A DNA stretch of 62,541 nt from an uncultured Bacteroidota bacterium. Its GTDB lineage: Bacteria; Bacteroidota; Bacteroidia; UKL13-3. The notes under the pieces are model-generated. The model made no database searches, was not told where the DNA came from, and worked only from the letters and a program-made list of their open reading frames with translations. Position numbers and translations under genes: made by a program. This document shows positions 1-62,541 of this stretch, one piece after another. The stretch spans positions 1-62,541 of the forward strand of contig CAILJQ010000115.1 of NCBI GenBank assembly GCA_903834625.1. Reading direction: 5' to 3'. Every line of letters begins with the position of its first letter. Position 1 is the stretch's first letter.

Positions 1-359
1 ATTTTGTGTGCGCGTCTAATGGCTCTTACATATCTATTGTTCCAATGTGTAAACAGCTTAAAGCGCTGATGAATGATTATTTCATGCACAAAAAAGTAGG
101 CCAGTCCATACAAAGAGATTCCAATGCCAATAAATAATCTGGAATCATTTTCCATGATTCCAGTTACATAACAATAGGCACTTGGAATGGCAAATATTAA
201 AAAGAAGGCATCGTTTTTCTCAAAGAAACCAGGCTCAACTTGGTGATGATCTTTGTGCAGGTACCACAAAAAGCCATGCATCACAAACTTATGTGCAAAC
301 CATGCCATGAATTCCATGAAACAAAAGGTGAGCAGAATAATTATTACGGGTATCAACAT
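1..359 (-). CDS. crtZ: Beta-carotene 3-hydroxylase (sterol desaturase/fatty acid hydroxylase family), runs off the window edge
   Basis: Not in the ORF track. Manual translation from ATG at 359: MLIPVIIILLTFCFMEFMAWFAHKFVMHGFLWYLHKDHH...EKNDAF...FFVHEIIIHQRF, containing the CrtZ His boxes; adjacent to a cruF-like gene. Confidence 0.9.
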   Translation of the reverse strand, partial: MLIPVIIILLTFCFMEFMAWFAHKFVMHGFLWYLHKDHHQVEPGFFEKNDAFFLIFAIPSAYCYVTGIMENDSRLFIGIGISLYGLAYFFVHEIIIHQRFKLFTHWNNRYVRAIRRAHK

Positions 360-413
360 ATACAATAAACTTATTAAATCGTTTTTGGTTTGCCTGTGGC
401 TTAAATAATTGGT

Positions 414-1067
414 TCAGACCAAAAAGTTAAGCAATAAAAAGAACATGAATTGAGCAGCATATACTCTAATGGCCATGGGATTGGTTTTTAACAAGCCACC
501 TTTTAACATCCAATAACTAAAAGCAAATCCAAAGAAGAACCAAGCGGTATAGTTTTGTACTGGAATATTATTCCCTTCCCAACTCCAATAATCAAGTTTT
601 GGGGCCATTGGCTCAATAAGAAAGTCTAATAAAACCATTAAAGCTGCTGAAAGCAGGGCGCCTGTTACCTCATGAAGTTTTATTTTGAAATATATGGCAA
701 TGGCATTGCTTACATGTAAACAAGAATAGGTAACAATGATCCAATTTAAGCCAATAATAATTGGGGTTTGGTTCAATTTTGGTCCAAGGGCTTCGCCATA
801 AGTATACATTCCAAAAATGGTTCCTGTGGTAACACCTATCATTTCCAGAAACCAGGCAGCGGTGAAAACCATGAGCAGGTTAACGTAAAATAATATGTCC
901 TTTTCTGGGTGGGGAAAGAATAGGATAAACGCGCTCAATAACAAATTGAGTGGGGTTAAAGGAGAAAATGTTTGCGGGGCTATTAACATACCAACTATCC
1001 CTACTGTATAAAATACAATAAGGATAGTTGTAAGTTGGTTAGTTCTATCTTTAAGCCAAAATTGCAT
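414..1067 (-). CDS. cruF: Carotenoid biosynthesis membrane protein, CruF/DUF422 (carotenoid 1,2-hydratase-like)
   Basis: Multi-TM protein with ExxGVxTGxIFGxYxYG, IGLNW, DFLIEP and PxQNYxAW motifs; next to crtZ. Confidence 0.8.
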   Translation of the reverse strand: MQFWLKDRTNQLTTILIVFYTVGIVGMLIAPQTFSPLTPLNLLLSAFILFFPHPEKDILFYVNLLMVFTAAWFLEMIGVTTGTIFGMYTYGEALGPKLNQTPIIIGLNWIIVTYSCLHVSNAIAIYFKIKLHEVTGALLSAALMVLLDFLIEPMAPKLDYWSWEGNNIPVQNYTAWFFFGFAFSYWMLKGGLLKTNPMAIRVYAAQFMFFLLLNFLV

Positions 1068-1109
1068 GCTGCAAATTAAACAGAACTAAAGATAATTAGT
1101 TTGCTGTTG

Positions 1110-1937
1110 TTATTTTAATTTGGCGGTAGTTGGGTTTTTGAGGTTGGCATAACCAATAAGCTCTGCTTTGATTGAACCAACAAATATGTCGCTTTCAACC
1201 ATTAAAGGCACTTTGTTTTCATCATCACTTACCCAAAGGGTTAGGGCTTCATCATCTTTAAATACACGACCTTTTATTAATTGAGGCTTAATGACCAATG
1301 CCTTAAAAGTTCCAACATCGGTTTTAACGGTTTCTCTACCAACAAATTTAAAGCGTAACTGAAAGTTTTCGGCATCCATATAAAAGTTCACAGGGAAGAT
1401 GTCGCCAATTCTGGCATTCGACATATCGGTAGTTCTAGCAAAGTAAATAGCAGAAACAACATCTTGTGTTTGTTGGGCAATATCTACTTTGCCTCTTCGG
1501 CTAGTAGCGAAACCATTTACTTGATCGAATAAAATGAAATCACTATCAGTATAACCACCTTCTTTCACCTTTTTGATACATTTCCATGGAATAATGGCCT
1601 CTTCATCAACGTAACTCTCGTAAGTATCACGAACTTTAAACATAACATCCACCATACCTGCAGATTTTCCATCTACTTTTATGTGATATGCTTTTCGGTT
1701 ATTTACTTCCACGGGTTTGGAAGCAACCTCAAAATGTGCGTGACCGCCAGTTAGAGGTCCATAATGAATTCTATAGTCTAATTTTTCGCCATAGGTAAAG
1801 GCTGTATTTTTCACTTTTTTTATTTCGTGAACCTTTACTTTTTTCTCCGCTGGCATTTCTGGTGCCATGATTGCTTGGGCTGAAAGGAAAATGGAAGCCC
1901 CAACAAAGAGATGCGATAAAAAATACTTGCTTTTCAT
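1110..1937 (-). CDS. DUF3108 domain-containing secreted protein
   Basis: Signal peptide; GEKLDYRIHYG, FKVRDTYESY and LWVSDDENKVP motifs. Confidence 0.8.
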   Translation of the reverse strand: MKSKYFLSHLFVGASIFLSAQAIMAPEMPAEKKVKVHEIKKVKNTAFTYGEKLDYRIHYGPLTGGHAHFEVASKPVEVNNRKAYHIKVDGKSAGMVDVMFKVRDTYESYVDEEAIIPWKCIKKVKEGGYTDSDFILFDQVNGFATSRRGKVDIAQQTQDVVSAIYFARTTDMSNARIGDIFPVNFYMDAENFQLRFKFVGRETVKTDVGTFKALVIKPQLIKGRVFKDDEALTLWVSDDENKVPLMVESDIFVGSIKAELIGYANLKNPTTAKLK

Positions 1938-1981
1938 AATGTCTCTGGCAGTGCAAACCTTATACCAAAGTATGGAAACGT

Positions 1982-3529
1982 TTACAGGTCGAACTTAATG
2001 CCTTGTGCCAATGGTAGTTCTTTTCCGTAATTGAGTGTGTTTGTTTGCCTACGCATATAAGCTTTCCAGGCATCACTACCACTTTCTCTTCCTCCGCCTG
2101 TTTCTTTTTCACCACCAAATGCACCACCTATTTCTGCTCCGCTGGTTCCTATATTTACGTTAGCAATACCACAATCACTTCCCCAAGCACTTAAAAATTG
2201 TTCGGCTTCTAACATGTTATTGGTAAAGATGCTGGAGCTTAGGCCTTGTTTCACACCATTTTGCATTTCTATGGCCTCATCCAAATGGGTATATTTCATA
2301 AGGTATAGGATAGGAGCAAAAGTTTCTGCCTGCACAATTTGGAAGCTATTTTTTGCTTCACATATAGTTGGTTTTACATAACATCCACTTTCAAAACCTA
2401 TACCGCTCATTACTTCTGCGCCGCATAAAACGGTTCCCCCTTCTAACTTTAATTTTTCAATGGCATGTAAATAAGCATCAACGGCAGCTTTGTCAATTAA
2501 TGGTCCAACTAAATTTCCTGTAAGAGGGTTTCCAATGGTTAACTGTCCGTAGGCTTTCACCAATTTTTCTTTCACTGTATTGTATAAGCTTTCGTGAATA
2601 ATCAGTCGGCGTGTTGTTGTGCATCTTTGGCCAGCGGTTCCAACTGCACCAAATAAAACACCAACCATGGCCAAATCTAAATTGGCATTTTCAGTTAATA
2701 TGATGGCATTGTTGCCGCCTAATTCAAGTAAAGCTTTACCAAATCTTTGTGCCAAGGCCGCGCCAACCGCTTTTCCCATTCGGGTTGAACCGGTTGCAGA
2801 AACTAAAGGCACACGCTCGTCATTGCTCATCCATTCACCCACTTTATAATCCCCATTTACCAAACAAAATAATCCTTCTGGTAGGTCATTTTCTTTTATG
2901 ATGCGCGCCATAAGGTTCTGGCAGGCAACCGCAGAAAGAGGTGTTTTTTCTGAGGGCTTCCAAACACAAACATCGCCACATACTGCAGCCAGCATGCTAT
3001 TCCAGCTCCATACTGCCACTGGGAAATTGAAAGCAGAAATAATACCTACAATTCCAATAGGATGGTATTGCTCATACATGCGATGGTTAGGTCTTTCACT
3101 GTGCATGGTAAGTCCATGTAATTGCCTGCTTAAACCTACCGCAAAGTCGCATATGTCAATCATTTCTTGCACTTCACCTAAGCCTTCTTGAAGACTTTTA
3201 CCCATTTCATAACTTACCAATTGTCCGAGAGGTTGTTTATACTCCCTTAACAAGTTGCCATACTGCCTCACAATTTCACCTCTTTTAGGTGCAGGTATTT
3301 TCCTCCAAATTTTATAGGCCTCTTCAGCTTTTTGAATAACGATGTTGTATTCTGCTTCGGTTGTATAAGAAATGGTAGCAATAGCCTTTCCATCCACAGG
3401 AGAAACAATTGTTTTTTGCGTAGCATTAGGGTCAGAAAAATGATTTTGACCGGTTGATGTACCGTGGTTATGTTTGGCTATTCCTAGTTCTTGAAGGAAT
3501 GCTGTGGAGAAACTTGACGTGGTGCTCAT
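1982..3529 (-). CDS. Aldehyde dehydrogenase family 7 (antiquitin / piperideine-6-carboxylate dehydrogenase-like)
   Basis: AFNFPVAVW, LELGGNN, catalytic GTAGQRCTT and GGRESGSDAWK motifs. Confidence 0.92.
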   Translation of the reverse strand: MSTTSSFSTAFLQELGIAKHNHGTSTGQNHFSDPNATQKTIVSPVDGKAIATISYTTEAEYNIVIQKAEEAYKIWRKIPAPKRGEIVRQYGNLLREYKQPLGQLVSYEMGKSLQEGLGEVQEMIDICDFAVGLSRQLHGLTMHSERPNHRMYEQYHPIGIVGIISAFNFPVAVWSWNSMLAAVCGDVCVWKPSEKTPLSAVACQNLMARIIKENDLPEGLFCLVNGDYKVGEWMSNDERVPLVSATGSTRMGKAVGAALAQRFGKALLELGGNNAIILTENANLDLAMVGVLFGAVGTAGQRCTTTRRLIIHESLYNTVKEKLVKAYGQLTIGNPLTGNLVGPLIDKAAVDAYLHAIEKLKLEGGTVLCGAEVMSGIGFESGCYVKPTICEAKNSFQIVQAETFAPILYLMKYTHLDEAIEMQNGVKQGLSSSIFTNNMLEAEQFLSAWGSDCGIANVNIGTSGAEIGGAFGGEKETGGGRESGSDAWKAYMRRQTNTLNYGKELPLAQGIKFDL

Positions 3530-3550
3530 TTTAGGTTCAATTAGTGCTTA

Positions 3551-3558
3551 CAAAGGTA
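3551..3558 (-). promoter_or_regulatory. Bacteroidota sigma-70 -7 box (TACCTTTG) for the ALDH gene
   Basis: Exact TAnnTTTG 21 nt upstream of the ATG. Confidence 0.6.
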
Positions 3559-3600
3559 TTAATAAAGGCAGCCAAAACGGAGGTAGTTTTGATTTATTTT

Positions 3601-6600
3601 TTAGAGTTTGATATCGCGAAAGGCTTTAATTGGGTTTAACTTATTAAGATTAAAAACAAAGCTGATTCTGCTGAAAAAAGAGGTGTATCCCATTGTTTGC
3701 CAATAGGCGTTTACATCATCGCTATAAACCAATGGTAAGTAAATGTTTAATACATCTTTGGAAACATTTAAATATACACCTGCATTATAGGTTGCCTTCA
3801 TTTGCGCTGGGTAGTAGGTGGAAGTAACTCCAGCTACACCAACCACAGTAATGTAGCCAGCAGGTGCTTGCCAATAGCTCAAATCTGCATAAACTCCAAT
3901 AGGAACTGGAATTGGTGCAGGAATGGTAATATTGATGGCACTTAAAAAAGAATTGGTTGAACCCACAGAGGCAAAATTTCTAAACCCAGATTGGGTGTAT
4001 AATACTTGTCGGCCATACCTATTTTGCGTGGAGGTATTTCCTGGATTAGGAGGGTTAATATTTCCTAATTGCTCCATCCTACCCAACATGGCTTCTTGGT
4101 ATAAATAATCGTTGGTTCCAGAATTGCCGCCTGCTTGGAAGGCAGCCCTTTGTGAGAAGTTCATATCTCTAGAGCCCAAAACATCAGTTTGCTCAAATAA
4201 GAACCCACCTGCAAATAGCCTAATTTCAGCAGATTTTGATTTGCCTTTTTTGTAAAGGAACCTTTGTTTAATTTCTACACTTAATTTATTAAAACTAACA
4301 TTTTGAATGCCACTTTGAAGCGCCACTGAGGCTGTTCTTGGGAAAAGCACATTTCGGTCATTGAATTCGTATTTTAACTCACCAATACCTAAATGGTTCG
4401 AACCAAAATTATAAAGAATTGATCTATCTTCAGCTTGCTCATTGATCATAAAATAGGTGAGCTTGATATTTGTTTCTTTGTTGCTTCTTCGATTGTTAGG
4501 TTGAAGGTTAATTTTAACAAATGGGGCGAATTTTTCATAGTATATGTTGCCATAATAGGCTCCCCCATTTTGTAATACTTTTTGCACGGTGGTGTCTGAG
4601 GTTCCGCTGTTATAAAAAACACCTTGTGAGGCAAATCTTGCTGCATTAAAGCCTACTTGAAGGTTTCTGATTTTCCCATCTGTGTAAAAATTATGCCAAT
4701 ACGATGCATAACCATTTAAGGTGTTTTTTTCAAAACTGTAAACGGGCATAATTATATATTCATTCTTTTTCTGCGGGAATAAACTGTTGTAGAAGGCCAG
4801 TCCTAACATGCTTTTGTTGTAAACATTAAAAGCATAAACAGGGCTCCAAAACACCTGGGTGGAGTTGTCGTTTTCGAGGTTACCTAATGGTTGAAGTTTT
4901 ATTTTTTTACAGGTTGGACAATCACCCTTAATTACTTTAGAATTGTTTTGACGGTATAGGTCCAAGGTATTTTTGTTGGCGTCTATTCGGTAGATGAGGG
5001 CATCTTCAGTGTATGGGTATTTAGGCATGTTTAACTTTTTTGTTCCTGTAAAACCATCGAACCATACTGTGTGCAGAATAGAATCTTCATTTAAAATAGA
5101 AACTGCTAGAGGCGCAACCAAATTGCCGTTGTTTTTTATGGTTACAGATTCAGATGTGGCTGAAACCATCTTATAGTCTTGTTTTTGGGTCGACGCTAAA
5201 ACCCCCTCAAAAAACCAACTTAAATTTTGTTGAGTGAATGACTCTGCATGTTCTTTGAAATCGTTTGGAAGCGGGTGTTTGAATTTCCATTTTTCAAAAT
5301 AAGCCTGCATCATGTCATCAAACTTTTCTGTACCTAAATAGGTTTGTAAATACCCAAACCCAATAGGATTTTTAGCATATATGATGGCTCCATAATTGTT
5401 GTCTGTATACCTATCTGAATGCAAGTTTCCTGGCTGATCTATATTGTTTCTAGAGCTGTAATTGAACAGCATTTTAGTTTGATCAAAGCCTGAAAAAATC
5501 TTGTTGATGCTAAATGTTTGTCCGGGCTCTACCAAACCTTTTTTCTCATTGGCATTTCTGTTTTCATAATAGGTATTAAAGCTTTCATCCATCCATGGGT
5601 ATTCTCTTTCATTTGAAGCTAAAATCCCATAAAACCAATTATGGCCCACTTCATGAACAATGGTAGTTTTGTCATTACTTGCGCAATTTGTGATGGTAGG
5701 ATATTCCATTCCGCCACCTGCTTTTAAGGGTGTTATAACAACCTGTGCAATAGCGTACGGATAATTCCCTACTTTTTCTGAATAAAAGGTTACTCCTTCA
5801 TTTACTGATTCAATTCCGGTAACTTTTGATTTTTCATTTTTGGCTTTAGCAAAAATCCATGTTTCTACCACCTGACCATTACTTAAAGTTACCTCACTAT
5901 TACTTGCCATGAATTTTTCTGAGGCGAACCAAGCAAAATCATGAACTGAGTCTTGAATGAAACGAACGGTTTTTAAATCGCCTACTGCAGGATGACTTGC
6001 TGTGGCTGATTTTTTTCTTTCGAGCCACCATTCTTTTTCTGAGGGGTCTTGAGCTTGTCCGGTAGCTGCTACTAAAATGTTTTTGGGTAGCGTAATGCTC
6101 ACATCAAATTTCCCAAATTCGCTGTAAAATTCTCCCTGGTTCAAATAGGGCATAGGGTTCCAACCATTTACATCATATACTGCAGGCTTTGGATACCACT
6201 GTGTAACGCAATACACACCTTCTTCATACCCCATGCGCGAAAACACTGAAGGTAATTTTACTTTGAATGGTGTGGTAATTTCTACCTTTTCTCCTGGGTT
6301 GAGTGGATTGGCTAAATGGAGAATAGCCACATCTATGTCTTGTGTAAACTCCCAGTTCACCTTTTGGCCATTTACTTTAAAATCTAAAGAATCAATATAC
6401 CCACGTTCAGATTCGTCGGCAAAATGAAAGTTGGTATTTCCGTTTTCAAGTTCTTGTCTAGCATAGGCTGTTGTCCTGGTTTTATAAGCATTTGGCCAGA
6501 GGTGCATGTAGATGTCTGTAATTTTATCTGGACTATTATTACTGTAAGTAATTCTCTCAAAAGCACTTAAAGTATGCAGAGAGTCGTCTAGAGCCACTTG

Positions 6601-6717
6601 AATGGTATAATCAACTTTTTGCTGCCAGTTTGCCTGATTTAATTTTTTTGGCAGAGTTTGTGAGAACAAATGTGCTTGCGAGAGCGTTAACACAAGTAAT
6701 ACGAAAAATTTCTTCAT
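3601..6717 (-). CDS. M1 family zinc aminopeptidase with long C-terminal extension
   Basis: GGMEYP, HEVGHNW(x)n-WMDE (HExxH-18-E). Start moved to MKKFFVLLVL at 6717 (signal peptide) because the longer ORF overlaps the divergent TPR gene. Confidence 0.88.
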   Translation of the reverse strand: MKKFFVLLVLTLSQAHLFSQTLPKKLNQANWQQKVDYTIQVALDDSLHTLSAFERITYSNNSPDKITDIYMHLWPNAYKTRTTAYARQELENGNTNFHFADESERGYIDSLDFKVNGQKVNWEFTQDIDVAILHLANPLNPGEKVEITTPFKVKLPSVFSRMGYEEGVYCVTQWYPKPAVYDVNGWNPMPYLNQGEFYSEFGKFDVSITLPKNILVAATGQAQDPSEKEWWLERKKSATASHPAVGDLKTVRFIQDSVHDFAWFASEKFMASNSEVTLSNGQVVETWIFAKAKNEKSKVTGIESVNEGVTFYSEKVGNYPYAIAQVVITPLKAGGGMEYPTITNCASNDKTTIVHEVGHNWFYGILASNEREYPWMDESFNTYYENRNANEKKGLVEPGQTFSINKIFSGFDQTKMLFNYSSRNNIDQPGNLHSDRYTDNNYGAIIYAKNPIGFGYLQTYLGTEKFDDMMQAYFEKWKFKHPLPNDFKEHAESFTQQNLSWFFEGVLASTQKQDYKMVSATSESVTIKNNGNLVAPLAVSILNEDSILHTVWFDGFTGTKKLNMPKYPYTEDALIYRIDANKNTLDLYRQNNSKVIKGDCPTCKKIKLQPLGNLENDNSTQVFWSPVYAFNVYNKSMLGLAFYNSLFPQKKNEYIIMPVYSFEKNTLNGYASYWHNFYTDGKIRNLQVGFNAARFASQGVFYNSGTSDTTVQKVLQNGGAYYGNIYYEKFAPFVKINLQPNNRRSNKETNIKLTYFMINEQAEDRSILYNFGSNHLGIGELKYEFNDRNVLFPRTASVALQSGIQNVSFNKLSVEIKQRFLYKKGKSKSAEIRLFAGGFLFEQTDVLGSRDMNFSQRAAFQAGGNSGTNDYLYQEAMLGRMEQLGNINPPNPGNTSTQNRYGRQVLYTQSGFRNFASVGSTNSFLSAINITIPAPIPVPIGVYADLSYWQAPAGYITVVGVAGVTSTYYPAQMKATYNAGVYLNVSKDVLNIYLPLVYSDDVNAYWQTMGYTSFFSRISFVFNLNKLNPIKAFRDIKL

Positions 6718-6779
6718 TTTTCCAGATTTTATTTTTAACGAATGTTCAAAGATTTGGAAAAAAAACGGGTTTTTTGAGT

Positions 6780-6809
6780 TTTGTGTATGGGCTAAGCGAA
6801 TTAAATTTG
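6780..6809 (+). promoter_or_regulatory. Bacteroidota -33/-7 promoter for the TPR gene
   Basis: TTTG (6780-6783), 18 nt, TAAATTTG (6802-6809). Confidence 0.55.
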
Positions 6810-6828
6810 GTAAATAATTATTCTGCGT

Positions 6829-8229
6829 ATGGATGGAAATGATTTTTTGGGGGAAGAAGTTACGAGTAACGTGCAACGTTATGAGAAAATGATCCGAAAC
6901 AAAACGCGGGATTATTTTGATGCAGAGGCTATTGAAGGAATTATTGACTACTACATTCAAACTGAGAAATTAAAAAGGGCATTAGAGGCAGTGGAGTTTG
7001 GGAAGGAGATGTACCCTATGAATGTAAACTTTTGGATCAAAAATGCTGAAATCTTAATTATTCTTGAAAAGTTTGAGGAGGCAATGGTAGAGTTGGATAA
7101 AGCGGAATTGTATGAACCATATAATCCAGACCTATTTATTTTAAAGGGTGAAATCTGTTTACATAATTTTAACCACGCCGAAGCAGAGGAGTATTTTCAG
7201 AAGGCTTTACTACATACTGATGAAAGACTAGATATGCTTTTTGAGATTGCTTATGTATATGATGATAATGGCTTGTTTCTTCAAGCATCACAATATTTTA
7301 AGCAAATTATAGAGCAAGAGCCAGAGTTAGAGCAAGCTTACTATGAATTGGCGCATTGTTACGATATGTTGCTACAATATGATGATGCACTTAAATACCT
7401 TAATGTGCTTATAGACATTGATCCATACAATGTGGGCGCATGGTATAATTTAGGTGTTACATATGGCAAAATGGAAAAGCATACAGAAGCAATTGATGCG
7501 TTTGATTATTGTCTTGCCATTGAAGAGGAATACACAGTTGCTCGGTTTAATAAGGCCAATGCTTTGGTTGAATTAGATAGGTTTGAGGATGCCATTGTAG
7601 AGTACCTTGAAGTAATTAAACAAGAAGGAGGCGATAGTATTTCTTATTGCAATTTGGCTGGTTGCTATGAGCGATTGGGTAGGATTTCTGAGGCAAGACA
7701 ACAATACAAAAAAGCAGCCCAATTAAACCCAAATCTAGCCGATGCTTGGTTTGGAATAGGTGTTACACACGATAAAGAGGGACAATACAAAGAAGCCCTG
7801 CAACACTTTAAACGCGCTTGTTTGCTTGAACCCGAAAATTGTGATTTCTTGTTGGTTTTAGCCGAGTGTGAATACAAGTTGGGGTTTATTAAGGAAGCAG
7901 AAGATATTTATGCCAAACTTATTGAGTTAGACCCTGGACTCATGGAGGCATATTTGGACTGGTCGTATGTAAAATACAAAGAAGGCCACCTGCATGAAGC
8001 TGTTGAATTGCTTATGGAAGGAATGATTTTAGATCCATTATGTCACCAATATTATTACCGATTGGTGGTATACTTATATGAGCTTGGCAAAACCAATGAG
8101 GCGCAAGGCTATTTAGAAAAAGGACTTCAGTTATTCTTCTCTGATTATTTTCTCATTTTTGAAATTGCACCTAAACTACGTAAAGTACAGGCAATTACAG
8201 ATGCGATTGAGGCCCATAGACCTAACTAA
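6829..8229 (+). CDS. Tetratricopeptide repeat protein
   Basis: Successive 34-aa TPR patterns (AWYNLGVTY...A..AFDYCLAI; AWFGIG...ALQHFKRA). Confidence 0.9.
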   Translation: MDGNDFLGEEVTSNVQRYEKMIRNKTRDYFDAEAIEGIIDYYIQTEKLKRALEAVEFGKEMYPMNVNFWIKNAEILIILEKFEEAMVELDKAELYEPYNPDLFILKGEICLHNFNHAEAEEYFQKALLHTDERLDMLFEIAYVYDDNGLFLQASQYFKQIIEQEPELEQAYYELAHCYDMLLQYDDALKYLNVLIDIDPYNVGAWYNLGVTYGKMEKHTEAIDAFDYCLAIEEEYTVARFNKANALVELDRFEDAIVEYLEVIKQEGGDSISYCNLAGCYERLGRISEARQQYKKAAQLNPNLADAWFGIGVTHDKEGQYKEALQHFKRACLLEPENCDFLLVLAECEYKLGFIKEAEDIYAKLIELDPGLMEAYLDWSYVKYKEGHLHEAVELLMEGMILDPLCHQYYYRLVVYLYELGKTNEAQGYLEKGLQLFFSDYFLIFEIAPKLRKVQAITDAIEAHRPN

Positions 8230-8269
8230 ATTTGCTTTCCTTTTTTTTTCGTTTTATTTATACAAAGAA

Positions 8270-8277
8270 TACCTTTG
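8270..8277 (+). promoter_or_regulatory. -7 box (TACCTTTG) upstream of the comA-like gene
   Basis: Exact TAnnTTTG. Confidence 0.55.
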
Positions 8278-8322
8278 CTGGGCTTAAGGCGTAGTAGCTT
8301 TGGGCATTAATTTTCGTGAAAA

Positions 8323-9114
8323 ATGAAGAACTTTAAATTAAAACAAATTCCAGACCGTCCGGCAAAACCTAGAGATAAAGGATTAACCATGGTAATGGAC
8401 AAAGGGTTGAGCATTAGAGAAGCTGAAGACATGATTTCTGTAAGTGGAGAATACACAGATATTGTTAAACTTGGTTTTGGTACATCATATGTAACTCCAA
8501 GACTGGAGGAGAAAATTAAGCTATACCACGATAATGGTATCATTGTTTATTTTGGTGGTACTTTGTTTGAGGCATACATTGTAAGGAACCAATTTGAAGA
8601 TTATATCAGGTTATTAGAAAAATATGGCATGTTGCATGCAGAAATTTCTGATGGTTCTATAGAATTACCGCATGATTTAAAGTTAGATTATATTTCTAAA
8701 TTAAGTAAACATGTAACCGTTTTAAGTGAGGTTGGAAGTAAAGATGTAGAAAAAATTATTCCACCTTACCAATGGATAGAGTTGATGCAAACAGAATTAG
8801 ATGCAGGTGCATGGAAAGTAATTGCAGAAGCCAGAGAGGCAGGAAATGTGGGTGTTTACAGAAGTAGTGGAGAAGTAAGAGAAGGATTGGTTCAAGAAAT
8901 TCTTACCAAAATTCCAGAGGAGAAAATAATTTGGGAAGCACCGCAAAAGGCACAACAAACCTACTTTATTAAATTAGTTGGGGCCAATGTAAACATGGGA
9001 AATATTGCGCCAAATGATATCATTCCTTTAGAGACCTTGAGACTTGGATTGAGAAGTGATACATTCACATTCCATCTGGGAAAAGGAGCAAAATACCTTG
9101 TAAAGAAAAAGTAA
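8323..9114 (+). CDS. comA: Phosphosulfolactate synthase (ComA/HSA32 family)
   Basis: KPRxxGLTMVMDKG, DIVKLGFGT, GGTLFE, EISDG, SEVGSK, EAREAG, WEAP, LETLRLGLR. Confidence 0.88.
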   Translation: MKNFKLKQIPDRPAKPRDKGLTMVMDKGLSIREAEDMISVSGEYTDIVKLGFGTSYVTPRLEEKIKLYHDNGIIVYFGGTLFEAYIVRNQFEDYIRLLEKYGMLHAEISDGSIELPHDLKLDYISKLSKHVTVLSEVGSKDVEKIIPPYQWIELMQTELDAGAWKVIAEAREAGNVGVYRSSGEVREGLVQEILTKIPEEKIIWEAPQKAQQTYFIKLVGANVNMGNIAPNDIIPLETLRLGLRSDTFTFHLGKGAKYLVKKK

Positions 9115-9145
9115 TTTATTTTATTGCCTTTAAACAAAAGAAAGA

Positions 9146-9595
9146 ATGAGCATACAAGAACAAATTAATGCAGATGTGATTACAGCCATGAAGGCCAAAG
9201 ATGAAGTAAGTTTAAGGGCTTTACGTGGGTTAAAATCTGCCTTATTACTCGCTGCAAGTGAACCTGGCGCCAATGGGTTGGTTTCTGATGAAGCTGCCTT
9301 GAAAATATTCCAGAAACTAGCCAAGCAAAGGAAAGAGTCGCTTGAAATTTACCTTCAAAACAAACGCGAAGATTTGGCCAAGGTAGAACAAGAGGAATTA
9401 ACCGTGATTGAAAAGTATCTTCCAAAACAAATGGGGGAAGACGAGATAAAAACTATTTTGCAAGGAGTGATTGCAGAAGCTGGTGCAAGTTCTGCTGCTG
9501 ATTTTGGTAGAATGATGCCATTGGCAATGAAAGCCCTTGCTGGCAAGGCTGATGGTAAAATTATTTCTGCCGTTTTAAAGCAATTGTTGGGATAA
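9146..9595 (+). CDS. GatB/YqeY domain protein
   Basis: AMKAKD..LRALR..K, KQRKES, YLPKQM, GKADGK. Confidence 0.92.
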   Translation: MSIQEQINADVITAMKAKDEVSLRALRGLKSALLLAASEPGANGLVSDEAALKIFQKLAKQRKESLEIYLQNKREDLAKVEQEELTVIEKYLPKQMGEDEIKTILQGVIAEAGASSAADFGRMMPLAMKALAGKADGKIISAVLKQLLG

Positions 9596-9668
9596 TTTCC
9601 AACTAGGTATTTGCCATTTTTCTACATACATTTTAGTATCAGATTTTTATTGCCTAAAAAGACCCAAA

Positions 9669-10385
9669 ATGACCGACCCAAACGAAGAAGAAAGAATAAA
9701 GAAAGCATTTCAAAAGAAAGATTGGCCAGAGATAAAAGTAAGTGATAGTTGGGCTACATTTAAAATCATGGCCGAGTTTGTTGAAGGCTTTGAGAAGATG
9801 AGTAAGATTGGCCCTTGTGTGTCTATTTTTGGTTCGGCCCGAACCAAAAGCGACCATAAATATTACCTGTTGGCAGAGGAAATTGCCAAGAAGCTTGTAA
9901 ATGCAGGTTTTGGGGTGATTACTGGAGGTGGACCAGGTATTATGGAGGCTGGTAATAAAGGGGCATTTGAGGCAGGAGGGAAGTCGGTAGGTTTAGGTAT
10001 TGAATTACCTTTTGAACAATTCTTTAACCGTTACGTTGACCGTGATAAAAACATCAATTTCGATTACTTTTTTGTTAGGAAAGTGATGTTTGTGAAATAT
10101 GCCCAGGGCTTTATTGCCATGCCCGGAGGCTTTGGTACGTTAGATGAATTGTTTGAATCTTTAACATTAATTCAAACCCATAAAGTTGCTCAATTTCCGG
10201 TGGTGTTGGTAGGCAGTGAATTTTGGGGTGGACTCATTGATTGGATCAAACAGGTGATGCTTGAGAAGGAAAAAAATATCAGTGCAGATGACATGTTTTT
10301 ATTTAAAGTGGTAGATTCTGCAGATGATGCAGTGAACTACATTTTAGATTATTATGCTGATATGAGTATCCGTCCGAATTTTTAA
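9669..10385 (+). CDS. LOG family / TIGR00730 Rossmann-fold nucleotide phosphoribohydrolase
   Basis: FGSAR, TGGGPGIMEAGN, FFVRKVMF, PGGFGTLDE. Confidence 0.92.
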   Translation: MTDPNEEERIKKAFQKKDWPEIKVSDSWATFKIMAEFVEGFEKMSKIGPCVSIFGSARTKSDHKYYLLAEEIAKKLVNAGFGVITGGGPGIMEAGNKGAFEAGGKSVGLGIELPFEQFFNRYVDRDKNINFDYFFVRKVMFVKYAQGFIAMPGGFGTLDELFESLTLIQTHKVAQFPVVLVGSEFWGGLIDWIKQVMLEKEKNISADDMFLFKVVDSADDAVNYILDYYADMSIRPNF

Positions 10386-10536
10386 CATAGCTTATGTTTT
10401 TATTAACCTTCATGGTTGAGATGTGATAAGATTTTAATCATACGAATTCCTAATTTCTCTATTTGTTTAAACTCCCAACTTTCTTTAACTATGCACGTAA
10501 TGGAATGGGAGCATTCTATAAAAATAAATATTCCTT

Positions 10537-12795
10537 ATGAGTACTTTAAAAGAAGATGCCTTAAAATATCATAGCAAAGGCAGACCAGGTAAAATTGCAG
10601 TAGTTCCTACAAAACCAACCAATACAAAACGCGATTTAAGTTTAGCATATTCACCAGGTGTAGCCGAGCCTTGTTTAGCAATTGCTGAAAATCCTGAAGA
10701 TATTTATAAATATACTGCCAAGGGAAATTTGGTGGCGGTAATTAGTAATGGAACAGCCGTACTCGGATTGGGAGATATTGGTCCGGGTGCATCTAAACCA
10801 GTAATGGAAGGGAAAGGCGTTTTATTCAAGATTTTTGCTGATATAGATGTTTTCGATATTGAAATAGATACCAAAAACACAGAAGATTTTATTCAAACTG
10901 TAAAGAATATTGCGGGAACTTTTGGAGGGATAAATTTAGAGGATATTAAAGCCCCAGAGTGTTTTGAAATTGAGAGACGACTCAAAGAGGAATTGAATAT
11001 TCCAATTATGCACGACGATCAGCATGGAACGGCTATCATTACTGGAGCAGCGTTGTTAAATGCTCTTGAACTGGTTGGAAAGAAAATTGAAGACGTTCAA
11101 GTTGTTTATAATGGAGCAGGGGCTAGTGCCATTTCTTGTGCGAGAATCATGAAAGCCTTAGGTGTGAAGGCTGAAAATTTAGTGATGTGTGATAGCAAAG
11201 GAGTGATAAGAGCTGATAACCCAAATTTGGATGATATCAAAAGGCCTTTTGCCACCTCCAGGGATTTAAAAACCCTTACTGATGCCATGAAAAATGCAGA
11301 TGTGTTTGTGGGGCTTTCAAAGGCAGATGTGGTAACACAAGACATGTTGCGAAGCATGAACAAAGATTGTGTTGTTTTTGCCTTAGCAAATCCAAATCCT
11401 GAAATTACCTATGAATTAGCTACGGCTTCGAGGCCAGATATTATCTTAGCTACAGGTAGAAGTGATTACCCAAACCAAGTAAACAATGTGTTGGGATTCC
11501 CTTATATTTTTAGAGGCGCATTGGATGTACGTGCCACTAAAATTACAGAAGAAATGAAATTGGCTGCAGTATATGCCTTGGCCAATTTAACAAAGGAGCC
11601 AGTACCAGAGATTGTTAATTTAGCTTATAACGAAAGCAATGTTACTTTTGGAAGGCAATACATTATTCCAAAACCAATAGACCCTCGTTTGATAACCACT
11701 GTATCTCCTGCTGTAGCAAAGGCTGCTATGGAAAGTGGTGTTGCCAAAGAACCCATTACAGATTGGGATAAATACGAACAACAATTGCTGAATAGATTAG
11801 GCAAGGAAAGTAATTTCATTCGTGCTATAACAGATAAAGCTAAGTTAAATCCGAAACGCGTTGTTTTTTCTGAAGCAGAGAATTTTAAAATTTTAAGAGC
11901 TGCTCAAATTGTTAAAGATGAAGGAATAGCTATTCCAATTTTGATTGGAAACAGGTTGCGTATTGAGGCCATTATTCGTGAGAATAACCTCAATTTAAAA
12001 GATGTTTCTATTGTTGATCCTATGGAGGATGAACACAAACGTAATGCTTTTGCCGATGTGCTGTTTAGAAATAGACAAAGAAACGGACTTACCCTTCATG
12101 AGGCCAAAAAACTCATGACAGACAAACACTATTATGCCCCAATGATGGTTGAAATGGGTGAGGCTGATGCCATGATTAGTGGATTAACCAAAAACTACCC
12201 AAGTACCATTAGACCCGCCTTACAAATTTTAGGAAAAGAAGATGGAACAGATGTAGTAGCTGGCATGTATATAATGCTTTCGAAAAAGGGGACTCTGTTT
12301 TTTGCTGATTGCTCGGTAAATCAGAGTCCTGGCGAAGATGAATTGGTAAACATTGCCTCTTTGGCATACAAAGCAGTAAAAAAGTTTAATATCAATCCTC
12401 GTGTTGCCTTGTTGAGCTATAGCAATTTTGGCTCGGCCAAGGGCGCCGATCCAGTGAAGATGTCGAATGTGAGGAAGAAATTAAAGAAGGATTATCCAAA
12501 CATGATTGTAGATGGAGATATTCAGGCAAATGTTGCCTTGAACCAAAAGCTTTTGAAGGAGAATTTTCCTTTCAGCGAATTGGTGGGAGAGCCTGTAAAT
12601 ACGTTTATTTTCCCATCTTTATCCTCTGGAAATATTGCATATAAAATGTTGCAAGAATTGGGGGCAGCAGAAGCCATCGGTCCTGTTTTATTAGGATTGA
12701 AAAAATCTGCCCATATCCTTCAGTTGGGTAGTAGCATTCGTGAAATTGTAAACATGGTTACCATTGCAGTGGTAGATGCCCAATCCAAAGAATAG
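10537..12795 (+). CDS. maeB: NADP-dependent malic enzyme with phosphotransacetylase-like domain
   Basis: [45 protein letters not shown], followed by a C-terminal PTA domain. Confidence 0.95.
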
Positions 12796-12797
12796 AA

Positions 12798-13163
12798 CTA
12801 ATTAGAACAACTGCAAATTCTAATAAACTCCATTCCTTTCCTTGCTTTTATGCAAGAATAACTTTGATCTAATTTCCATTTATTGGGGTAATCACTTGTA
12901 TTACTGCTTGATTTTAACACAATATACTTGTCTTGGACTTCCCATGTGCCTTTAACTTCTACTATTTTTTTGGGGTTGGTTTCGTTGTAGTATACAAATG
13001 TGTTGTCATCGTTTAGCTTTAGTTCTAGTACTGAATTGTGGCCATTTGTTGGTTGTTTTGCCTTTTGTCCGGATGAATAGGTGCCATGCGTTGGATTGGA
13101 TTTTGGCTCGCCTGCAAATGCTTGGGTGCAGACAAAAAGAAAGCTAATAAATAGGTATTTCAT
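12798..13163 (-). CDS. Small secreted hypothetical protein (lipocalin/NlpE-N-like beta-strand pattern, Cys-rich C-terminus)
   Basis: Signal MKYLFISFLFVCTQAFA from 13163; GTY..LxLNDDNTF..GTW pattern; ends ...SCIK...ICSCSN. Confidence 0.6.
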   Translation of the reverse strand: MKYLFISFLFVCTQAFAGEPKSNPTHGTYSSGQKAKQPTNGHNSVLELKLNDDNTFVYYNETNPKKIVEVKGTWEVQDKYIVLKSSSNTSDYPNKWKLDQSYSCIKARKGMEFIRICSCSN

Positions 13164-13307
13164 AGGTTTTATTATTGAATGAAGGTAGCGGTAATTTTGT
13201 TTTAAAATTGTCATATTCCTTTTTGTGTTTATCATTAGGTAACTATTTTATTTGATAGATTAAACTATTCCTGATTTTTGATATCAAAGCCAGAATTGTT
13301 TTATTTC

Positions 13308-13988
13308 ATGCGTACCAACAAATTGTTATGTTTTTTTCTCTTCCAGATTGCTTTTATGGCTTTGCCATTAAAATCAATTGGGCAGGTAAAACTATCTTTT
13401 GTTCCTACAATTGGTGGCGCTGAAATTTCTCTTGATAAAGAATATCTGTTAAAGGAATTGGGTAAAGTAACATTCACTAAACTTAAGTTTTATTTTGGCT
13501 TAGCAGGTGATACCTCCTCCAAAAGTTATTTCCTCATAGACCTTGAAAAAAAGAGTAGTTGTTTAGTAGAATTTCCACTTCAAAAAAATAGTCTGAATAA
13601 TGAATTTGCCTTTTGGTGTGGAGTAGATAGTTTTACCAATACCTCTGGAGTATACATGGGGGCTTTGGATCCATTGAATGGAATGTATTGGACATGGCAA
13701 AGTGGCTATATAGGTATAAAATTAGAAGGGCAAATTCGTTCAATGAATGGAGATTCTGTTTCGTTTGAATATCATTTAGGGGGTTATCAAAACCCTTTTT
13801 TGGTTTGTTATCCTGTAGCATTTAAAAACACAAAAAGTAGCGACCTTCTAGTAGGGTTGGATTTGGGAAGGTTTATATCGTTTGCATATCAAAATTTCCC
13901 TAAAAAAGTTATGACGCCTGGCCAGGATGCCTATTTATTAGGGAAAATATTTTCAGAATCTTTTTACTTATTGGATAATGAAAAATAG
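13308..13988 (+). CDS. MbnP-family protein (WxW motif)
   Basis: GALDPLNGMYWTWQSGYIGIKLEG and YHLGG motifs; overlaps the start of the diheme gene; ATG at 13308 preferred over TTG at 13278. Confidence 0.72.
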   Translation: MRTNKLLCFFLFQIAFMALPLKSIGQVKLSFVPTIGGAEISLDKEYLLKELGKVTFTKLKFYFGLAGDTSSKSYFLIDLEKKSSCLVEFPLQKNSLNNEFAFWCGVDSFTNTSGVYMGALDPLNGMYWTWQSGYIGIKLEGQIRSMNGDSVSFEYHLGGYQNPFLVCYPVAFKNTKSSDLLVGLDLGRFISFAYQNFPKKVMTPGQDAYLLGKIFSESFYLLDNEK

Positions 13989-14988
13989 AGGTTTGCTCTT
14001 ATTTATTGGGGTTGTTTGTTTAATGAGTTTTATCGTTAAAGATACCTATCAAATTCCAAAGGCTTGGCCTGAACCAATATATCCCATTGGTAAAAATGAA
14101 CTTACAATTAACAAAGTTTATTTAGGAAGAATATTGTTTTACGACCCAATTTTATCGGTCAATCACACTGTTTCTTGCGCAAGTTGTCATTCTCAATTTA
14201 ATGCCTTTACCCATGCCGACCATGCACTGAGCCATGGTATATATGATAGTATAGGAACAAGGAATTCACCAACCTTAATGAATTTGGCTTGGCAACCCTA
14301 TTTTATGTGGGATGGTGCCATCAATCATTTAGACATGCAAGCCTTGGCACCTATAAGTCATCCCAAAGAAATGGGTGAAAGCTTAAATCATGTGCTTCAA
14401 AAATTGGGCGCTTCAAAAAGATATAAGAGTTTGTTTTATAAGGCTTGGAAGGATTCAATTCCTACTACTGAAACACTACTTAAATCGCTGTCATCGTTTA
14501 TGCTTACTTTGGTAAGTAATCAATCTAAATACGACAGTGTGCAATTGGGTTTAGTTGCATTCACAGATCAAGAGCAAAGAGGTTATGCCTTATTTAAGAA
14601 ACATTGCAATAGTTGTCATACAGAGCCACTATTTACTAATTATCAATTTGAGGCAAATGGCATTAAGGTAAATGCTCATCTTAACGACTTTGGAAGGTAT
14701 GCAATTACCCATCATCCAAAAGATTCATTTAAATTTAAAACCCCCACTTTAAGAAACGTTGAATATTCTTTTCCTTATATGCATGATGGAAGGTTTGAAT
14801 CATTGAATGAGGTGATACAATTTTATGCTTCTTCTTCCTCTATTGGTGACAAAACAAAAGGTCGAACACTACATTTAGATGCTAAAGAAAAAGTGGACCT
14901 GCATGTTTTTTTGCTCACTTTAACCGATAAACAATTTTTGTTCAACCGCTCCTATGGGTATCCTATGGAGTTGAATACAAAAGAATAA
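13978..14988 (+). CDS. Diheme cytochrome c peroxidase superfamily protein, MbnH/MauG-like
   Basis: Two CxxCH (CASCH, CNSCH); LGRILFYDP, RNSPTL, FMWDG, FKTPTLRN, PYMHDG; signal peptide. Confidence 0.88.
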   Translation: MKNRGLLLFIGVVCLMSFIVKDTYQIPKAWPEPIYPIGKNELTINKVYLGRILFYDPILSVNHTVSCASCHSQFNAFTHADHALSHGIYDSIGTRNSPTLMNLAWQPYFMWDGAINHLDMQALAPISHPKEMGESLNHVLQKLGASKRYKSLFYKAWKDSIPTTETLLKSLSSFMLTLVSNQSKYDSVQLGLVAFTDQEQRGYALFKKHCNSCHTEPLFTNYQFEANGIKVNAHLNDFGRYAITHHPKDSFKFKTPTLRNVEYSFPYMHDGRFESLNEVIQFYASSSSIGDKTKGRTLHLDAKEKVDLHVFLLTLTDKQFLFNRSYGYPMELNTKE

Positions 14989-15028
14989 TTTACTCTTTAT
15001 AACACCTAAAATAAATACAAATAAAATA

Positions 15029-16393
15029 ATGAAAAAATCTATCCTACTCTGCACATTTGGCTTATTGGCTTTGTGTTCATTTGCTCAAACCAATCCTGCT
15101 ATTACAAGCTGGATTCAAAACACCACAGGCATTAAAGGCCGACATTATGTAAAGAATAACAGCACTGCAATTAACGACAATGACTCGGCTAATGTATTAG
15201 GAGTGTATTATTCTGCTACATCTGTTTATATAAGAGCAAATGGGGTTCCTGGTTATGTAACTGGACCATTTTTAGACGGTAACCCATCCATTACAACCAG
15301 TCAGAATGCCATCTTTAAATTTCCTTTGACCCCAGTTAAAAATACGGGAACAGCAACAGCTACTACTGGTGGCAATATTGGAATTTTTATCAATGGTGTT
15401 GCTTTGTTTGATTACCGTGATGGTGTTTCTTGGCAGAATTCATCAAACAGTTTAAAAGGCGGGCCATTAGGCGGAACGGGCGACAATGTTTGGAATAGAG
15501 ATGCAGTGGTTGCTGAGCGAGGTGGTTTTGATTGTGCAAAGGGACATCCAGCGATGGGAAATTACCACCATCATCAAAATCCTAGTGCATTTAAATTAGA
15601 TTTAACTGTCATATCTACTGTTTGTAATTTGTATGATGCAGATGGATTGTATGTGATAGATAGTAGCAAACATTCGCCACTCATAGGCTTTGCCTATGAT
15701 GGATTTCCAATATATGGAGCATATGCTTATAAGAATGTAGATGGAACTGGAGGCATTGTGCGCATGAAATCTAGTTATACTTTACGAAGCATTACCCAAA
15801 GAAACACCTATTTTAATGGTAACACTGTAACTGCAGGTCCGGTTGTGAGTACAACCTATCCATTGGGATATTTTAGAGAAGATTATCAGTATACTGCGCC
15901 AACTGCTGCAAATCCAGATTACTTGGATGAACACAATGGAAGATTTTGTATAACTCCAGAATACCCAAATGGCATTTATTGTTATTTTGCTACCGTTGAT
16001 GCCAATTGGAATTCTGCCTATCCTTATGCTGTAGGTCCCACTTTTTATGGTATTAGAAGCAGTGCAAAAGTTACCAGTATTACAGAATCTGTTACAAGGT
16101 ATATGCCAAGTACAACAGCTATTTCTGAGAAGGGAAAAGAGGCGTTAACCTTTAACGTTTTTCCAAATCCAGGTAATGATATATTGGCTATTCAAGCAGA
16201 TGGATTGCAACAAAACAATTTGTTGGTTGAACTATTTGACATGCAAGGAAGGTTATTAATAAGCAGCAATTTGTTTCAAGGTAGTACCATCACCTATTTA
16301 GATACAAGAGGTTTATACAGTGGTGAATATATATTAAGGCTGAGTAACGCACAAACAGTAGTTAGCAAAAAAGTAATTATTGCAAAAGACTAA
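15029..16393 (+). CDS. YHYH-domain protein with T9SS type-A C-terminal sorting domain
   Basis: GHP..G.YHHH, HSPLIGFAYDGFPIYG, LDEHNGR..TPEYPNG; CTD FNVFPNP...LFDMQGR...SGEYILRL...KKVII. Confidence 0.85.
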   Translation: MKKSILLCTFGLLALCSFAQTNPAITSWIQNTTGIKGRHYVKNNSTAINDNDSANVLGVYYSATSVYIRANGVPGYVTGPFLDGNPSITTSQNAIFKFPLTPVKNTGTATATTGGNIGIFINGVALFDYRDGVSWQNSSNSLKGGPLGGTGDNVWNRDAVVAERGGFDCAKGHPAMGNYHHHQNPSAFKLDLTVISTVCNLYDADGLYVIDSSKHSPLIGFAYDGFPIYGAYAYKNVDGTGGIVRMKSSYTLRSITQRNTYFNGNTVTAGPVVSTTYPLGYFREDYQYTAPTAANPDYLDEHNGRFCITPEYPNGIYCYFATVDANWNSAYPYAVGPTFYGIRSSAKVTSITESVTRYMPSTTAISEKGKEALTFNVFPNPGNDILAIQADGLQQNNLLVELFDMQGRLLISSNLFQGSTITYLDTRGLYSGEYILRLSNAQTVVSKKVIIAKD

Positions 16394-17064
16394 TTATTAA
16401 AATACCTTTTTATGGCTACCACATGTGATAGTATGACCAATGGAACTATAACTGTTGGTAGCCATATAAAAGGGAATTGCGAAACAGCTATATTAGGTTG
16501 GTTCAGACCGAATTGTTGAAAGGGTGTAGGCAAAGAGAGTACCGCAATACTAACAATTGTTAAAACAAGGAAAAGGCAAATGATGTTCCAAATGACCATA
16601 GGTTTTCCTATAGAGGAAGATTGTTTTTTGGCCCCAAATATTATTATCCCAAGTGCACTAATACCCGAAAGTATATCAAAATTTAATCCTTCAAAGGTCA
16701 TTTCTTTGGGAACCATTTTTTGGATGAAAAGTAAGTACAGTCCAATTTCAACAGGAATCCTTACTACATGAATAGGTAACAGGTGTTTTGTTTCTATAGT
16801 ATCTAACCATTTTCTACCAGATGGGCTTCCAAGCAGGTAAATAAAAATTGCCAGATTGGGTAATAGAATTAGAATGGGTCGTGGAGGCGTGCTGTTAGTT
16901 TGTTCATAGAAACCACTCCATGCTAGCAAAGCTTGAGTAATAGTGATGAACAAAGTAAGCCCAAGAATTTTGATACTTTTGTTGCTTGCTTTATATATCC
17001 AACCAATACAAAAAAATGTAATAAGGATAAAAAGAATAGGGGTTATTACTTCAATAGATTTCAT
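16390..17064 (-). CDS. Hypothetical integral membrane protein (about 6 TM)
   Basis: Hydrophobic segments; HVVRIPVE, NFDILSG and FPFIWLP motifs; stop overlaps the YHYH stop. Confidence 0.75.
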   Translation of the reverse strand: MKSIEVITPILFILITFFCIGWIYKASNKSIKILGLTLFITITQALLAWSGFYEQTNSTPPRPILILLPNLAIFIYLLGSPSGRKWLDTIETKHLLPIHVVRIPVEIGLYLLFIQKMVPKEMTFEGLNFDILSGISALGIIIFGAKKQSSSIGKPMVIWNIICLFLVLTIVSIAVLSLPTPFQQFGLNQPNIAVSQFPFIWLPTVIVPLVILSHVVAIKRYFNN

Positions 17065-17067
17065 TTT

Positions 17068-17478
17068 TTATTCCTTATTTATGGTTTCAATCCAAAGGCG
17101 GAATATTTGGGTTAAACCGCTTTGAAAACTTGAGAGGTTTGCCTCTTTTGAAATAACAATCATTTTTCTTGAATCAGGAAAGTTGCCTTGTAACAATCCT
17201 GTTGGATCGTTAATTCTTGCGCCATTTGGGAAGATTAATCTCAATTCATCTTTTTTCACAAGATTAATTACACATATATCTCTTTTATATTCTTTGGGGT
17301 TAAAAGGTGGCATTTCGCCTGCATAAAAAAAGGAGGGAGAATTCCATTTCACCTGCTCTTGTATGTTTGGGTCAACCCCTAAGATAATTGTTCTTAGCCC
17401 ATTTATCATTGGTTTCATTGGATGAGATAAGGCATTCATGTAATCCGTAATCGTTATGTTTGAATTTTTTGTTGCCAT
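17068..17478 (-). CDS. DUF1801 (YdhG-like) domain protein
   Basis: LRTIIL...IxEQVKWNSPSF...LIFPNGA...LLQG...RK pattern. Confidence 0.78.
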   Translation of the reverse strand: MATKNSNITITDYMNALSHPMKPMINGLRTIILGVDPNIQEQVKWNSPSFFYAGEMPPFNPKEYKRDICVINLVKKDELRLIFPNGARINDPTGLLQGNFPDSRKMIVISKEANLSSFQSGLTQIFRLWIETINKE

Positions 17479-17504
17479 AGAAGTTGGGGAGATTTGACCT
17501 AAAA

Positions 17505-17512
17505 CAAAAGTA
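17505..17512 (-). promoter_or_regulatory. -7 box (TACTTTTG) for the DUF1801-membrane protein operon
   Basis: Exact TAnnTTTG 26 nt upstream of the ATG. Confidence 0.5.
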
Positions 17513-17588
17513 TCAGATTTTCGTCAGAATTAGACTCATTGACAATTGTGGTTAAACTTTTGCGTTTTTGAAATATCACACTAATACT

Positions 17589-17663
17589 ATGAACAAAAAT
17601 AATTTTTACATCTTCAGGGCATCAGTAATCATTGCCTTATTGGTAATGGCCCTGGCATATTGA
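17589..17663 (+). CDS. Possible 24-aa hydrophobic peptide
   Basis: ATG..TGA ORF MNKNNFYIFRASVIIALLVMALAY upstream of the HupE/UreJ gene. Confidence 0.25.
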   Translation: MNKNNFYIFRASVIIALLVMALAY

Positions 17664-17714
17664 TCCTAATCAAGGAGCATTTTGCCTAATGATTAATTCC
17701 ACTATTTTTGAGCC

Positions 17715-18281
17715 GTGGAGGAAATTAGGCTATATATATTGCTTGGATTTGAGCATGTGTTTCCATTTGGTTCAGACCACGTGCTGTTTATTGTTAGCTT
17801 ATTCCTTTTTAAAAGTAATTGGAAAGACTTGTTGGCGCAGTCTGTTGTATTCACCCTTGCCCACAGTATCAGTTTGTTATTAGCCCTATTAGGCTTACCC
17901 TTTCCAAGCTCACTTTGGGTTGAACCAATAATTGCTTTATCCATTGTTTATACTTCGTTAGAGAACGTATTTCCTAAGTATTTTGTATTGAACCGATTGG
18001 CCATAGTTGGAATATTTGGCTTATTCCATGGGTTAGGATTTGCGGGAGTTATTCAGCAATTATTGGGTGGTTCTGAAAGTTTATTTATTCCTTTATTTTC
18101 ATTTAACCTCGGCATAGAAGCTGCACAACTATTTGTACTGCTTCTATTATGGGTTATGATACATACAAGCGGCTTATCCAAATTAACTTTGTATCAAGAA
18201 AAACTTAGCAAAGCAATGTCATTGGGCATTGGTTTGATTGCCAGTTATTGGTTTTTAGAAAGAATTGGACATTTGCTTTAA
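17715..18281 (+). CDS. HupE/UreJ family (HupE_UreJ_2) membrane protein, putative metal permease
   Basis: GFEHV..GSDHVLF, FTLAHSISL, VEPIIALSI, FGLFHGLGFA, FNLGIE; GTG start. Confidence 0.85.
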   Translation: MEEIRLYILLGFEHVFPFGSDHVLFIVSLFLFKSNWKDLLAQSVVFTLAHSISLLLALLGLPFPSSLWVEPIIALSIVYTSLENVFPKYFVLNRLAIVGIFGLFHGLGFAGVIQQLLGGSESLFIPLFSFNLGIEAAQLFVLLLLWVMIHTSGLSKLTLYQEKLSKAMSLGIGLIASYWFLERIGHLL

Positions 18282-18306
18282 GTAAGCAATGAACAGAAAA
18301 GGTAAT

Positions 18307-21294
18307 TTACTTTAAGGTACGTTTTACTTCAACCTCTTCGTAAGCTTCAACAAAATCACTTTCTCTTAAGTCGTTGTAATTATGGATTGTTAAACCGCAA
18401 TCATAACCACTAGCAACTTCTTTCACATCATCTTTGAAGCGCTTAAGTGACGATAATTCTCCAGAGTATATAACCACACCATCGCGGATTAAGCGGATTT
18501 TGGCATTTCTAACCAATTTTCCATCTGTAACCATACAACCTGCAACGGTACCCACTTTGGTAATTTTAAATACTTCGCGAATTTGCGCATTACCAAGAAT
18601 TTTCTCTTCAATGGTTGGAGCAAGCATACCCTCGATAGCTGATTTAATTTCCTCAATGGCGTTATAAATAACTGAGTATAGACGAATATCAATTGATTCA
18701 GTTTCGGCCAATCTTCTGGCTTGCGGACTAGGTCTTACCTGGAATCCTACGATAATTGCATCTGATGCAGAAGCGAGCATTACATCACTTTCAGAAATTT
18801 GTCCAACCGCTTTGTAAATTACATTTAACTGAACCTCTGGAGTAGAAAGTTTAATCAATGAATCTGACAATGCTTCTACTGAACCATCCACGTCACCTTT
18901 AACAATAACATTTAATTCTTTGAAGTTACCGATAGCCAAACGTCTACCAATTTCATCGAGAGTAATATGTTTATTGGTTCTAATGCCTTGTTCGCGCTGA
19001 AGTTGTTGGCGTTTATTGGCAATTTCTTTCGCCTCTTGTTCATTTTTGGTAACAATGAATCTATCACCTGCTTGAGGAGCGCCATCAAAACCAAGGATAA
19101 CTACTGGAGTAGCTGGTCCCGCTTTGTCCATTTTTTTGCCTCGTTCATCAAACATGGCCCTTACTTTACCATTGTTGGTACCAGCAAGAAGAGGATCACC
19201 TACACGCATGGTTCCGCTTTGAACCATAACTGTAGTAACAATACCTCTACCTTTATCGAGTGTGGCTTCAATAACGTTACCCACCGCTCTTTTGTTTGGA
19301 TTTGCTTTTAGGTCGAGCATTTCAGCTTCTAACAATACTTTTTCAAGCAAAGTTTCTATGCCAATACCTTTTTTAGCAGATATTTCTTGGCATTGGTATT
19401 TTCCACCCCATTCTTCTACGAGAATGTTCATGGCAGATAATTGTTCACGAATTTTATCTGGATTAGCAGCTTCGCGGTCAATTTTATTCAAGGCAAAAAC
19501 AATAGGAACACCAGCGGCCAAGGCATGGCTGATAGCTTCTTTTGTTTGAGGCATTACAGAGTCATCTGCTGCAATTACAATAATAACAATATCTGTAATC
19601 TTAGCACCACGTGCACGCATGGCGGTAAATGCCTCGTGACCTGGAGTATCTAAGAAGGTTATTTTCTTGCCGTTTTCTAATTTTACTTCATAAGCACCAA
19701 TGTGCTGCGTGATACCACCTGCTTCACCTTTTACTACGTTTGCGCTTCTCACGTAATCGAGTAAAGAGGTTTTACCATGATCAACGTGACCCATTACGGT
19801 TACAATTGGCGCTCTTGGTTCTAGTGTATCAGGATCATCAATTTCTTCTTCAACAGCTTCCACCATTTCGGCAGAAACGAATTCAACTTCAAAACCAAAC
19901 TCTTCCGCAACAATGGCGATGGTTTCAGCATCTAGGCGTTGGTTAATAGAAACCATCATACCTAAGCTCATACATGCGCTAATAATTTGGGTAACCTGAA
20001 GATTCATCATTTGGGCTAACTCGTTGGCAGTAACAAATTCTGTTACCTTTAACTTGTTTTTGTCCATTTCCTCCATCATCATTGCTTCTTCACGTTCAGA
20101 GGCTTTCTCATCGCGTTTTTGCTTTCTGATTTTAGAGCGAACAGCACCAATGTTTGGATTTTTTGACCCTGGATTCAACCTAGCCAATGTGGCTTTTAGT
20201 TTGTCTTGGATTTCTTTATCACTAATTTCTGCTTTTTCTTCAGGTTTTGTATACCTGTTGTTTCCTGGTTGTCCAGGACGGTTATTACCGAACCTATTTC
20301 CACCTTGTTGATTTCCACCTGGTCCGCGGTTGTTATTTCCTTGATAAGGCGGTCTAGGTCTATTAGGATCTAATGGCTTATTAGGATCAACCTTTTGAGT
20401 ACCTGGTTGGTCTCCTCCAATTTGTTTGCGTTTACGTTTGCGTTTACCATTAGGGTCGTCACTGCTTGCTACTGGGTTTTGTTTTTTTGCAGGAGGATCT
20501 TGTTTAAGGACAATTTTGCCCATAACCTTCAAACCTTCTAATTTCTCGTATTTTACTTCTGAGACAGTAGGTTCTTCTGTTTCTGTGTTTGCCACAGGGG
20601 CTGCCGGAGATTCAATAATAGTGGGCTCTGGAACAACTGGAGTTTCAACTATAGTTTCTGCAACAGGAGCAGGAGTAACTTTTACTTCAACAACTGGTTC
20701 AGGCTTTATTTCTTTTACAGGCTCTGCAGGAGGGGTTTCTATTTTTTTAGATTTTCCTTTAGGTTTCTTAAGGGAATCTAAATCGATTTTCCCCATAACT
20801 TTTAAACCTGGGTTTTCTTCTTTTTCTTCAACTGCTTGTGGTGCTTCTACCACTTTTTCCTCAACAACAGGAGGTGCCGGTGGAGGCGTTTCTATAACAG
20901 GCTCAGGAGCCTCTACCTTTGGAGCTATCACTACCGGAGGAGTTGGGGCTGGGGTTTCAGATTTTTTAGGGGTGTTTACCAAGCCAGATTTGATGAGCAT
21001 ACCTTCCTCTTCCTCTTCCTCTTCTGAAACAGGTGCTTTCGCTTTTGGTATTTCATGAACCGTATCTTTTGGCTTCAGGCGGTCTCTACCTAATTTGTTA
21101 GCCTCATCTTTAATCTTTTTCTCAGAGGAGAATTCAGATAATAAAATAGCGTACTGATCCTCAGTAAGCTTGGTAGTAGGCTTAGCCTCAATTACATGAC
21201 CTTTTTTTGCCAGAACTTCAACCATTGTGGTCATACCCACATTTAGTTCCTTCATTACGGCATTAATTCTTTTTGTTCCAGTTGTTTCGCTCAT
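18307..21294 (-). CDS. infB: Translation initiation factor IF-2
   Basis: [32 protein letters not shown]; downstream of nusA. Confidence 0.98.
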
Positions 21295-21357
21295 TCTGCG
21301 CTTTTTCTTCCTAAAAATTACTGCGAATATCGTTTTTATTCATGGATATTCAACATG

Positions 21358-21471
21358 AAGGCCTGAAAACACCAATAAAAAGCATAAGCAAGCTTTGTTA
21401 CCGGCGATTTCAGGCCTTGAAACATGGGCAATATGTGAGTATTAATCACATGGAATGCTTATTTGCCGGTA
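21358..21471 (-). ncRNA. Candidate structured cis-regulatory RNA in the nusA-infB intergenic region
   Basis: About 25-bp hairpin with G-U pairs only in the sense orientation, plus a competing helix TACCGGC/GCCGGTA and a loop-complementary ATAAGCA/TGCTTAT. Confidence 0.4.
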
Positions 21472-21480
21472 GTATTCATC

Positions 21481-22716
21481 TTATTCAAACTCGGCTTCCA
21501 AAATTCTGCGCACTTCCTGCACAGTTTCTTCTTCCAGCTCTGTTCTGCGAACGAGTTCTTCGTTAGAGATGGCCAAAACGCTCTTAGCTGTATCTAAGCC
21601 AATTCCTTTTAACTCATCAATAATCCAACTATCTATCTCATCGCTAAATTCATCCAAATCAATATCCTCTTCTTCACTTTCTGTTTCGCGGTAAACATCA
21701 ATTTCATAACCAGCTAACTTTCCGGCTAATTTGATGTTATGACCTCCTTTACCGATGGCAAGTGAAACTTGGTCGGGTTTTAAAAATACAGAAACTCTTT
21801 TCTTTACTTCGTCAATTTTAATGCTGCTAACTTTAGCTGGGCTTAATGAGCGCTGAACCAAAAGGCTTGGGTTTCCTGTAAAGTTAATTACATCGATATT
21901 TTCATTTCTTAATTCACGAACAATGCCATGAATCCTAGAACCCTTCATACCCACGCAAGCTCCTACTGGATCAATACGATCATCGTAGCTTTCAACGGCA
22001 ACTTTGGCTCTTTCACCTGGTTCACGAACAATTTTCTTGATAGAGATAAGTCCATCAATAATTTCTGGGACCTCTTGTTCAAACAACCTTTCAAGGAATA
22101 CAGGAGACGTTCTGCTGAGGATAATTCTTGGGTTACCGTTATGCATTTCAACCTTAAGCACGACTGCACGAATGGCGTCACCTTTTTTGTAGAAATCTGC
22201 GGGTATCATTTCTGTTTTGGGAAGCAATAATTCATTGCCTTCATCATCAAGAACCATGATTTCCTTTTTCCAGATTTGATATACTTCTCCACTAATGATT
22301 TCACCCACACGGTCTTTGTATTTTTTGTAGAACTCATCTTTTTCAAGTTCTAATACTTTAGAAAGCAAGGTTTGACGAGCAGATAGAACAGCTCTTCTAC
22401 CAAAAATTTGCAAGCCTACCTCTTGGGTAACGTCTTCACCTATTTCAAAATCGGGTTCAATTTTGATTGCATCTGAGTAGGCAATTTGTGTGTTTTCATC
22501 TTCCACTTCCCCATCATGAACGATGGTTCTGTTGTGCCAAATTTCTAAGTCACCACTTTTGTCGTTGATAATTACATCAAAATTGTCGTCGCTGTTATAG
22601 CGTTTGCGTAACATACCACGAAACACATCTTCAAGTACGCGCTGCATGGTGGCGCGGTCGATGTTTTTAAACTCTTTAAACTCACTGAATGAGTCGATTA
22701 GTCCTGCACTGTGCAT
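21481..22716 (-). CDS. nusA: Transcription termination/antitermination factor NusA
   Basis: S1/KH motifs REPGERAKVAV, DPVGACVGMKGSRI, LAIGKGGHNIKLA. Confidence 0.98.
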   Translation of the reverse strand: MHSAGLIDSFSEFKEFKNIDRATMQRVLEDVFRGMLRKRYNSDDNFDVIINDKSGDLEIWHNRTIVHDGEVEDENTQIAYSDAIKIEPDFEIGEDVTQEVGLQIFGRRAVLSARQTLLSKVLELEKDEFYKKYKDRVGEIISGEVYQIWKKEIMVLDDEGNELLLPKTEMIPADFYKKGDAIRAVVLKVEMHNGNPRIILSRTSPVFLERLFEQEVPEIIDGLISIKKIVREPGERAKVAVESYDDRIDPVGACVGMKGSRIHGIVRELRNENIDVINFTGNPSLLVQRSLSPAKVSSIKIDEVKKRVSVFLKPDQVSLAIGKGGHNIKLAGKLAGYEIDVYRETESEEEDIDLDEFSDEIDSWIIDELKGIGLDTAKSVLAISNEELVRRTELEEETVQEVRRILEAEFE

Positions 22717-22742
22717 ATTAAGTTAAAATTTACGTTTCAAAA

Positions 22743-23207
22743 TTAGTTAAAGGAAACCTGGACAAAAGCTGTTTCAATATCTGCCAACGACAATTCTTTG
22801 ATAACAGGCTCTTTAGCCAGGTATGCTTTCTTTTTATCTTTTAAATGAAGGGTTAATACTTCATTGTTTAATGCCATTAATTTCCCCAAGAGTTCAGTTT
22901 TTGCCTTGAGTACAATTTTAAATTCTCTACCAATATGTTTCTGAAATTGGCGAGGTAATAGGAGTGGCCTATCTACACCTGGAGATGAAACTTCAAGTGT
23001 GTAGGGTGTTTCTCCATAGTCGGCCTCATCTAATTTATTAGATAAGTGTCGGTTTAATGCTCTGCATTGTTCAATGGTCAAGGGGCCATCACTATCAATA
23101 AGCACTAATAGTTTTCCGCCACCTGGTTTGAATTCTACATCTACCACAAAAACTGAAGGTTCTAAGACTTCAGCACTCCATTCTTTTATTTGATCAACGA
23201 TTTGCAT
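22743..23207 (-). CDS. rimP: Ribosome maturation factor RimP
   Basis: YTLEVSSPGVDRPL; rimP-nusA-infB synteny; ATG at 23207. Confidence 0.95.
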   Translation of the reverse strand: MQIVDQIKEWSAEVLEPSVFVVDVEFKPGGGKLLVLIDSDGPLTIEQCRALNRHLSNKLDEADYGETPYTLEVSSPGVDRPLLLPRQFQKHIGREFKIVLKAKTELLGKLMALNNEVLTLHLKDKKKAYLAKEPVIKELSLADIETAFVQVSFN

Positions 23208-23214
23208 AGAGAAC

Positions 23215-23242
23215 AAAAAAGGAGACTTTTGGTCTCCTTTTT
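23215..23242 (-). promoter_or_regulatory. rimP leader: intrinsic terminator-type attenuator hairpin
   Basis: Sense strand AAAAAGGAGAC-CAAAA-GTCTCCTTTTTT, lying between the -7 box and the rimP ATG. Confidence 0.65.
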
Positions 23243-23257
23243 CAATTAATTACGGCA

Positions 23258-23265
23258 CAAATATA
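23258..23265 (-). promoter_or_regulatory. -7 box (TATATTTG) for rimP-nusA-infB
   Basis: Exact TAnnTTTG. Confidence 0.6.
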
Positions 23266-23295
23266 AGTATAAATATCAGTTTTGCAACAAATTAC

Positions 23296-24645
23296 TTATT
23301 TTCCATAAAATGCTTTGTACCTATCGTACTGGGCTTTTCCAAATTCATGCATTGCCTCCATGTATTTCTTTTGCTTTTTGGAAGCATCAAAAGTTGAGAA
23401 TTTGGTGTACAGTGATTTTGCTTTTGCATAATCATCGTTCCATATATATGCTTCAATTAGATTCCAATAAATGGCAAAGGTTACATCTTCATTGATACGT
23501 GCTTTTTTATTGTCCATTTCTGATTCAAGAAGTGCTTTTTCATAAATAGCAATCCCTTCAGCAATTTTAGGTTTAGCAGCAGCTTTATCATATCCCTCTG
23601 CCAACATATTATACCCTTCTAAAATGGCAAGGTAAGCGTTATTAAGGTCTGAATAATCTTGCTTTTTATCTTTTACCAATTGGGCAGTTGATTCATGGGT
23701 AATTTTTTTGAAGGCATAATTACTATTCAAAAATTCATTGATGATAGCCATATTTTTATCTACGGTTTCCATTTCCAAATTTTCTGTGGTTCTAGCTCTT
23801 TGGTTTTCCCACCAGTATCTGATAGCCGATTCACTTGTAAATTCGCCAGATGAGGTGATGAATTTTTCAACACTTACTTCATTTGGAACCTCATCATAAA
23901 TAACGCCTTGAGCGGTTTCAACTTTTAAACGAATAATTCTTTTGTAGCCTACTTTAGCAGTGTATGATTTGTATGGATAAGATTTTCCATTTTCATATTT
24001 AGTTAAATCACGAGAAGTGATTTCAGGTTCTTTTATTTCTAATTGACCCATGGTGGCCGTGATGGTAACAGCATTTCCAGTTCCGTTTGAGTATCCTTCC
24101 ATTTTGAGATAGGTTGCTGCCAATTGTTCTAGGTTGAATACTTTATGCAATTTTGGAGCAGCCGGTTCAGATTTATAAGGTTTTGAAGGAGCTTTTAGGT
24201 AAGGCTCTTGCGGTATTTGTTTATACGGCTTTCCTTCATTGGCCAATTGTTTGTCGGCTAATTTTTGTAAGGTTGATTTTTGCTCATACAATTCCATTTC
24301 CTTCATGTAAGCATCATTGGCTGCTTTTAATTTAGCAGGATATTCTGCTTTTTCTTTTGCAAGCTCTTCTTCTGCTTTTTTCATTAAGCCATCATATTCT
24401 CTCAAGCTTTTTTGGTAATCTTCTTCTGCTTTCACTTTAGCTACCTCATAGTCGGCCAAGAGTTTTTTATTCAAAGCTTCGGCATCATACAATACCTTGC
24501 TATTATAATTCTTTATGTTTTTATCAAGTGGCTTTAAAGGCAATTGAATATAGTCGAACTTGATTTCAACTTTGTCTATATCCTGTGCAAATACAGAGGT
24601 ACTCATTAAGAGGAGAAATACTGTTTTAAGTAAATTGTTTTTCAT
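23296..24645 (-). CDS. Hypothetical secreted protein with coiled-coil and Pro-rich insert
   Basis: Signal peptide VFA-Q; K/E/A-rich helix; KPYKQIPQEPYLKAPSKPY; helical C-terminus. Confidence 0.7.
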   Translation of the reverse strand: MKNNLLKTVFLLLMSTSVFAQDIDKVEIKFDYIQLPLKPLDKNIKNYNSKVLYDAEALNKKLLADYEVAKVKAEEDYQKSLREYDGLMKKAEEELAKEKAEYPAKLKAANDAYMKEMELYEQKSTLQKLADKQLANEGKPYKQIPQEPYLKAPSKPYKSEPAAPKLHKVFNLEQLAATYLKMEGYSNGTGNAVTITATMGQLEIKEPEITSRDLTKYENGKSYPYKSYTAKVGYKRIIRLKVETAQGVIYDEVPNEVSVEKFITSSGEFTSESAIRYWWENQRARTTENLEMETVDKNMAIINEFLNSNYAFKKITHESTAQLVKDKKQDYSDLNNAYLAILEGYNMLAEGYDKAAAKPKIAEGIAIYEKALLESEMDNKKARINEDVTFAIYWNLIEAYIWNDDYAKAKSLYTKFSTFDASKKQKKYMEAMHEFGKAQYDRYKAFYGK

Positions 24646-24762
24646 AAATTTTAATTGTGTTCAAACTTAACATTAATACATTTGAACTAAACTGAGTTGT
24701 GTCAATTATGAAAAAATTAAGAGTTTATGGGGTTTTGTAAGATAAAATCAAGAGAATTAGGC

Positions 24763-25854
24763 ATGTTTGGCATTTCTAGATTTTGGTTCAAACCGATTTC
24801 TTTTTTATTCTTTAACCTAAATTTTATTTCAATAGGTTTTTCTCAAAGTAATGGGGGTCAAGTTCGAGATGGAAGTGCCTTTGGGTATGATTCAGGTTAT
24901 GTAGTTAGTTTTAGAGATAATTTGGTCATAACGCTTGTGAATGAAACAAAATTTAGTTCTATTTCAGTTGGTTTTACTACGCCAAAAGGGATATACAATT
25001 TAGATTATAAAACCAATACCATTAATACATGGGGTGTAGGGATAGATTATAAGTGGCTTACTTTTGAGTATACAAGACAAATGCCATGGTATACTCCGGC
25101 TGCTGAATTTGGGGAGGTGCAGAATGCAGGATTTGGTTTTGGAGTGACAGGTAGGCGCATTGCATTTCGAAACTTTTATGAAACAAGTAAAGGGTATTAT
25201 TTGGAGAATACAGATGATTGGAAGTTGGGTGCTTTAAAAGATTTGAAAGGTTATTATTTGCGGCCAGATATAAGTACAAGTACTTATTATGCTTCCTTGA
25301 ATTATGTATTTAACAACAAACATTTTTCTAACAATGCTTCTTTGTGGCAATTGGAAAGGCAAGTGAAAAAATCTGGCACCTTGGTTGGTGGATTAACATA
25401 CATGTTCAATAATTTTAAAGCAGATTCAAGTATTATACCCTTTACGGGCATCGACTCATTGCCTCGTTCTAGCAACACTTTTTTTGCCCTTAATAGTTTG
25501 GGTTTTAATATTGGCTTTATGGGAACATTGCCCTTAGGAAAAAAGAAAAAGTGGTTTCTTACCACAGCCATTATACCCGGATTATCAAGGCAATGGGGCG
25601 AGGCTAGTGTAGAAGATGGGGGCGTTGCTCCTGCAAGAAAACTATTGGGATATCAATCAGAATTTAGATTGGGCTTGGGGTACAATGGAGATAATTGGTA
25701 TGTTGGATCAATTGCCAAAGCCTATTCAAATTTAAACGTTGCAACCAAAGAGGAGCCCTTTAGTATCTCCAATTCATTTGGAAGATTTTATGTGGGTTAC
25801 CGATTTAATTCTCCAAATTTCAAACATCCTTTTTTTAAAAGAATAGGTTTGTAA
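24763..25854 (+). CDS. DUF4421-like outer-membrane beta-barrel protein
   Basis: GVGIDYKWL, KGYYL, RPDI, YVFNNKHFS, QVKKSGT, GYNGDNWY, YVGYRF; start uncertain (24727 or 24763). Confidence 0.7.
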   Translation: MFGISRFWFKPISFLFFNLNFISIGFSQSNGGQVRDGSAFGYDSGYVVSFRDNLVITLVNETKFSSISVGFTTPKGIYNLDYKTNTINTWGVGIDYKWLTFEYTRQMPWYTPAAEFGEVQNAGFGFGVTGRRIAFRNFYETSKGYYLENTDDWKLGALKDLKGYYLRPDISTSTYYASLNYVFNNKHFSNNASLWQLERQVKKSGTLVGGLTYMFNNFKADSSIIPFTGIDSLPRSSNTFFALNSLGFNIGFMGTLPLGKKKKWFLTTAIIPGLSRQWGEASVEDGGVAPARKLLGYQSEFRLGLGYNGDNWYVGSIAKAYSNLNVATKEEPFSISNSFGRFYVGYRFNSPNFKHPFFKRIGL

Positions 25855-25865
25855 TTGAACCCAAA

Positions 25866-28016
25866 TTATTGGGTATGGTATAAGATAAATCCATACATAT
25901 CTGTTGCGTCTTCTATAAGTTTTTTAGTTGGCTTACCCGCACCATGTCCGGCTTTTGAATCAATTCTAATGAGGATTGGACTTTCAGATGCATGGGTATT
26001 TTCTTGAAGGGTAGCAGCAAATTTAAAGGAGTGCGCAGGCACTACTCGGTCATCATGGTCGGCTGTCATGATGAGTGTAGCTGGATACTTTACGTCTTTT
26101 TTCACCTGATGCAAAGGCGAATACTTTAACAAATAATCAAATTGGTTTTTGTTTTCGCTTGAGCCATATTCAACAGCCCAACCCCAGCCAATGGTAAATT
26201 TATGATACCTTAACATATCTAACACACCAACAGCTGGTATTGCTACTTTATACAATTCTGGTCTTTGGGTCATACAAGCGCCTACCAATAAACCGCCATT
26301 TGACCCGCCGTGTATAGCTAGGTGTTCACTTGAAGTATATTTTTCAGAAATTAGGTATTCAGCCGCAGCTATAAAATCATCAAAAACATGTTGTTTGTTT
26401 TCAAGCATTCCTGCTTTGTGCCAGTCTTCACCGTATTCTCCACCACCTCTTAAATTGGCAATGACATATACGCCACCTTGCTCCATAAACATAACGCGTG
26501 AGACACTAAAACTAGGAGTGAGGCTTATATTAAAACCACCATAACCATATAACAAGGTTGGGTTGGTTCCATCTAGTGTAATTCCTTTTTTATGCATGAT
26601 AAACATAGGTATTTTTGTTCCATCCTTACTTGGGTAAAATACTTGCTTGGTTTCAAAATCATCTGGGTTAAATGCGTATGATTGTGAGCTCAACCAATTT
26701 TCTTGGTTGTGGGTATTGAGGTTGTAGAATTTAATTTTCCCAGGTTCAGTAAAAGAGATAAACTGGTATGCAATGGTTTCATCTTCTTTTTTACAACCAC
26801 CTGTTGAAGCAGTTCCTATTCCTGGTAATTCAATTTCTCCAATGAGTTTTCCATTATTTGTGTAGTGCCTTAATCGGGTGCTTGCATCTACTAAAAACGA
26901 AGCAATAAGGCTATTTTTACCAGCGGTTGAAACACCTTCTAGCAAGTCTTTTCCTTCTGGAATAAGGGTTGTCCACTGGTTTGGCTCTATATTATCGGGG
27001 TTAATAGCCACCAATTTATACTTAGGGGCGTTGTAATCGGTTCGAACCAATAATTGTCTTTCATTATTTCCGACAACTTCGTAGTTGTTTTCAAAACCTT
27101 TGCAAAGTAGTTTGAAAGGCTGCTCTACTATTTCTTGGTTTTTCCATAGAGGATTGAAGAGTTCTTTAACTAAAATTTCAGAGCCAGAGGTTCCCTCTGA
27201 AACAGATATGATAAGGAATCTTTCATCTTCTGTAATGTTCGCATTAAAATATCTCAGTGGATGGTTCTTGTCTTCATAAATTAGTTTATCCGTTTTTTGG
27301 TCTGAACCTAAGGCATGGTAATAAATTTTCATGAACTCATTTTGGTTGCTGTAAGCTTTTCCTTTGGCTGGTTCATCATACCTGCTATAGTAAAATCCAT
27401 TGCCATGCCAAGTGGCGCCGCTAAACTTTACCCATTCAATTTTGTCGGAGGTTTTTAGTTTGGTATGCGTATTCATTACAAACAATTCGTTCCAATCAGA
27501 ACCAGAGCGAGCAATACCAATAGCCGCATATTGATGGTCTTTGCTAAAGCTCACACTTGCAAGGGAAACAGTTCCATCATCAGAAAATTTATTTGGGTCT
27601 AGGAAAAGTTCTGCCTCATTTACTTGCTTAAGGTCTTTGGTTCGGTACAAAACACTTTGATTTTGCAGGCCATCATTCTTATAAAAGTAGTAAAAGTCGC
27701 CCTCTTTAAATGGGGCAGAATACTTGGCATAATTCCAAATTTCATTCAGGCGTGTTCTTAATGTATTTCTGTTTGGTAATTGTTCCAAATAAATTGAAGT
27801 TACCCTATTTTGATTTTCAACCCATTCAATTACATCTGGGGCAGTGTCATTTTCAAGCCATCTGTATGGATCAGAAATAATTGTTCCGAAATAGTTGTTG
27901 GTGGTAGTATCCTTTTTTGATTTGGGAAGTTCAAGTAGGCTCACTTTTTTATTTTTCATATCCTGGTTACAAGCGCCAAATGCCATTAAGGCGATTAAAA
28001 AGTATGTAGCTTTCAT
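25866..28016 (-). CDS. Prolyl oligopeptidase (S9A), lipoprotein
   Basis: DPYRWLE, GGSNGGLL, ADHDDRVVPAHS, AGHGAGK; lipobox FGAC. Confidence 0.95.
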   Translation of the reverse strand: MKATYFLIALMAFGACNQDMKNKKVSLLELPKSKKDTTTNNYFGTIISDPYRWLENDTAPDVIEWVENQNRVTSIYLEQLPNRNTLRTRLNEIWNYAKYSAPFKEGDFYYFYKNDGLQNQSVLYRTKDLKQVNEAELFLDPNKFSDDGTVSLASVSFSKDHQYAAIGIARSGSDWNELFVMNTHTKLKTSDKIEWVKFSGATWHGNGFYYSRYDEPAKGKAYSNQNEFMKIYYHALGSDQKTDKLIYEDKNHPLRYFNANITEDERFLIISVSEGTSGSEILVKELFNPLWKNQEIVEQPFKLLCKGFENNYEVVGNNERQLLVRTDYNAPKYKLVAINPDNIEPNQWTTLIPEGKDLLEGVSTAGKNSLIASFLVDASTRLRHYTNNGKLIGEIELPGIGTASTGGCKKEDETIAYQFISFTEPGKIKFYNLNTHNQENWLSSQSYAFNPDDFETKQVFYPSKDGTKIPMFIMHKKGITLDGTNPTLLYGYGGFNISLTPSFSVSRVMFMEQGGVYVIANLRGGGEYGEDWHKAGMLENKQHVFDDFIAAAEYLISEKYTSSEHLAIHGGSNGGLLVGACMTQRPELYKVAIPAVGVLDMLRYHKFTIGWGWAVEYGSSENKNQFDYLLKYSPLHQVKKDVKYPATLIMTADHDDRVVPAHSFKFAATLQENTHASESPILIRIDSKAGHGAGKPTKKLIEDATDMYGFILYHTQ

Positions 28017-28090
28017 TCTAGTATTTTTCCGAAAAGTAAAGAAAAAATGAATGGTTTAATTTAAATGAAGAGAGAATTACATGAAAGGTC

Positions 28091-28148
28091 AAAAAAAAAT
28101 CCCCTACCAAGCTGAACCGATTCATCAGTTAGCTTGACAGGGGATTTT
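28091..28148 (-). terminator. Long intrinsic terminator downstream of sodA
   Basis: About 24-bp stem AAAATCCCCTGTCAAGCT-AACTGA/TCGGTT-C-AGCTTGGTAGGGGATTTT followed by a T tract. Confidence 0.8.
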
Positions 28149-28176
28149 CCCTGAATAGTAATTAAAGGGCTAATTA

Positions 28177-28785
<609 letters not shown>

Positions 28786-28864
28786 AATTTTAAAAATTTA
28801 AGTTACGAATATACAATTAACTGCATAAGGGGGGCTTTTGTTTTGTTGAAATCCCACAATTTCA

Positions 28865-28895
28865 TTTGGAAATCAGAAAGAAGGCTTTATATTTG
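28865..28895 (+). promoter_or_regulatory. Consensus Bacteroidota promoter for the PID-CTERM gene
   Basis: TTTG, 19 nt, TATATTTG. Confidence 0.7.
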
Positions 28896-28930
28896 TAAAA
28901 GTTTATTAGAACAATTTGAATCTAGCATTT

Positions 28931-29125
28931 ATGAAAAAATATTCTTTGGCCTTATTCTTTGCCTTATGTTTGGCATTTGCAAGTACCGAGGTTTTCGCAC
29001 AACCTGGTTTTGATGATGATGTTACCGATACCCCAATTGACGGTGGCATTAGTTTGTTAGTTGGAGCTGGAGTTGCCTATGGCGCTAAGAAGCTTCACGA
29101 CAAAAAGAAGAACCAAGCAAACTAA
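28931..29125 (+). CDS. PID-CTERM protein-sorting domain micro-protein
   Basis: Signal peptide, then QPGFDDDVTDT, PIDGG, TM helix and basic tail KKLHDKKK; has its own promoter and terminator. Confidence 0.8.
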   Translation: MKKYSLALFFALCLAFASTEVFAQPGFDDDVTDTPIDGGISLLVGAGVAYGAKKLHDKKKNQAN

Positions 29126-29151
29126 GTAGAAATTAAATTAATCCTATTATT

Positions 29152-29186
29152 GCCCATGTCTGATTTATTTCGGGCATGGGTTTTTT
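29152..29186 (+). terminator. Intrinsic terminator
   Basis: GCCCATGTCTGA-loop-TCGGGCATGGGT followed by T tract. Confidence 0.8.
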
Positions 29187-29188
29187 CG

Positions 29189-29632
29189 CTATCTAAGCGT
29201 CTTGAAAAAATCTTTTAGCAACTCACTACATTCTTGATGAAGAATGCCGTTTTTAATGGTAGTTTTTGGGTGAATTACTGTCTTTCCCAAGTTTTGAAAA
29301 CCTCTTTTTGAGTCGGAAGCACCGTAAATAAGCTCGGCCGGTTGACTCCAAAAAATGGCACCTGCGCACATGGTACACGGTTCTAGGGTTACGTATAATT
29401 TGCAATCTGTAAGGTATTTTGCGCCAATATGATTGGCAGCGGCAGTAATGGCCTGCATTTCTGCGTGGGCCGTTACGTCTTGCAGTTGCTCTGTTAAGTT
29501 ATGACCTTTACCAATAATTTTGTTTTCATACACCACCACAGCCCCTACAGGTACCTCACCCAAATCAAAAGCCTTTTTTGCCTCTTTGATTGCTTCTTTC
29601 ATAAACCAATCATCTGTAAAAATATTTTCCAT
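29189..29632 (-). CDS. tadA: tRNA adenosine(34) deaminase
   Basis: GEVPVGAVV, TAHAEM, LYVTLEPCTMCAGA; start MENIFTDD at 29632. Confidence 0.9.
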   Translation of the reverse strand: MENIFTDDWFMKEAIKEAKKAFDLGEVPVGAVVVYENKIIGKGHNLTEQLQDVTAHAEMQAITAAANHIGAKYLTDCKLYVTLEPCTMCAGAIFWSQPAELIYGASDSKRGFQNLGKTVIHPKTTIKNGILHQECSELLKDFFKTLR

Positions 29633-29718
29633 CTCAGCGCAAAGAAAACAATTTTTTTCGAGGCAATGCTTTCTTAACTTGCTGCCCAGTTTAAACGACC
29701 AATTACCTAGATAGAAAA

Positions 29719-31491
29719 ATGGGAAAATACAGATCAAATACATGTGGTGAATTGCGCCTTAGCGATGCCGGGAAAGTAGTAACTTTAAGTGGATGGGTTC
29801 AAAAAAGAAGAGATTTGGGCGGGATGACTTTTATTGATTTGCGAGATAGGAATGGCATAACTCAAATAGCGTTTAACTTAGAAACGAATGCAACCTTGTG
29901 CGAGCAAGCCCGTAAGCTTGGAAGAGAATTTGTTTTACAAGTTACAGGTTTGGTGAAGGAGCGTGAAAGTAAAAATTTGGTGATTGCCACAGGAGAAATT
30001 GAAATTGAAGCGCAGACTTTAGAGATATTAAATGAGGCCAAAACACCCCCTTTTACCATTGAGGAAAATACAGATGGTGGTGACGATTTACGCATGAAGT
30101 TTCGTTATTTGGATTTGAGAAGAACCAGTGTGAGGAACAATTTGGTATTGCGTCATCAAATGGCCAAAGAAACAAGATCCTTTTTAGATTCTCAAGATTT
30201 TACAGAAGTAGAAACACCTGTTTTAATTAAATCAACGCCTGAAGGTGCGCGCGATTTTGTGGTTCCAAGTAGAATGAACCCTGGTCAGTTTTATGCATTG
30301 CCCCAATCGCCACAAACATTCAAGCAATTGCTTATGGTGGCAGGTTTAGATAGGTACTATCAGATTGTTAAATGCTTTAGAGATGAAGATTTGAGGGCCG
30401 ATAGGCAGCCCGAATTTACCCAGATAGATTGTGAGATGAGTTTTGTGGAGCAAGAGGATGTATTGAATATGTTTGAAGGTTTGGTAAAACACCTTTTTAA
30501 AACAGTGAAGAACTTTGATATGCAAACCATTCCTCGTATGACCTATGCAGATGCCATGAAATTTTATGGGTCTGATAAGCCAGATACTCGTTTTGATCTG
30601 CGTTTTGTAGAGCTCAATGAGTCCACAAATAACCTTATTTCGGGCAAGGGTTTCAAGGTATTTGATGAGGCAGAATTGGTGGTAGGTATTTGTGCTCCTA
30701 ACTGTGCCTCTTATACAAGAAAGCAATTGGATGAATTGACCGATTTTGTGAAGCGTCCACAAATTGGCGCAACAGGTTTGGTTTATGCAAGGGTTAATGA
30801 GGATGGAACGGTTAAATCATCAGTAGATAAATTTTATGATGAGGCAAGTTTACAAGCATGGGCAAACGCATTTGGCGCTAAACCCAATGATTTGTTGTTG
30901 ATTTTAGCTGGACCAAAAGACAAAACCAGAAAGGCCTTAAACGAGTTGCGACTTGAAATAGGTTCAAGGCTTGGTTTAAGAGACAAAAACCAATTCTCTT
31001 GTTTATGGGTATTAGATTTTCCACTCTTAGAATTTAATGAGGAGGAAAACAGGTACTTTGCCATGCACCATCCCTTTACTTCACCTAAACCAGAGGATAT
31101 TCATTTGTTAGAAACGGGAGATTTAGGTTCGGTTCGAGCCAATGCCTATGATATGGTTATAAACGGTGTGGAAGTTGGTGGAGGTTCAGTAAGAATTTTT
31201 AATAAACAATTGCAAGGAAGAATGTTTGAAGTTTTGGGCTTCACAGAAGAACAGGCGCAAAGTCAGTTTGGATTTTTGATGAATGCTTTTGAATATGGAG
31301 CTCCTCCACATGCAGGTATAGCCTTTGGTTTCGATAGATTATGCTCTTTATTTGGTGGAGCAGATAGCATCAGAGACTTCATCGCATTTCCTAAAAACAA
31401 CTCGGGAAGAGATGTGATGATAGACGGTCCAAGTGAAATTGAAGAAAAGCAATTAAAAGAGTTGCATATTTCGGTTCGAACCGAATCTTAA
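29719..31491 (+). CDS. aspS: Aspartate--tRNA ligase
   Basis: [49 protein letters not shown]. Confidence 0.97.
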
Positions 31492-31659
31492 GCAATTTTG
31501 AAAATATATATTGTTTTTAGGATAGAGATATTTCCTTGATTTGAAACCCTTCCCATGGAATGTTCTCTTTATGTTGATTAAAACCCCTTTGTTTGGACGC
31601 TTCTCACTTTGAAAAGTTTGAAGTAAACTTTATTTTTAACCACTAATTTAACGATTGAT

Positions 31660-32040
31660 ATGGCTTTAGATATTACAGGAAAAATCCTTCAAATTATGCC
31701 TCCTACTTCTGGGACTAGTAAAGCAGGCAAAGATTGGGTAAAACAAGAATTTGTGATTGAAACACAGGAAACCTATCCAAAAAAGGTTTGCATTAGCTTA
31801 ATGGGCGACAAAACTCAAGAGCTTAGTAAGTTTGCACCTGGTAGTGAGGTAAAAGTATCCTTGAATTTAGAGTCGAGAGAATACAACGGAAAATGGTATA
31901 CCAATGTAAATGCATGGAGAATTGAAGCTGCAGGAAATGGTTCTTCAAATGCGGGTGGCGCAGGAAACGACATGGATTCAATGCCTGAGGCACCGGCATA
32001 CAGCAGTGGTGATAGCAGTACTGATGACCTTCCGTTTTAA
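31660..32040 (+). CDS. DUF3127 domain protein (SSB-like OB fold, acidic tail)
   Basis: WVKQEFVIET..YPKK, SREYNGKWYT..AWRI, C-terminal DDLPF. Confidence 0.88.
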   Translation: MALDITGKILQIMPPTSGTSKAGKDWVKQEFVIETQETYPKKVCISLMGDKTQELSKFAPGSEVKVSLNLESREYNGKWYTNVNAWRIEAAGNGSSNAGGAGNDMDSMPEAPAYSSGDSSTDDLPF

Positions 32041-32059
32041 GGAATAGAACTCAGGTAAA

Positions 32060-32971
32060 TTGATACAATACCTCAAACATGAAGAAATAGACCAAGAGCT
32101 TTGGGACAGATGCCTTGAGCAATGTTCGAATGGCTTGGTTTATGGCTTTAGTTGGTATTTAAATGTAGTTAGTCCGGGTTGGGAAGCTTTGGTTTTAGGC
32201 GATTATGAAGCCATTATGCCTCTAACTTGGAACAAGAAGTTTTCTTTTTATTATTTACGTCAGCCTTTTTTTACCCAACAATTGGGAGTTTTTTGCAAAA
32301 CACCTCTTCCGCAAGAGAGGCTAGCAGATTTTTTATTGGCTATACCTGCAAAATTTAGGTATGTAGAAATTCATTTAAATTCAAGTAATAAGTTGTTAGA
32401 CGATCACTTGATGGTGGGAAAGCGAAAGAATTTTGTGTTAGACTTAAACAGGCCATATGTTAAAATTCAGAAGGGTTATCATTCTCAAGCCAAAAGAAAC
32501 TTAAAAGCTGCTAGAAAAGCTGCCATTGAATTGGGTAAGGTAGACTATTCAGAAGTTGTAACATTTTACAAAAAACACAAGGCCCATAGTACCTTGGGTG
32601 TAAAAGAAAGCGATTATCAAATGTTGTTGCAGGTGCTAGAGAAAGCAGAAGATAACCACAAACTATTTTGCAGAGCGGTATTTGATGTAAGTGGAGAGTT
32701 ATTAGCAGCAGGAGCTTTTTTAGAACATCAGAACAGGGTGATTTTTTTATTAGGCAATGGCTCTTCAAAAGGCAGAGATTTGGGAGCAATGACCTTCATG
32801 ATGGAGGGTGTGATTCAACAGTTTGTAGGCACTGATAAAGTGCTTGATTTTGAAGGCTCAGAAATAGATGGCATTGCCCGTTTTTTTAAAAGTTTTGGTG
32901 CAGAGAAAACACATTATTTTAAGTTCAAACGAAACACGCTTCCGTGGTTATTACGTATAATAAAACACTAA
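32060..32971 (+). CDS. GNAT/FemAB-like acyltransferase
   Basis: WYLxxV..W..LV..DYEAIMPL, QPFFTQQLG, DFEGS..GIARFFKSFGA; TTG start. Confidence 0.75.
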   Translation: MIQYLKHEEIDQELWDRCLEQCSNGLVYGFSWYLNVVSPGWEALVLGDYEAIMPLTWNKKFSFYYLRQPFFTQQLGVFCKTPLPQERLADFLLAIPAKFRYVEIHLNSSNKLLDDHLMVGKRKNFVLDLNRPYVKIQKGYHSQAKRNLKAARKAAIELGKVDYSEVVTFYKKHKAHSTLGVKESDYQMLLQVLEKAEDNHKLFCRAVFDVSGELLAAGAFLEHQNRVIFLLGNGSSKGRDLGAMTFMMEGVIQQFVGTDKVLDFEGSEIDGIARFFKSFGAEKTHYFKFKRNTLPWLLRIIKH

Positions 32972-32972
32972 C

Positions 32973-33857
32973 ATGAAATTAGCGGCAATTGATATTGGTT
33001 CAAACGCAGTGCGTTTACAAATAGTAAGGACCTCGGAAGGTAAATCTGTAGAGAACTTTAAGAAGCTTGAGTTTGTGAGAATACCTATTCGATTGGGAGA
33101 CGATGCCTTTAAGGAAGGAAAAATAAGCAAAGAGAAGCGCCGAGTATTTTATGATGCAATGGCTTCTTTTAAGTTTATGATGGATGCTTTTGAAGTAGAC
33201 CATTACATGGCTTGTGCTACCAGTGCCATGCGCGATGCACGCAATGGAGATAAAATCACTCAAAAGGTTGAGGAGAAATTAGGATTAAAAATTCATATCA
33301 TTAGCGGAAAGCGTGAAAGTGAACTTATTCTTGGGTCAATTGGAGATATGTTTGAACCAAAGAAGAATTATTTGACAATTGATGTGGGGGGTGGCTCAAC
33401 AGAGATGACTGTGGTTTCTAATAAAAAAGTTATTAGTTCTGTGTCTTTTGAAATAGGCACTGTGCGGATGATGGATGGAGCTGTGAAAGGAAAGACTTGG
33501 GATACAATTGAACATTGGGTGAAACATAAAACTGCCTCTTACGAAAAGTTAGAAGCCGTAGTTACCAGTGGAACCATCAATAAAATATTTGCCTTATTAA
33601 GTAATGGAGTAGCGAGTCCTACCTTCTCTCGTGCGCAATTAAAAGACTTTCACCGTAAGGTGAGCAAAATGTCGATGCAGGAGCGCATAGACGTGTTTAG
33701 GTTAAATCCAGATAGGGCAGACATCATTGATGTTTCTGCAGATATTTATTTAAGGATTTTAAATTGGGCAAAAATAGATGTCATTCATAGTCCAGACAAT
33801 ACAGGATTGAAGGATGGAATTTTGAATGAATTGTTTACAAGGTATTCCCAAAAATAA
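32973..33857 (+). CDS. ppx: Ppx/GppA family phosphatase (exopolyphosphatase)
   Basis: AAIDIGSNAVRL, ATSAMRDA, DVGGGSTE, IGTVR, RADII. Confidence 0.9.
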   Translation: MKLAAIDIGSNAVRLQIVRTSEGKSVENFKKLEFVRIPIRLGDDAFKEGKISKEKRRVFYDAMASFKFMMDAFEVDHYMACATSAMRDARNGDKITQKVEEKLGLKIHIISGKRESELILGSIGDMFEPKKNYLTIDVGGGSTEMTVVSNKKVISSVSFEIGTVRMMDGAVKGKTWDTIEHWVKHKTASYEKLEAVVTSGTINKIFALLSNGVASPTFSRAQLKDFHRKVSKMSMQERIDVFRLNPDRADIIDVSADIYLRILNWAKIDVIHSPDNTGLKDGILNELFTRYSQK

Positions 33858-33890
33858 ATCCCGTATCGGTTTGAACCAACACGGGATTTA
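33855..33890. terminator. Hairpin between convergent ppx and FKBP genes
   Basis: TAAATCCCGT...ACGGGATTTA, with the inner stem extended by G-U pairs on the minus strand. Confidence 0.7.
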
Positions 33891-33910
33891 TGAAATGATT
33901 ATGGATAATT

Positions 33911-34789
33911 TTATTTAACGTTTACCAACTCACAATCGAAAATAAGTGTGGCATTTGGAGGAATAATACCCCCAGCACCACTAGCGCCATAGGCCAAGTT
34001 GCTAGGTATAATTAATCTAATTTTATCACCAACTTGCATTAAGGCTATACCTTCATCCCAACCAGGAATTACCATTCCTTGGCCAAGTGGAAAGCTAATT
34101 GGCTCACCTCTCTCAACAGAAGAATCAAAAACTTTTCCATCCATTAAGTAACCGGTATAATGTACATCAACTGTTTTTCCAGCTGCAGCTTGCGTGCCAT
34201 CACCTTTTTTAACGATGATATATTTTAAGCCACTTGCTGTTGTTAAGGTATCTTTTCCTTTTACATCATATGGAGTGGCTTTAACAGGTGCAACTGCATC
34301 TAATACTTCAATATCAAAAACGAGTTCACTGTTTGGAGGAATGGTTCCCATATCTCTATTACCGTAGCCAATGGCAGGTGGAATGCTCAATACAGCTTTA
34401 TCGCCAACCTTCAGGAGTTGCAAGCCCTCATCCCATCCTCTAATAACTTGACCTGAACCCACTTTAAATGAGAAGGGTTGGTTTCTGTCTTTAGAACTAT
34501 CGAATTTGGTACCATTGGTAAGTCTGCCTGTGTAGTGAACAGTAACTTTATCACCTGCTTCAACTTGTTTTCCTTTGCCCATTTCTGTAACCTTATACCT
34601 AAGGCCGCTGGCTGTTGTATATTCTTGGTTCACTTTGATCTTTTTATTTGAATTGTTCGACGGAGATTTTTTGTTCTGAGTATTTTCCTTTTTAGGAGCT
34701 GGTTTGGCTGGCTTTTTTTTCGCTGTATCTTGTGCGTTAGCAGTTACACTTAAACCAACAAGGGCAATAAGCAATAATCTTTTAATCAT
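33911..34789 (-). CDS. Tandem FKBP-type peptidyl-prolyl isomerase (two FKBP domains)
   Basis: VHYTG.L..G..FDSS and VI.GWDEG each occur twice; signal peptide. Confidence 0.93.
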
Positions 34790-34794
34790 AAAAA

Positions 34795-35622
34795 TTAGTT
34801 GATTTTTACAAGTTCTACATCAAAAATTAAAGTAGAAAAAGGAGGTATTGGTCCGCTACCACGTGGTCCATAACCTAAGGTCCAAGGAATAATTAATTTG
34901 TATTGATCCCCTTCTTTCATTAATTGGAATCCTTCATCCCAACCGGCAATTACCATTCCAGCACCTACTGTAAAAGTAAATTCTGGAGTACCTGGTTTGG
35001 TTTCGTCGAATACCATTCCGTTTAATAATGAACCTCTGTATTTCACGGTAACTTTATCGCCTTTTTTAGCTTGTTTGCCATTACCTGCTTTTACTATTTG
35101 ATATTTTAAACCAGTAGCAGTGCTTTTTACATCAGTTAAACCGTTAAGGTATGAACCTAATGCAACAGAATCTTGGATGTAAAACTCTTTGTTTTTCTCT
35201 TCAATTTTCTTTTGCATTTCTTGAGAGTTATAGATGTCTAACAGGTGAGCATAAAAGGTAATATAATCACCACTTTTAACACCTGTTGGAAGTCCTTCTC
35301 CAAAATTTGCAAACAGGGTATCAGCAAGAATTTTGAACACAGCACTATCACCTTTTTTCAGTAATGAGAATACTGATTTCAAAGAAGGCTCTTCAGCAGG
35401 TATGTTAAACGGCTTTCCGGCTTTGTATGAATCGAAGATGGCAGAGTCTGTGCTACTCACAACGCCTTTCATGTGAATTTCAAGAATATCACCTGCTGCA
35501 ACCATTCTTGCGTCGTCATCAGAATTGATAATTTTGTATTCAACTCCTTGTTCTGTTTTCTCGAAATTATTACATGCAACAAGCATAGCAAGTGCAGCAA
35601 ATCCGGCTAACATTTTTTTCAT
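34795..35622 (-). CDS. FKBP-type PPIase lipoprotein
   Basis: Lipobox LVAC; C-terminal FKBP ([26 protein letters not shown]); degenerate N-terminal FKBP. Confidence 0.88.
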
Positions 35623-35635
35623 GTGTTTGTATTTT

Positions 35636-36655
35636 TTAGTTTAATAAATGTTTGTATTCTTTAATGGCCTCTTTGAATTTGGCTTCCACAAAATCAATTG
35701 GATCTGAGCTTTCTCCGCCCGATGCATTGAAGTGACCGCCGCCATTGAAATATTTTCTGGCAAATTCATTTGTAGGGAACTTATCTTTAGACCTGAAGCT
35801 CATTTTACGGGCCACAGTTCTATCAATGATTAATACGGAAAGTTGCACACCTGAAATAGAGAGGCCATAATTAACCAATCCTTCACTGTCGCCGGTGATG
35901 ATAGAAAATTTCTTTAATTCATCAGCACTAACTACAATCAATGCAGTATTAAATTCTTTTAGTATTTGAAGTTTTTCATTTAAACAAAATCCAATAAAAC
36001 GAGTTCTGTTTAGTGAGTAGTTATCGTATATAGCTTCGTAAATTCGGTTCGACTTAGCGCCTTTTTCCAATAACATGGCCGCAACTCTATGGGTGGTGGC
36101 TGTGGTTGATGGATGTTTAAAGGAGGCAGTATCTGTCATGATTCCTGCATATAAACAACTGGCTATTTCCTCATCAATTAAATCAACGTGGCTCATAAGT
36201 TCAATGAACCAAAAAATTAATTCACAGGTTGAGCTTGCGCCGGTGGTCCATAAACGATAATCCTCAAAACCTTCAGGTTCCAAGTGATGGTCGATTAGAA
36301 TTTTTTCGGCAGATGATGCTTCAACCAATTTTCCCAAATTGTTAATGCGTTTAAGCGCGTTAAAATCGAGGCAAAAGATAAGGTCGGCATTAGCAACTAA
36401 CTCAGCGCTCAGTGATTCGTTTTCTTCAAAATTAATCACGCTTTTTTCTCCTGGCATCCATTTAAGGAAGTCGCCATAGTCTGTTGGAGTTACCACGTTT
36501 GCATTGATACCTAGTTTTTTAAGGTAGTTATAAAGGCCCAGTGAGGAACCTAAGGCATCTGCATCTGGTTTGTGGTGAGTAGTAATAACCACTTTAGGTT
36601 TTACCACCGACTCTAAAACAGGTTTTAATAATGAGATATTATTCTGATTTTTCAA
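35636..36655 (-). CDS. nrnA: DHH family bifunctional oligoribonuclease/PAP phosphatase
   Basis: HxxPDADALGS, CLDF, IDHH, TDTxxF, SFRS, GGGHFNASG; TTG start. Confidence 0.9.
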   Translation of the reverse strand: MKNQNNISLLKPVLESVVKPKVVITTHHKPDADALGSSLGLYNYLKKLGINANVVTPTDYGDFLKWMPGEKSVINFEENESLSAELVANADLIFCLDFNALKRINNLGKLVEASSAEKILIDHHLEPEGFEDYRLWTTGASSTCELIFWFIELMSHVDLIDEEIASCLYAGIMTDTASFKHPSTTATTHRVAAMLLEKGAKSNRIYEAIYDNYSLNRTRFIGFCLNEKLQILKEFNTALIVVSADELKKFSIITGDSEGLVNYGLSISGVQLSVLIIDRTVARKMSFRSKDKFPTNEFARKYFNGGGHFNASGGESSDPIDFVEAKFKEAIKEYKHLLN

Positions 36656-36891
36656 AGCGGGTGCAAATATCTACTAATGAATGGTTTTAACGCTAACTTT
36701 TCTGTTTTTTTTTAGCCAAAGTTAAAAAATCTTCCAGTTTCTCTGAAAAACTATTTAAATAATTAATAATCAATTAAATATAATTCAGTGATTTTATGTT
36801 TTTACACATATTAGTGAATCTACCCGCACTAAAATGCGCAATTTGTCTCAATTACTTTAAGGTAAATTAGCGATAAATTCACGGAAGGGTG

Positions 36892-36899
36892 TAATTTTG
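36892..36899 (+). promoter_or_regulatory. -7 box (TAATTTTG) for ndk
   Basis: Exact TAnnTTTG 20 nt upstream of the ATG. Confidence 0.6.
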
Positions 36900-36919
36900 C
36901 GCCCCGATTTAATATATAT

Positions 36920-37336
36920 ATGAGTAACATAACTTTCACTATGATTAAGCCAGATGCGGTAGCAAATGGACACACAGGTAAAATTATTGATCAAATTTTA
37001 GAAGCTGGTTTTTCTATTCAGGCGATGAAATATGTTCGTTTGAGTAAAGAAACAGCAGGAGCATTTTATGCCATACATCGTGAGCGTCCATTTTTTGGTG
37101 AGTTGGTAGATTTTATGACCAGTGGAACCATCGTTGCAGCTGTATTGGTTAAAGAAAATGCGGTAGCAGATTTCAGAGCATTAATTGGTGCTACAGATCC
37201 AGCGAAAGCTGAAGTTGGTACAATCAGAAATCGTTTCGCAAAATCTATTGAAGCTAACGCTATCCATGGTAGCGACAGTGATGAAAATGCAGCTCATGAA
37301 GCTTCATTCTTCTTCAGCGCATTTGAAAGATTCTAA
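36920..37336 (+). CDS. ndk: Nucleoside diphosphate kinase
   Basis: [26 protein letters not shown]. Confidence 0.97.
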
Positions 37337-37352
37337 ATCAATTTTACCCCAC

Positions 37353-37391
37353 AAAAAAGCGGCTGAACCCATAGGTTCAGCCGCTTTTTTT
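37353..37391. terminator. Bidirectional intrinsic terminator
   Basis: AAAAAAGCGGCTGAACC-CATA-GGTTCAGCCGCTTTTTT, a perfect inverted repeat between convergent genes. Confidence 0.9.
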
Positions 37392-37407
37392 ATGTTAAGG
37401 CAATTCC

Positions 37408-39489
37408 TTATTTCTTTTTCGGATTGTTAGGAGTTGGATTTACTGGCATTGAAGCTGGTGTCTCCAATTGCGGGTTAGTAGTTTGTGGGCAACCAGCCAT
37501 ACCTGGCACGCCTGGTTCGTTCGGACAAGCATCTAATTTATCTGGAACGCCATCGGCATCGGTATCCGGACAACCTTTTGTGGCAGCAGGTCCGGCTTCA
37601 GCAGGACACTCATCTAGTTTATTAATTATCCCATCTCCATCCAAATCTGGGCAACCTTTTAATAAAATTGAACCTGGTACCCCAGGGCATTCATCTTGTG
37701 CATCAGGAACAGAATCTCTGTCGTTATCTGGGCAACCGTTTGTAAAAGCGAATCCATACTCATCTGGGCAGGCATCTGAATTGTCTAACACTCCGTCTCC
37801 ATCTCTATCTGGGCAACCAAATCTTCCAATGGCACCAGAATCGTTCGGACATTTATCAAATTTATCGGCCATGCCATCATTGTCAGAATCTGGGCAGCCA
37901 CTTAATTTGGCGCTTCCTTTAACGTCTATGCATGAATCGGCAATATCTTTCACGCCATCTCCATCTGCATCTGGGCAACCGTTGGCTAAAATTGAACCCT
38001 TAGCACCCAAGCATTCGTCTTTGCTATCTGGCACGCTGTCATTATCTGTATCTGGGCAACCATTGAATTTAATGAGTCCAGGTATTTTCTTACATTCATC
38101 TTTTCTATCTGGCACGCCATCATTATCTCTGTCGAATCTTCCACCTATATTGATATTCATCCCCACGCGCATATTGGTATAATGTGCATCTGCCTTAAGT
38201 GTTCCATCAATAGTTGCAATGCCTAATAGGTTATCACTAACTGCATAAATCATGATCGGACCAAGACCCAATGCCATACCAAGACCAACATTTTGTTTTT
38301 GGTCGCGATACATATTGTAATTGGCTCTAAGATCTAATACCCTCCAAATACGTTGGGTAAATGAGGCGCTAAAACCAGGATAAAAAGTGCCATTTGCCAT
38401 TTGCCCATAGGCAACTAAACCAAGGCTTCCACTTTTATAGAGGTTATATTGCATACCCAAATAAACTTGGGTATTAAGTCGAGTTGAGTAACCTGCTATT
38501 TGCGTTTCAACAGGGCTGAATAGGGTGGAAAGGGAATCTGTAAAATTGGCCAACATGGTTGAGTCAATTTCTGAAGGGTCTTCTACATTAAATCCTTCAA
38601 ATCTGAGGGAGGCCTTTTTAGAATAACTCACAGCTTCTTTCCATTTCATGCTACCTACACCTAATACACTGGCAGAAAAGCTCAGTTTATTGTTCATTTT
38701 GTAGTTCATGCCAAAGTCAAAAGATATGCCTGAACCAACAGGTTTGTTGAGGTAATTCATGCCAAATTCATCCATTTTTAGGGTAGAATCATTGATCAAT
38801 TGGTCTATTCTACCTACACCTGCTCCCTTCAACTCATAATCAGTGGCAATAGTAATTGCATATGCATTATTTGAACCACTATCAGTAGTTAAAGTGGTAA
38901 GATTTCTTTCTAATTTGGCATTATAAAAACCAATATTGTATTTGGCTCTAAAACCTAAAGATAATTTCTCATTGATATCTCTGGTGTATCCAAAATAGAC
39001 CGAAGCATAGGATGTCAAATCTAATTGCACATCGGATACGCTGATATCTTTACCAAAATACTTTCCAACGGAAGCATTTCCATAATAGGCCATTGCTAAA
39101 AGATCTTTAGGCAGGCCGATTCTGTGGTCGGCAGTAGTTTGAATGCCAAGGCTGAAATAGTTTTTCTTTATTCTGAACCCAAAGAATAAAGGATTGAGCT
39201 CGTTGTAAATTTGAATATCTTTCAGGTGAAGCTGGTCGTTGTCTAAGAAATTTTCAAGTGATTGTTTTCCTGTTTGGTCGCTACGAAACAAATCATAACC
39301 TGTAATACCTGGCATATAGAATTGGTTATAACTATCAAATAAACCTAAGGTAAAAGACTGGCGCGAAGGAAGGGCTGGATTTAGAAAGTAGGATTGACCT
39401 ACCGTTCTGAAATTATAAAAAGTGAGATTGGTTTGCGCAAATAAGTTACTTGCCAACATCACCAGAGCTATGACGATTAATTTTTTCAT
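37408..39489 (-). CDS. DUF5723-family outer-membrane protein with 8 thrombospondin type-3-like repeats
   Basis: Signal peptide; LNPA, G..FDFG, SASVL..G.M.W and G.G...GP barrel motifs; C-terminal DxDxDG..D..D.C...GCP repeats. Confidence 0.8.
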   Translation of the reverse strand: MKKLIVIALVMLASNLFAQTNLTFYNFRTVGQSYFLNPALPSRQSFTLGLFDSYNQFYMPGITGYDLFRSDQTGKQSLENFLDNDQLHLKDIQIYNELNPLFFGFRIKKNYFSLGIQTTADHRIGLPKDLLAMAYYGNASVGKYFGKDISVSDVQLDLTSYASVYFGYTRDINEKLSLGFRAKYNIGFYNAKLERNLTTLTTDSGSNNAYAITIATDYELKGAGVGRIDQLINDSTLKMDEFGMNYLNKPVGSGISFDFGMNYKMNNKLSFSASVLGVGSMKWKEAVSYSKKASLRFEGFNVEDPSEIDSTMLANFTDSLSTLFSPVETQIAGYSTRLNTQVYLGMQYNLYKSGSLGLVAYGQMANGTFYPGFSASFTQRIWRVLDLRANYNMYRDQKQNVGLGMALGLGPIMIYAVSDNLLGIATIDGTLKADAHYTNMRVGMNINIGGRFDRDNDGVPDRKDECKKIPGLIKFNGCPDTDNDSVPDSKDECLGAKGSILANGCPDADGDGVKDIADSCIDVKGSAKLSGCPDSDNDGMADKFDKCPNDSGAIGRFGCPDRDGDGVLDNSDACPDEYGFAFTNGCPDNDRDSVPDAQDECPGVPGSILLKGCPDLDGDGIINKLDECPAEAGPAATKGCPDTDADGVPDKLDACPNEPGVPGMAGCPQTTNPQLETPASMPVNPTPNNPKKK
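37486..38133 (-). repeat. 8 x 81-nt (27-aa) TSP3-like Ca-binding repeats
   Basis: From DRDNDGVPDRKDECKKIPGLIKFNGCP to DTDADGVPDKLDACPNEPGVPGMAGCP; eight units counted. Confidence 0.9.
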
Positions 39490-39515
39490 GTTCTATTGAT
39501 TGGGTGGTTGGTTAA

Positions 39516-41633
39516 TTATTTATTTCCAGCTTTAATTTTTAATTTCAACTTTGCCGACATGCCAATTTTGGAGGTGTAATTAGCATACAGTTTAACTGGA
39601 GCGGTGCCATTGTTAAAGGTGCTAATATTGATTCGCACAACCATGTTGATAAGGTTCTTTTCTTTGATAGCCTTTATCTGCTCACCAGTAAGTTTAACAG
39701 AACAATAGCTTACGGTATTTTGGATTGCTTTTCCGTTAACGTCTGCAATGGCAGATTTCATGAGGCTTCCTACTATGATTGAATCTTTAATGATAGTGTC
39801 TTTATCTGCAAAATATAAATCCAAGTTTGCATCAAAAGGAATTCCATTGTTCATCTTTAATACTAGTTCTACGAATTCAATTTGATCGGGCTCTAACCCA
39901 TCAATAGCAAATGATTGAACTTGTCCGTTTTCTACTTTGAAAAGGGCGTTTTCTGCAATTTGTTCTATGAGTAAATTATTTGTTTTAAGACTCATTGGAA
40001 GCTCCACTTCATATCCAACAGTAATAGCAGAACCTTTTACAATAAAATCATTGTAACCATTAAAGCCACCAGCATTTAAACTTGCTTTTCCAGAAAATAG
40101 AATTTTGGTTGGAGGCAGGTTCAACAGATCAAGTAGGGATGAATTGTTTTTATCAAAAACTTTGGCTTCTGAAATGGTTTGTCCTTTTTGAGGAATGGTA
40201 GGATAACCAATTACAAATGGTTGGGCATTTAAATTTTGTTTCTTTCCTTTTGCAGAAGTTCCCTCTGCGTTAAGGAATACTGTTACGGGTACACCAATAG
40301 AATTGGAAGTGAATATTTTAATTTTGGGGTCATCTAAAGGAAATCCACTATTGAATTGTTCAGGTAAATCAAAACTTTCTTCGGAAGGTTCTATTTCAAT
40401 TTCTCTACTTCCTAAGTATCCATTAATTTCATTGAATTTGAGTGTTCCAAATGAGAAAGTAGCATCCACAAAATTTGAAGAATCAAACGGCTTAATACTG
40501 TTTGATGAGATTAAATTTGGTTCAACCGTAACCCTCAATTTATTGTATGGATGTTGGGCATCTTTGGTTAAGTCGAAAATAACATTAGCCAAATTGATGG
40601 TGCCACTTTTGGTTTCATTTCTAACAGCTATAATGATAGGTGCTAAAGGGGCGCTATTTTTTGTTGCACCCTCAATGGTTATTTTAACACTTAATTGTTC
40701 TTGAATATTAGATGAAAGTGAATAATTAATTAGCCCACTTTCAAAGCCTACATTTCTAATTCGAATGGTAGAATCATCAGCGCCAAGGTCTATATCTAAC
40801 ACTTGAGGGTTGATAGTTTGATTTGGGAATACCGCACTTCCACCAATTGCCTTCATGTCACGTGTAGAAACATCAAATCGAACGCCATCATTTAGGTCAA
40901 TTAACACAGGACTTGAACTGGCCAATGTTTTGAATACAGGTAATGAATAGGCAAGGTCGCTTGATAAAGTTAACCCTGCCATATTGATGGAATCTCTTTT
41001 ACTGCCATTTGGCGCCACATTTCTGTATACCAATTGTCCAACTAAAGTTTGAAAAGGAACTGTATTAAATATATTGATGGTGATTTGGTCAACTGTAACT
41101 TTAAGCTGGTTCTTAAATTCAAGCACTAAATATCCGCTGGCCAAATCAATATTAGAGAATTGGGATGTGTTTAAATCTAATTGGGTTGTATTAGGATTTT
41201 GATCATTGATTGCCGGAAAAATTGAAACGGTACCAGCAACCAAGTCTAAAGCCTGTTTTGTGGTTGATGAGAAATTGCTGGATAATTGTCCGAGTGTTTT
41301 TGATTCGGTTATACTTACATTGTCAATATCAATTAAGCCCAATTTATTGCTGATGTTTACAGGGGCCAATGCTGGCAGATTTACAAAGCTATCAACTGGA
41401 AAACTTGCAATAGAATCTTGGCTATAAATGAATCTGATAAATCCATCGGGGTCATAAAAAATATTGACTGAGTCTTGTTTTAGCAAATTACTCATTTTCA
41501 TTTCTATGACAGCAAGCGGAACACCAAACTCTGGGTTCAAGGTTAGGTCATTAAACTTATCGAAGTTTAAATCTTTTTTACAACCTAAGACCAGCATGAA
41601 TGCTAGTAAGATGAAAGTTATTTTTTTCTGCAT
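39516..41633 (-). CDS. Hypothetical beta-rich lipoprotein, probable partner of the DUF5723 protein
   Basis: Lipobox LVLGC followed by KKD; PEFGVPL motif; 26 nt upstream of the DUF5723 gene. Confidence 0.7.
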   Translation of the reverse strand: MQKKITFILLAFMLVLGCKKDLNFDKFNDLTLNPEFGVPLAVIEMKMSNLLKQDSVNIFYDPDGFIRFIYSQDSIASFPVDSFVNLPALAPVNISNKLGLIDIDNVSITESKTLGQLSSNFSSTTKQALDLVAGTVSIFPAINDQNPNTTQLDLNTSQFSNIDLASGYLVLEFKNQLKVTVDQITINIFNTVPFQTLVGQLVYRNVAPNGSKRDSINMAGLTLSSDLAYSLPVFKTLASSSPVLIDLNDGVRFDVSTRDMKAIGGSAVFPNQTINPQVLDIDLGADDSTIRIRNVGFESGLINYSLSSNIQEQLSVKITIEGATKNSAPLAPIIIAVRNETKSGTINLANVIFDLTKDAQHPYNKLRVTVEPNLISSNSIKPFDSSNFVDATFSFGTLKFNEINGYLGSREIEIEPSEESFDLPEQFNSGFPLDDPKIKIFTSNSIGVPVTVFLNAEGTSAKGKKQNLNAQPFVIGYPTIPQKGQTISEAKVFDKNNSSLLDLLNLPPTKILFSGKASLNAGGFNGYNDFIVKGSAITVGYEVELPMSLKTNNLLIEQIAENALFKVENGQVQSFAIDGLEPDQIEFVELVLKMNNGIPFDANLDLYFADKDTIIKDSIIVGSLMKSAIADVNGKAIQNTVSYCSVKLTGEQIKAIKEKNLINMVVRINISTFNNGTAPVKLYANYTSKIGMSAKLKLKIKAGNK

Positions 41634-41671
41634 GATGACTATTTCACTATGTTTATACTATCTACTTAACT

Positions 41672-44600
41672 TTATTGAATACTAATTTTTGATACAAAAT
41701 AATCTTCTCCTGAAATAACCTTCACAAGGTATTCGCCTGTGGTAAGATTCGATAGATTAAGAGAGTATTTGTTGTTATTCTCAATAGAAAGGTAAGATTC
41801 AGAAATTGCTCTTCCCGTAATATCATAAATGGTTATTTTAGCATTTTCTTTTAGGGCTTTGCTAAAGCTTATGGTTAGGTTACCATCTTTAGAAGGATTT
41901 GGATAAACCATAATGGATCCTGTACCTTTTACTTTTTGAATGCCCACCGGATTGAGTGTTTTGTTATTTGCAATAGCAAATGAATCTTTAAGATACAATG
42001 GACCTAGGTCTGTATTGTTATATTCAAAAATGGCGATTTGGTAAACAGTATTTGGTTCAAGATTATAAACCAAAAGAGAATTGCCACTGCCTGCATAAAC
42101 AATTCTAGAGCCTTCTAATAAACTGTCACCAGCACCAAATTCATTATTAGCCAAATAGGTAAGTCCATTAGCAGGAAATTCACTCACGGCAATGTCTTTT
42201 CTCATTGCAACCAATCTGTTTTGACCGTTTCCTACCGTCCATGAGAACTCAAAACTATCTTGATTGATGGTTGTGAAAGTTATGTTTTTGGATGGAATGG
42301 TAGGGAAGTTAAGATTGGTTAAGGTTTGGCGATTGGCAGTTGGAAATCCATTTGATTGGTAGTTTGTGGTTAACCCACTTCCATTAAACTCCAAAACGGC
42401 AAAGTGATAAACAGTGCTTGGATCAAGGCCTGATACAGTTACTTGGGTGCCTGTTCCAACATATACCACTCTTTCATTGTTTGAAAGGAATGACGATGAA
42501 CCATTAAAAGTATTATCTGTAAAATAAGTTTCACCATCAAGAGGTAAGGTACTAACTGGAGCACCCATAGAAGCAACTACAATTCTTCCAGTACCGTTTC
42601 CTGAGGTCCAATTTAATTGCATTGAATTGGCAGTTACATTGCTAATGGCCAATGCTGTTGCGCTATTTGTTGGCTCAGCCGCAGGTGTTAAAGTATTTGC
42701 ACTTGCAGATGTACCATTGCTAAGAACTCTGGTATAAATGCCATTTCCATTGTATTCAAATATTTTTACATGATACGTAGTTGAATGTTTTAAACCCACC
42801 ACAATCACTGAATCTTGGGCACCACTAAATACAATAAAATTGTTATTGCCTAAATCATCACCACTACTAAAAGTAGAATTTGCATTAAGAGAAACACTGT
42901 CTGCAGGTATTTTATCAATGGCTGAATTTTCTGCCATAACTACATAACGAGCCGAGCCATTTCCGTTTGTCCACTTGATGGTCATTTGGTTGAGCGTAAT
43001 ATTACTGAATTGAATGTTTGAAGCAGCAAGGGTAGGAGGTGTATATCCTGCGATGGTTGTTTGACTACTTCTAGCTGGATTGCTAATTAAATAATGTGAA
43101 TTTGCGCCAAACCCGTTGTATGCATAAACAGCAAAATGGTAAGTTGTATTTGGGTTCAAACCGGTAACTGTAAATGTGGTATCTGTACCCGTATAAAGCA
43201 CAAAACTTGAGCCCAAGCTTTCTCCTGAACCAAATTGTAAATTGGCATTATATCCTAAACCATCGCCAGGAATCGTATCCACCGCAGCGCCTTCTTTTAC
43301 CAAAATAATTGAGTTTGTTCCATTTCCTTTGGTATATCTAAAGCTTAGGGAATTAGGTGTATTTTGAACCAGGGTTAAATTGCTGGCCTGAATAGTTGGT
43401 GTTTCTACATTTAACTGAATAGCTGCAAAATTTTCTTTTCCAGTTTCATTTAAGGCAAATGCACCACTAATATAAAGTCTATTACCTTGGTGTAACATTT
43501 TTCTTACCGAGCCTGATTCAAGTTTTACAGGAAAATTCACTTCTGTACTGTTGGAAGTTTGAAAGCAAGTAAATCCTGTAGCTATATTGGTATTGAAATT
43601 ACCACCTACATACACGAATCCTGCATTTTGGTCGAGGCTATATACTTCTCCGCTTAATTGTGGCGACCATGAAAGTATATTCGCTGAGGTGGAAGTATCA
43701 ATAGCTGCTAAATAATTCCTCTGTGAAGTGCCAATTTGGGTGAATAATCCTCCAATTAGAATGGCATTGCCATTTGGGGCCATATCTGTGATGGTAGAAT
43801 CTGCATTTATGCTCCAAGATCTTAAACTTCCATTGTTAGATAAATCAAAAGAGGCTATATTTTTTCTTGCAGAACTACCTATTAAATTAAAAGTTCCCAA
43901 AGCATATAATTGGGTTTGGTTCAACAGAAGTTTTTTAACAGGGCCATCAGGGTTAGGGTTCCAAGTTGTCATGGCACCACTGGTAGAATTTACCAAAGCC
44001 AAGTAGTTTCTTTCATCTGTACCAAGGTGAGTAAATTCACCTGCCAAGTATATGGTATTGCCTAAAATGAGTACATCGTTCACAGCGGCATCGCAATTTG
44101 GATTCCAAGAATTTGGTAAAAACAAGGCGGTATCTACAATGGCAACTCCTACCCTTGAGGTATTATTGATGTTATTAAAATTTCCTGCTACCATTAAATC
44201 ACTGCCAATAATTTCCATGTCATAAATGGGGCCATCAATTTCCATGCTGCTTGCTACAGGAGTACCTGTTTCATAATCTAAGGCGATAAAATTATTTGCG
44301 TTAACACCGCCATAACTGCTAAATGAGCCTGTGGAAATAAGCACATCTCCTGCCCAAAGGAGGTTATTTACTTCGCCATTTGTCTTAGGTAAATTTCCGG
44401 TTAATGTTCCATCAGAAATGGTGATGGCAGCTAAGTATGGTTTTTGGTTGGTACCAATAGACGAGAAAGAACCCCCAAGGTATAAATTGCCATTTTTTAT
44501 TTTTAGCGATTTAATTTCAGAATCAACTCCAGGGTTAAATGAACTTACAACAGCTGCGGTATATAAATTACATGCAGCAAGATTGCTTCTAATTTGAATA

Positions 44601-45475
44601 CCAACTTGATAAAAATTACCAGCTAAATAAAGATTAGATTGGTTAAAGGCCATTTCATTTACCTGTCCTACAACATCTGCTCGCCAACTACGCAAATTTC
44701 CAGTAAGGAGATTAAATGAAGCAAGGTTTGTTCTTTCAGTTCCTGCGATAGAATCGAAAGAACCTGCAACAAACAGCAATGAATCTGATACTGCAATAGC
44801 AGAAACACTTCCTACCAAATGTAGATTTAGAGGTAATAGATTTCTTGATCCATCATATGCTCCAAAAGATGTTCTAGGGCTTCCTGAAAGGACATTAAAA
44901 TTGCCACCAACATATAGCACTCCATTTGCACTATGGAGCGTATTAATTTGGCCATCGGGGTTAGGAGCGAAGGTGGTGAGGGTATTGGCAGAAAGGTCAA
45001 TGGCTGCAATTCCATTTCGCATTTGGTTGTTAACCATGCTAAATTGTCCAGCAACAAAAAGGTTGTTATTGTTAACCGCCATTTTTACCAATTGACCATC
45101 AAATGTAAAGTTGAAAGAAGCATCGTAAACCATGCTTGAGGAAAATTTAGCTAATGATTTTCTTTGACTTCCATTAATAGAGAAGTCGCCAGCTAGGTAT
45201 ATATTACCGGCATTGTCACTAACTGTAGCAGTAATCTGTCCGGTTATTTTCGTATTGTTAAAAGTTATTTGATTGGAAGCTGTATTGAAGGCTCCAAAGC
45301 AACCAGAGCTAGGTCCCACGTAGGTGAATTCTCCCCCAACAAACAATTTACCATTGAGTTTGGCAGTTGCATTAACCTGTCCATTAGTTTCCCAATAAGA
45401 ATTGATTGCATTTTGTGCATTTGAAACATGGAACAATGAAATAAAGCAAACAAGGAGCAGTATATTTTTTTTCAT
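41672..45475 (-). CDS. T9SS cargo protein: 14 LYVGGxF propeller repeats, 4 FN3-like repeats, type-A CTD
   Basis: Signal peptide; 14 blades counted; 4 W/YTxGNG...TxYH/QxxxxExN-type units; CTD VYPNPS...IYDITGR...GEYLVKV. Confidence 0.85.
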   Translation of the reverse strand: MKKNILLLVCFISLFHVSNAQNAINSYWETNGQVNATAKLNGKLFVGGEFTYVGPSSGCFGAFNTASNQITFNNTKITGQITATVSDNAGNIYLAGDFSINGSQRKSLAKFSSSMVYDASFNFTFDGQLVKMAVNNNNLFVAGQFSMVNNQMRNGIAAIDLSANTLTTFAPNPDGQINTLHSANGVLYVGGNFNVLSGSPRTSFGAYDGSRNLLPLNLHLVGSVSAIAVSDSLLFVAGSFDSIAGTERTNLASFNLLTGNLRSWRADVVGQVNEMAFNQSNLYLAGNFYQVGIQIRSNLAACNLYTAAVVSSFNPGVDSEIKSLKIKNGNLYLGGSFSSIGTNQKPYLAAITISDGTLTGNLPKTNGEVNNLLWAGDVLISTGSFSSYGGVNANNFIALDYETGTPVASSMEIDGPIYDMEIIGSDLMVAGNFNNINNTSRVGVAIVDTALFLPNSWNPNCDAAVNDVLILGNTIYLAGEFTHLGTDERNYLALVNSTSGAMTTWNPNPDGPVKKLLLNQTQLYALGTFNLIGSSARKNIASFDLSNNGSLRSWSINADSTITDMAPNGNAILIGGLFTQIGTSQRNYLAAIDTSTSANILSWSPQLSGEVYSLDQNAGFVYVGGNFNTNIATGFTCFQTSNSTEVNFPVKLESGSVRKMLHQGNRLYISGAFALNETGKENFAAIQLNVETPTIQASNLTLVQNTPNSLSFRYTKGNGTNSIILVKEGAAVDTIPGDGLGYNANLQFGSGESLGSSFVLYTGTDTTFTVTGLNPNTTYHFAVYAYNGFGANSHYLISNPARSSQTTIAGYTPPTLAASNIQFSNITLNQMTIKWTNGNGSARYVVMAENSAIDKIPADSVSLNANSTFSSGDDLGNNNFIVFSGAQDSVIVVGLKHSTTYHVKIFEYNGNGIYTRVLSNGTSASANTLTPAAEPTNSATALAISNVTANSMQLNWTSGNGTGRIVVASMGAPVSTLPLDGETYFTDNTFNGSSSFLSNNERVVYVGTGTQVTVSGLDPSTVYHFAVLEFNGSGLTTNYQSNGFPTANRQTLTNLNFPTIPSKNITFTTINQDSFEFSWTVGNGQNRLVAMRKDIAVSEFPANGLTYLANNEFGAGDSLLEGSRIVYAGSGNSLLVYNLEPNTVYQIAIFEYNNTDLGPLYLKDSFAIANNKTLNPVGIQKVKGTGSIMVYPNPSKDGNLTISFSKALKENAKITIYDITGRAISESYLSIENNNKYSLNLSNLTTGEYLVKVISGEDYFVSKISIQ

Positions 45476-45497
45476 ATCTATTGGTAAAAGATTGTGG

Positions 45498-45530
45498 TAA
45501 AAGGTAGGTGCAATTACCTTGCACCTACCT
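45498..45530 (-). terminator. Hairpin / weak terminator between the two T9SS genes
   Basis: AGGTAGGTGCAA-5 nt-TTGCACCTACCT perfect 12-bp stem with a short T tract. Confidence 0.6.
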
Positions 45531-45536
45531 AATAAA

Positions 45537-48500
45537 TTAGTTATTGAAGATGAGTTTATAGTTTTTCAACTCATTACCTTTCATTACCTGAAGGGTATAG
45601 AAACCAGCAGGCATTCCTTGTAAGTCAATAGTTTTTCTTACCATTCCAGCTTCAAAAGAATTGGCATTTTCTTGGTATACAACTTTTCCTGAAAGGTCAA
45701 CTATGGTAAATGCAATCAATTGTTCTGCCTCGTTTATAAGTTCAACGGTTATATTTCCATTACTTGGATTTGGCCAAACATTTAAGTAGTCATCTGTTCC
45801 AAGTTTAGTTGATCTGTTTTCTTGAGGAGGTGGGGCGGAAACATTCGAAGCAGAAAGAATGATATCTTGGATTTGAACAGCTGAAAGTGCTCTCTTATAA
45901 ATTCTAACATCGTCAATGCTTCCATTCATGTTATAAGAGTTGACAAAAGGGCCAGTAACCGATGATCCAATTGCACCTATTGTATAGTGTCTATTGGCTA
46001 AATCAATGGTTTTATTGGCAACAAATGCACCTGTTGTTCCAGCTACACTTCCATTAAGGTACAGTCGTGTTTGAATTCCATTTTCATATGTTAAGGCAAC
46101 ATGGACCCAGCTACCTGTTGGGTATGAATATATTGGACTTGCAGCAATACCAATACAAACACCAGTATTGTCTGTGAACTGTCCAAACAAACTTTGGTCA
46201 GGAGTTATTTGTAAGGAGAATGCCATGCCGGTTGCTGCATCAGAACCAATGATTGCTCGATCTACCGCATTTGCAGAACCCGTAAAGCTGGCTACTTTTG
46301 CCCAAGCCATTACTGTAACCTCGTTTAGGTTATTGAAATTTGAATTATTTGAAATATTAAAACCTACTCTTCCAGTTCCACTAAAATCATAAGCACTAGA
46401 GGGTGTGCCATTTCTATCATTTATTGAGGTAACAGCATTTGGAGACCCTGGTGATACGATGGTTCCATTAAAACCATTTCCACTAAAATCGTTTGCATTT
46501 CCATTAAACCTATGCCATGAAATTAGGTCGGCAGAAGGATCGCTGTTGTAGGTGCTGCCAATATTATGAACAAATACATCCCAGTTTCCATTAGGTGGAA
46601 GAGGTTGTACTTTTGTGTTTACGTCAAAGCCACCAAAACTAGCTGTTGTGTTAAAATATCCAGATATGTATGTGTTATTAGGAATAATAGCAAAAATACC
46701 TCGAGCGGCATCATCTAAAGGTCCACCAAATCTTCTCGCTACATTTAAAATACCTGTATTAGAATAGATAGCCACAAAAATGTCTAAGTTTCCAAGTGAG
46801 GTAAGGGTTTGTGCATCAAAATTTGCTAATCCACCAAAGCTACCAGTGATAAATACCTCTCCATTGGTTCCAAGATCAACACCTGAAGTAATATCTTGTG
46901 AAGCGCCACCTTGTTGTTTTACCCACTGAACAGTTCCATTGGCTCCTGTAATTTTAACCAAATAGCCATCCGTTATACCCGCAGAAATGAGGCTAGTTGA
47001 CCCAAAAGCAACGGTATTGCTAAATGCGCCCACCATATATACATTTCCGTTTGCATCAATATCTAGGAACATTCCTTTATCATCTCCCGTGCTACCATAA
47101 GCATTTGCATACTGAGGATTTCCTGATGCATCAAATTTCACCAAAATGGCGTCTGCACTGCCTGAGTAGGTTGAATTCACAGTACCAAAGGAAGCTGTAC
47201 CTTTTATCTCACCACAAGCATAAACATTATTATTTTGATCTGCCCCAATACCAAAGGCAAAATCGTATCCAGGAGATCCACCACCTTTAGCCCAAACCAA
47301 TGTACCAGAAGGGTTATATTTGGCAATTAATAAATCACTGTTACCATTGGTGGTAATAGAAGTGCTTGTACCAGAGAAATTGGTTGTTCCAGAATGGAAG
47401 CCACCAACCAATAGATTTCCTGTGCCATCCATGGCAAGGGCGTTTGCAACATCTTGACTGCTGCTGCCAAAAGATTTAGCCCAAATAGCATTACCTGAAC
47501 TAGAGTATTTGGCAATAAAACCGTCATCAGAACCCGCAGAAACAAGTGATATGGTATCAAACGTTGCGGTATTTCTGAACGAACCAACAAGGTATGCATT
47601 GTTACTTGCGTCTAAAACAACTGCAGCAGAGGCATCGTCACCTACACCACCTGCTAATTTTACCCATAACAAGTCTCCCGTTGAATTATATTTGGCTAAG
47701 AAAATATCATTTGAATTGGCCACGAGTTCAGTTAATCCAAAGTTTACATTTCCACGAACAGTGCCGGTTACAAATACATTTCCTGAAGCATCAACAGCAA
47801 TAGAACCAGAAGCATCGGCTTCCGAACCTCCGGCTGTTCTTGGCCAGTTTGCAGGTGCAGTTTTTACAGTGTATGTGCAAGGCCCAGTGGTTTTATAGGC
47901 AATTTCAGTTGTACTGGTGATATTGTTAAATAATGAGTTGTATTCATAAACGGCGAAATGATAATTGGTATATGGCATTAATCCAGTTATTTCTACTGAG
48001 TTACCTGTATTGCCATTGTATACTACTTTTTGTCCTGAGCCTAAATCTGTGCCTAATGTAAAGTTTGTATTTGCTGGGTAAGTAACATTATCAGCAGGGA
48101 CGAAACTTACTGGTAAAGATTGGCGCATAACAACAATTCTATTACTTCCATTTCCATTGGTCCATTTGAAACGAATGGAGTTATTATTCTCAACTGATTT
48201 AGGGTTATAAGCACTTACGCTTGGGGGTTGTAGGTTAGCATCTGTCTTTTTGGAACCAACTAAAATTGGGTTAGTTAAATAGGCAGCAGAGTTTAAGTTT
48301 GAACCTATTATGTTGTATTCAACAACCATATAAGTATAAAATGTGTTAGCTAATAAGCCTGTAACTGGAACATTATTTCCAATTCCATTGTATAATACTT
48401 TGGCATAATAATTTCCAGTCAGTCCATTTAATGTGCCTCTTACCATTAATTGAGAACCACCTGTACTTGAGAAATTAGAATTTGCCGAATAAGACATTCC

Positions 48501-51500
48501 ATTAGTTGCATACACATTGGTAGGTGTGAAAACTCCTTGAATGCCAAGAAGCATTCTTCTGTTACCATTTCCATTAGCACTCCAAAGAACCTGGGTTATG
48601 CTAGAAGTTAGATTGCTAAATGAAATACCTGAGGCTGCAATGGTTGGAGGAGTAGCCATTGCAGGCGTAGTTACATTTCCAACTGCCGGATTGATTGTTT
48701 TATAACTGATTAAATTATTAAATTGGTTGAACTCAAATACTGCAAAGTGATAGGTTACTCCAGGGCTTAAATTAGATACAACTAATGAGTTTGCAGAGCC
48801 TTTGTATAATGCAAAGTTGTTATTTCCAACAGGAGCAAAATTGAAAACGGAATTTACTGAATAATTGGTGTTTGGAAGAGGGGTAAAATCAACGGGGCTG
48901 CCGCTCTTTGCAACTACTAAGCAGCTATTTCCATTTCCTCTTGTCCAATTCATCACAATACTGTTTTGGTTAACTGTTGGAAAGGAGATTCCAGTGGCTG
49001 AAAGAGTAGGGGTTGGGAATGCTAAGGTTGTACCTGTGCCATTTAAAGGACTTGCTCCATACATGGTGTTAATGCCATTACCATTGTATTCAATTACCCT
49101 AAAATAATAAGTAGTTAATGGATTCAAATTTGTGATGTTAGCAAAATTTCCAGTACCATCATATACTACGAAACCGCCACCTATCATAGCTCCAGATCCA
49201 TAGCTTCCATTTGCACTATATGATAATCCACTGATAGGAAAAGCTGTTGGATAACCACCTATTTTTGCAATAACTATTCGTCTTTCACCATTTCCTTGCG
49301 ACCAATTTACACGCATGCCATTGAAAGTAGTATTACTTATGAAAAAATTTGAAGAGGTGGCCGTTGGTGGCGATGGAGGCGTGTAATTGAGCGTTCCAAC
49401 ATATTTGAATTCAGAGTTTGGAATAGTGACAGTAAATCCACCTGAGAATAAATATTGGTTATTAAGAAAGGAAACAGAACGGGCATTGTTATAGGTAAGC
49501 ATCAGGTTACTGCTAACTCCATTAATGAGTGAAAATGATTTGATACCTGCTTGATCAACATATTCAATGCTTTGACCAAATTGTTTCACCATATTGTTAA
49601 CTGTTGAAACCTCAGTATTTCTTGTATTTAAATTTCCTGATAATACATTAACAACTGCTAACCCACCTAAGCCCGCAGCTCCATAGTTGAATGTATTGGC
49701 AGGGTTAAAGACCGTTTGTGAGAATCCACTTGGGAATGCACCAGCAATAGCAATACGGTTTGCATCAACTTGAATGATGTCATTCACTATAATACTAGAG
49801 TTTGTACCAATAATTCTTGCATCAAAATTTTGAGCCACTCCACTCGTAATATTTAATTTCGCTAATTTATTTTTTGGTGAAGTAAATAGTCCTCCTACAA
49901 AAACGTCGCCACCAATAATTTTTACCGTTTTCACAGCTGCAATATTACTGACTGAACCTAAGCTAGGGATAAAGGTGGTATTGACAACCGCCTGATTGTT
50001 GGAAACGTTAAGCTTCACAAGAAATGTTCTTGGAGTCTGAACTCCTGTTAAAACATTGGTAACAAGATTAAAATCCCCTCCAACAAAAATGTCGTTTCCA
50101 TTATTTGTGATAGACCTTACAGTATTGTTAAAGGTTAAATTGATAGTATTTACAAGGTTTCCTAAAGTATTTACAACAGCAAAATTATTCCTACTTATGT
50201 TGTTTACTGTTCCAAATGCCCCTCCAATAAAGATGTTAGTTCCAACCACATGTATGACATTTACGGCAGTAACACTCGTTATTTTTGCAGCAAATGATAT
50301 AGGTAACCCAGTGGTTGAATTTATTGCTGCGATGCCTTGTGCATGTGTATGAATAAACTCAGAAAATTGTCCTGCAATCATCATTTGTGTTCCAAATACT
50401 CCAACAAAGAAAACTTGCCCATTTGGATCAGGTTTTACCGTTGCAGAAAGTGTTGGACTTGTGGTTGACGGGGATAAATAGAATGCCAAATTTGAACGTC
50501 CTTGTCCACCAATGGAAAAGAAGTTCCCACCAACAGACAACAAATTTTGGACAAAACTTAATGAATTCACTTGTCCACTTGGATTTGGACTCCAAGTAGC
50601 ATGTACCTGATTTGTTCCTAAAGTTACTAAGCCCAAATTTAATCTACTATATAAAGGAGAACTCATACTTGATCTCATATAGGTAAATAATCCTCCTATG
50701 AAAAGGTTATTTCCTATTACTGTCATGGCATTAACCGATGTTCCTATAACCATCACATTAATGGGAGCAGGGCTATTATTTGAGAGATTAATACCCCCAA
50801 AGTTGCTTTTGGCTATATTATTAACAAAGGCTATATTGGTTCCTCCGTAGTATAAAATTCCATTATGAGCAGCAAAACAGTTAACAATTGCAATGTTTAA
50901 TGACCCATTAACATTGGTACTACTAATTCCTGGATTCCAAGAATCTACTATTTGTGAAGGGATATCGTATGTTAATATGGATTGGTTGTTCCCATTCCTA
51001 AAAAATTTACCCCCAAAATAAAGCTTGGTCCCATAAAAATAAGCACATCTTGCATCTCCTGCAATGTTCAAGTTGTCATATACATTGGTTGCTAAATTTA
51101 CCCTAGTAACACCCGTTGAACGCAGAACATATAACTTACCGCTGTTAATAATTAGGTCGTTTACAAAACCCAAATTACTATTATTACCAACTGGGGTTAC
51201 AACATTTGCTGAAGATATTCTAATTAGGTTATAGTAATTACTAGTACCATTAGAGTAAGAAAATTGTCCCCCAACATAATAACCGCCAGCCCCATCAGAA
51301 ATTACCTTTCTTATGGTTCCATTAATTTTTTTGTAGGTATTATTAACATTAAGCTGAAGGTTAAGACTATTATATCCAACCAATGGACCAGTTTTACTAT
51401 TTATACTAGTAAAATTTCCCCCAAAATAGGTAACTCCTGCGGCAGAAGTTTGGGTAAGAACATCTCCATTAAATCTTAAGCCACCATTAAATATTGTAGG

Positions 51501-51572
51501 AGCTTGGCCGCTAACAATTGTCCCAAAGCAACTGAAAATAAACAGTAGCAAATAGGTAAAGAATTTATTCAT
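45537..51572 (-). CDS. Large T9SS cargo protein: about 14 propeller repeats, 4 FN3-like repeats, 7 SBBP repeats, LamG domain, type-A CTD
   Basis: Signal peptide; IAVDASGNVFVTG-type units x7; LamG WVHVALTY..LYLNG..GSIDDVRIY.RALS; CTD VWPNPS...IVDLSGK. Confidence 0.85.
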   Translation of the reverse strand: MNKFFTYLLLFIFSCFGTIVSGQAPTIFNGGLRFNGDVLTQTSAAGVTYFGGNFTSINSKTGPLVGYNSLNLQLNVNNTYKKINGTIRKVISDGAGGYYVGGQFSYSNGTSNYYNLIRISSANVVTPVGNNSNLGFVNDLIINSGKLYVLRSTGVTRVNLATNVYDNLNIAGDARCAYFYGTKLYFGGKFFRNGNNQSILTYDIPSQIVDSWNPGISSTNVNGSLNIAIVNCFAAHNGILYYGGTNIAFVNNIAKSNFGGINLSNNSPAPINVMVIGTSVNAMTVIGNNLFIGGLFTYMRSSMSSPLYSRLNLGLVTLGTNQVHATWSPNPSGQVNSLSFVQNLLSVGGNFFSIGGQGRSNLAFYLSPSTTSPTLSATVKPDPNGQVFFVGVFGTQMMIAGQFSEFIHTHAQGIAAINSTTGLPISFAAKITSVTAVNVIHVVGTNIFIGGAFGTVNNISRNNFAVVNTLGNLVNTINLTFNNTVRSITNNGNDIFVGGDFNLVTNVLTGVQTPRTFLVKLNVSNNQAVVNTTFIPSLGSVSNIAAVKTVKIIGGDVFVGGLFTSPKNKLAKLNITSGVAQNFDARIIGTNSSIIVNDIIQVDANRIAIAGAFPSGFSQTVFNPANTFNYGAAGLGGLAVVNVLSGNLNTRNTEVSTVNNMVKQFGQSIEYVDQAGIKSFSLINGVSSNLMLTYNNARSVSFLNNQYLFSGGFTVTIPNSEFKYVGTLNYTPPSPPTATSSNFFISNTTFNGMRVNWSQGNGERRIVIAKIGGYPTAFPISGLSYSANGSYGSGAMIGGGFVVYDGTGNFANITNLNPLTTYYFRVIEYNGNGINTMYGASPLNGTGTTLAFPTPTLSATGISFPTVNQNSIVMNWTRGNGNSCLVVAKSGSPVDFTPLPNTNYSVNSVFNFAPVGNNNFALYKGSANSLVVSNLSPGVTYHFAVFEFNQFNNLISYKTINPAVGNVTTPAMATPPTIAASGISFSNLTSSITQVLWSANGNGNRRMLLGIQGVFTPTNVYATNGMSYSANSNFSSTGGSQLMVRGTLNGLTGNYYAKVLYNGIGNNVPVTGLLANTFYTYMVVEYNIIGSNLNSAAYLTNPILVGSKKTDANLQPPSVSAYNPKSVENNNSIRFKWTNGNGSNRIVVMRQSLPVSFVPADNVTYPANTNFTLGTDLGSGQKVVYNGNTGNSVEITGLMPYTNYHFAVYEYNSLFNNITSTTEIAYKTTGPCTYTVKTAPANWPRTAGGSEADASGSIAVDASGNVFVTGTVRGNVNFGLTELVANSNDIFLAKYNSTGDLLWVKLAGGVGDDASAAVVLDASNNAYLVGSFRNTATFDTISLVSAGSDDGFIAKYSSSGNAIWAKSFGSSSQDVANALAMDGTGNLLVGGFHSGTTNFSGTSTSITTNGNSDLLIAKYNPSGTLVWAKGGGSPGYDFAFGIGADQNNNVYACGEIKGTASFGTVNSTYSGSADAILVKFDASGNPQYANAYGSTGDDKGMFLDIDANGNVYMVGAFSNTVAFGSTSLISAGITDGYLVKITGANGTVQWVKQQGGASQDITSGVDLGTNGEVFITGSFGGLANFDAQTLTSLGNLDIFVAIYSNTGILNVARRFGGPLDDAARGIFAIIPNNTYISGYFNTTASFGGFDVNTKVQPLPPNGNWDVFVHNIGSTYNSDPSADLISWHRFNGNANDFSGNGFNGTIVSPGSPNAVTSINDRNGTPSSAYDFSGTGRVGFNISNNSNFNNLNEVTVMAWAKVASFTGSANAVDRAIIGSDAATGMAFSLQITPDQSLFGQFTDNTGVCIGIAASPIYSYPTGSWVHVALTYENGIQTRLYLNGSVAGTTGAFVANKTIDLANRHYTIGAIGSSVTGPFVNSYNMNGSIDDVRIYKRALSAVQIQDIILSASNVSAPPPQENRSTKLGTDDYLNVWPNPSNGNITVELINEAEQLIAFTIVDLSGKVVYQENANSFEAGMVRKTIDLQGMPAGFYTLQVMKGNELKNYKLIFNN

Positions 51573-51699
51573 AGTAAAAAAAATTAGTTTTAAAGGAATT
51601 TAATTACCAAATCTAATACATATAAAATTGGCAATCAATACAAAAGGCAGAAATATTCCAAGTAGGAAAGTCGAAATTAACTACCTAAAATTAGGCATT

Positions 51700-52110
51700 T
51701 TAAAGACTAACTTCGTAAGTTTCGGGTACTGTAGGAATGGCATTAGGAATGCTCAAAATATTCCCTTCTAGATCAATCCACTGATAGCCAACTGTTTGGC
51801 CTTTTTTACTTACCTTGATAAAAATAGAATTCATTTGAGGGAATTCTTGATTGATTTTTAAATAAGTATTCATTTGCTGATTCGGAATTATTTCTACTTC
51901 AGCATACCAAATGTTTTTTTCAATCAAATAGCTTGCTTTCAAAAACATTCTTTCATCAGATTTCAGGTACCCATCTATAATATCAACAGAAAGGATGCTG
52001 CCATCTCTCCCCTTTTCAAATCCTGCATAAATTTTATAGAGCGAGGTAAAATCTTCTTTGAAGATATTTGGAGTAGATATTTGAGTTTGGGTATTCATTG
52101 AATTCATCAT
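51700..52110 (-). CDS. Hypothetical protein
   Basis: Open frame. An exact TAGCTTTG -7 box at 52123-52130 lies inside the track's TTG-started ORF, so the true start is probably ATG at 52110 or later. Confidence 0.55.
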   Translation of the reverse strand: MMNSMNTQTQISTPNIFKEDFTSLYKIYAGFEKGRDGSILSVDIIDGYLKSDERMFLKASYLIEKNIWYAEVEIIPNQQMNTYLKINQEFPQMNSIFIKVSKKGQTVGYQWIDLEGNILSIPNAIPTVPETYEVSL

Positions 52111-52194
52111 AGCTAACGAATACAAAGCTAATGCCTTCAAATCACTTCTATGTTACCAAATATTTATAGTTTGATACCACTTAATAAATTATTA

Positions 52195-53658
52195 CTACAA
52201 GATATTGTATTGTGTGCCTTCCTTGCCATCCTTAATCTCAATGCCTAAATCTTTCAATTTATCTCTGATAAAATCGGAAGTGGCAAAGTCTTTTTTACTT
52301 TTGGCTTCGTTTCTTACACCTAAAACCATTTGCATCAAACCATCTATCTTAGCTGAACCAGCTTGCTCTTCATGTTTTAGTCCAAGTACTTGAAATACAA
52401 TTGTATGCAAGAAGGATGCTAAATCTAACTTATCCTCTTCAGTTAAGCTTTCTTTTCCGTCGTTAACCAAATTGACCAAACGTGCCAAATCAAAAAGTTC
52501 TGCAAGGGCAATTGGTGTGTTAAAATCTTCATTCAAAGCCGCATATACCTTTTCCTTTATCTCGGTTGTAGAGAAGCTACTTTTACTGCTTGTTTTTAAA
52601 TTTGGTAATAACTTGCAGGCGTTTAACAATCGGGCAAGGCCTTTCTCAGCAGCTTGTAGGGCATCATTCCTAAAGTCGAGGGTACTTCTATAATGAGCTT
52701 GCAACATAAAGAAGCGAACGGTCATTGGACTATAACCTTTATCAAGCAATGGATGTTTTCCGCTGAATAGTTCTTCAGGTAAAAACGAATTCCCCAAACT
52801 CTTACTCATTTTTTGGCCATTAACAGTAAGCATATTGGTATGAACCCAGTACTTGGCAGGTTGTGTATGATGGCATGCTAAGTTTTGTGCAATTTCATTG
52901 GTATGGTGGGTTGGAACCAAGTCCATTCCACCTCCATGAATATCAAATTCATTGCCCAAATATTTAGAGCTCATGGCAGAACATTCTATGTGCCACCCAG
53001 GAAAACCTTCTCCCCACGGACTTTGCCACTTCATTAAATGCTCAGGTTTGGCTTTTATCCATAGGGCAAAATCAAGCCTCCCTTTTTTTTCATCTTGTCC
53101 GTCTAGTTCGCGTGTATTGTTTAATAGCTCATCTAGGTTACGATTTGATAAAGCAGTGTAATTATGTTCTTTGGAGAATTTTTCTACATCAAAATAAACA
53201 GTTCCATTTGTTTCATATGCATATCCATTAGCAAGGATTTTTTTGGTCATTTCAATTTGTTCAATGATATGACCAGTTGCAGTTGGCTCAATGCTCGGTG
53301 GAAGGGTGTTAAACTGCTCCAATACCTTATGAAAATCGAGGGTATATCTTTGCACGATCTCCATGGGTTCAACCTGTTCTAACTTGGCTTTTTTAGCAAA
53401 TTTATCATCTCCTTCATCCCTGTCTCCCTCAAGGTGTCCGGCATCTGTGATGTTTCTAACATACCTTACTTTGTAACCTAAATGGGTGAGGTATCTAAAA
53501 ATAATATCAAAAGAAATATAGGTTCGGGCATTGCCTAAATGTGCATTGCTATATACTGTTGGTCCGCAAACATACATACCCACATAGCCAGTATGTAAAG
53601 GTTTAAAAATGGAGCTTTCCTTTGTAAGGGTATTGTATATTTTAAGTTCAGAATTCAT
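52195..53658 (-). CDS. cysS: Cysteine--tRNA ligase
   Basis: MYVCGPTVY, HLGN, PGWHIECSAM, HGGG.DL, KMSKS. Confidence 0.97.
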   Translation of the reverse strand: MNSELKIYNTLTKESSIFKPLHTGYVGMYVCGPTVYSNAHLGNARTYISFDIIFRYLTHLGYKVRYVRNITDAGHLEGDRDEGDDKFAKKAKLEQVEPMEIVQRYTLDFHKVLEQFNTLPPSIEPTATGHIIEQIEMTKKILANGYAYETNGTVYFDVEKFSKEHNYTALSNRNLDELLNNTRELDGQDEKKGRLDFALWIKAKPEHLMKWQSPWGEGFPGWHIECSAMSSKYLGNEFDIHGGGMDLVPTHHTNEIAQNLACHHTQPAKYWVHTNMLTVNGQKMSKSLGNSFLPEELFSGKHPLLDKGYSPMTVRFFMLQAHYRSTLDFRNDALQAAEKGLARLLNACKLLPNLKTSSKSSFSTTEIKEKVYAALNEDFNTPIALAELFDLARLVNLVNDGKESLTEEDKLDLASFLHTIVFQVLGLKHEEQAGSAKIDGLMQMVLGVRNEAKSKKDFATSDFIRDKLKDLGIEIKDGKEGTQYNIL

Positions 53659-53675
53659 AAGTGATAACTATGGCG

Positions 53676-53683
53676 CAAAAATA
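53676..53683 (-). promoter_or_regulatory. -7 box (TATTTTTG) for cysS
   Basis: Exact TAnnTTTG. Confidence 0.55.
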
Positions 53684-53688
53684 CAATT

Positions 53689-54993
53689 TTATTCGAATAA
53701 GCCTTGATAAACCTGATCCCAATCTTGCCATCCAGATTCTATATCGAAGCTTGAATTATGCCAAATGCTAATGAATTCACCATTTACTTTTTGCACTTCA
53801 CTTTTCAATTTTTTGATTAAGTCAATAGCTTCTTGAGGGTTTAGGTTCAAACTATTTTTTAAGGTTACATCCATTAAACAAGGTGAGTGAACCCAAATAT
53901 CTAAAGTTTTATTTTTAGGCAGATGAAAAAATTGAAATGGAAAACAGGTAGATGCCCTAAACCCAACTTGAGAGGAATAGGCTAGGCTATAATCGTTTTT
54001 TATTCCTAATGTTTCCATCCATTCATAGCTTTCTGGAAGTCTAATTTTAAGAAAATGGTGTCTTGATAGGATTGGTTTTGAATGAAACAATTTCTCAAAT
54101 AAGGTATGCTCCTGTTTGTATACTTTGGCATTAATTCCTGCTTTGTATGAAGGATGAATTCCACATAGGTTGTGCTGCTTAAGTTTGTTTATTAATTCAA
54201 GCATTTCAAGTGATTGTGGAGCTATGTTTTTATCATGTCCACCATAGTCTGCCAAGAGGAAAAAAAAGTAGGTTTTTATATTCTTTACAGAAGGATATTT
54301 CAAGAGTGAGTCATAGGTATCATATGGATCTTCTGCTGGAGGATGCAGGGCTTTGTTATCTGGTTTTTTTCTCAACCAAGACCCTAAATATTTTTTTGAT
54401 TTTTGCCAAAATGACAAGCCTTTGTATTTGTAGGCAAAGTCAATATCAATGGTATTAAGTTGCGTATATTTTGGAGAAGTAAAAGATAATTCTGGGTATT
54501 GTTTTTTGAGCAGGAGTGCAAATTGGTTCAGCCAAATATCTACCAAAGGTAATTGTAAAAAGTTTTGTTTACATGCAAGGCTATCTTCCGGTTTGAACCT
54601 ATTATGTTCATCTTTTTTACTCAAAAAATATTCTTCATACCTGCTTAACAAATAAAAGCTAGCAGAGAGGATATCAAATGGAAGATGTATGGTATGTTTC
54701 CTAAAATCTGGTATTTCCTGAAAGGATGTTTCAAAGAATAGAAAATGCCATGGCTCTGCGGGTATTACCTCAATTTGTTGTGGTCTAATATTTTCTTCGT
54801 ATAACAAATTTATGGCAGGAATATTTAAACAACCTTCCACAATTTCTGTTCCATAATTGATGCGCAAAGAAGGTGATTTTTCGAAATAGGTTGGGTTGTC
54901 GGTTAATTTGTATGATAAGCCTAACCTTACTACCAAAATTTGGTTGAGAATAAAAATAAGTCGTTCAGATGGATGTGCTGCAAATACAAGCAT
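53689..54993 (-). CDS. Polysaccharide deacetylase-family protein (DUF7033-type)
   Basis: FDILSASFYLLSRYEEY, TIDID, GIHPSY, SRHHFL, GFRASTCFPF, MDVTL, IWHN. Confidence 0.8.
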   Translation of the reverse strand: MLVFAAHPSERLIFILNQILVVRLGLSYKLTDNPTYFEKSPSLRINYGTEIVEGCLNIPAINLLYEENIRPQQIEVIPAEPWHFLFFETSFQEIPDFRKHTIHLPFDILSASFYLLSRYEEYFLSKKDEHNRFKPEDSLACKQNFLQLPLVDIWLNQFALLLKKQYPELSFTSPKYTQLNTIDIDFAYKYKGLSFWQKSKKYLGSWLRKKPDNKALHPPAEDPYDTYDSLLKYPSVKNIKTYFFFLLADYGGHDKNIAPQSLEMLELINKLKQHNLCGIHPSYKAGINAKVYKQEHTLFEKLFHSKPILSRHHFLKIRLPESYEWMETLGIKNDYSLAYSSQVGFRASTCFPFQFFHLPKNKTLDIWVHSPCLMDVTLKNSLNLNPQEAIDLIKKLKSEVQKVNGEFISIWHNSSFDIESGWQDWDQVYQGLFE

Positions 54994-55008
54994 AGCGCAA
55001 TGTACGAA

Positions 55009-56313
55009 TTATCCTTTCCAATATTTTATAACTTCTACAAGGCTTTTCGGGTTTGCGGCCTGAATAAAAACTTTCAGTCCCTCCTTAGGTTTGTACGCAA
55101 GAATCATAAAGAAAAAAGAAACATACGCACCAAGCACTGCTGAAAGGGCGGCGCCTTTTATTCCTAGACTAGGGATAAGAATAAACTCCGAACCTAAAAT
55201 AATACAAGCACTTATAAGCTGCATCCAGAGTATGTACTTTTGCTTCTGAATAGTCATCATCCATACTCCCCAAGCCGTTCCCCAAAATATGGGTAAGCAG
55301 GCAAAAATGTGGATCTTAAATATAAGTGGTGCACCCGGAAATTTACTTCCATATAAAAATCCTATAACCCAATCGCCAAAGAGCATGCCCCCTAAAATCA
55401 TTATTACACCACCCCAAAACATGAGGCTGTATAACTGAACCAAACGTTTGAGCTGCAATTCGGTGTTGTCTCTATTGTTTACAATGCCAGGAAATACTGC
55501 CGCACAAATAGCCACGGGTATAAAGTAAGAAGCCTGACTAATTCTTAATCCTGCGCCATACTGTCCAACCTGACCCATATCTCTTATAAAGCGTGCAATT
55601 AAAATGGTATCTGCATTTTGGGTAAGTAATTGAACAAAAGAAGAAGCAATGATAGGAATAGCCAATAGAAGTAAATATTTGGCCTCAGGAAAACTAAATT
55701 TCCATTGAGAAATTTTTTCTCCCTCTTTGTGGTAAAAAAGCAATTGGTTACCAGCAGTAATAGCCGCCTCAAGGCCTGCCATAGTTGCAAACCATTCTAA
55801 TGGAGCCTCCCAATAAATGAGTCCTAATTTAACCAATGCAGACACCGCCAAAGTTATTACTTGATTGATAGCAGTAAGTTTTCCTTTTACCTGCGATTGA
55901 AAATAAAAATCAATCACAGTGATAGATTGGAAAACAATGGAAAGACTTAATAGAAATACAATATAGGTAGTAGAAAGTGGGTCGCGCAAGAGGGAGTAGG
56001 TGCACGACATAGCCACTACCCCAACAGAACCTATTAAGCGCAATCCAAATGCTGTGCCTAAGATGGTATATTTTTTATCGTTCCTGGTAAGCAATTCGCG
56101 CACCACCAAGCTATCTAATCCCAAGGTAGAGAAAATAGTGAAAACCCCTATGTAGCTTAAGCCAAGGGTAAGAATTCCAAACTGTTTATCACCTAAATAT
56201 CTTACTACTAAAATCCCTACCAATATGCCAGAAATGATTCTCGCAGACTTTTCAAGTAACATCCAAAAGGAGTTGCTTACATAGTTGTTTTTTTCTTTGG
56301 GAGCTTCCTGCAT
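55009..56313 (-). CDS. Wzx-type polysaccharide flippase (MOP family)
   Basis: NSFW.L.EK, RYLG..FG, LGLD..VVREL, FQSQVK; many TM segments. Confidence 0.85.
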   Translation of the reverse strand: MQEAPKEKNNYVSNSFWMLLEKSARIISGILVGILVVRYLGDKQFGILTLGLSYIGVFTIFSTLGLDSLVVRELLTRNDKKYTILGTAFGLRLIGSVGVVAMSCTYSLLRDPLSTTYIVFLLSLSIVFQSITVIDFYFQSQVKGKLTAINQVITLAVSALVKLGLIYWEAPLEWFATMAGLEAAITAGNQLLFYHKEGEKISQWKFSFPEAKYLLLLAIPIIASSFVQLLTQNADTILIARFIRDMGQVGQYGAGLRISQASYFIPVAICAAVFPGIVNNRDNTELQLKRLVQLYSLMFWGGVIMILGGMLFGDWVIGFLYGSKFPGAPLIFKIHIFACLPIFWGTAWGVWMMTIQKQKYILWMQLISACIILGSEFILIPSLGIKGAALSAVLGAYVSFFFMILAYKPKEGLKVFIQAANPKSLVEVIKYWKG

Positions 56314-56315
56314 GC

Positions 56316-56876
56316 TTATTTGTTAAAGTCGTTCATGGTAGCTGCAAGGCCTCTGGTGGCAAAGCTTTCTACTGCCTGAACCGATTTTTGAATGAGGGGT
56401 GGCATTTCTATTAATTCTTCATTCGACCATCTGCCTAACACAAAATCTACTTGCCTTCCTTTCGGAAAATTATTACCAATACCGAAGCGTAATCTAGGAT
56501 AATTTTGGGTCAGCAAAAGTTCTTGAATACTTTTTAATCCATTATGTCCGGCATCACTTCCATTTCCACGAATCCTAATTTTTCCAAATTGAATGGCCAA
56601 ATCATCTACCAATACAAATATATTTTCTACGGGAATTTTAAGGGTTTGCATCCAATACCTAACGGCTTTACCACTCAAATTCATATAGGTGTTGGGTTTT
56701 ATTATGTAAAGGTGCCTTCCTCTCAATGATATTTCACATAAGTCGGCATACCTATCTGGTTTAAAAGTTTCTTTGTACTTTTCTGCTAGGGCGTCTGCTA
56801 CGTCAAAACCAATATTATGACGGGTATTTGCGTATTCATCACCTATATTACCAAGACCAACAATTAGGAATTTCAT
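56316..56876 (-). CDS. pth: Peptidyl-tRNA hydrolase
   Basis: LIVGLGNIG..Y..TRHNIGF, KPNTYMNLSG, GHNGLKSI. Confidence 0.97.
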   Translation of the reverse strand: MKFLIVGLGNIGDEYANTRHNIGFDVADALAEKYKETFKPDRYADLCEISLRGRHLYIIKPNTYMNLSGKAVRYWMQTLKIPVENIFVLVDDLAIQFGKIRIRGNGSDAGHNGLKSIQELLLTQNYPRLRFGIGNNFPKGRQVDFVLGRWSNEELIEMPPLIQKSVQAVESFATRGLAATMNDFNK

Positions 56877-56939
56877 TTGGTTGCAAAATAGGTAATTTTA
56901 GATATTCCTATGGTTGATTTGTGTAACTGGTTCAAAAAC

Positions 56940-56973
56940 AAAAAAGCCACCTAAAATTTTAGGTGGCTTTTTT
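56940..56973 (-). terminator. Intrinsic terminator after the lipoprotein gene
   Basis: AAAAAAGCCACCTAAAATTTTAGGTGGCTTTTTT perfect palindrome. Confidence 0.85.
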
Positions 56974-56992
56974 AATGTCTACTAATTCAATC

Positions 56993-58741
56993 TTATAATG
57001 GGCAAGTTTTTAAGGTAATATTTGCACTATAAACACCTGAACCTTTTATGGCATCTGTGTAGCCAGGTGCTGGAGTAACATAATCCTCTCTAGATGATTT
57101 GCTTCCATCATTGTAATACACGGCAAATCTGTATTGTGTGCCTGTTGCACTCGAGGTAAAATAGTCGTCGCCAACTGAAAAGGAAATCAAATTATAGGCT
57201 TCATTGGATCCTGTAATCGCTCTAAGTTGCTTCTTTTTCCATTCAACTCCATCTACAAGACCATCTGAAGGATCTATTTTATGGTCTTTAGAAGAATTGT
57301 TAGGGTCTCTAACAATTGTGTTTTGGTATTCAGTTTCCTTTATGTAATATATCGTATAATTATCGGGCAATAAAACTTGGTTTCCGTTGGTACACAACAT
57401 TTTTACTTTAAATTGAATTTGGTTAGTATTAATGGTTGGAACTGTAGCTTTTAAGGCTGAATTACAAAGAACCGTATTGTTAAATTCAACAGGATTTGAA
57501 ACTCCTTCGAAGGTTATTTTTACATTGTATTTAGTGCCTTCACTTGGTCTGAAAGTTCCAACAGTAATTCTATAATTTGAGTTACTTGCTGGGACTGTAA
57601 AGTTAACGCTTGCAAGTAGGGCATTTGCAATTGAATAGACTTCAAATTTGCCAGAAATGGCATTTACATTGGCTGAGTTATCGTATCCAAGCTCTAATAC
57701 ATTTCCGCAAGGAGCCAATATAATTCCCGCCATCCAAACAGATAAGTGGTTGATAGACATAGGCGCCTCTAATTTATTGGTTGAATCATTCTTTACAACC
57801 TTAGTGGTGCCTTCTTTTACCCATGTATTTTCACCTGCAGACAAGCTGTAAACATCTAAATCATCTCCAGCAACATAGGCAACCCCTGTTTTTGGATTAA
57901 TGGTACCTGGTTTGATTTCCATGTTAACTGATACAGGCTGAGAAAAGGTTTTTACCTGTTTTCCACCGGCACTCATCTCAAAATTTACCCATCCTGTTGT
58001 ACTAATTTCACCACCTGGAAGTGCTGCACCTGATGCATCTTTGGTGCCGGCAATGGTAATACCTCCTGGGAATGAACCTATAGAACTGTCGGTTGGAGTT
58101 GCATGTAAAATTTTAGCCTCAATAGTACCAACTACATTGTTGCCATCTTTGTCTTTTAATTGGGTACCCGCTTCAATTTCAACGGTTGCTGCCTCTTCTT
58201 TACCTTGAGCTTTAGGGATAACAATTTCTACTTTTGTGGTTGTTTTTCCTGAAGTGTCTGCAGGAACATCTTGTTTCTTGCCTGTTGAACCAGAAGGTGG
58301 ATTATCAAAGTTTACCAAAGAAATATTTTCAGAAAATTGGTCTAATGAGGTAATTTCAACAGGGTATACCAAATCTAGGTATTTACTGTTATGAAATTCA
58401 AAATTGAATTTTATAGGATTTGCAGCGGTTGGAACAAATCCTTTTCTGAGTGAGAATTGCAATACTCCTTGGATAACTACAATTTTCTTTGTACCACCTG
58501 GTGAAAAAACATAGGCAGCGCCAGGTCCAGTTACGGCTACCTCATAATTAGCAGGAAGATCTGCTTGGTTACCCGTTTTTGAATCGAGCACAAAAAAATT
58601 GTTGGGAGCTTGCAAGGCATCTGCCTTCACAATAATTTTAAAACCATCTGTTGGGTTTTTTAATTTACAGGCATCTAATAGTAAGATACTTGTTGTAATG
58701 CCTACTAATGCAAATAGGCTAAAAAATATATTTTTTTTCAT
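56993..58741 (-). CDS. Hypothetical surface lipoprotein (beta-rich, NHLSVW motif)
   Basis: Lipobox LDAC; ZU5-like segment ..VYS....W..EG......NHLSVW. Confidence 0.7.
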   Translation of the reverse strand: MKKNIFFSLFALVGITTSILLLDACKLKNPTDGFKIIVKADALQAPNNFFVLDSKTGNQADLPANYEVAVTGPGAAYVFSPGGTKKIVVIQGVLQFSLRKGFVPTAANPIKFNFEFHNSKYLDLVYPVEITSLDQFSENISLVNFDNPPSGSTGKKQDVPADTSGKTTTKVEIVIPKAQGKEEAATVEIEAGTQLKDKDGNNVVGTIEAKILHATPTDSSIGSFPGGITIAGTKDASGAALPGGEISTTGWVNFEMSAGGKQVKTFSQPVSVNMEIKPGTINPKTGVAYVAGDDLDVYSLSAGENTWVKEGTTKVVKNDSTNKLEAPMSINHLSVWMAGIILAPCGNVLELGYDNSANVNAISGKFEVYSIANALLASVNFTVPASNSNYRITVGTFRPSEGTKYNVKITFEGVSNPVEFNNTVLCNSALKATVPTINTNQIQFKVKMLCTNGNQVLLPDNYTIYYIKETEYQNTIVRDPNNSSKDHKIDPSDGLVDGVEWKKKQLRAITGSNEAYNLISFSVGDDYFTSSATGTQYRFAVYYNDGSKSSREDYVTPAPGYTDAIKGSGVYSANITLKTCPL

Positions 58742-58773
58742 GAGTTAATTTTTTTTAAAATGGGAACTTGGAA

Positions 58774-59529
58774 TTACTTTGAGATTTTGAAATTGAAACC
58801 CATATTCATCATAGGTAACCAATTGTAATCAGCAACATTGCCTTGTAAAACAGGTTGTTGTGAAGAAGTTGGTTCAAGCATTCCAGTGGTTTTGAAAGAA
58901 ATGTTTGGTTGGTTAATATAATAAGCGCCCATTTCAAAATTAAAAGAGAACCTCTTTTTAGGCACTGCTCTACCAAAACCAATTCCAACATAAGGAACTA
59001 TTGGTCCCATAGTTGCACCTATACTTATAATACCTTGTTCTTCTGGAGAAATCATGATATCACCCTGTTTGGCAGAATCAACCGGAGTAGCGGTGAAACT
59101 TGCTTCTGTTAACATATATGATAAGCCTGCAGTGAATTTAAAAGCATTCTTCATGGGATAAAAATCAATCATGGCATTGATAGCACCTAATTTGATATCT
59201 CCATTTAAGTTTAGCTTTGAACCATCTAATTCCAATTGCATGTTGCTAATAGAATAAGGCAAATAGCTAGCACCTATTTCAAAAGCTAGTAATTTGGAAG
59301 TTCCAATATCTCGCGCAAATTGAAGTCCAATGCCATTTGTGGAGAAATTCACCCCAATGGCTGAACCTGGTTTGGCATCCGATTTTGCCGCAGGGGCTGG
59401 TTTTGCCGCAGGTGCAGGAGCTGGTTTGGCAGCAGGCGCTGGCGCAGGTTTTGTTGCAGGTGCTGGCGTTTGTGCAAACGTCACAAGGCTACATGCAAAA
59501 AGGTAGGAGAGTAGAATTATTTTTTTCAT
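58774..59529 (-). CDS. Outer-membrane beta-barrel-like protein with Pro/Ala/Lys linker
   Basis: Signal MKKIILL...TFA-Q at 59529; PAPAPAAK repeats; STNGIG, DFYP, PYVGIGFG, FEMGAYY. Confidence 0.7.
   Translation of the reverse strand: MKKIILLSYLFACSLVTFAQTPAPATKPAPAPAAKPAPAPAAKPAPAAKSDAKPGSAIGVNFSTNGIGLQFARDIGTSKLLAFEIGASYLPYSISNMQLELDGSKLNLNGDIKLGAINAMIDFYPMKNAFKFTAGLSYMLTEASFTATPVDSAKQGDIMISPEEQGIISIGATMGPIVPYVGIGFGRAVPKKRFSFNFEMGAYYINQPNISFKTTGMLEPTSSQQPVLQGNVADYNWLPMMNMGFNFKISK
59383..59466 (-). repeat. PAPA(PA)AK low-complexity tandem repeat
   Basis: PAPATKPAPAPAAKPAPAPAAKPAPAAK with diverged synonymous codons. Confidence 0.8.
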
Positions 59530-59599
59530 AGTACTATATTCTGTAGTCACGAAACTAAAGTTCTTCTATTATTTTATCAAATTAATTTTCTGCTTAAAC

Positions 59600-59636
59600 A
59601 AAAAAAACGGGGCTCACATCGCTGTAGGCCCCGTTT
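59600..59636 (-). terminator. Intrinsic terminator after rplY
   Basis: AAACGGGGC...GCCCCGTTTTTTTT on the sense strand. Confidence 0.8.
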
Positions 59637-59660
59637 ATCCTGAATAAAAAATATATTAAA

Positions 59661-60260
59661 TTATTTTTTCTTACCTGATTTTTCTTTCTCCTCTGCTTTT
59701 GCAGCTTCTTGAGCGGCACGGGTAGTATTAACACTTACCACAGGGTTATTTGGCGAATCTAATAAGGTAATTCCAGCGGTTGAAGCAATGTCTGCAACTT
59801 TAATGGACTTACCTATTTCTAAAGTATCAATGTTTACTTCAATAAAATCTGGTAATTGCGAAGGAAGGGCTTTAACTCTTAATTTCTTTGATTTTACAAC
59901 CAATTTACCCCCTTGACGAACACCAATTGAATTACCAACTAATTTCACTGGAATACCAATTTCAACGGCTTTGTCTTCATGAATTTCTAAGAAATCTGCA
60001 TGAACGATAGAATCGTTTACTGGATGGAATTGGATATCTTTCAAAATGGCACGGTATTCTTTACCATCGATGTCTAATTTTACTTTGTAAGTATTTGGTG
60101 TATAAACCAATAACTTAAAATCTGGTTCATAAACAGAGAAGTGTACGTGGTCTGTACCACCATATATTACACATGGAACTTTACCTTCTTCTCTTAAGGC
60201 TTTTGTAGATACTTTGCCAACATCTGTTCTGGCGTGACCGAATAATGCTACTGATTTCAT
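59661..60260 (-). CDS. rplY: 50S ribosomal protein L25/Ctc
   Basis: R..GK..LR..GKVPCVIYG, QFHPV...HADF, IGVRQGG. Confidence 0.96.
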   Translation of the reverse strand: MKSVALFGHARTDVGKVSTKALREEGKVPCVIYGGTDHVHFSVYEPDFKLLVYTPNTYKVKLDIDGKEYRAILKDIQFHPVNDSIVHADFLEIHEDKAVEIGIPVKLVGNSIGVRQGGKLVVKSKKLRVKALPSQLPDFIEVNIDTLEIGKSIKVADIASTAGITLLDSPNNPVVSVNTTRAAQEAAKAEEKEKSGKKK

Positions 60261-60346
60261 CTTTTTATTGTTTTAATTTATTGTTGTTTATTTCATCACA
60301 AGGGCGCACAATGAACCCACAAGAGGTTTCATGATTGCCTTACTTG

Positions 60347-61294
60347 TTATTTATTTAAATCGAAAAGGCTTGAGATAGAGCCATGTTCGGTGATATTGCG
60401 AATGGCGTCTGCAAATAATTGGGCAACGGATAATTGCTTAATTTTTGAATCGGTTCGAACCAAAGGAATGGTATTACATACAACCAACTCATCGAGCACA
60501 CTGTTCTCAATGTTTTCGTATGCTTTGCCGCTCAATACGGGGTGAGTACACATAGCTCTTACGCTGGTGGCACCTTTGTCTTTTATCAATTGGGCTGCTT
60601 TGGCAAGTGTGTTACCGGTATCAATAATATCATCTACCATTAATACATCTTTTCCGGTTACATCTCCAATAAGGGTCATAGAGGCAATTTCATTTGCCCT
60701 TCTACGCTCTTTATCTACAATAACCATGTCACAACCCAATGCTTTGGCATAAGTTCTGGCACGGGCAGATGAACCCATATCTGGGGAAGCAATCATAATA
60801 TTGCTACCCATATTTAGGCTCTTCATATATGGAAGAAATATAACTGCTGGATCTAGGTGGTCAACAGGTACCTCAAAGAAACCTTGAATTTGTGGAGCAT
60901 GAAGGTCCATGGTAATAACCCTGCTAGCACCTGCAACGGTAAGCATATCAGCCACTACTTTTGAACCAATAGAAACCCTAGGTTTGTCTTTTCTATCTTG
61001 CCTAGCCATTCCAAAATATGGAATAACCGCAGTAATATAATGCGCTGATGCTCTTTTCGCAGCATCAATCATGAGCAAGAGCTCCATTAAATTATCTGTG
61101 TTGGCAAAGGTGCTTTGAATAAGGAAAACATCACAACCGCGAACAGATTCATTGAAACTAGGTTGGAATTCTCCATCACTGAAATAGGAAATAGTGCAAT
61201 CACCGAGTGGTACACCATATGCTTTTGCAATTTCCTCTGCAAGATACTTTGATCGTGTACCTGAGAAAATCTTTACTTCGTTTTTAACCGCCAT
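60347..61294 (-). CDS. prs: Ribose-phosphate pyrophosphokinase
   Basis: FSDGE, ARQDRK, DLHA.QIQGFF, VDDIIDTG.TL. Confidence 0.97.
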   Translation of the reverse strand: MAVKNEVKIFSGTRSKYLAEEIAKAYGVPLGDCTISYFSDGEFQPSFNESVRGCDVFLIQSTFANTDNLMELLLMIDAAKRASAHYITAVIPYFGMARQDRKDKPRVSIGSKVVADMLTVAGASRVITMDLHAPQIQGFFEVPVDHLDPAVIFLPYMKSLNMGSNIMIASPDMGSSARARTYAKALGCDMVIVDKERRRANEIASMTLIGDVTGKDVLMVDDIIDTGNTLAKAAQLIKDKGATSVRAMCTHPVLSGKAYENIENSVLDELVVCNTIPLVRTDSKIKQLSVAQLFADAIRNITEHGSISSLFDLNK

Positions 61295-61337
61295 AAGATT
61301 GTATTTAACTGCTTTTGAGGCAGTATGAAAAAATTTG

Positions 61338-61410
61338 TTGACCGACTAGGGCTCGAACCTAGACTCCTCTGAACCAAAATCAGATGTGTTGCCAGTTACA
61401 CCATCGGTCA
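61338..61410 (-). tRNA. tRNA-Gln (TTG), CCA not encoded
   Basis: TGACCGATGGTGTAACTGGCAACACATCTGATTTTGGTTCAGAGGAGTCTAGGTTCGAGCCCTAGTCGGTCAA folds as a cloverleaf with U1-A72 and a GTTCGA T-loop. Confidence 0.96.
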
Positions 61411-61422
61411 ATTCGGGGAGCG

Positions 61423-61430
61423 CAAAGGTA
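61423..61430 (-). promoter_or_regulatory. -7 box (TACCTTTG) for tRNA-Gln/prs
   Basis: Exact TAnnTTTG 12 nt upstream of the tRNA. Confidence 0.65.
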
Positions 61431-61582
61431 GAACTTTTCAATAAAAAGTAAAGCCCTTGGCTAATTTTTTTTAAAATATTGCAGAATGGCTTGTTTATTC
61501 TGATTGAATATTCCTCCAAATTTTGTGAGAATGTGCAAAATTAGCCAAAGGGGTTCAAGGTGAATGTATGACCTTTGTATGG

Positions 61583-62541
61583 ATGGATGTTTTTTGTATT
61601 GGTTTGATTTTCAGTAGAGATCAGTATCGATACCGCACCTATGCTTTGCAATATGCAGAGGCATTGTTGCGGTTGCAGAAACATATTGCCATTTTTTCTC
61701 CGGGATGGATAGAAATTAGAAATGAATTATTGGTGCGGTTTCGCGACCATTCAGATAGAATTCATTGTTTTCCTATAGAAGAGAGTCAGGGTCAGGTGCC
61801 AGATGGAAACTTTTCCTTTTTGGTTCGGAACATAAAACTTACGCGCACCCTTCATCAGGCAGAACGCAGCATGAAAACAAAAATCGACTTTGTTTTCTTT
61901 GCGCCCGTAGATGATTGGATCAAACCGAAAATAGGAAAAAAAGTATTTGAGCTAACGTTCCCTTATTTCTGGAGTGGTATTATAACCCAGACCCAAGACT
62001 TTGAGGGTGAAACTTTGCCACTAAATATTGACCCAAAGTTTGGAGATATAGACTACCTCTTTACTTCTGAGAAATGCGTGGGTGTTGCCACTTTGGATAG
62101 GTTTAATTCTGAAAACTTAAAAAGTAGGGTATATAAAAAAGTAGTGGTAATGCCAGATGTAAGTGATTTGAGTTTGCCATCAACACAATTAAAGGTTAGC
62201 GAGCAAATAAAAAAGATGGCGCGAGACAGAATGGTGGTTGGTACCATATTATTAGAAGATGAAAACCCTGAAAACTTCTTGTCGCTTGCACTAACTGCCG
62301 CACCCGATGCCTATTTTTTTGTTTGCGCGGGCAAATTGGAGCCTGAAAATTTAAATGAGAAAACGCGGGAATTATTAAATGAATTATTGATTTCTGGTAG
62401 GCAAAACAATTACTTTGTTTTGGAAGATTTTGAAGACAGTCAGTCAATTAATGATTTGGTTCGAACCTTTGATGTTTGTTATTTAAACGATGGTAGTTTT
62501 CAAATGCCACACCCTCTACTTACCAAAGCCGCCTGGTTTTC
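61583..62541 (+). CDS. Glycosyltransferase-like (GT-B fold) protein, runs off the window edge
   Basis: Not in the ORF track. Open frame from ATG 61568/61583 to the end: MDVFCIG...IDFVFFAPVDDW...YFWSG...VVVMPDVSD...YFFVCAGKL...FDVCYL...LLTKAAWF. Confidence 0.6.
   Translation, partial: MDVFCIGLIFSRDQYRYRTYALQYAEALLRLQKHIAIFSPGWIEIRNELLVRFRDHSDRIHCFPIEESQGQVPDGNFSFLVRNIKLTRTLHQAERSMKTKIDFVFFAPVDDWIKPKIGKKVFELTFPYFWSGIITQTQDFEGETLPLNIDPKFGDIDYLFTSEKCVGVATLDRFNSENLKSRVYKKVVVMPDVSDLSLPSTQLKVSEQIKKMARDRMVVGTILLEDENPENFLSLALTAAPDAYFFVCAGKLEPENLNEKTRELLNELLISGRQNNYFVLEDFEDSQSINDLVRTFDVCYLNDGSFQMPHPLLTKAAWF

Follow-up and report, generated by a model that had tools for sequence, protein, structure and literature searches.

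The MbnP/MbnH-like gene pair and a YHYH protein with a type IX secretion system (T9SS) sorting domain form a conserved unit in Bacteroidota. It was analysed here in the window, the whole stretch of 62,541 nucleotides from an uncultured Bacteroidota bacterium, where the ORF list and profile searches place the three genes next to each other on the plus strand (13278-16393). The MbnH-like ORF overlaps the MbnP-like ORF by 11 nt, and a gap of 40 nt separates it from the YHYH gene. MbnP/MbnH pairs are known from methanotrophs. As a tentative reading, to which we give somewhat less than even weight, the window may hold an envelope module of Bacteroidota in its minimal form of three genes, in which an MbnP/MbnH lineage serves the YHYH protein with copper. 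The host genome is 97.4% complete (3.4 Mb) and contains two further MbnP/MbnH pairs, each with other neighbours. The ORF positions given in an earlier interpretation of this DNA, the sequence-only reading, were all exact when the ORFs were read again, and the core genes that it had named as flanks were recovered by profile matches, with a malic enzyme/PTA fusion on one side and IF-2 on the other.

The MbnP-like gene (13278..13988, plus strand) encodes 236 aa when read from a TTG; the likelier start is the ATG at 13308 (MRTNKLL...), which is followed by a signal-peptide-like stretch. The protein passes the Pfam model PF20243 (2.2e-26; 93.3 bits, cut-off 27; residues 35-199) and fails the equivalog model TIGR04052 (22.6 bits, cut-off 140), in which the match covers residues 110-169, the WxW region. 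When its AlphaFold model (pLDDT 87.6) was compared by Foldseek, the six best matches were all chains of 7L6G (E 2e-7 to 1e-6, TM 0.48-0.51) and the next match followed at E 0.027; sequence identity to 7L6G is about 17-18%. The PDB entries 7L6G and 6E1C are MbnP and MbnH of Methylosinus trichosporium OB3b, a pair reportedly studied by Manesis et al. in 2021 and Kenney et al. in 2019. The M136-Y-W138-T-W140 stretch (MYWTW, a Met followed by the WxW motif; 13683..13697, plus strand) aligns with GMAWNW of 7L6G, and across an alignment of 50 MbnP sequences M136 and W138 never vary and W140 reaches a conservation of at least 90%. A candidate copper ligand, H166 (13773..13775, plus strand), is at least 90% conserved in two MbnP alignments and aligns with the His of 'HVG' in 7L6G. 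M136, W138 and H166 may be the counterparts of the residues that would form the copper site of 7L6G. 7L6G was deposited under a name that includes 'four-Cys motif protein'; the mature MbnP-like protein has three Cys, and the alignment of 50 sequences has no conserved Cys column. Kyn174 of MbnP is given as the first Trp of the WxW motif in the available part of the source (PMC11951088), and W138 is the kynurenine precursor expected here. Both the conversion of this Trp to kynurenine and the binding of copper are predicted for the MbnP-like protein from the aligned residues.

The second gene (13978..14988, plus strand) encodes an MbnH/MauG-like di-haem enzyme of 336 aa (CCP_MauG 2.4e-51). Its best NCBIfam match is still TIGR04039, the MbnH family, although the score of 196.1 bits fails the cut-off of 362.85. 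Sequence matches in the PDB are 3o5c (4.7e-39), 6e1c, which is MbnH (2e-34), and MauG (about 1e-21). The first haem motif CASCH (residue 67; 14176..14190, plus strand) and the second, CNSCH (residue 210; 14605..14619, plus strand), are invariant in 101/101 MbnH sequences. W111, the Trp of 'MWDG' (14308..14310, plus strand), is common to the aligned di-haem enzymes; Trp is found here in 55 of the 58 YHYH-linked MbnH sequences and in 36 of the 43 others. Y283 (14824..14826, plus strand) aligns with a Tyr of MbnH 6e1c and a Met of the peroxidase 3o5c, which are presumably the axial ligands of the second haem; Tyr occupies the position in all 58 YHYH-linked and in 41 of 43 other sequences. The scores of the MbnP-like and MbnH-like proteins below the NCBI equivalog cut-offs, together with the absence of a conserved four-Cys motif, count against the mechanism considered below.

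The third gene (15029..16393, plus strand) encodes the YHYH protein of 454 aa, a full-length match to Pfam PF14240 (7.4e-59; 199.4 bits, cut-off 25) with the YHYH domain at residues 96-328 (15314..16012, plus strand; Pfam). At its end lies a type A C-terminal sorting domain (16157..16381, plus strand), which passes both PF18962 (6.7e-12; 46 bits, cut-off 27) and TIGR04183 (5e-12; 45.6 bits, cut-off 23). In the host genome, contig C19 carries an SprA_N match of 540 bits, and Por_Secre_tail has 140 matches across the genome at E<=0.001. The sorting domain and the SprA in the genome make the YHYH protein a predicted T9SS type A cargo. The stretch HPAMGNYHHH (15545..15574, plus strand) holds the His triad H173, H180 and H182; all three, like D224, D285 and D300, stay unchanged across 42 diverse YHYH proteins. 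Modelling of residues 20-370 gave a confident structure (pLDDT 92.5, pTM 0.92), and no solved relative of the predicted fold was found. The family comprises 2170 representative clusters at E<=0.001; in the search 6644 of 8000 scored candidates matched at E<=1e-5, and the best 120 candidates listed all carry PF14240 plus PF18962 and are 68-100% identical. Across orders, the protein is about 70% identical. In the part of their article available, Iyer et al. (2021) call YHYH 'enigmatic' and predict a Zn-binding hydrolase (PMC7824862), and the domain has been reported in phages and diatoms (PMC7824862, in part; preprint 10.1101/2024.06.08.598090, in part). In the N-Zinclopedia preprint, PF14240 is a blank-slate three-His site (10.64898/2026.10.18.759936).

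The locus survey covered the 80 closest YHYH loci from other species, of at least 606 YHYH loci. A same-strand MbnH gene stands beside YHYH in 61 of the 80: the P-H pair is directly upstream in 47, upstream with inserted genes in 9 and directly downstream in 5. No MbnH lies beside YHYH in 9 loci that have at least 2.2 kb on both flanks, and in 10 the flanks are too short. All 58 YHYH-linked MbnH sequences fall in one clade (SH-aLRT 97), which includes one further row, from a genome whose YHYH sits 36 kb away; the two other pairs of the host genome fall outside it. The sequence-only reading had suggested a neighbourhood survey for conserved co-occurrence of YHYH with the pair, and the 61 loci and the dedicated MbnH clade bear such co-occurrence out. 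It might be argued that, by chance, one of the roughly 140 T9SS cargo genes in a 3.4-Mb genome came to stand beside an MbnP/MbnH pair, and the 140 Por_Secre_tail matches and the different neighbours of the host's other two pairs would fit this. Such an explanation is hardly credible and was rejected: 47 of 80 loci, from different species and several orders, repeat the P-H-YHYH order, which puts the arrangement far beyond chance, and the MbnH sequences form a clade of their own.

In an even sample of 301 Bacteroidota genomes, a long YHYH was defined as a match in a frame of 438-722 aa. A long YHYH occurs in 14 of the genomes, and 13 of these 14 have MbnP somewhere, versus 70/301 overall. MbnP is within 2.5 kb in 7 of the 14, and an eighth has MbnH alone directly upstream. 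In 5 of 5 genomes whose YHYH has no pair next to it, a stand-alone P-H pair is kept elsewhere, and its MbnH is 63-70% identical to members of the YHYH-linked clade. In 37 of the 40 other Bacteroidota MbnP loci that were examined, the H gene comes directly after P. One family has a YHYH of about 340 aa in 15 of 49 genomes and MbnP in 0/49. YHYH proteins that occur without MbnP and the 9 of 70 adequately flanked loci without an adjacent pair speak against the mechanism that follows.

In this mechanism, the periplasmic MauG-type di-haem MbnH would oxidise W138 in the WxW motif of its partner MbnP to kynurenine, and the kynurenine would complete a Cu(I) site whose other candidate ligands are M136 and H166. 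The dedicated MbnP/MbnH lineage would serve the YHYH protein, which has a putative metal site of three His and Asp. The YHYH protein would cross the inner membrane by Sec, fold in the periplasm and be exported by the type IX system, and MbnP would most likely pass copper to it in the periplasm ahead of export. The direction of copper flow from MbnP to YHYH, the metallation of YHYH before export and copper as the metal are all conjectural. Going further, YHYH might be a new class of exported copper enzyme, without a solved structural relative, for which a dedicated pair of kynurenine-MbnP and MbnH loads or builds the three-His site in the periplasm; we regard this as doubtful.

A different division of labour, which we judge quite unlikely, would have MbnH act on YHYH itself, much as MauG works on a protein other than itself, and install an oxidised-residue cofactor, with MbnP as a second substrate or adaptor. 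MbnH is much better conserved with respect to the window's proteins than MbnP (50-59% versus 29-47% identity), and YHYH has an invariant Trp (W155); this Trp, however, is also kept in lineages without MbnH, and MbnP retains its own Met/Trp/His site. In genome G206 (locus L150), MbnH directly precedes YHYH and 10.8 kb contain no MbnP-like stretch, which favours action on YHYH and weighs against the mechanism above. Otherwise, MbnH stands without MbnP in none of the loci whose upstream flank is long enough, and the six MbnH-only loci (L023, L040, L046, L050, L056 and L065) have at most about 1.3 kb of contig upstream of YHYH.

The domain fusions of YHYH point in a further direction. Of 120 long relatives, 21 are fusions of YHYH with Cys-type sulfatases (CSPTR motif) and 7 with arylsulfotransferases, in both domain orders, and none includes MbnP or MbnH. 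One protein cluster joins YHYH to a multicopper oxidase, and a sulfatase with a T9SS domain adjoins YHYH in 15 of 80 loci. In the doubtful reading of YHYH as an exported copper enzyme, these fusions and neighbours, the multicopper oxidase included, suggest that it acts extracellularly on sulfated or phenolic organic matter. On another view, sulfated or phenolic polymers outside the cell are the substrate of YHYH, which would be a metal-dependent (Zn) hydrolase or some other enzyme. It would then have no physical dealings with MbnP/MbnH and would be adjacent to them through shared envelope or surface regulation. We consider this unlikely. The prediction of Iyer et al. (PMC7824862, in the part available), the fusions, the adjoining sulfatases and the lineages that have YHYH without MbnP agree with it. 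It does not account for the separate MbnH clade that travels with YHYH, for the retention of that clade elsewhere in 5/5 genomes that lost adjacency, for MbnP in 13/14 long-YHYH genomes versus 70/301 overall, or for the window, in which the trio stands alone with its 11-nt overlap and 40-nt gap. Two observations run counter to a copper view of YHYH: most of its long fusions are with sulfatases and arylsulfotransferases, which are not copper enzymes, and Iyer et al. predicted a Zn hydrolase and, in the part of the article available, no copper protein (PMC7824862).

Several relatives carry additional genes. In 26 of 80 loci, the P-H pair is preceded by an ECF sigma factor, an anti-sigma factor (a small membrane protein) and a periplasmic protein of about 150 aa that matches no Pfam or NCBIfam family, and an ECF-type promoter with a -35/-10 layout, CGAAGGA-N17-CGTCTAA, precedes YHYH at 17 of 79 loci. 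Of the 80 loci, 18 encode a CueO-like multicopper oxidase that bears a T9SS domain (placed between MbnH and YHYH in L007-L010 and L027); the best NCBIfam match of this oxidase is CueO, at 352 bits under the 525 cut-off. MbnP would likewise pass copper to this neighbouring exported oxidase. Exported redoxin genes lie near the module in some relatives. The window has no ECF cassette, ECF promoter, multicopper oxidase, redoxin or sulfatase beside the trio: no CGTCTAA or CGTC[TC] occurs in 12700-16500, the 40-nt MbnH-YHYH spacer (14989..15028, plus strand) does not contain the promoter found there in relatives, and the host genome has its ECF cassette on a different contig (C126), ahead of a TonB-dependent receptor. 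As the extra genes and promoter of the relatives are all absent, the window represents the bare three-gene core.

The copper theme of the sequence-only reading is plausible, with the Met/Trp/His of 7L6G kept and exported multicopper oxidase genes in 18 of the 80 related loci. The same theme would also fit a role in copper stress defence or surface scavenging, with YHYH as a binder or sequestrant of copper at the surface, MbnP as a buffer or recipient of periplasmic Cu(I) and, in relatives, the CueO-like oxidase as the means of removing Cu(I), the whole governed by a metal-sensing ECF switch. The CueO match of the oxidase (352 bits against the 525 cut-off), the cassette in 26/80 loci, the promoter in 17/79 and the methanotroph surface copper-binding kynurenine proteins MopE and CorA, which adjoin di-haem enzymes (PMC3621798, in part), all argue for it. 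Still, we hold it to be improbable as an account of the module: the window copy has neither the ECF promoter nor an adjacent oxidase, and about 70% identity across orders with enzyme-like invariant His and Asp residues exceeds what a simple metal sponge needs.

That MbnP/MbnH-type pairs are widespread outside methanobactin operons has already been published (PMC3621798, in part). The window pair resembles that of M. trichosporium OB3b in its adjacent P-then-H order, the MbnP fold, GM-x-W-x-W plus His, two CxxCH motifs and the Tyr position. It differs in its low identity to 7L6G without a conserved four-Cys motif, in falling under both TIGRFAM equivalog cut-offs, and in a constant third partner, the T9SS YHYH protein. 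It also differs in lacking methanobactin genes and an adjacent TonB transporter. The sequence-only reading had remarked on the missing TonB receptor and proposed a methanobactin-independent unit, and both points stand: ORFs and profile searches revealed no TonB receptor, MbnB/MbnC or MbnT transporter gene in 9-23 kb of the window, and the MbnB family (PF05114) has no match in the 97.4%-complete genome.

In Methylococcus capsulatus (MopE/MCA2590, SACCP) and Methylomicrobium album (CorA/CorB), a MauG-like di-haem gene likewise adjoins that of a surface or secreted kynurenine copper protein (PMC3621798 and PMC11951088, each in part). There, the secreted protein itself bears the kynurenine, whereas here the WxW motif sits in the periplasmic MbnP-like protein and the exported protein belongs to another family, YHYH, whose fold is unsolved. 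MauG acting on pre-methylamine dehydrogenase shares the di-haem family, the Tyr position and the long-range oxidation of a partner Trp (PMC11951088, in part); the window, however, has no methylamine dehydrogenase genes, and its enzyme is closer in sequence to MbnH and peroxidases than to MauG. The cassettes of the 26/80 relatives resemble, as candidates by gene order, CnrYXH-type ECF sigma/anti-sigma/sensor cassettes. The PF14240 domain in print has the same His triad plus Asp and, in the parts available, no genomic partner is given (PMC7824862; 10.64898/2026.10.18.759936); here it has conserved partners in MbnP/MbnH, bears a T9SS tag and occurs fused to sulfatase, arylsulfotransferase and multicopper oxidase. 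A literature search found no description of a T9SS-exported YHYH protein as partner of MbnP/MbnH.

Through the trio, the orphan YHYH family gains a link to copper handling that can be tested, and a conserved MbnP/MbnH lineage that evolves separately and goes with a single exported YHYH protein offers a concrete experiment on both the role of such pairs and the function of YHYH. Were YHYH the new class of exported copper enzyme considered above, this would be the first description of a metallochaperone route for type IX secretion cargo. The experiment would also show how such cargo acquires metal. With three genes and no regulator, the window is the simplest version to clone.

The sequence-only reading had also counted two flanking genes as members of the system, and this extended system was ruled out. 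The small secreted Cys-tailed protein (12798..13235, minus strand; 145 aa, ending C-x12-CSC; likely start 13163, MKYLF...) has only a sub-threshold NlpE_N match (E 0.0092), and a relative stands beside YHYH in 1 of 80 loci (L010), so that conserved co-location fails. The HupE_UreJ_2 membrane protein gene (17715..18281, plus strand; 188 aa; PF13795 1.6e-37) is indeed present, as had been said, and lies outside the transcription unit of the trio because two minus-strand genes (16390-17064 and 17068-17478) separate them; only one of the 80 loci (L016) has a relative no more than 7 kb from YHYH. Regarding the assembly, three other runs yield short pieces, not one of which spans the MbnH/YHYH junction. 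A contig of 63,908 bases from run X1 covers the whole stretch with five differing letters and is probably its source.

The trio (window positions 13278–16393, forward strand) opens with an MbnP-family gene (13278–13988, +; PF20243, 93 bits), whose product carries MYWTW at residues 136–140. Its end overlaps by 11 nt a gene for an MbnH-like di-haem CCP_MauG enzyme (13978–14988, +); among NCBIfam models its product scores best with that of the MbnH family, reaching 196 bits where the cut-off is 363. The YHYH gene comes 40 nt further on (15029–16393, +; PF14240, 199 bits), which encodes a sorting domain for type IX secretion (by the T9SS) at the C-terminal end. The upstream neighbours are the gene of a malic enzyme/PTA fusion and a divergent gene for a 145-aa secreted protein ending in C-x12-CSC. 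On the downstream side, two minus-strand genes, for a 224-aa family-less membrane protein and a DUF1801 protein, stand between the trio and a HupE_UreJ_2 gene, and the IF-2 gene comes next. An ORF check together with Pfam and NCBIfam profile searches recovered every gene of the sequence-only reading at the coordinates it had assigned. The source genome (3.38 Mb, 309 contigs) encodes SprA and has 140 sorting-domain matches at E ≤ 0.001, and no MbnB-family gene was found in this assembly, which is 97.4% complete. Two further T9SS sorting domains are present in the window at 41678–41908 (−) and 45549–45779 (−), as the ends of open frames of 1297 and 2020 aa. Among contigs assembled from four DNA runs, one of 63,908 bases spans the whole stretch and is probably its source; the other runs yielded short pieces only, none of which bridges the MbnH/YHYH junction.

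The window's YHYH protein is a member of a very conserved group, with E ≤ 1e-5 in 6644 of 8000 scored candidates, and the best 120 relatives listed all combine PF14240 with a sorting domain, at 68–100% identity. With one genome taken per species, at least 606 stretches encode a relative. For the top 80, together with flanks of at most 7 kb per side, the neighbourhood was analysed by clustering of ORFs and by tblastn searches in which the window's proteins were the queries. The MbnP–MbnH pair lies directly upstream of YHYH in 47 of the 80 loci, upstream with at least one inserted gene in 9, and directly downstream in 5; MbnH and YHYH share a strand in 61/80 (the best 80 of at least 606). YHYH stands without the pair, between flanks of at least 2.2 kb on both sides, in nine loci, and the flanks of ten are too short for judgement. 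Chance adjacency of YHYH and the pair is scarcely credible, being contradicted by the conservation of the arrangement. The sequence-only reading had drawn the Cys-tailed protein and HupE/UreJ into one copper system with the trio, a membership that the survey does not support, each of them occurring at 1 of the 80 YHYH loci. As trio partners, DUF1801 (1 locus) and the 224-aa membrane protein (0) were likewise rejected.

The 80 loci represent the nearest relatives and lack independence; a second, even sample of 301 Bacteroidota genomes was therefore used, in which YHYH was found in 40 genomes and MbnP in 70. The YHYH match lies in a frame of 438–722 aa in 14 of the 301; MbnP occurs anywhere in the genome in 13 of these 14, and within 2.5 kb of YHYH in 7. 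In an eighth of the 14 (locus L150, 3725–6157, genome G206), the gene directly upstream of YHYH is MbnH, an MbnP-like stretch being absent from the 10.8 kb of the locus, and it is the sole MbnH–YHYH case without MbnP that was encountered with intact flanks. This locus favours direct modification of YHYH by MbnH, against which the kept Met/Trp/His site of MbnP speaks, and we hold such a modification to be quite improbable. In one of the six other long-YHYH genomes, the contig (L149) stops ~700 bases past YHYH, and a downstream pair is therefore possible there. At loci L139–L147, all from one Bacteroidota family, a YHYH gene of ~340 aa is located amid rpsB, tsf, pyrH, frr and smc, and MbnP was found in 0 of 49 genomes of this family. 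An inspection of these shorter genes for metal partners was uninformative, their neighbours being housekeeping genes.

The source genome contains three MbnP/MbnH pairs. A tree was built of 101 MbnH sequences, comprising 58 that are YHYH-linked (the window's counted among them), 40 taken at further MbnP loci of Bacteroidota, and 3 from the source genome. All 58 YHYH-linked sequences form one clade (SH-aLRT 97), which leaves out the source genome's two other pairs. It includes one extra row, whose genome has its YHYH 36 kb off on the same contig. Five genomes in which YHYH lacks a pair next to it were searched, and a stand-alone pair was present elsewhere in every one. The MbnH proteins of these five pairs show 52–58% identity to the window's MbnH and 63–70% to their best match, a YHYH-linked MbnH, further MbnH paralogues in the same genomes being at 43–49%; the nearest other-genome neighbours of the four that appear in the tree output are YHYH-linked rows. 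Most other Bacteroidota pairs have no YHYH or T9SS cargo alongside, and the YHYH link is therefore a property of one pair lineage and not of the whole family. The idea that Bacteroidota pairs stand ahead of T9SS cargo as a rule was rejected, as a sorting-domain ORF adjoins 2 of the 40 other MbnP loci (L099 and L110).

The commonest order at these other MbnP loci (L089–L128) is a family-less ORF of ~125 aa, MbnP, MbnH and an ORF of 304–325 aa. The last follows MbnH in at least 11 of the 40; of three such ORFs tested, one matches the outer-membrane barrel family Phenol_MetA_deg. The second and third pairs of the source genome are located on contigs C270 (L005, 6865–10784) and C9 (L006, 6163–10776); after one of them comes a CUB- and PKD-domain protein at least 659 aa long, and the other is flanked by nadA/nadB on one side and, on the other, by genes for a Crp regulator, a protein with a YHS domain, DoxX/MauE and MsrAB. 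Two MbnH matches in another genome (L133 and L138, G304) contain one in-frame TAA each, and may be pseudogenes or assembly errors.

Both CxxCH motifs of MbnH are invariant in 101/101 sequences. The window's Y283, conserved in 58/58 YHYH-linked MbnH, aligns with a Tyr of the Methylosinus trichosporium OB3b MbnH structure (6e1c), where the peroxidase 3o5c has Met; the second haem presumably takes its axial ligand from this position. The MbnP protein is below the TIGR04052 equivalog cut-off, and no PDB entry was retrieved by sequence with the single protein or with a narrow 50-sequence profile. A broader profile of 45 Bacteroidota sequences reached the OB3b MbnP structure (7L6G) at E 3.7e-7, in an alignment that pairs G-M-x-W-x-W and the 'H-x-G' His position by position. 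The AlphaFold model (pLDDT 87.6) has six 7L6G chains as its sole matches (E 2e-7 to 1e-6, TM ~0.5), the next fold match being at E 0.027. Among 50 aligned sequences, M136 and W138 are invariant, W140 and H166 are conserved at ≥90%, and no Cys is conserved. Kyn174 is the first Trp of the MbnP WxW motif according to a review (PMC11951088), and W149 of the 7L6G chain would correspond to W174 under a 25-residue offset that we infer.

The reading we favour, at somewhat short of an even chance, is that MbnH would convert MbnP into kynurenine-MbnP, which would bind Cu(I), and that the Cu(I)-loaded MbnP would then serve YHYH in the periplasm ahead of type IX export. A complex prediction of YHYH (residues 20–370) with MbnP (residues 35–236) scored 0.00 in two runs, which gives no answer and is neutral between the readings.

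In some relatives, further genes accompany the trio. Genes for an ECF sigma factor, a small membrane protein and a family-less periplasmic protein of ~150 aa precede MbnP in 26/80 loci. There is a CueO-like multicopper oxidase that carries a sorting domain in 18, a CxxC redoxin of ~200 aa in 15, and a Cys-type sulfatase with a sorting domain in 15. The oxidase is inserted between MbnH and YHYH in the closest relatives (L007–L010) and also in L027. That YHYH binds copper at the surface, for defence against the metal or for scavenging it, appears unlikely. The sole HupE_UreJ_2 relative among the 80 loci (L016, 12089–14411) lies directly upstream of an exported oxidase–redoxin pair on the same strand.

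The word CGTCTAA, with CGAAGGA-like words 17–18 nt upstream, has 59 copies on the strand of YHYH against 21 on the opposite strand in 963 kb. In 17/79 loci it is found upstream of YHYH at a distance of at most 130 nt, where ~0.4 would be expected by chance (our own arithmetic from the counts). It precedes MbnP in 5/53, and further copies stand ahead of the anti-sigma, f4 and oxidase genes. The form CGAAGGA-N17-CGTCTAA is located in the short MbnH–YHYH spacer of L013, L014, L018, L034, L038, L044, L055, L059, L062, L065, L066, L069, L070, L074, L079, L083 and L086, near position 6950–6990 in most of these 17 loci. With such an ECF-type, promoter-like motif, YHYH would have a separate sigma-dependent start within the operon. 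No ECF-type promoter motif is present in window 12700–16500. With no ECF cassette, promoter or extra genes, the window therefore contains the three-gene core alone, which seems to escape ECF control. The sigma cassette of the source genome (ECF sigma, anti-sigma and a 143-aa periplasmic protein) is on the 3.5-kb contig C126 (L087, 1–3517, minus strand), where AAGGA-N15-CGTCTAA occurs three times, with one copy each ahead of the sigma gene, of the anti-sigma gene and of a gene for a TonB-dependent receptor. This receptor (CarboxypepD_reg and Plug) extends past the contig end; upstream there is a gene for a SOUL haem-binding protein. The 2-kb contig C242 (L088, 1–1993) is filled by the genes of a T9SS-domain multicopper oxidase and a redoxin of ~185 aa, both truncated by contig ends, and they are the same pair that adjoins YHYH in relatives.

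The MbnP/MbnH pairs beyond methanobactin operons have already been published (PMC3621798). Judged on titles and abstracts, the literature that names YHYH and copper together is unrelated, and the accessible parts of the relevant YHYH/PF14240 literature give no genomic partner of YHYH. No pairing of YHYH with MbnP or with a sulfatase was found in the literature searched, the neighbourhood analyses and supplements of key MbnP papers, which may mention PF14240, lying outside that search. What is new, as far as the literature searched shows, is YHYH as the constant third partner of a known copper-protein pair, with the window as the minimal form.

In 42 diverse YHYH members, H173, H180, H182, D224, D285, D300 and W155 are invariant, in agreement with the His triad and Asp also remarked on by Iyer et al. 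The YHYH model is of high confidence (pLDDT 92.5, pTM 0.92); Foldseek returned 0 PDB matches at E ≤ 0.001, VIA-align reached a best Z of 2.9 over 48,161 chains, the ESM Atlas gave no usable match, and a profile search of the PDB matched the sorting domain alone. It is doubtful that YHYH would be a Zn-type hydrolase tied to the pair by co-regulation only. Among the 120 long relatives listed, 21 are YHYH–sulfatase fusions (with the CSPTR formylglycine motif of the Cys type in 5/5 inspected), 7 are YHYH–arylsulfotransferase fusions and 1 is a fusion with a multicopper oxidase; either domain order is found, and none is fused to MbnP or MbnH (P0296–P0343, P0316/P0317 and P0351 are among the fusion proteins). 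The fusions and neighbours place YHYH with predicted exported enzymes for phenolic substrates or esters of sulfate, copper enzymes being in the same group, without pointing to a particular metal for YHYH itself. The source genome also encodes two arylsulfotransferase-like T9SS proteins, on contigs C271 and C167.
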